Shown here one piece after another: positions 1 through 24,321 of a stretch of 24,321 bases of DNA. Below the pieces are notes generated by a model. It saw only the letters and a list, made by a program, of their open reading frames with translations. It did no database searches and had not been told where the DNA came from. Each line of letters begins with the position of its first letter. Within the stretch, counting starts at the first letter, position 1. The stretch is from a bacterium (GTDB taxonomy: Bacteria > Hinthialibacterota > Hinthialibacteria > Hinthialibacterales > Hinthialibacteraceae). The DNA lies in contig JBHGBC010000088.1 in assembly GCA_041946805.1 (NCBI GenBank), positions 1 to 24,321 of the forward strand. The letters are read 5' to 3'. Position numbers and translations under genes: made by a program.

Positions 1-1218
1 CGTCAAGGTTTTGGTGTTGTCCAAAATGTACTTCTTCTTGATCAGGATCAGGCCGCCCTGGGGCGAGTTGCCATCGGTGCGGACCAGTCCCGGCCACAAC
101 CGCGCGCCCAGGCTGCTCTTGACCACGTCCCCCTTGAAGATGCCCAGCGAGCGGCACCGGGCGCCCCACGGATTGTTCGCTTGGCCGGCGGCGTTGTCGG
201 GGGCGGCGTCCTCGAATTTCAAGAAGAGGTTCGTGACGTTGCCGGCGGCCAGAATCGGAGCCAGATCAAAGCTGCGCAGCTCGCGGTTGGGGAAATAGCC
301 GTCGATGTTGCCCGCGGGGGCTGTGTAAATCTGGTCCGCGGTGGCCGAATTGTAGAGTTCGGTATAAGTAACATCATCCGTGGAATAGGAGAACTTGACG
401 TTGCCCCACATTTCGGTCCAGAGCGTGCCGGCTTTCAGACCGGCGGGAATGGGAATCGCGTAAATGAAATAGTTGTCCGCGCCGTTCACGTAATGGTACT
501 GGCCATAATCGTGGTTGCTCATGCCGGCCTGATCGTACAGGTAGAGCACATCATCCACATTGCCGTCGTAAGTCAACCAATCCACCACGATCTCGTCGGG
601 ATTGCCGCTGGCGGGGGCCACCCATTCCGGCACTTTCCAGAACCAGTCGTTGACAACCCCGATGGGAATCCAGGCTCCCCCGCCTTCCTGGTATATCGGC
701 TTGAAGCTGTTCACTTCGTAGCGGGGATCGATGACCTCTTTTGTGTTGATATCGATGACTGGAGCCCAATCGGCATCGCTGCCGGGCCAGTTGCCGTTCG
801 CGGACATGCAGGCGATATAGACGTATTGATACTTTCCGGCGGGAACCGGAATGGTATCGCCCGTGGGATAGTACACATCCAAATCACCGATTTCCATCTT
901 GGGCAGCAAGAAGGCCACTTCCCCGTCTTCGATCACGTTGACTTGCCCGGGGATGACATTGACGGGAAGCGTGTTGATCCGCACCCGGTGATCGCCGGAC
1001 GCGCCCAGCGACCACATGGCTCCGCCCGCCTCCGGATGCGTGGAAAGAACCAACGGATCCAGGCTCGCATTCCTGGCGTCGTAGTGATACCAGCCGTCCG
1101 CGTTCCAAAACGCGGTCAAGTCGACGGGTGTGCTCACTACCCTCTGGGCGTCAACCGGGGAAATCGCGGTTCCCGCCAGAAGCACGAAAAATCCAATTCC
1201 ATGAATGAGATGTCGCAT
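1..1218 (-). CDS. Secreted hypothetical protein, partial (runs off left edge; absent from the ORF track)
   Basis: The minus frame from ATG 1218 reads MRHLIHGIGFFVLLAGTAISPVDAQ... and I found no stop down to position 1 (...KKYILDNTKTLT). An AGGAGG RBS lies at 1228-1233. The N-terminus is signal-peptide-like. The + ORF 181..1227 is its antisense shadow. Confidence 0.85.
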   Translation of the reverse strand, partial: MRHLIHGIGFFVLLAGTAISPVDAQRVVSTPVDLTAFWNADGWYHYDARNASLDPLVLSTHPEAGGAMWSLGASGDHRVRINTLPVNVIPGQVNVIEDGEVAFLLPKMEIGDLDVYYPTGDTIPVPAGKYQYVYIACMSANGNWPGSDADWAPVIDINTKEVIDPRYEVNSFKPIYQEGGGAWIPIGVVNDWFWKVPEWVAPASGNPDEIVVDWLTYDGNVDDVLYLYDQAGMSNHDYGQYHYVNGADNYFIYAIPIPAGLKAGTLWTEMWGNVKFSYSTDDVTYTELYNSATADQIYTAPAGNIDGYFPNRELRSFDLAPILAAGNVTNLFLKFEDAAPDNAAGQANNPWGARCRSLGIFKGDVVKSSLGARLWPGLVRTDGNSPQGGLILIKKKYILDNTKTLT

Positions 1219-1453
1219 GCGCAATGACCTCCTGTTCGAAAGGCGGTTTTTCCTGCCGTGGCCAATCCGGTCACGAATCATGGATATCCCATGAAACCTT
1301 GGAGACCTCCTCCGGTTTTTCACGGCCATCATCTTATCGGAAAAGAAAATGAAAAATAATGGGAGATTGATTGAATTAAAAAAATTAAAAAAGATTATTT
1401 TCCTGATTAGATCGAAAAACTGAAGGATTGTGTAACAATTCTCCTTCCATGCG

Positions 1454-1652
1454 TTAGAACCTGTCTTCAGGATATCGAGCCCAACCATGCCAGGAAAAGG
1501 CTTTCCCTCTCCCTGGCCCTCTCCCGGGGGGAGAAAAGATGCAGGGTAGATCACTCCAAGCCGACTACTCGTTGCCGGGTCACACTCCCGGAAAAATGTA
1601 CGCGCGTAGCGGATGAATCCAATATCCAGCCATCCTTGAAGACATGTTCTAA
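1454..1652. mobile_element. MITE-like element with ~20-bp terminal inverted repeats
   Basis: The left end is TTAGAACCTGTCTTCAGGAT (1454-1473). The reverse complement of the right end (1632-1652) is TTAGAACATGTCTTCAAGGAT. There is no ORF, and the interior is a copy of the dispersed ~125-bp repeat. Confidence 0.7.
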
Positions 1653-2483
1653 TACGGGCCCAATAGTCATGACTCTCCCGCCTTACAGTGGCTATTATGC
1701 CATTGATTTTTCACAAGATGATAAAAAATTGTCACCAATCACGTACATCATGCAACGGTAACGATCTGGGATGTACATACCGGAGATGAAATAAATACAA
1801 TTCAAGGAGAAATTGATTCACGCCCACCCTGCTGGTATACGGCAGTTAGTTTTTCTCATGATGGCGAGAAGGTTCTTTGCGGAGATGAAAATGGCAGTCT
1901 TTAAGTAATTGATATCAACCAAGAAAAAGTAGTACGGAAATTCAAATATTTGGGTGGCTGCATGGATAATATCCAAACCTTTCCTGATGGGAACAGAGTT
2001 TTGGCTTCCTTATCTATTGTGTCACTTCAAACAGGAGAAATAATTTACAAAATTGATAAAACACATCCTTTTCTATCTTATGATGGAAATGAAATATATG
2101 CCTACGATTATGTTATCAGCAATCCTGTTGAGCAATATATTCCCGTTGTCTTGAATGCGGACAATTTGGAAATGAAACAGCGATATTCTCCATTTTCATA
2201 TATCCCATTATTCGACACATCACCCAATGGAAGATTTATTGCAATGGCAGGTAAAGAAAAAGTTGACAGCGGAAGCAAGGTTACTCCTCAAGTCTTCGAT
2301 CTTATATCAAATAAAGTAGCACGGACAATCGCTGTGGAGGAAGTATCAGATAATGTATTTGATCTGGTGAAATTCTCCCGCGATGGGAACAGGGTTGCCT
2401 TCGTCAAAGGTGATACAGTATATCTCTACGACATCTCCGGCCTCGCCGCCGGGGTGAAGGGAATGGAAGAAATACGTCAATAA
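1653..2483 (+). pseudogene. WD40/beta-propeller protein pseudogene (5'-truncated, frameshift, premature stop)
   Basis: WD40-like motifs AIDFSQDDKK, VTIWDVHTG, AVSFSHDGEKVLCG, FPDGNRVLA, SPNGRFIA and FSRDGNRVAF can be joined across a frameshift at the A6 run (1723-1728) and an in-frame TAA (1902-1904). The region is AT-rich relative to its neighbours. Confidence 0.8.
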
Positions 2484-2587
2484 TCATCCAGCGTCAGGGA
2501 AGGGAAATCCCCGCGTGCCTAACCGGGGCTTGATTTCTGTCCTTTCAAACGGAGCCGTCCGGGCCAGAGCGGGGATCTACCACCGCG

Positions 2588-3502
2588 TCACTTCCACACC
2601 TTCACGCCTGGAACGGTCAGTTCGACGCGGTAGAGGCCGGTCCGCGCGGTGATGAAGAGAGTCTGGTTGTCCGGGCCGCCGAAGGCGCAATTGGCGGGGG
2701 CTTCGGGGACCGCGATGATCTCCTGCCGGGCGCCTTCCGCGTTGCAGATCTCGATGCCGTTGCGCGAGGCGATGAACAGGTTGCCCTGCGAGTCCACTTT
2801 CATCCCATCCGGGCCTTCGACCTCGAACAGCACCCGGCCGTTCTTCAACGAACCATCCGGTTCCACGTCGAAGGCGCGCACGTGGGACTGGGCGGTATCG
2901 GCCACGTAGAGGATCTTCTCATCGGGTGAGAAGGCGATGCCGTTGGGCTTGTCGAAATCGCCCGCCAGCAACACCGCTTCGCTGCCCGGCTGCGCCCGGT
3001 ACACGCCTTTCACGTCGATCTCGCGGGGACGGCGGCCGAGGCCGTAGTCGGGATCGGTGAAGAAAATCATGCCGTCGGAACGCACGGCGCAGTCGTTGGG
3101 ACTGTTGAATTTCTTCCCCTGGCAGGTTTCGGCCGCGGCGGTGATGGTCCCGTCCGCCGCGGTGATCGACACGCGCCGGTTGCCGTGCTCGCAGGCAATG
3201 AGGCGGCCCTGAGGATCGAAGGTCAGGCCGTTCGCCCCGCCGCTGTTTTCCCGGAACGCGGTGACCTTTCCATCCGGGGACCATTTCATGATCCGGTTGG
3301 CGGGGATGTCGCTGAACAACAGGTAGCCGTCCTTGTGCCACACGGGGCCTTCGGTGAACTGAAAGCCGCCCGCCGCTTTTTCCACCGGAGAGGCGGTGAA
3401 CTTGGAGACTTTTTCGGATCCGAAGGCGGGGCCCAGGAGTATCGTGACAAGAAGCCCGATCACGGCGTAAGACAAGACTTTGGGAAACATGGATTTGGAC
3501 AT
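2588..3502 (-). CDS. SMP-30/gluconolactonase/LRE family protein, secreted
   Basis: Motifs FTEGPVW, FSDIP, NGLTFD, NSPND, PNGIAFSPD, PDGMKVD and NCAFGG. Signal peptide and GGAGG RBS present. Confidence 0.92.
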   Translation of the reverse strand: MSKSMFPKVLSYAVIGLLVTILLGPAFGSEKVSKFTASPVEKAAGGFQFTEGPVWHKDGYLLFSDIPANRIMKWSPDGKVTAFRENSGGANGLTFDPQGRLIACEHGNRRVSITAADGTITAAAETCQGKKFNSPNDCAVRSDGMIFFTDPDYGLGRRPREIDVKGVYRAQPGSEAVLLAGDFDKPNGIAFSPDEKILYVADTAQSHVRAFDVEPDGSLKNGRVLFEVEGPDGMKVDSQGNLFIASRNGIEICNAEGARQEIIAVPEAPANCAFGGPDNQTLFITARTGLYRVELTVPGVKVWK

Positions 3503-3538
3503 GAGAGATGTCCTCCCTTTCGTATTTGGGTGAAAGGT

Positions 3539-3847
3539 GATGGGTTACGCGCTGCGCGCTAACCCATCCTACTCCGCTGCGAGTTGTCATCCCCGCGCAA
3601 GCGGGGATCCAGCATGATTGCTTGTCGCGGCCTATTTTCCGTAGGGGCACGTGGCCACGTGCCCCGGCATCGTAGCGGGGGGAGACCGCGGTTCGCCCCG
3701 GCCTGCCTCCCGGCATTCATCCACATTCCTGGCAACGCGTGAAATCCCGTCAATCAATATCAGTAGTCCACGAAAGGGGACTCCGATCATCTGGGTGGGC
3801 TACGCTGCGCTTTGAGCCCACCCTACAACTTTGAGCCCACCCTACAA
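3539..3847. repeat. Cluster of REP-like palindromes
   Basis: GTAG-footed hairpins at 3539-3572, 3641-3665 (perfect GGGGCACGTGGCCACGTGCCCC), 3672-3700 and 3794-3826. A GTCATCCCCGCGCAAGCGGGGATCCAG hairpin lies at 3586-3612. There is a 19-bp tandem duplication at 3810-3847. Confidence 0.8.
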
Positions 3848-3890
3848 CTCCTGCTCAAGGCCGGGGTGGCCATGATCCCGCGCTCATCCT

Positions 3891-5474
3891 TCACGGTTTG
3901 GGCTTTTCCGGGCCGTCGAAGACGATCGCCTTGTCGATGAAAACGGCGTAATCCCCGGAATTGGGATCCTTGCGGCCGGCCACTTCGATGGTGATGGTAT
4001 GCTTCCCGCGGGGCAGCCCCATCACGTGGAAGAGGCTCTCGCTGCCCTTGCCGCGGTGGTAATACATGTTGATGGAGCGTTTTTTCTCACCATCCAGGTA
4101 AATATTGGCGAGGCCCGCGTTTGGATTGTATGAACCCAGCACCATGGCTCCCGTGCCCTCGAAGGTGAAGACCGCCTCGGCTCCCGCCTCGTTGGAAACG
4201 CGTTCCTCGTCATCCTGCTTCCAGGCGCCTTTCCAGGTGAAAGCGGGATCGCCGTCGTTCACCACGGCGGCGGGCTGGTCCTGTTTCCATTGTTCCAACT
4301 TTGCCGGGACGGGTTCCTGCAACGCCACGGTGATCTGGCCGTTCTCGATGGAGCCGCCATGGCGGACGATCAGTTTCTTGGCGCGTTCCAGGGTGCTGCG
4401 GCAGATGTCCTCGAACGAATAATCGGTGAAACTGAACTTCTCGTTCTTGATCACCTCGATTTCCTGGGTCCAGTCCTTGGGCAGTTTTTCATACCCCATG
4501 ATCAGTCCCAGCACGCCGGCGGCGCTGGCGGGATTGCAGTCCGAATCCTGCCCGCACTGCGTGGCGATGTTGACCGTCTTTTGAAAATCCCCCTTCCCGT
4601 ACAGCAGACCGATGGCGATATATGCCCCGTTGGTCTTGGCGTCGATATCGAACGCGTTGTAGGTGCCCTGGGGGCAGATGTCGGTGTTGGCCCATTTGTC
4701 CTCGAACATCTGCCAGGTTTTCTTCCAATCATCCGGGTATTGCTTGTACCACGCCATCACGTCGCGCAGGCAGCGGGCGTATTCGCTCTCGGGAGGCAGC
4801 GCCTGAATGCCCGCTTCCACGATCTTGGGGATGTCGGCCTCGAAATAGGCCACGGCGTACAGGGCGCAGACGAACATGCCGCCATAGACGCCGTCGCCGT
4901 AGTTCATGACATGGCCCACCCGGTCACAGAATTCGTTGGAGGTGGCGGGCATGCCGGGACACATCAGGCCGATGAAGTCGGCCTCGATCTGGAAATCGAT
5001 GTCGTCCGCATGGCCGTTGTACAGGGGATGGCCCGATTCGGGAGGGAGAATCCCATTGCGGCAATTCTGCCGGCCGATGAAGTTGGCATGCCACAGCTCA
5101 TACTTACTGTTGGCGAACGCTTTGCCGTAGGAGACCATGGGCGCGTCCAGGCCCTCGTCATCCATGACCTTGGCGAAGGTCATGTCCACGTACAGATCGT
5201 CCTGCCCGATGGCGCTGCGCACCGAGGCGGGATTCCATTCGATGGGCTTGTCGTAGATTTTGGATTGCGCCCGGAACTCGGTGGGGCCGCCGACCGACAC
5301 GCCGATCATCTGCCCGGCCCAGCCGCCCTTGATTTTGTCCAGCAACCGCGCTTCCGAAAGCGTCTGCTTGGATTGCGCGAAGACGCGCGGCGCGCTCAGC
5401 ATCAGGAGCAAGCATAATCCAACCGTAATCATTCGGGCGCTTCGCAAAACCGGATTCAATAACTGATTGCGCAT
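3891..5474 (-). CDS. ADP-ribosylglycohydrolase family protein with signal peptide and C-terminal beta-sandwich domain
   Basis: Motifs KIKGGWAGQMIG, QDDLYV, DDIDFQIEADFIG and GQDSDCNPASAAGVLG. The start is moved to ATG 5474 (MRNQLL), which has a GGAGGAGG RBS. Confidence 0.85.
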   Translation of the reverse strand: MRNQLLNPVLRSARMITVGLCLLLMLSAPRVFAQSKQTLSEARLLDKIKGGWAGQMIGVSVGGPTEFRAQSKIYDKPIEWNPASVRSAIGQDDLYVDMTFAKVMDDEGLDAPMVSYGKAFANSKYELWHANFIGRQNCRNGILPPESGHPLYNGHADDIDFQIEADFIGLMCPGMPATSNEFCDRVGHVMNYGDGVYGGMFVCALYAVAYFEADIPKIVEAGIQALPPESEYARCLRDVMAWYKQYPDDWKKTWQMFEDKWANTDICPQGTYNAFDIDAKTNGAYIAIGLLYGKGDFQKTVNIATQCGQDSDCNPASAAGVLGLIMGYEKLPKDWTQEIEVIKNEKFSFTDYSFEDICRSTLERAKKLIVRHGGSIENGQITVALQEPVPAKLEQWKQDQPAAVVNDGDPAFTWKGAWKQDDEERVSNEAGAEAVFTFEGTGAMVLGSYNPNAGLANIYLDGEKKRSINMYYHRGKGSESLFHVMGLPRGKHTITIEVAGRKDPNSGDYAVFIDKAIVFDGPEKPKP

Positions 5475-5532
5475 GGCCTCCTCCGTGTGAAACGATTTGG
5501 TAAAGGAAAGATAATCGTGATCTACGAATATA

Positions 5533-5900
5533 CCCTCACCCCCGGCCCCTCTCCCATACAGGGAGAGGCGGGTCGGAAAAGCGGCGGGATTGATCGGTTT
5601 CGCTTCGCTCAACCCACCCTGCTCTACTTCTTTTGCGCGTGGCCATCGTACCAAAACTCAAGGGCGTAGTGAACCGGGAACGGAGAAAAGATCCAGCGGG
5701 ATGAACCGCGGGAATTGCCCGGAAGGGAGAGATCGTTGGCAATAGGCATAAACGGACGTTTCCGTAAAAACAGGGGCGCATCGCAACGTGCCCTTGCGTC
5801 CGTATCAGACCGCAATCGATAACACTCTCCCACACATGTCCTCCCCGCGAAAGCGGGAATCCAGCGTATAGGCGGCGCCGGGGAAGTGGATCCCCGGCGG
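5533..5900. repeat. Second cluster of REP-like palindromes
   Basis: CCCTCACCCCCGGCCCCTCTCCC..GGGAGAGG at 5533-5568. Degenerate GTAG-type hairpins at 5592-5622 and 5772-5797. GTCCTCCCCGCGAAAGCGGGAATCCAG at 5838-5864 is a homologue of 3586-3612. Confidence 0.75.
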
Positions 5901-6009
5901 AATGCTTTCCCACACGCTGGGGAGACGGGGTATCCTGGCCTCCCGGTTCGTTCAGCCGATGAATCACCCACGCTCGATTCCCGGTAAAATCCGAAAGCGG
6001 CGTGACCGC

Positions 6010-7104
6010 TCACATGTCGAACGACAATCCCACGCCGAGGTATTCGTCGTTTTCTTTGTAAAACGGCCATTCCACGCGCTTGCCGTTGTAGTATTCGCCC
6101 AACAGGCGGGTCACGCGGTTGCGGAACGGCCAGTCGTGGATCTCGACCCCGAAGACATACCGCTGATTCAAATCCCACTCGAACTCTTCTTGCAGATGGA
6201 GATGGATGCCCAGCACGGGATGAATGGCGTACTGGTTCCAGGGCGTGAGTTCGAGGCCGTAGATCATTTCCCACGGATCCCGTTCCGGCGTCACGTCAAA
6301 CAAATAGGCAAAGCCTCCGTAGATCCGCCACCAATCGGGTTTGTACGACAAGACCACATCCACCAGGTTGTTGTCCACCTGGTAATCCGGCAGGCGGTCG
6401 TCCGTAATGATGCTGGAATGCTGCGCCAGATATTCATCCCCCAGATGGGAACTGCGGTGCAGCAGGCGAAAGCGGGTGGAAAAATCCTCATAGCGGTACA
6501 CCATCGGCATGCCCAATTGGAAATCGATGTTTTGCAGGTCGGTTTTGGGTTGATCCAAGTCAAAGTAACTGAAAACAGATCCCTCGATGTTGATCTGCAA
6601 CTGATGCCCCGGGCCGAAGACATCCTTCCAGCGGTACAGGCCGAACACTTCGCCCAAGCCCACCGCCCCGAAATTGTTACCCGATTTCTCGCTGTGCCGG
6701 AAACTCATGAAAAACCGGGACTCCCAGGGATCCGCCAGCAACGGAGTGAAAAGATCGTCCTTGGGGAAAAATCCATGAAAGGCCCGGTTGAATTCCTCCT
6801 CTTCTTCGGCGGGCGCCTGCTCCCTTTTCAAGGGCAAATACTCCACCCGCGCCACGCCGGACGCCCGTGACACCGCGTCGATGATCTCCCGCAGTTTCTC
6901 CTCGGACACAGCGCCGCCGCGCAAGGTCACCACGCCCTGTTTCACCTCAACCTGGACAGCCGGCATCTTCAGCACATGCTCCAGGAGGGCGGTCACGTAG
7001 CCTTGCAGAAACTGGTCCTCCACCGGCGGGGTTTCCGTGGCCGCGGCCCATCCGCCCGCCGCCAGCCCGCCGATCAGCCCGATCAGTACGATTCGTTTTC
7101 TCAT
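6010..7104 (-). CDS. DUF1207-like probable outer-membrane protein with N-terminal BON-like domain
   Basis: Motifs LFTPLLADPWE and RFRLLHRSSHLGDEY. N-terminal VEVKQGVVTL...SGVARV segment. Barrel-like C-terminus YLGVGLSFDM. Signal peptide from ATG 7104 (MRKRIVLIG). Confidence 0.75.
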   Translation of the reverse strand: MRKRIVLIGLIGGLAAGGWAAATETPPVEDQFLQGYVTALLEHVLKMPAVQVEVKQGVVTLRGGAVSEEKLREIIDAVSRASGVARVEYLPLKREQAPAEEEEEFNRAFHGFFPKDDLFTPLLADPWESRFFMSFRHSEKSGNNFGAVGLGEVFGLYRWKDVFGPGHQLQINIEGSVFSYFDLDQPKTDLQNIDFQLGMPMVYRYEDFSTRFRLLHRSSHLGDEYLAQHSSIITDDRLPDYQVDNNLVDVVLSYKPDWWRIYGGFAYLFDVTPERDPWEMIYGLELTPWNQYAIHPVLGIHLHLQEEFEWDLNQRYVFGVEIHDWPFRNRVTRLLGEYYNGKRVEWPFYKENDEYLGVGLSFDM

Positions 7105-7218
7105 GAACGCGCCTTTGGGATTCCGATTGATCCAGGAAGCGAGCGTATGATGTTGATAACGGTTTCCTCTCCTCTCCCGCGGACAGCCGGGCAAAAACAA
7201 TGTAACACCCCTGCCCCA

Positions 7219-7334
7219 TTCCCTCACCCTGGCCCACTCCCGGAGGGGGAGGGGATTGAGGAGTCTCAGACCAGCCTGATGGAATATCGATAGCCACTTT
7301 GGGAAAAATGTACGCGTTGGCTGGATAAGCCTTA
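7219..7334 (+). repeat. Dispersed ~120-bp repeat (MITE/REP family), copy B
   Basis: TTCCCTCACCCTGGCCCACTCCC..GGGGAGGGGAT ... GAAAAATGTACGCG..GGATAA is collinear with 1499-1624. Confidence 0.65.
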
Positions 7335-7336
7335 TT

Positions 7337-9094
7337 TCATCGGTCCGACAAGACGATCTCCTGCTGGCTCCGCCCGCCCTTGGTGGAATCCACCGTCACC
7401 ACCACCGGCGCTTTTCCACGCACGAGGAATTGCACCCGCTCCGAATCCATCCCGGGGATGGTTGGGATTTCCACCCGGTAGGGCCGCACCAGCACCGGAT
7501 CCACCCGCTTGAAGTAGGGATCCGCCACCCGGCCGGAACTGACCACCCGTTCTTCGGGCATCGTCACCACGTCGGGCGGATTGATGTGGTTTTTGACATC
7601 CTGTTCGATCCGGGTGGGAATCATCCCCTCGTTGCGCACTTCGATCCACACCTTGAACAAGTCCTCACCGGCCGGTTCCACCTTGATTTCCCCGAATGCG
7701 ATCCGGGGCATCGACGAGGCGTGGTACAGGGTGAAGGCCATGTTCCGGTGGCACTCCTCCTCCAGCAGGAACGAAGGCGGAACCCGGCTCCATTCCTTGT
7801 GAAAACCACCGATCTCGATCTTCCCGTACGTAGGGTGATCGTATTCCTTCCATTTCGTCAGGCCGTCGTTCATCAACAGATACTTGATGAACTCGGCTTC
7901 GGCCTCATCGTCCGTCCGGTCGCTCCGGAACATGTTCTTGGTGGTCCATAGTTCGTTGGTGAAGGCCAAGATCCCCCGCGCGCCGTAGAACCAGTCCACT
8001 TCGCCGCCCCACAGGGTGTAGAGGTCCCGCCAGATCACCATGGACCGGTAAAAGGGCAGCGTGAGTTCGCCCTTGGCGGCAATTTCGCTGAGCACCCGGT
8101 CGTCGCGGGGCTGCATGTCGCCGCCCTCCCGCTGCGGGCCGCGCAGGATCATGCCGCCGTTGTTGTGATACGACTGCATGCCCGCGATGTTGGGATGGCT
8201 GATCACGAATTGGGACACCGCCCGCGTTTCGGGCAACGAAAAGGGAAAATCCCGCGCGCCCCATTGCACATACGGCGGCTGCCAGTCGAACGCCCAGTTG
8301 CGGTTGGAATCGTAACCCCCGGGCGCGTCTTCATCGATCCGGCCGTCGCCGTCGTTGTCGATTCCCTCCCAGCCCAGCATGGTGAACTCGCCCCGCTCGT
8401 CCGCTTCCGCGGGAACCATCAGGTATTCCGGATACTTGGGATGGGGCTTCATCCGGCCGTTGGGATCGCGGATCCGCATCAGGGTGATGGATCCATCGCC
8501 GTCCAGATCGTCGAATCCGTCTTCGTCCACCTGCCCGTCGCGGTCGTCGTCGAGCGGGACCAGGCCGGAACGCGAGGAATGCGGCGTGTTGGCGTTGTGA
8601 AACCAAAAATCACGCCCGTCCGGATTGATGGTGGGGATCAGGTAAAAAACGAACTGGTCCACCAGCCGCGTGACCGTTTCGTTCTTCCCGTACATCTCGC
8701 ACAAGTACCAGGCGGTATACGCCACCACCTCGCCGGCCTGCACCTCGTTGCCGTGGATGTTGCCGTCGATATACATCCCCGCCTTGCGCGACGGATCGCC
8801 CGTTTGCGGATTGCTCACTTCCAGGCACCAGATCGGCCGCCCCTGATAAGAGTCACCGATGGAATACAACCGCGTCAGGTTGGGAAACGCGTTATGCAGG
8901 CGCTTGAGGATATCCGCCAGACCCGCGGCATCATTGAACCGGTTCCAGGCCACCTCCACCCGCCGTTCGGCCGGCGCGCCCAACGCCTTGAATACATGCG
9001 GACTCTCTTCCGCCCCGGCTCCCGGAGATAATAGAATCCCGCCGGAAACCAGACCGATCCACGCGAATCGTTTCATCTTCTGGATCATGCTCAT
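7337..9094 (-). CDS. M14 family zinc carboxypeptidase, secreted, predicted active
   Basis: HxxE zinc motif GNIHGNE, plus NPDG, NRN, third ligand SYHNNG and catalytic Glu in FTNELW. DxDxDG inserts and a signal peptide are present. Confidence 0.9.
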   Translation of the reverse strand: MSMIQKMKRFAWIGLVSGGILLSPGAGAEESPHVFKALGAPAERRVEVAWNRFNDAAGLADILKRLHNAFPNLTRLYSIGDSYQGRPIWCLEVSNPQTGDPSRKAGMYIDGNIHGNEVQAGEVVAYTAWYLCEMYGKNETVTRLVDQFVFYLIPTINPDGRDFWFHNANTPHSSRSGLVPLDDDRDGQVDEDGFDDLDGDGSITLMRIRDPNGRMKPHPKYPEYLMVPAEADERGEFTMLGWEGIDNDGDGRIDEDAPGGYDSNRNWAFDWQPPYVQWGARDFPFSLPETRAVSQFVISHPNIAGMQSYHNNGGMILRGPQREGGDMQPRDDRVLSEIAAKGELTLPFYRSMVIWRDLYTLWGGEVDWFYGARGILAFTNELWTTKNMFRSDRTDDEAEAEFIKYLLMNDGLTKWKEYDHPTYGKIEIGGFHKEWSRVPPSFLLEEECHRNMAFTLYHASSMPRIAFGEIKVEPAGEDLFKVWIEVRNEGMIPTRIEQDVKNHINPPDVVTMPEERVVSSGRVADPYFKRVDPVLVRPYRVEIPTIPGMDSERVQFLVRGKAPVVVTVDSTKGGRSQQEIVLSDR

Positions 9095-10830
9095 TCTCCT
9101 TTCCCGGTGAGCGTCACGGTTTGCCGGGCGCTGCCCCCCAGGGCGGAGACCACCTCCACCGTCACTTCCTGCCCTTCCTGTCCCTGCAGCACGTATTTCA
9201 CCTCTTCCACGCCTCCACTGCCCGCGAGTGGGCCGATCCGGGTTTTCTTCTCCCCGGCCAGAATCGCTTCCCGCGGCAGGCTGATCTCCACCCGGGTGGG
9301 GAAAATCTCGCCGGACCGCTCGCCGTGCGCCAGCATCGTCGGCAGGTAGCCCGTATTGATGACCTTTACGGTGAGCTCAAAAACTCCCGCTCCCAGGGAT
9401 TTGGCCTTGATCTCGTGAATCCCGATCCGGGGCAGATTCCCCGCCAGCCAGAGGAGATACTGGATGTTCTTCTCCTTCAGATCGCCGAACACCGGACGCG
9501 GCGGCAGGACCTTGGCGTAGGGCGCGAACCCCCCCACTTCCGCTTCCTGTCCGGGATAATCGGGATGCTCGACCGATTTCCATGGCACGAAATAATCCGG
9601 CGCGTTTTGGTCGAGCCATTCCAGATACTTCTTCTCTTCCTTGCCCCGTTTTTCTTCTTTTTTATCTTCTTGTTTCTCGTCCTGCTTCTTGTCTTCCCCC
9701 GTATCAGTGGCTTCTCTCTTCAAGCCCAGGGCCACGCCGGGGCTCCAGGGCGGCGTGGTCAACGAAAGGCGTCCCCGGTGGAAATAGATCCAATCGGCGA
9801 AAGATCCCTTCGCCGTCCCGGTTTCGACCGCCTCCTTGATCCCGAGTTTTTCACGGTATTGATCCCCCAGGAACTCGTAATAGGCGATGTCTTCGTTGCG
9901 GATCTTGGTCTGCGGCTTGTTTTCGGGCGACTTCTCGCCGGCTTCGGGTTTCTTCAGCAAATTGCCCTGCCCACAGAACGTGAACACCAACCCGATGTGG
10001 GGGTGCGTGATGATGAATTCCGCCAGGCCGCGCGTTTCGGCTTCACTCATGGGATGCAGGCCGGATTCCTCACCGAACCAGGGGTACTCGAAGGGAAAAT
10101 TGGCGTTCAGATTCACCCCGCCGGTCCGGTCTTCGTTGATTTTCTCGTCTTGGTCATTGTCAAATCCTTCCTGGAACAGCAGCCATCGGCCCGCCTCGCC
10201 CTTGGCGGAATCGGCTTCGATCAGGATGCGGCCGTCGCCGGGATGTTCCATGAACTTCCCTTTCGGGTCCCGCACCCGGAGCCACGTGATCAATCCGTCC
10301 CCGTCCAGATCGTCCGGACCGTCCTCATCCACCATTCCATCATGGTCCTGGTCGCACGGTGTCAGGTTGGCGGCTTGTTCCACTCGCGGAGTGCGCGTGT
10401 ACCGTTCCGCCGCGTCGGGATTCAGGCAAGGAACCACGTAAATCGTGACCGTGTCCAATAGTGTTTGGTTTTCCTCCGCCGGGGATTGGCACAGCGATTC
10501 GATGAATCCCAGGGCGAATTCATTCCCCGCCAGGGTGTTGCCCTCCACGCCGGACACCACCAGCATCGCCGGCCGTTGACTCCGTTCTTCCGGCATCCCC
10601 CGGCCGATTTCACAGAGCCACACGTCCCGGTTCTCCCGGGTCCTCGCAAGGGTAGTAAGTTGCAGGATGTCCGCGTGCGCCTCGCTCCACAACCGGAGAT
10701 GTTTGGACATTTCGGCATAGGAATGAAGTTCCGGCCGGCTGGACGGCTCCGCCCCTTCCGCCGGAGCGATTCCGCCGGTCAGGACGCCCAGACACACCGC
10801 CAGGACGGTTGAATACCATTTGGGTATCAC
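9091..10830 (-). CDS. M14 carboxypeptidase homologue lacking catalytic residues (pseudopeptidase), secreted
   Basis: Collinear with the downstream M14 protein, but has SGVEGNT, NAN, TFCGQ and TTPPW at the motif positions. The probable start is GTG 10830 with a GGGAGG RBS (alternative ATG 10863). Its stop overlaps the next start (ATGA). Confidence 0.85.
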   Translation of the reverse strand: MIPKWYSTVLAVCLGVLTGGIAPAEGAEPSSRPELHSYAEMSKHLRLWSEAHADILQLTTLARTRENRDVWLCEIGRGMPEERSQRPAMLVVSGVEGNTLAGNEFALGFIESLCQSPAEENQTLLDTVTIYVVPCLNPDAAERYTRTPRVEQAANLTPCDQDHDGMVDEDGPDDLDGDGLITWLRVRDPKGKFMEHPGDGRILIEADSAKGEAGRWLLFQEGFDNDQDEKINEDRTGGVNLNANFPFEYPWFGEESGLHPMSEAETRGLAEFIITHPHIGLVFTFCGQGNLLKKPEAGEKSPENKPQTKIRNEDIAYYEFLGDQYREKLGIKEAVETGTAKGSFADWIYFHRGRLSLTTPPWSPGVALGLKREATDTGEDKKQDEKQEDKKEEKRGKEEKKYLEWLDQNAPDYFVPWKSVEHPDYPGQEAEVGGFAPYAKVLPPRPVFGDLKEKNIQYLLWLAGNLPRIGIHEIKAKSLGAGVFELTVKVINTGYLPTMLAHGERSGEIFPTRVEISLPREAILAGEKKTRIGPLAGSGGVEEVKYVLQGQEGQEVTVEVVSALGGSARQTVTLTGKGE

Positions 10831-11187
10831 CTTGTTCCTCCCGCTAAAAAATTGATTTTCCATGGAAACCCCGTGCGGTTCTCCCCATCAGAAACGATGG
10901 AATTAGGGAATAACTTCAGTCAGATGCACTGGCAAGATGAGGGAACTCCACCAGGGATTCCAAGTTGCCAAGAAATCAGTAACACGATATAAAGCCCTAT
11001 TTCGTATTGCAAGGGATACTCTGCCGGCAAGAAAAGGTTCGGGGGAGATAATGAATCTACGGGAGGACTCATTGGTAAGCCTCTACGTCATGAATTTCAT
11101 CAGGGAATAGAATCAATCATTTTGGGGCGCGAGCTACGTCGGCGGCGAAGTTGAGGTCAAAGGGTAAAAAAGTAAAAGAACAAAGGG

Positions 11188-12633
11188 CTATTTCGTCCTG
11201 GACAACCGGAAGCCATCGTTGTAGTTCTCGTCGACCGGGTCGGCCCTGTAACGATCTGCAGATCGGCAGAACCTGGCATCGAAGAACCAGTCGCCACCCC
11301 GATACACTCTAGACGAACCAGAATTTACACCTGTAGGATCAATCCGAACAAGCGGATTCGAGGGCTCCTCCCACCAATCATTGCACCACTCCCAGACGTT
11401 CCCATGCATATCATACAATCCCCAGGGATTGGGTAATTTCAGTCCCACTTCGTGCGTTTGCCTCCCTGAGTTCCCGCACCACCACATGCATAGATCATGG
11501 TCCGCGCAACTTCCACACGCGTCATCGCATTCCAACACATTCCCATGCGAAAACCGCCAAGTTGTTCCTGCCCGGCAGGCGCATTCCCATTCCGCCTCGG
11601 TCGGCAGCCGGTACCCGTTGGCGTTCCAGTTCGTGGCCCACGTGGATTCATTGTAAACCGGCGTCAATCCTTCCCTTTCACTCAGCCGGTTACAAAAGGC
11701 CGCACACTCATACCAAGTCACGGATTCAACCGGATTATTGGACTTCCCACTAAAAAAGGAGGGATTGTTATTCATGATCGCTTGGTATTGCGCCTGGGTC
11801 ACTTCGTACCGGCCGATGTAAAAATCCTGGGTCAATATCACTTGGTGCAGAGGCCAATCATAACCTTCGTTTCTTCCCCGCTCGTCAGCAGGGCTACCCA
11901 TCGCGAACGTACCGGCCTTGATCAGCACCATTTCCAACGGCTTGGCCTCGGCGGGGAGGTTGGGGAGGGGGATGGTGATGGTTTCACCATGATTCCCATT
12001 TCCAGTTGAAGTTATGCTGAGCATGGCCGGATCGCTTGCATCCCCGTTCAAAAATTCTTCATCGTAATACCGCCCCGGCGTCAGCAAGTACACGTCGAAA
12101 TTATCCAGATAAACCGTGAGTGTCCGGGTTGGGCTGGTGTTATAAATCTGGATAAAGGGTTGGAAACCGGTGGTGGGCGGAACATACAGCGTTGATATCC
12201 ACTGATAACGATTGTGGAAAGTGGAACCATTCGCCGGGCCATTGAACGAAGCGTATTGATCCTCCCCGATATCCACCGCCGCGATGTGGACCTGGGCTTC
12301 CGGGCCATCCGCCCGCACGCTGCAGCGGATGATCCCCGCATGGGGTGAGGTAAGCGCTTGCCCGAATATCATCACTCCCTTGCCGGGTTGGGCCGTCACC
12401 ACCGCTCCCCGCCCATCAGTCGCGCCCGGGAACGCGTTATCCGAGGGAATGGATCCATACGTTACATCCGCTTGGTGCAGCGTATTGAACCCGGCTCCCT
12501 GGATCGTGATCCGATTCTCTTTCGCCGTATTTCCCGAAAAATCCACCCGCATGGGTTGGTCCTGAGCGGCACACCAGCAGGAAAAGAGAAAAGATCCCCA
12601 AAGAACCGCGATTGATATCAAAGTACGCTTCAT
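11188..12633 (-). CDS. Secreted protein with C-terminal FGE-sulfatase (SUMF1, C-lectin fold) domain; candidate DGR target
   Basis: Motifs FAMGSP, YEVTQAQY, PVESVTW, YRLPTEAEWE, PNPWGLYDMHGNVWEWC and RGGDW...GFRL. Signal peptide and an unknown N-terminal domain precede them. Confidence 0.92.
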   Translation of the reverse strand: MKRTLISIAVLWGSFLFSCWCAAQDQPMRVDFSGNTAKENRITIQGAGFNTLHQADVTYGSIPSDNAFPGATDGRGAVVTAQPGKGVMIFGQALTSPHAGIIRCSVRADGPEAQVHIAAVDIGEDQYASFNGPANGSTFHNRYQWISTLYVPPTTGFQPFIQIYNTSPTRTLTVYLDNFDVYLLTPGRYYDEEFLNGDASDPAMLSITSTGNGNHGETITIPLPNLPAEAKPLEMVLIKAGTFAMGSPADERGRNEGYDWPLHQVILTQDFYIGRYEVTQAQYQAIMNNNPSFFSGKSNNPVESVTWYECAAFCNRLSEREGLTPVYNESTWATNWNANGYRLPTEAEWECACRAGTTWRFSHGNVLECDDACGSCADHDLCMWWCGNSGRQTHEVGLKLPNPWGLYDMHGNVWEWCNDWWEEPSNPLVRIDPTGVNSGSSRVYRGGDWFFDARFCRSADRYRADPVDENYNDGFRLSRTK

Positions 12634-12686
12634 GATGCCCTATCCAAAAAAGGTAACACTCGTATTGTCTCGATATTACCTCATAT

Positions 12687-12800
12687 TTAGGTTCATCCGG
12701 AAAGTGCGTACTTTTCATCAAGCATATCCGTCCGCCCTTCAATCGGGCTGGCCGCGGAGAACCACCATTTTATCCCATCTCCCTCTGGGAGAAGGGATTA
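12687..12800 (-). repeat. Dispersed ~120-bp repeat, copy C
   Basis: The minus strand reads CCTTCTCCCAGAGGGAGA ... GAAAAGTACGCACTTTCCGGATGAACC, matching the hairpin and end motif of the other copies. Confidence 0.6.
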
Positions 12801-12855
12801 ACGCTTTCGAATTTTTTTACCCCCAGCGGCATCCGTATCCGGATATCCGGCCTCT

Positions 12856-13506
12856 TCACATTGATCGGATGAGTCCCACCACCACGCCCAGAATGGCCAC
12901 GTTTTGACCATACTCCAGTCCTCCCCGGTCGGGCACGCGGATGGCCTCCACCGCGGGATTGGCGGGCTCGAGCCAAATTTCATTCGACAACCGCCGAAAG
13001 CGTTTGACGGTGGCGCTGTCTTCCACCCGCGCCACCACGATATCCCCGTTGTTGGGATGAGGCTGCGGGCGGACCACCACGATGTCGCCGTCCAAAATGC
13101 CCTCCCCGATCATGCTGTCTCCCCGCACCCGCACCCCGAACAACTCCGGTTCCGGACCGCGGCTCCCGAAATATTCCGGATCGACTTGCAACTCCCCCTC
13201 CCGCATATCGGGAGACGCCAGATCCAAAGGTCCCGCGGGAACCACGCCCAGGATCGGCATCCGGTAGGGACGTTTCAACGGCGCGCGCCCTCCGTCCTTG
13301 ACCTGCTTCACGCCCCGGGATTTATGAGGGTCGATCTCCAGATATCCCAATTTCATGAGCCGCTGCAAATGATACCGCGCCCCATTGGTGGATGAGATGC
13401 CGAACTTTTTGCAAATTTCGCGCAGCGTGGGGGGGTAGCCCCGCTCTTCCTTGTACTTTTCCAGGTAATCGAGTATTGCGCGTTGGCGTGGTGACAAATC
13501 CATCAT
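12856..13506 (-). CDS. lexA: SOS transcriptional repressor LexA
   Basis: N-terminal wHTH (GYPPTLREI), Ala-Gly cleavage site (VPAG), catalytic Ser (GDSM) and catalytic Lys (ATVKR). Confidence 0.96.
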   Translation of the reverse strand: MMDLSPRQRAILDYLEKYKEERGYPPTLREICKKFGISSTNGARYHLQRLMKLGYLEIDPHKSRGVKQVKDGGRAPLKRPYRMPILGVVPAGPLDLASPDMREGELQVDPEYFGSRGPEPELFGVRVRGDSMIGEGILDGDIVVVRPQPHPNNGDIVVARVEDSATVKRFRRLSNEIWLEPANPAVEAIRVPDRGGLEYGQNVAILGVVVGLIRSM

Positions 13507-13522
13507 ACCGCCCTCCCAACCC

Positions 13523-13573
13523 TATTGCACTGATGTTCAATATAGTATAGATTGTTCATTTGTTCACGGTCAA
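13523..13573 (-). promoter_or_regulatory. lexA sigma70 promoter with two candidate LexA operators
   Basis: TTGACC (13573-13568), an 18-nt spacer, then TATACT (13549-13544). Palindrome TATTGCAC-TGAT-GTTCAATA at 13523-13542 and TGTTC-ATTT-GTTCA at 13553-13566. Confidence 0.7.
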
Positions 13574-13676
13574 GATAAAAGTGGTGATTATTTTGTCGGT
13601 TTCAGGGATTGCCTTGCCTCACAAGTGGGGCTTTGCTGATCATGAGCGTTACCACCATGCCACGGACAGCCTATCC

Positions 13677-14480
13677 ATGAATATTCGATTGCGGCATTTT
13701 CTCTTCCACCGGCATTTGCTGTGGGAATTCCTGCGGCGGGATCTCCAGGCCCGGTACGTGGGTTCCGCCATGGGCTTTTTTTGGTCGGTCATCAATCCCT
13801 TGATCTTGTTGATCGTGTACTCGATCGTGTTCGGCTTCATCCTGCGGGTTCCCTCGCCACGCCTGGGCGGGAAAGCCCCCAGCCTGGATTTCGCCTTTTA
13901 TATTTTCTGCGGCCTGCTGCCCTGGTACGCGTTTCAGGAATCGCTGATCCGCTCCACCACCTGCATCATCGACAACCAACATCTGATCAAGCAGGTCCGG
14001 TTTCCCGCCAAGGTGCTGCCCGCCTACATCACGCTCTCCAGCCTGGTCAACCAGTTGCTCGGCACCGTGATCCTGATCGTGTTCATGGCGGGATTCCGGC
14101 ATGAGATCCCTGGGACCCTCATCGGGCTCCCGCTGGTGCTTTTTCTGGAGTTGGTCTTCTTTTTCGGAACGGGGCTGCTTTTTGCGGCGCTGAACACCTA
14201 CCTGCGCGATATCGCCCCCCTGATGAGCATCGTCACGCTGGTGATGATGTGGGCCACGCCCATGTTCTACGAGATGGAGATCGTCCCCCCCGCTTGGCAG
14301 CCGCTTCTGTACGCCAATCCGTTGACCTACATGATTTTAATTCATCAACACCTGGTGTTGCTCAACACCTGGCCCCCGTTTACGCACTGGGTGATCTTCG
14401 CCGCTGTGTCCCTCGTTTCCTTCGGCCTCGGTTACCGCGTATTCACCCGGTGCCACATGGAATTCGCCGATCTGCTGTGA
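13677..14480 (+). CDS. ABC-2 type polysaccharide export permease (Wzm/TagG-like)
   Basis: Motifs RDLQARYVGSAMGFFWSVINPL, LIKQVRFP, RDI, TPMFY and NPL. Several hydrophobic helices. Start taken at ATG 13677. Confidence 0.9.
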   Translation: MNIRLRHFLFHRHLLWEFLRRDLQARYVGSAMGFFWSVINPLILLIVYSIVFGFILRVPSPRLGGKAPSLDFAFYIFCGLLPWYAFQESLIRSTTCIIDNQHLIKQVRFPAKVLPAYITLSSLVNQLLGTVILIVFMAGFRHEIPGTLIGLPLVLFLELVFFFGTGLLFAALNTYLRDIAPLMSIVTLVMMWATPMFYEMEIVPPAWQPLLYANPLTYMILIHQHLVLLNTWPPFTHWVIFAAVSLVSFGLGYRVFTRCHMEFADLL

Positions 14481-14554
14481 GCCTCCTGGCGCCTCGAACC
14501 GCAAGGTTTGTGGTGTGGGCATCCTGCCTGCGCGGGCGCCGGTTGTGATCCCGG

Positions 14555-15262
14555 TCACGCTTCGAACCGCTCCAGCCATCGTGTCGCGCTTACAGCCAGA
14601 AGCATCCCACACCGATGGCTGCGCCGGGCGTGACGCAGCAGCAGGGGTAGATGCCAGGGTTGCTTCGCCAGCACCCGCACCGCGGCGCGCGTGCTGGGAA
14701 ATCCATCCTCGCCGATGCTCTGGGACAAAACCGGCGGTACCACCTCGTCCGCTGCGTCGGAAATCACCCGGATCCAAGCGAACGGCTCGCAGCGGTTTCC
14801 AGCATGTTCCGCTACCGCCGCCGATTCCAGGTCCACGGCGGACGCCCCGGTTTTCACATATAACTCACGCTTTTCCCGGGGAGTGGATATAACGCACTCA
14901 GCGCAATACAAAAGCGGGGAGGAAGCCTTCTCCTCCCTTGATCCGGTTGCGCTTGCGCGAATGTCCCCTTGAGGAGTCCGTACAGTGCTCCCCTCCAGGA
15001 TGTCCCCGGTTTTCAAATCCGGCGCCAATCCGCCCGCGAAACCCAGCGAAATCCAACAGTCCACGGATTGATAGTCTAGTGTCGACAGCAAGCGGTTCAT
15101 CCTCTCCCGGCCCATCCCGGATACCGCCAAGGTGACCGGCAAACCCCCCCTGCTTATTCCATCAACCGCCATGGGGCCGGACTCCGGCATCCGGATACCC
15201 AGACGGCGGCCCAGGCATTCAATCTCTTGCGGCAGAGCGGAACAAAAAACGATTCGGGCCAT
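14555..15262 (-). CDS. Nucleoside phosphorylase/MTA-SAH nucleosidase family protein (HpnG-like)
   Basis: Motifs SALPQE, SGMG, ISLGFAGGL, AVDLESAAVA and IRVISD. Start taken at ATG 15262 (MARIVF). Confidence 0.8.
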   Translation of the reverse strand: MARIVFCSALPQEIECLGRRLGIRMPESGPMAVDGISRGGLPVTLAVSGMGRERMNRLLSTLDYQSVDCWISLGFAGGLAPDLKTGDILEGSTVRTPQGDIRASATGSREEKASSPLLYCAECVISTPREKRELYVKTGASAVDLESAAVAEHAGNRCEPFAWIRVISDAADEVVPPVLSQSIGEDGFPSTRAAVRVLAKQPWHLPLLLRHARRSHRCGMLLAVSATRWLERFEA

Positions 15263-15333
15263 ATGCGCCGTATGGAATCTATAAATATTTGTGGATGACA
15301 TTAAAATGATTGAATAGTTCCAGCAGGCATATC

Positions 15334-16419
15334 TTAAATCACCGGGCCGGATTCCTTCAGAGGAGCCCTTTCTTTCCACCTCGCCAAAATCTCCCGCGCC
15401 TGACCGGACTTCAGCGCCTCCTCCGCGGCTTGCGCTCCTGCTTCCAGGCTCCCCACCCTTCCGGAAGCGTAAAGCCGGAGCGCGGCGTTCACGAGGATCA
15501 AATCCCGGAAGCCGCTCTGCTCCTCTCCTTTCAGCACCCGTTGGATCCGTTCGGCGCTTTCGATGGTGATTCCCTGCCGGTCCTGGATTCGCGCTTCGGC
15601 GGCGTCCCGGGGGATGGAAAATCCCAAAGCCTCCGGCTCAATGTAATACGTATGAATATCACCTTCCCGCAATTCGGCCACATAGGACCGGTCTGGCCGG
15701 ATCTCCTCCGAACCTTCAATGCCCATGACCATGAACACCCGCTTGAAACCGATATGGGAACCCCGGATGGCCTCGCATATCCGCCCGCCGTATTCCCGGT
15801 GAAAAAAGCCTCCGATATGGATCGGCGCCCGCAGGGGATTGGCCAGCGGCTCGATGGTGTTGAGAAAGGTCCGTTTCCCCACCTGGCGGCGTTCTTCCAA
15901 CAAGGCGTGAACAGGCGGATTGTACAAAGGCTGGTGTAGATAGGCGATATGGCATGCGTTGAGGTTCTGGAGGATTTCCAACAATCCGCGCGAAGCCTCG
16001 ATGCCCATCGCCCGGAGCACATGAAACGGCGTGGATCCTTCCTTGGCTGGAATATTTTCCGATCCATGCATCACCATCGGAGCGCCGCCGGCCGCCGCCA
16101 CGAGGGACGCCCCCAATCCCACATGCAGCGTCCTGACCTTCCCGTCAAACGATCCGGCGCAATCCAGCAGACCCGCGGGCGGATTATTCTGTTCCGGCCG
16201 TTTCAGCCGCATGGACATGGAATCCAGAAACGCCGACAGTTCCTCCACCGATTCCGGTTTCCACCGTTCCGCCAGAAGAAAGGCCCCAAGCGTGACGGGA
16301 TGATACGCACGGTCCAGGATGGCGTTCATGGCCGCAAAGGCTTCCGGGTAGGTTAAATCCTTGGCCCCCCGCGCACCCGTCCCCACCTTGGCCATGAATG
16401 GCAACAATCGATTTTCCAT
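15334..16419 (-). CDS. Anthranilate phosphoribosyltransferase-family protein (TrpD2/YbiB-like)
   Basis: Motifs GTGARGAKDLT, GAFLLAERWKPE, DGKVRT, MHG, RRQVGKRTFLNTIEPLANP and GIEGS. The canonical TrpD GTGGD motif is missing. Confidence 0.82.
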   Translation of the reverse strand: MENRLLPFMAKVGTGARGAKDLTYPEAFAAMNAILDRAYHPVTLGAFLLAERWKPESVEELSAFLDSMSMRLKRPEQNNPPAGLLDCAGSFDGKVRTLHVGLGASLVAAAGGAPMVMHGSENIPAKEGSTPFHVLRAMGIEASRGLLEILQNLNACHIAYLHQPLYNPPVHALLEERRQVGKRTFLNTIEPLANPLRAPIHIGGFFHREYGGRICEAIRGSHIGFKRVFMVMGIEGSEEIRPDRSYVAELREGDIHTYYIEPEALGFSIPRDAAEARIQDRQGITIESAERIQRVLKGEEQSGFRDLILVNAALRLYASGRVGSLEAGAQAAEEALKSGQAREILARWKERAPLKESGPVI

Positions 16420-16618
16420 AAGTACCTAAAAAAGCCAGGGATGGGATCATCGTCGGGAATCATCGAAGGATGATCTTCCTCCTGATGCGAATCCCTTGCC
16501 CCGTCATCTCCCCACAAGCGGGGATTTAGTTGGCTCCTCCGGTTTAATCCTGGATATCCTGAAATTCTTTCTATTTTCTAACATATAGGAGGGGCACGTT
16601 GCCATGTGACCCTTATTG

Positions 16619-16865
16619 GATTCATTCGATATGTGCATACATTTTTTCGGGAGCGTGACCGGACATTGATTAGACGGGTTGGAGAGTGTGATCCTAAATC
16701 CCCTCTCCCTCTGGGAGAAGGCCAGGGGGAGGGAAAGCCATACCTCGGCGCCGATCCCCTCCGCAGGTTCCTAAACACTGGGGGGGAGGAAATTATTTCC
16801 TTCGGTTCTGAGTCAGGGAATTAAAATACGATTTTCCCATCCTATAAGCACATATCGGATGAACC
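16619..16865. mobile_element. MITE-like element with 18-bp terminal inverted repeats containing repeat copy D
   Basis: The left end is GATTCATTCGATATGTGC (16619-16636). The reverse complement of the right end (16848-16865) is GGTTCATCCGATATGTGC, a 16/18 match. 16614-16739 is the reverse-complement homologue of 1499-1624. Confidence 0.7.
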
Positions 16866-17138
16866 TTTTTTTCATTTCCCTCTCCCACCGGAAGATCATT
16901 AGGGTTCAGGAATAACGGATAGCCGCTTTGTGGGCATTGGGCTTCCCGCATCTCTTGAGGAAGATTGATCTGGCTTCTTCTGCCGCACTTTTTCGCGGGT
17001 ATAACACCACGAGTAGACTGCGGAACTGAATCACCCTTGGAGGAAACACGGTCTTTTTCTCCCCGGTAAATGGGAAGGGGAATAACTGATTAACTCGTAA
17101 CTTCCTATATAAAAATACTTTACGAAATAATTTCCGGC

Positions 17139-17173
17139 AAAAAAAACCCTCTGGCGGAGGGTGAACCAGAGGG
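17139..17173 (-). terminator. Rho-independent terminator
   Basis: 8-bp stem CCCTCTGG/CCAGAGGG followed by T8 on the minus strand. Confidence 0.85.
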
Positions 17174-17327
17174 AAAACGGTTCGGGAGGAACCGCAGCAG
17201 TTGGGAATGTGTGGTGTGTGTGGATGGTGTGAAGGATAAGCTAGGTGGCTATTGAATTCGATTGAACACCATGTGTTGCCAAGTCGTCTTCCTCATCCCA
17301 ATGAGGGGGTTCTTCCTTATCAATTCT
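17139..17327 (-). ncRNA. Predicted ~190-nt small RNA
   Basis: Bounded by a near-consensus promoter and a strong terminator inside a 1.2-kb gene-free interval. Contains hairpins with CCUCC loops and a CA-rich tract. Confidence 0.6.
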
Positions 17328-17333
17328 ATCTAG

Positions 17334-17362
17334 ATTATATCACCTAGAAGTTTTCATGCCAA
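17334..17362 (-). promoter_or_regulatory. sigma70-type promoter with extended -10
   Basis: TTGGCA (17362-17357), a 17-nt spacer, then TATAAT (17339-17334) with a TGn extension. Confidence 0.7.
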
Positions 17363-17677
17363 ACATTCTTGTTTTCCATAACCCCTTCGGACTTTTATTG
17401 TCCGCTTCGCTCTTTATTATACCTTATTGAACGGATTATCATGGTAAAAGCATCAATCGGATGTAAAAAATTGTAAAGTCTATCGATAAAAATGGTTTAT
17501 AATCATTCAAACCTTTGACTGTTCTCTCTTCCTCCATTCTATTCATAAGACGTCCGGCGGAAACCCAATATTCATGAAACATGTATCCCATTTCGAATGA
17601 TCCCACTCGGGAAACATTATTAAGTATATCTATTTACTATAATTATATCGTATCATGAAAACCGGCAATTCAAGGGC

Positions 17678-18841
17678 TTAGCGGTTCACTGAATCATCGC
17701 GACGGCTAATCCGGTCCGCTTTCCAGAATGGCGCGGCATCACGGCGGGCATGGAGGGAGACCTCATCCAGTTCGATTTCCGCCGGCCCGCCGCGCACTTG
17801 CAGAATCAGCATCTGATCGTGCATTTCCGCTGCGGCCATCTGGACTGGATGCTCGATCAGGCTCCAGGAATCGTCCGGGAGGGAGGCGGCGGGATAATCG
17901 CTGTACCCTCCACTCTGTGTGCCCGGGCTGAAGAGCGCAAGGGATACCACGCCTTCTTCTCCCCGGGTCCGGCGGACCCGTGCCTGGGCGTAAATCCTGG
18001 CGGGATAGGAATGGATCTTTTGAAAATCCGCACTCGGGGGGAGGGGCAATCTGACTTGAATGACATCTTCCATAGTCCGCGTGCCCAGACAATAAGTAGG
18101 TCTGCCCGGACTGGACGAATGGGCCGGTGTGACTTCACTGGATGCCCGGCAATAGGCGCCTGATGTGGACGGAGGCACATGAATAACCGGTTGCTCGTTG
18201 ATCCAATCCGCGCCATCCACCGAAACGAGGCGGGACGCCCCCAAGGCCTGGTCCTGGTCTGAATAGTCCTCCAGAAGCCGGAGACAATCCAGCGACACTT
18301 TGGTTTCACCGGATTCCGGTCCCACCAGCTGGATGAGCCATTGAACCGACTGAAGCCCTGGGCGTTGAAATTCCAGGGAAAAATCCCGCAACTCCGGCCC
18401 CCAATCCGGCTGGGACCGGATGGCCACGGCCAGATGCTTCGGATTCCGGGCGTCATACACGGCCATCGCCGTCTGGCCGGGTTTTGGCCCATCCGCGGCG
18501 ATCCGGCAAGACATATAGACGGAACCGCTCGAAACGGGGATCGTATTCGATACGAACTGGACAGCTTCGCCCGGCTGCAGGATTACCGTGATTCGATCCG
18601 GCCCGGCTTCATGGCGGGGCAACGGCCGATCCAACACCGGAAGCGCTTTCCACCCCCGTTCCAGCAGCGAGGGGGCGTGAGGATCGCTTCCGGGCGGATT
18701 CACGCCGGCCCCGATTGGGATCAGCAGCACATCGAAATCGTCAGCGGCCGAAAGCGGTTGTGCCCCTCCAGGCAAAATGAAAAATGACAACAGAACGATG
18801 ACGGCCGAAATGTACAATATCCCACGGCAGCCAAAAAGCAT
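17678..18841 (-). CDS. Secreted hypothetical protein with probable tandem beta-sandwich domains
   Basis: Long ORF with a signal peptide from ATG 18841 (MLFGCRGILYISAVIVLL) and an AGGGGG RBS. Shares motifs with the N-terminal domain of the FGE-sulfatase protein. Confidence 0.75.
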   Translation of the reverse strand: MLFGCRGILYISAVIVLLSFFILPGGAQPLSAADDFDVLLIPIGAGVNPPGSDPHAPSLLERGWKALPVLDRPLPRHEAGPDRITVILQPGEAVQFVSNTIPVSSGSVYMSCRIAADGPKPGQTAMAVYDARNPKHLAVAIRSQPDWGPELRDFSLEFQRPGLQSVQWLIQLVGPESGETKVSLDCLRLLEDYSDQDQALGASRLVSVDGADWINEQPVIHVPPSTSGAYCRASSEVTPAHSSSPGRPTYCLGTRTMEDVIQVRLPLPPSADFQKIHSYPARIYAQARVRRTRGEEGVVSLALFSPGTQSGGYSDYPAASLPDDSWSLIEHPVQMAAAEMHDQMLILQVRGGPAEIELDEVSLHARRDAAPFWKADRISRRDDSVNR

Positions 18842-19591
18842 GGCAATACCCCCTGATCGATTGCTTCTCATAAAGGCATGGGATAAATCCGTGATCCCAT
18901 AAAAACCCATCGGGCAAATTGGAACTCTCTTCTCCTTCTGGAATTTGTTGGATCAGCGGCGGCATCCGCATAGAAATTACTTTTTCCCCGATTGTAAACC
19001 TTCCATAGATTCGGCAGGCCGATGCCCATGGCCATAAAAATCACTTGGCTATACTCTTCAACCGTGTTATCCGCCTCATTGACGGTGGACCTGGTTGTTG
19101 CATGGGAAAGGAAAACGAATGGCGGAAAAAGACTCCTCGATGCAGCAAATCACCCTCCGCTTTACACCGCCTGGATCTCACTCCCGAAATGGAAAAGCAC
19201 TCATTTCGCTCCATCCCTAAAGAATATCACTAAATCTTGATGCCTGTCAATAACATGTTTTCATGGCTATATGTGATGGTGGTTGCGGGCAATGTCGGAT
19301 TCCGCGGCGGTGCGCTCGAGAAGAATGAATTTAACGGATTAAAGACATACGGGCAGTATGTTTTGCCCCTGGTAGATATCCAGGAAGAATTGGGGCCCCT
19401 TCGAACGGCTCTTTGGCATTTTCTGCCCGGCTGAAGCCCGGGGCAAGTTTTAAAAGATAATATACAAGGGTTGTCCATTCATTGATTCGCAGCCGTTTGG
19501 GTACCTTTGGGAAACGCCTGGGAGAAAAGAGGCGGAAATCTCAGCCCTTTCCGCACTCCAGTGAACTGAACATGACTCAATTCAATCAATC

Positions 19592-19665
19592 TCGGGGTGA
19601 TTGGATTCGAACCAACGACCCACTGCTCCCAAAGCAGTTGCGCTACCAGGCTGCGCTACACCCCG
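19592..19665 (-). tRNA. tRNA-Pro(TGG), CCA not encoded
   Basis: CGGGGTG/CACCCCG acceptor stem, ACTGC-TTTGGGA-GCAGT anticodon arm and GGTTCGAATCC T-arm. Confidence 0.97.
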
Positions 19666-19881
19666 TAATGATTTCTTGTTTGGATGGAATCCTAATTGTA
19701 GATCCAAGATCCGGGCGGCTCAATCCCCCCCTGGGGACTCGGCTCCCCGGCCACATGGAGCGGATTGACCGTTCCGTCGCTTTCCCCGGACCGCACCCGG
19801 TTTTACCATGGTTTCCCGCCGGGTTCCGGATACGATATACCCCACCACCGCCTGCCGCGGGCCACGCAAAAGGATACCCCG

Positions 19882-21930
19882 ATGCCCAACCGACTGATCC
19901 ATGAAACCAGCCCCTATCTCCTGCAGCACGCCCACAATCCGGTGGATTGGCATCCCTGGAACGCCGAAGCCCTCGACCGAGCCCGGGCCGAAGACAAGCC
20001 CATCTTCCTCAGCATCGGTTACTCCGCCTGCCACTGGTGCCATGTCATGGAGCAAGAGTCCTTCGAGGACGAAGAGACGGCCCGCTTCATGAACGAGAAT
20101 TTCATCAACATCAAGGTGGACCGTGAAGAGCGGCCGGACCTGGACGAGATCTACATGGCCGCCGTGCAGGCCCTTTCCGGCACGGGCGGATGGCCCATGT
20201 CGGTGTTTTTGACCCCCGGCTTGAAGCCGTTCTATGGGGGGACCTACTTCCCCCCGCGCGACATGTACGGCCGTCCGGGTTTCAGAACCGTGCTGCAGAG
20301 TGTCGCCCGGGCGTACCGCGAACAACGGAATATGATTCTCGAATCGGCCGATCAGTTGACCGCGCACGTGCGGGACATGGCGGCGGCGCCGCGGGGAAAC
20401 GGGAGTGTGGAGTATTCCGCCATTGAAAACTGCGTCCAGGAGCTGCGTCTGCGGTTCGATTCCCGGCATGGCGGCTTCGGTCCGGCTCCCAAGTTTCCTC
20501 ATGCCATGGATCTCGCCCTGCTGTTGCGTTATTACATGAAGATCCGTAATGCCGAGGTGCTGCGGATGGCCGAATTCACGTTGGAAAAAATGGCCCAGGG
20601 CGGGATGTATGATCAATTGGGCGGCGGATTCCACCGGTATTCCACCGATGCCGAATGGCTGATCCCCCATTTCGAGAAGATGCTGTACGACAACGCGCTG
20701 TTGGCAAAGACCTACACCGAAGCGTATCAACTCACCCCAAAACCGTTTTACAGGCGGATCGTCACGGAAATCCTCGATTACGTGCTGCGTGAAATGACCC
20801 TGCCGGAAGGGGGATTTTATTCCTCCCAGGACGCGGACAGCGAAGGCCAGGAAGGGCTGTTCTTCGGCTGGACTCCCCGGCAAATCACCGCCGTTCTAGG
20901 CGAGGAGAAAGCCAAACTCGCCTGCCGGTACTTTGGCGTCGAGGAGTCGGGCAATTTCGAACCGGGCCTCAGCGTGCTGCATGTTTCTCTGAGTGAAGAA
21001 GTCCTGGCCAATCGCTACGGCGTCCCGGAGGAGGAAGTGCGGGATATTCTTCAAGACGCCCGGCGGCGGTTGTTCGCCGAGCGGGAAAAACGGATCAAGC
21101 CCGGCCGGGATGAGAAGATCCTCACCGATTGGAACGGCCTGATGATTTCCGCCATGGCCTTCGCCGGAAACGCGCTGGATGAACCACGCTACATCGAGGC
21201 GGCCGCGAAAGCATGTGACTTTCTGCTTTCCCATCTCAAAAGAGAAGACCGCCTTTGGCATACGTATAAGGGCGGGCGCGCCCATACGGCGGGTTTCCTC
21301 AGCGATTACGCCTTTTTCATCAACGGCCTGTTGGATACCTATGAAGCCACCCGGTCGGTCCGCTGGCTGCAAGAAGCCCTGCGCCTGGCGGATGTCATGA
21401 CCGGGCATTTCTGGGACACCCAAGAGGGCGCGTTTTTCTTCACCGCCGACGACCATGAGCCCCTGATCGCGCGCACCAAGAATCCCATGGACAATGCCGT
21501 TCCCTCGGGGAACTCGATGGCGATTCTCTCGCTTTTGCGGCTTTCAGAAATGACGGGCCGTCCGGATTTCAAAGAGAAAGCGGTGGCGGGCCTGAACGCC
21601 TTCGCGGGCAGCCTGCGCCGTATGCCTTCCGCCTTCTGCCAGATGCTGGCCGCCCTGGATTTTTATCTCGCCCCTCCCCGGGAAATCGTCCTGGCCGGTC
21701 CGGATTCATCCAGCCTCGATGCCATGCAAAAGGCCTTGTTCGAACGCTTTCTCCCCAACAAGTTGGTCCTTTATGCCGATCCGGATACGCGGGAACCGCT
21801 GGCGGCGCTCAGCCCGTTGGTCCAGGGCAAAACGCCCGTCAACCATTCACCCGCCGCCTATATCTGCGAGAATAATGCATGCCAAAAACCGGTTACCACG
21901 GTGGATGACCTGGTTTCACTTTTGAGTTAA
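19882..21930 (+). CDS. Thioredoxin-domain protein, YyaL/DUF255 (SPATA20-like) family
   Basis: Motifs [54 protein letters not shown] and [13 protein letters not shown]. Confidence 0.95.
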
Positions 21931-22006
21931 AATTCGCCTCGAACCCGGGGGAAAGCCCAGCGAAAGGGGACCGGGATGTGGATCACTCGGCAATCTGTCT
22001 TTCATC

Positions 22007-22477
22007 ATGACGCAAATCCATACGGTCACACTCAATCCGGTCATTGATTTAATATATGAAACCGATCGCTTCGAGAAAGGCACGACCTTCCGGTGCGATC
22101 GATATGAGCAAATCCCGGCGGGAAAGGGTATCAACGTCTCCTATGCCTTATCATATCTGGGCGAACCGTCTCACGCCTACCTCCTGATCGGCGAACCGGA
22201 ACTCAGTCTGTTCGGCCAGGCATGCCAGGAACGGGGCATCCAGTTTCACCCCTTCGCCGGGCCGTTCCCAACCCGCTGCCATTGCACGATTTTAGAACGG
22301 GAAACCGGCTTCGTGACTCATGTTCAAACCAAAGGGATGCTGGCGCCCGTGGAGGCCTATGAGATTTTGCGCCATGTGCTGGAACAACAGATATTTTTAC
22401 GAAACATTACAAGTAAACCAAGGACCAAAAAGTACAACTATTGGATTCCCATCGATAATATTACCGGTCAACTATAA
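22007..22477 (+). pseudogene. 1-phosphofructokinase-family (PfkB) hexose kinase, 3'-truncated
   Basis: TVTLNPVID and AGKGINVS signature motifs are present. Similarity and GC content drop at about 22395, and the C-terminal GAGD-type ATP-binding half is missing. Confidence 0.8.
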
Positions 22478-22496
22478 AAAAACTTTACAGCAATTT

Positions 22497-22536
22497 GCTA
22501 CCGATTTGTTACCGAGCTACCGATTGGCTACCGATT
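22497..22536 (+). repeat. Four direct repeats G(C/T)TACCGA(TT), probable integrase arm-type sites
   Basis: GCTACCGATT at 22497, 22516 and 22527; GTTACCGA at 22508. They lie between the junction and the integrase. Confidence 0.7.
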
Positions 22537-22609
22537 CCTCTCCCAAAAATCCATGATCATCTCCCCGGATTTATGCTACAGTATTAGGAGAACCGAGAGG
22601 GGGATGCCA

Positions 22610-23785
22610 ATGAAATTGACGGATCGGTTTATCCGCAATGTTTCCTGCCCGGCCGGCTCAATAGAAAAAGTTTATTGGGATGACCGGCGGCGGGGTTTGG
22701 GACTTCGGGTCCATGCCCAGGGGACAAAAACCTTCATAATCCATTACCGGTACAAGGGCAAGCAATATAAGATCAGCCTGGGCCATCCGCCAGAGATGTC
22801 GGTTCGGCAGGCTCACAGTAGGTACTCCGAATTTATGCTCAATTTGGACCGGGGTAAAAATCCCAAGGAAGAGGTGGTGGCAAACGAAATATCCATGGGT
22901 GATCTGGTATATACCTATTTGGATCGGCATGCCCGGATGTTGAAATCGGGCCCGGCTCAGAAATGGGCGCTGGAAAAATGGGTAGTGCCCCGATGGGGAG
23001 AGTGGCCCGCCTCTTCGATTCGCCGGCTGGATGTCGATGAATTGCACAAGGAAATCGGCCGAACCTCGCCGGTGATGGCCAATCGTTTAGTTTCTCTGCT
23101 GCATGTGATTTTTAGTTTTGCCAAAAAATGGGGTGTCCTTAAAACCAGTGAGGAGAATCCGGCGACCTTTATTGAACGGTTCCCGGAAAAGAAGCGCACG
23201 GTGTGGGTAGTCCCCGAGGACATGGATAAACTCATCCGGGCCCTGGAACCCGAGAACGTTTTAATTCGAGCCGCCATTTTGCTTTATTTAACCACCGGGC
23301 TCAGGAATCGGGAGTTAGTCCGCCGGCGGTGGGAGGATATTGATTGGGAACGCAAAATTTTGATCTTAACCGAAACAAAATCAAAGCGGCCATTTCTTTT
23401 GCCCTTATCGGATGCCGCCTTGGAGATTTTGAAGGGGATTCCACGCTTTTTAGGCAATCCGTATATTTTCCCCAGTAATAAAAAAGGCAGACCGTGGACT
23501 CAATTCCCCCGGAATGCTCTGTTGCGAATTCGGAGCCGGATCGGCATGAACATCACCGTTCACGATTTACGAAGAACCTACGGCTCCTGGCTGGCCTCCA
23601 GCGGGATCTCCTTGAAAATCATAGCCGGCCTGCTCAATCAAACCAGTCAAAGCATCACCGACTCGGTGTACTCCCAGTTGGCCAACGATCCCCTCCGGGA
23701 AGCCGCCAGCATTGTCGGAGAAAAGATCCGGCAAATTGCGGAAGGAGAACACAAAAAAAACAATACGATTGGCAATGAAGAGTAA
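22610..23785 (+). CDS. Tyrosine recombinase/integrase with N-terminal arm-binding domain (P4-like)
   Basis: Arm-binding domain YWD..GLGLRV..GTKTF..YR. Catalytic motifs TGLR, TKS and HDLRRT, plus Tyr in SVY. GAGAGGGGG RBS before ATG 22610. Confidence 0.93.
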   Translation: MKLTDRFIRNVSCPAGSIEKVYWDDRRRGLGLRVHAQGTKTFIIHYRYKGKQYKISLGHPPEMSVRQAHSRYSEFMLNLDRGKNPKEEVVANEISMGDLVYTYLDRHARMLKSGPAQKWALEKWVVPRWGEWPASSIRRLDVDELHKEIGRTSPVMANRLVSLLHVIFSFAKKWGVLKTSEENPATFIERFPEKKRTVWVVPEDMDKLIRALEPENVLIRAAILLYLTTGLRNRELVRRRWEDIDWERKILILTETKSKRPFLLPLSDAALEILKGIPRFLGNPYIFPSNKKGRPWTQFPRNALLRIRSRIGMNITVHDLRRTYGSWLASSGISLKIIAGLLNQTSQSITDSVYSQLANDPLREAASIVGEKIRQIAEGEHKKNNTIGNEE

Positions 23786-23930
23786 AAATGTTTATATGTG
23801 AATTATACAGGTTGAAATAATTCTCCATTCACAGATCCCCCAAAATCTCCGTCAAGATTCTTTCTTAATTTTTCATGCGATTTTTTGCCGCCGATGGAGG
23901 TAACACAACATATAATTTGTGTGACGACCA

Positions 23931-23990
23931 AAATAGAAATGCCCGCTGGGCAAGGCGGGCGGTAAGCGAAAGGAAACCAAAACTGTGACA
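23931..23990 (-). ncRNA. Predicted ~60-nt antisense RNA over the RBS/start of the rep-like ORF
   Basis: Minus-strand promoter TTGATT (24025-24020), a 17-nt spacer, then TATAAT (24002-23997). Terminator-like GCCCGC-8nt-GCGGGC-ATTTCTATTTT at 23960-23930. Confidence 0.5.
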
Positions 23991-24321
23991 GATAACATTA
24001 TATACAACTTCCAACCGGAAATCAAAAATCTCACCAATCACCCCGAAAGCCATGGCCAACTCGGCCCTGATGGACGGCCCGAACACCCAAACCGCGAAGG
24101 CGCGGCAGGTCCATCCTTCCATAAACTTGTGGGAATGATCAACAGGATCCCCCTGCCCGGGGCAGGCCGGATTATTCTCTGTGAAGTGGCGAGGTTTCGG
24201 AACCATGAAACCGGAGCGGCGTTTCCTTCCATTGGGCAAATCACTCAAAGGTTACAACTATTAATGACGCCCCGGCAAAAAGTCGTCATCACAATTTCAA
24301 AAAATGTCGTCTCGAATGTTA
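23985..24321 (+). CDS. Probable helix-turn-helix (HTH_36-like) replication protein, partial (runs off right edge; absent from the ORF track)
   Basis: AAAGGAAA RBS, GTG 23985 and 112 codons open to the window end. Contains IILCEVARFRNHETGAAFPSIGQIT, which resembles the N-terminal wHTH of phage replication initiators. Confidence 0.6.
   Translation, partial: MTDNIIYNFQPEIKNLTNHPESHGQLGPDGRPEHPNREGAAGPSFHKLVGMINRIPLPGAGRIILCEVARFRNHETGAAFPSIGQITQRLQLLMTPRQKVVITISKNVVSNV

Follow-up and report, generated by a model that had tools for sequence, protein, structure and literature searches.

A probably orphaned target of a diversity-generating retroelement in a genome of the Hinthialibacteraceae

The FGE-sulfatase-like gene studied here lies in a window of 24,321 nucleotides, by which we mean the whole stretch of DNA that was analysed; it is contig C303 of the assembly G000 (6.7 Mb, 315 contigs, 96.8% complete). 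Sequence comparison gives good support to the view that the end of this gene is, by origin, the variable region (VR) of a diversity-generating retroelement (DGR). It is probable that the VR belongs to an orphaned DGR target, written by adenine-directed retrohoming from a template repeat (TR) like that of locus L073 in a relative. Its differences from family TRs are biased to adenines, a conserved element follows the stop codon, the hairpin behind it carries a deletion, and both TR and Avd are missing from the assembly. Since neither a matching template nor an Avd was found, and since the hairpin is broken, the target is now likely frozen. The features of the gene, in positions of the window, are as follows.

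11188–12633, minus strand: DGR target gene, an intact ORF of 481 aa with a signal-like N-terminus, a beta-sandwich, a linker and an FGE-sulfatase/CLec domain
12565–12633, minus strand: predicted Sec-type signal peptide, residues 1–23, read from the sequence, whose start is basic, and from a hydrophobic helix that the model shows
12079–12558, minus strand: predicted all-beta, CBM4-like N-terminal domain, from a structure match; kept in 11 aligned relatives and paralogues
11203–11934, minus strand: FGE-sulfatase/C-type lectin-fold (CLec) domain, from Pfam and the best PDB match, TvpA 2y3c
11206–11307, minus strand: DGR variable region (VY-RGGDW...NDGFR), with diversified codons at about 11292–11215
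11191–11214, minus strand: putative IMH region (codons GFR-LSRTK), assigned by position after PMC5758913; cognate targets have homologous 3' ends
11158–11187, minus strand: pyrimidine tract after the stop, ending in TTACCCTTTG, common to the proven cis targets and the targets on contig C36
11128–11147, minus strand: broken remnant of a GC-rich hairpin, CGCCGCCGACGTAGCTCGCG, from alignment with relatives and folding

The codons on which the original prediction was based were found at 11307–11203 (minus strand), closing the 481-aa ORF. The sole Pfam match in the encoded protein is PF03781 (FGE-sulfatase; residues 234–477, E 1.8e-46), and the top PDB match is TvpA 2y3c (sequence E 8.9e-34, fold E 6.6e-15), a DGR target of Treponema denticola. 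For the N-terminal domain a Pfam search gave no match, while its predicted fold matched the CBM4 module 3p6b_A (E 1.7e-7, target TM 0.54, 12% identity). The model of the whole protein had a mean pLDDT of 68, with low confidence in the VR segment, and the N-terminal domain folded poorly alone from its single sequence (pLDDT 53.6). The prediction is thus of an exported protein with two domains, in which the variable face of the CLec domain would bind a ligand and the CBM4-like domain likely serves as a tether to a glycan. The formylglycine-generating enzyme SUMF1 has the same fold as the target domain, but in place of the C-terminal FGE catalytic motif of two Cys, which is absent, the segment RGGDWFFDARFCRSADR of the target protein holds one Cys. 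The closest named record to the CLec domain is L130 (71%), labelled Ca. Omnitrophota; GTDB places such genomes under OLB16/Hinthialibacterota.

The template used for comparison was the TR of L073, in the relative G012; it is non-cognate and comes from another genus. Against this TR, the window VR is mismatched at 19 of 33 adenines and at 9 of 63 other bases (Fisher p 1.7e-5). Eight of the nine non-adenine mismatches fall at third codon positions, and only 1 of 31 bases at positions 1–2 differs, as would be expected for a related, non-cognate template. The translation of the L073 TR, RGGNWNNNARNCRSANRNRNNPNNTNNNNGFR, fits every position, from RGG to GFR, that had been specified for the predicted AAY-rich template. 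At the AAY codons of the family TRs, all 11 counterparts in the window VR end in C or T, compared with 51% in the rest of the gene (P ~6e-4). When the AAY codons of L073 are considered, the C/T third base is kept in 15 of 15 cases, 13 of which encode Asp, Phe, Tyr or Asn.

Because FGE ends all share scaffold residues with the TR, paralogue ends were used as a control. The control set consisted of 28 CLec ends, all equal in length and found through protein searches only, and it omitted ends of other length (for example, the C36 type) and ends failing the pattern. Non-adenine mismatches to the nearest TR numbered 7–13 in the five ends bearing the post-stop motif, that of the window among them, and 11–25 in the remaining 23 (Mann-Whitney p ~0.001). 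Of 11 variable codons, 10–11 ended in C/T in the motif-bearing ends and 4–11 in the rest (p ~0.001); significance in this test is overstated, since kin among the ends are not independent. A score of 11 of 11 is also reached by two of the 23 ends without the motif, and the third-base sign is therefore no proof by itself. The original prediction had warned that the NNC/NNT signal is partly compositional; the signal in the window VR exceeds composition. An earlier class test on 45 ends was partly circular, some loci having been recruited with DNA that contained the motif, and was replaced by the 28-end set. Among the 10 of 27 PF03781 matches of G000 that have comparable ends, the window end ranks first, with 9 non-adenine mismatches, followed by that on contig C238 (12) and the rest (18–24).

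The stop of the target gene (TAG, 11190–11188) is placed five codons past GFR, the same as in three cognate targets, and the 3' end together with the pyrimidine tract ending in TTACCCTTTG aligns with four cognate targets. A chance match to this post-stop element, with up to 2 mismatches, occurs in ~0.001 of 45-nt windows of G000. The CCCTTTG pair pointed out in the original prediction does span 11187–11158, but as a direct repeat it is not kept in relatives; what is conserved is the tract ending in TTACCCTTTG. In the relatives, the downstream pyrimidine run is longer and is followed by a stem, for example GCTGCGCC-loop-GGCGCAGC. Compared with them, the window is missing ~25 nt, including the start of the hairpin 5' arm, and the 3' arm is altered, leaving at 11147–11128 the degenerate GC-rich hairpin that had been noticed in the sequence. 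The longest perfect stem is 3 bp in the window and 5–8 bp in the cognate targets L072, L077 and L091, and the fold z of the window's downstream element is +0.73, although the cognate target L071 folds poorly too. In model systems, a GC-rich hairpin after the IMH is needed for efficient homing. No terminator- or promoter-like sites were detected at 10850–11250. Hairpins are present in just 34% of DGRs, according to PMC5758913.

Complete target-avd-RT-TR cassettes are present in relatives from the same family. Across 35 genomes of the class, the reverse transcriptase (RT) encoded on contig C36 of G000 found matches in 10 at E <= 1e-20, in 8 of these (G000 included) at no less than 42% identity, and an Avd query matched 8 of the 35. 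Relatives have seven close RT loci, and in six of them an Asn-codon-rich TR lies at the RT 3' end. In five cognate VR–TR pairs of the class, 16–24 adenines differ and only 0–1 of 62–67 other bases, which indicates that the DGR system is real in this lineage. Motif-bearing targets for which no core was found occur in G014, G018, G024 and G028. As the target of G014 has an intact hairpin, the absence of the core from MAGs may partly be assembly loss.

The target L091 (G012:C111, 107–513), with 0 of 63 non-adenine mismatches to the TR on C79, has an intact 8-bp hairpin followed by a truncated TR fragment in place of avd. In G010, the FGE paralogue L090 (C1, ~279240) has internal stops, and its 3' end is an unmutated TR with TR-type downstream sequence; this fusion is ~400 kb from the RT cassette of G010 and may record a VR–TR recombination that deleted avd and RT. 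Also in G010, L063 and L099 (C8, 1.04–1.05 Mb) are large multi-CLec proteins whose internal domains, joined by Pro/Thr linkers, end in former VRs that are 6–12 non-adenine changes from the family TRs and 6–7 from G010's own TR.

The window contains no RT or TR, as had been noted from the sequence, and no Avd. It was not possible to detect a TR in the G000 assembly, which is incomplete, by blastn (word 7), by an A-tolerant ungapped scan with the window and C36 VRs, by an AAY-density scan, or with the TRs of two relatives as queries; the first of these is the genome-wide short-word search that the original prediction had suggested for a copy differing only at adenines. A match on C150 was ruled out, being an Asn-rich low-complexity stretch. 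No match to the L072 Avd was found in G000, where the best hit to PF22296 (E 0.096) was below the cut-off. The single RT of G000 (C36:1150–2232) retrieved only itself by tblastn. Its identity to the RTs of five cassettes in the class is 41–53%, and it has the GNLTSQ motif, with FADD where six of six other RTs have Y-x-DD. Phe at that position occurs in some active RTs, and FADD was not accepted as proof of a dead enzyme. An FGE gene ends 80 nt ahead of the RT gene, which has neither an avd in front nor a TR following. The array to which it belongs (L029, C36:218–2232 onward) comprises five FGE/CLec paralogues of a 33-codon VR type, with the RT after the first, and its neighbours are AAA ATPase, Hsp70-like, kinase and PP2C genes. 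C36 was rejected as the cognate core because its VRs comprise 33 codons and are built on another scaffold.

Outside the assembly, pattern scans for a cognate TR gave no matches in genome_contigs, metagenome_contigs and viral_contigs, collections from which G000 records may be left out. A second scan of metagenome_contigs gave two matches, to a DGR whose TR, with 15 of 68 non-adenine mismatches, is not cognate; two further TRs among 47 loci are more distant, with 24 non-adenine mismatches each. In X1, a possible source run, the VR lies on one contig, without differences and at a depth of 13.2. When all X1 contigs were searched with the L073 TR, which is ~90% like the expected cognate TR, only six short pieces were found, at depths of 2.4–4.1, none near 13.2. 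Runs X2–X15 gave small shares only, with X2, X3 and X4 showing relatives, not this strain, and in the raw-read run X17 the VR was not covered. These run results are to be read knowing that contigs drop rare variants, that the read records are filtered, and that 13x falls under the 20–50x range at which under-detection has already been noted (PMC8144416).

The target gene stands alone between lexA and two M14 peptidase genes. It is missing from the syntenic lexA–M14 interval of G001, of the same genus, which has other sequence there, and no FGE genes were found in 19 lexA flanks of the family (1.5 kb on each side); the gene therefore occupies a variable site. Between lexA and the target gene (12685–12800) is a dispersed repeat of ~110 nt with 103 matches in G000, 74 of them 80 nt or longer. 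The M14 zinc carboxypeptidase genes (7337–10863, minus strand) are in tandem and syntenic in G001, and a third copy was seen in G018. At 17678–18910 (minus strand), a 410-aa protein with no Pfam match and a syntenic homologue in G001 resembles, by eye, the N-terminal beta-sandwich of the target protein. A tyrosine integrase with an arm-binding domain (22553–23785, plus strand), near the contig end, likely marks the boundary of a mobile element.

The closest paralogue in G000, L006 (C238, 156–1982), shares 84–87% DNA identity with the target gene over the domain and 60% over the VR, which is of another TR type. It has an intact 7-bp hairpin and is a candidate for a live target, better in this respect than the gene of the window; after it, at the contig end, another paralogue begins, which has an early stop. 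The genome thus has three VR types (window, C238 and C36) and no assembled template. By composition, C238 and C36 are outliers, ranking 2 and 5 of 201; given this, and with 315 contigs, the core could have dropped out of the bin.

An alternative to the orphaned target is that the gene is still live as a remote target and that an avd-RT-TR core missing from the assembly diversifies it in trans. We regard this as unlikely, though with a chance that has to be reckoned with. In its favour, the VR has a clean signature and the ORF is intact; against it stand the hairpin deletion and the single invariant contig over the VR. The binning outliers among the DGR-related contigs of G000 could explain a missing core, yet the whole of run X1, which reaches beyond the bin, lacks a TR-like contig at the depth of the organism, and four public-collection pattern scans, from which G000 records may be left out, were without a cognate TR. 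Distant or duplicated targets do occur in the family (for example, that on G012:C111, at 0 of 63 against a TR on C79), and remote FGE-type targets of chromosomal DGRs are described in PMC5758913. The original prediction was that a DGR located elsewhere in the genome diversifies, or once diversified, the protein in trans. Its past tense is supported by the adenine-biased differences from family TRs; the present tense has against it the missing TR and Avd, an RT in an array of another VR type, the broken hairpin and the invariant X1 contig.

It is also conceivable, if improbable, that retrohoming never took place at this gene and that the true target was a paralogue, from which the gene received its VR through duplication or gene conversion. 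The drop in identity to the C238 gene at the VR suggests that 3' ends are exchanged among paralogues, internal copies of former VRs are found in the multi-domain proteins of G010, and the gene is at a variable site; however, a donor with the same VR type was not found in G000, and the post-stop element and hairpin remnant travelled along, as in a whole former target. Least credible, and largely refuted, is an ordinary FGE-family C-terminus with a compositional pattern. Asp, Phe, Tyr and Asn, which make up 13 of the 15 C/T-ending codons, have obligatory C/T ends, two of 23 ends without the motif reach 11 of 11, and the scaffold residues are common to any FGE end and the TR, but against these stand the lowest non-adenine distance in G000, a stop placed as in cognate targets and a post-stop motif with a chance of ~0.001 per window.

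Under the preferred explanation, that of an orphaned target, and going by DGR biology, an RT–Avd complex would have copied the TR RNA, misreading A, and the cDNA would have replaced the 3' end of the gene at the IMH. One variant would have become fixed later, after loss of the core or a move of the gene to another place. The intact ORF and the C/T third bases kept at 15 of 15 L073 AAY codons indicate that any freezing is not old.

Comparable cases are described in the literature. FGE-type targets account for 19% of DGRs, and remote targets are known (PMC5758913); isolates of T. denticola that lack both RT and TR have leftover targets (PMC4891356). Like the TvpA-type targets (CLec1 VR, category b of PMC5758913), the window gene encodes an FGE/CLec protein with a C-terminal VR, and like them and the leftover T. 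denticola targets it is far from an RT and has a predicted export signal. The TR comparison was made with other genera only, and the differences are mostly at adenines, as in the TvpA-type targets, whereas the lineage is another one, the CBM4-like N-terminal domain is extra and the hairpin is visibly deleted. In the partial DGRs of DUSEL4 Nanoarchaeota, for which the ambiguity between fossil and remote target has been stated (PMC4372165), target, VR and cis elements are likewise present without an RT; those targets, however, are reported as orphan proteins in a genome with complete DGRs, of which G000 has none assembled. Multicellular bacteria have clade 5 DGRs in which CLec sensors are part of conflict systems (PMC10907252). 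Their targets are chromosomal and of the FGE/CLec type, as here, and the C36 array has AAA ATPase, Hsp70-like, kinase and phosphatase genes around it; unlike those targets, the protein of the window is predicted to be secreted and is without an NTPase or effector domain. The literature searches brought up no paper devoted to DGRs in this lineage; PMC7495880 contains both terms, and published DGR tables may include these genomes.

The window gene is therefore a further example of something already described, a DGR target without its core. Because surveys anchored on the RT miss remote targets (PMC8144416), the DGR history of this uncultured lineage is likely undercounted. The post-stop element and the state of the hairpin offer a way of sorting FGE paralogues into live, frozen and never-targeted. 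More tentatively, transient DGR cores with different templates may rewrite the 3' ends of CBM4-like/CLec paralogues and then be lost, sometimes by VR–TR recombination, while the frozen domains are duplicated into multi-CLec proteins; the three template-less VR types in G000, the core-less targets in G014, G018, G024 and G028, and the fusion and former VRs of G010 are suggestive of this. If so, the outcome would be a fixed repertoire of secreted, glycan-tethered binders, and DGRs would supply a large family of secreted proteins with fixed paralogue diversity.
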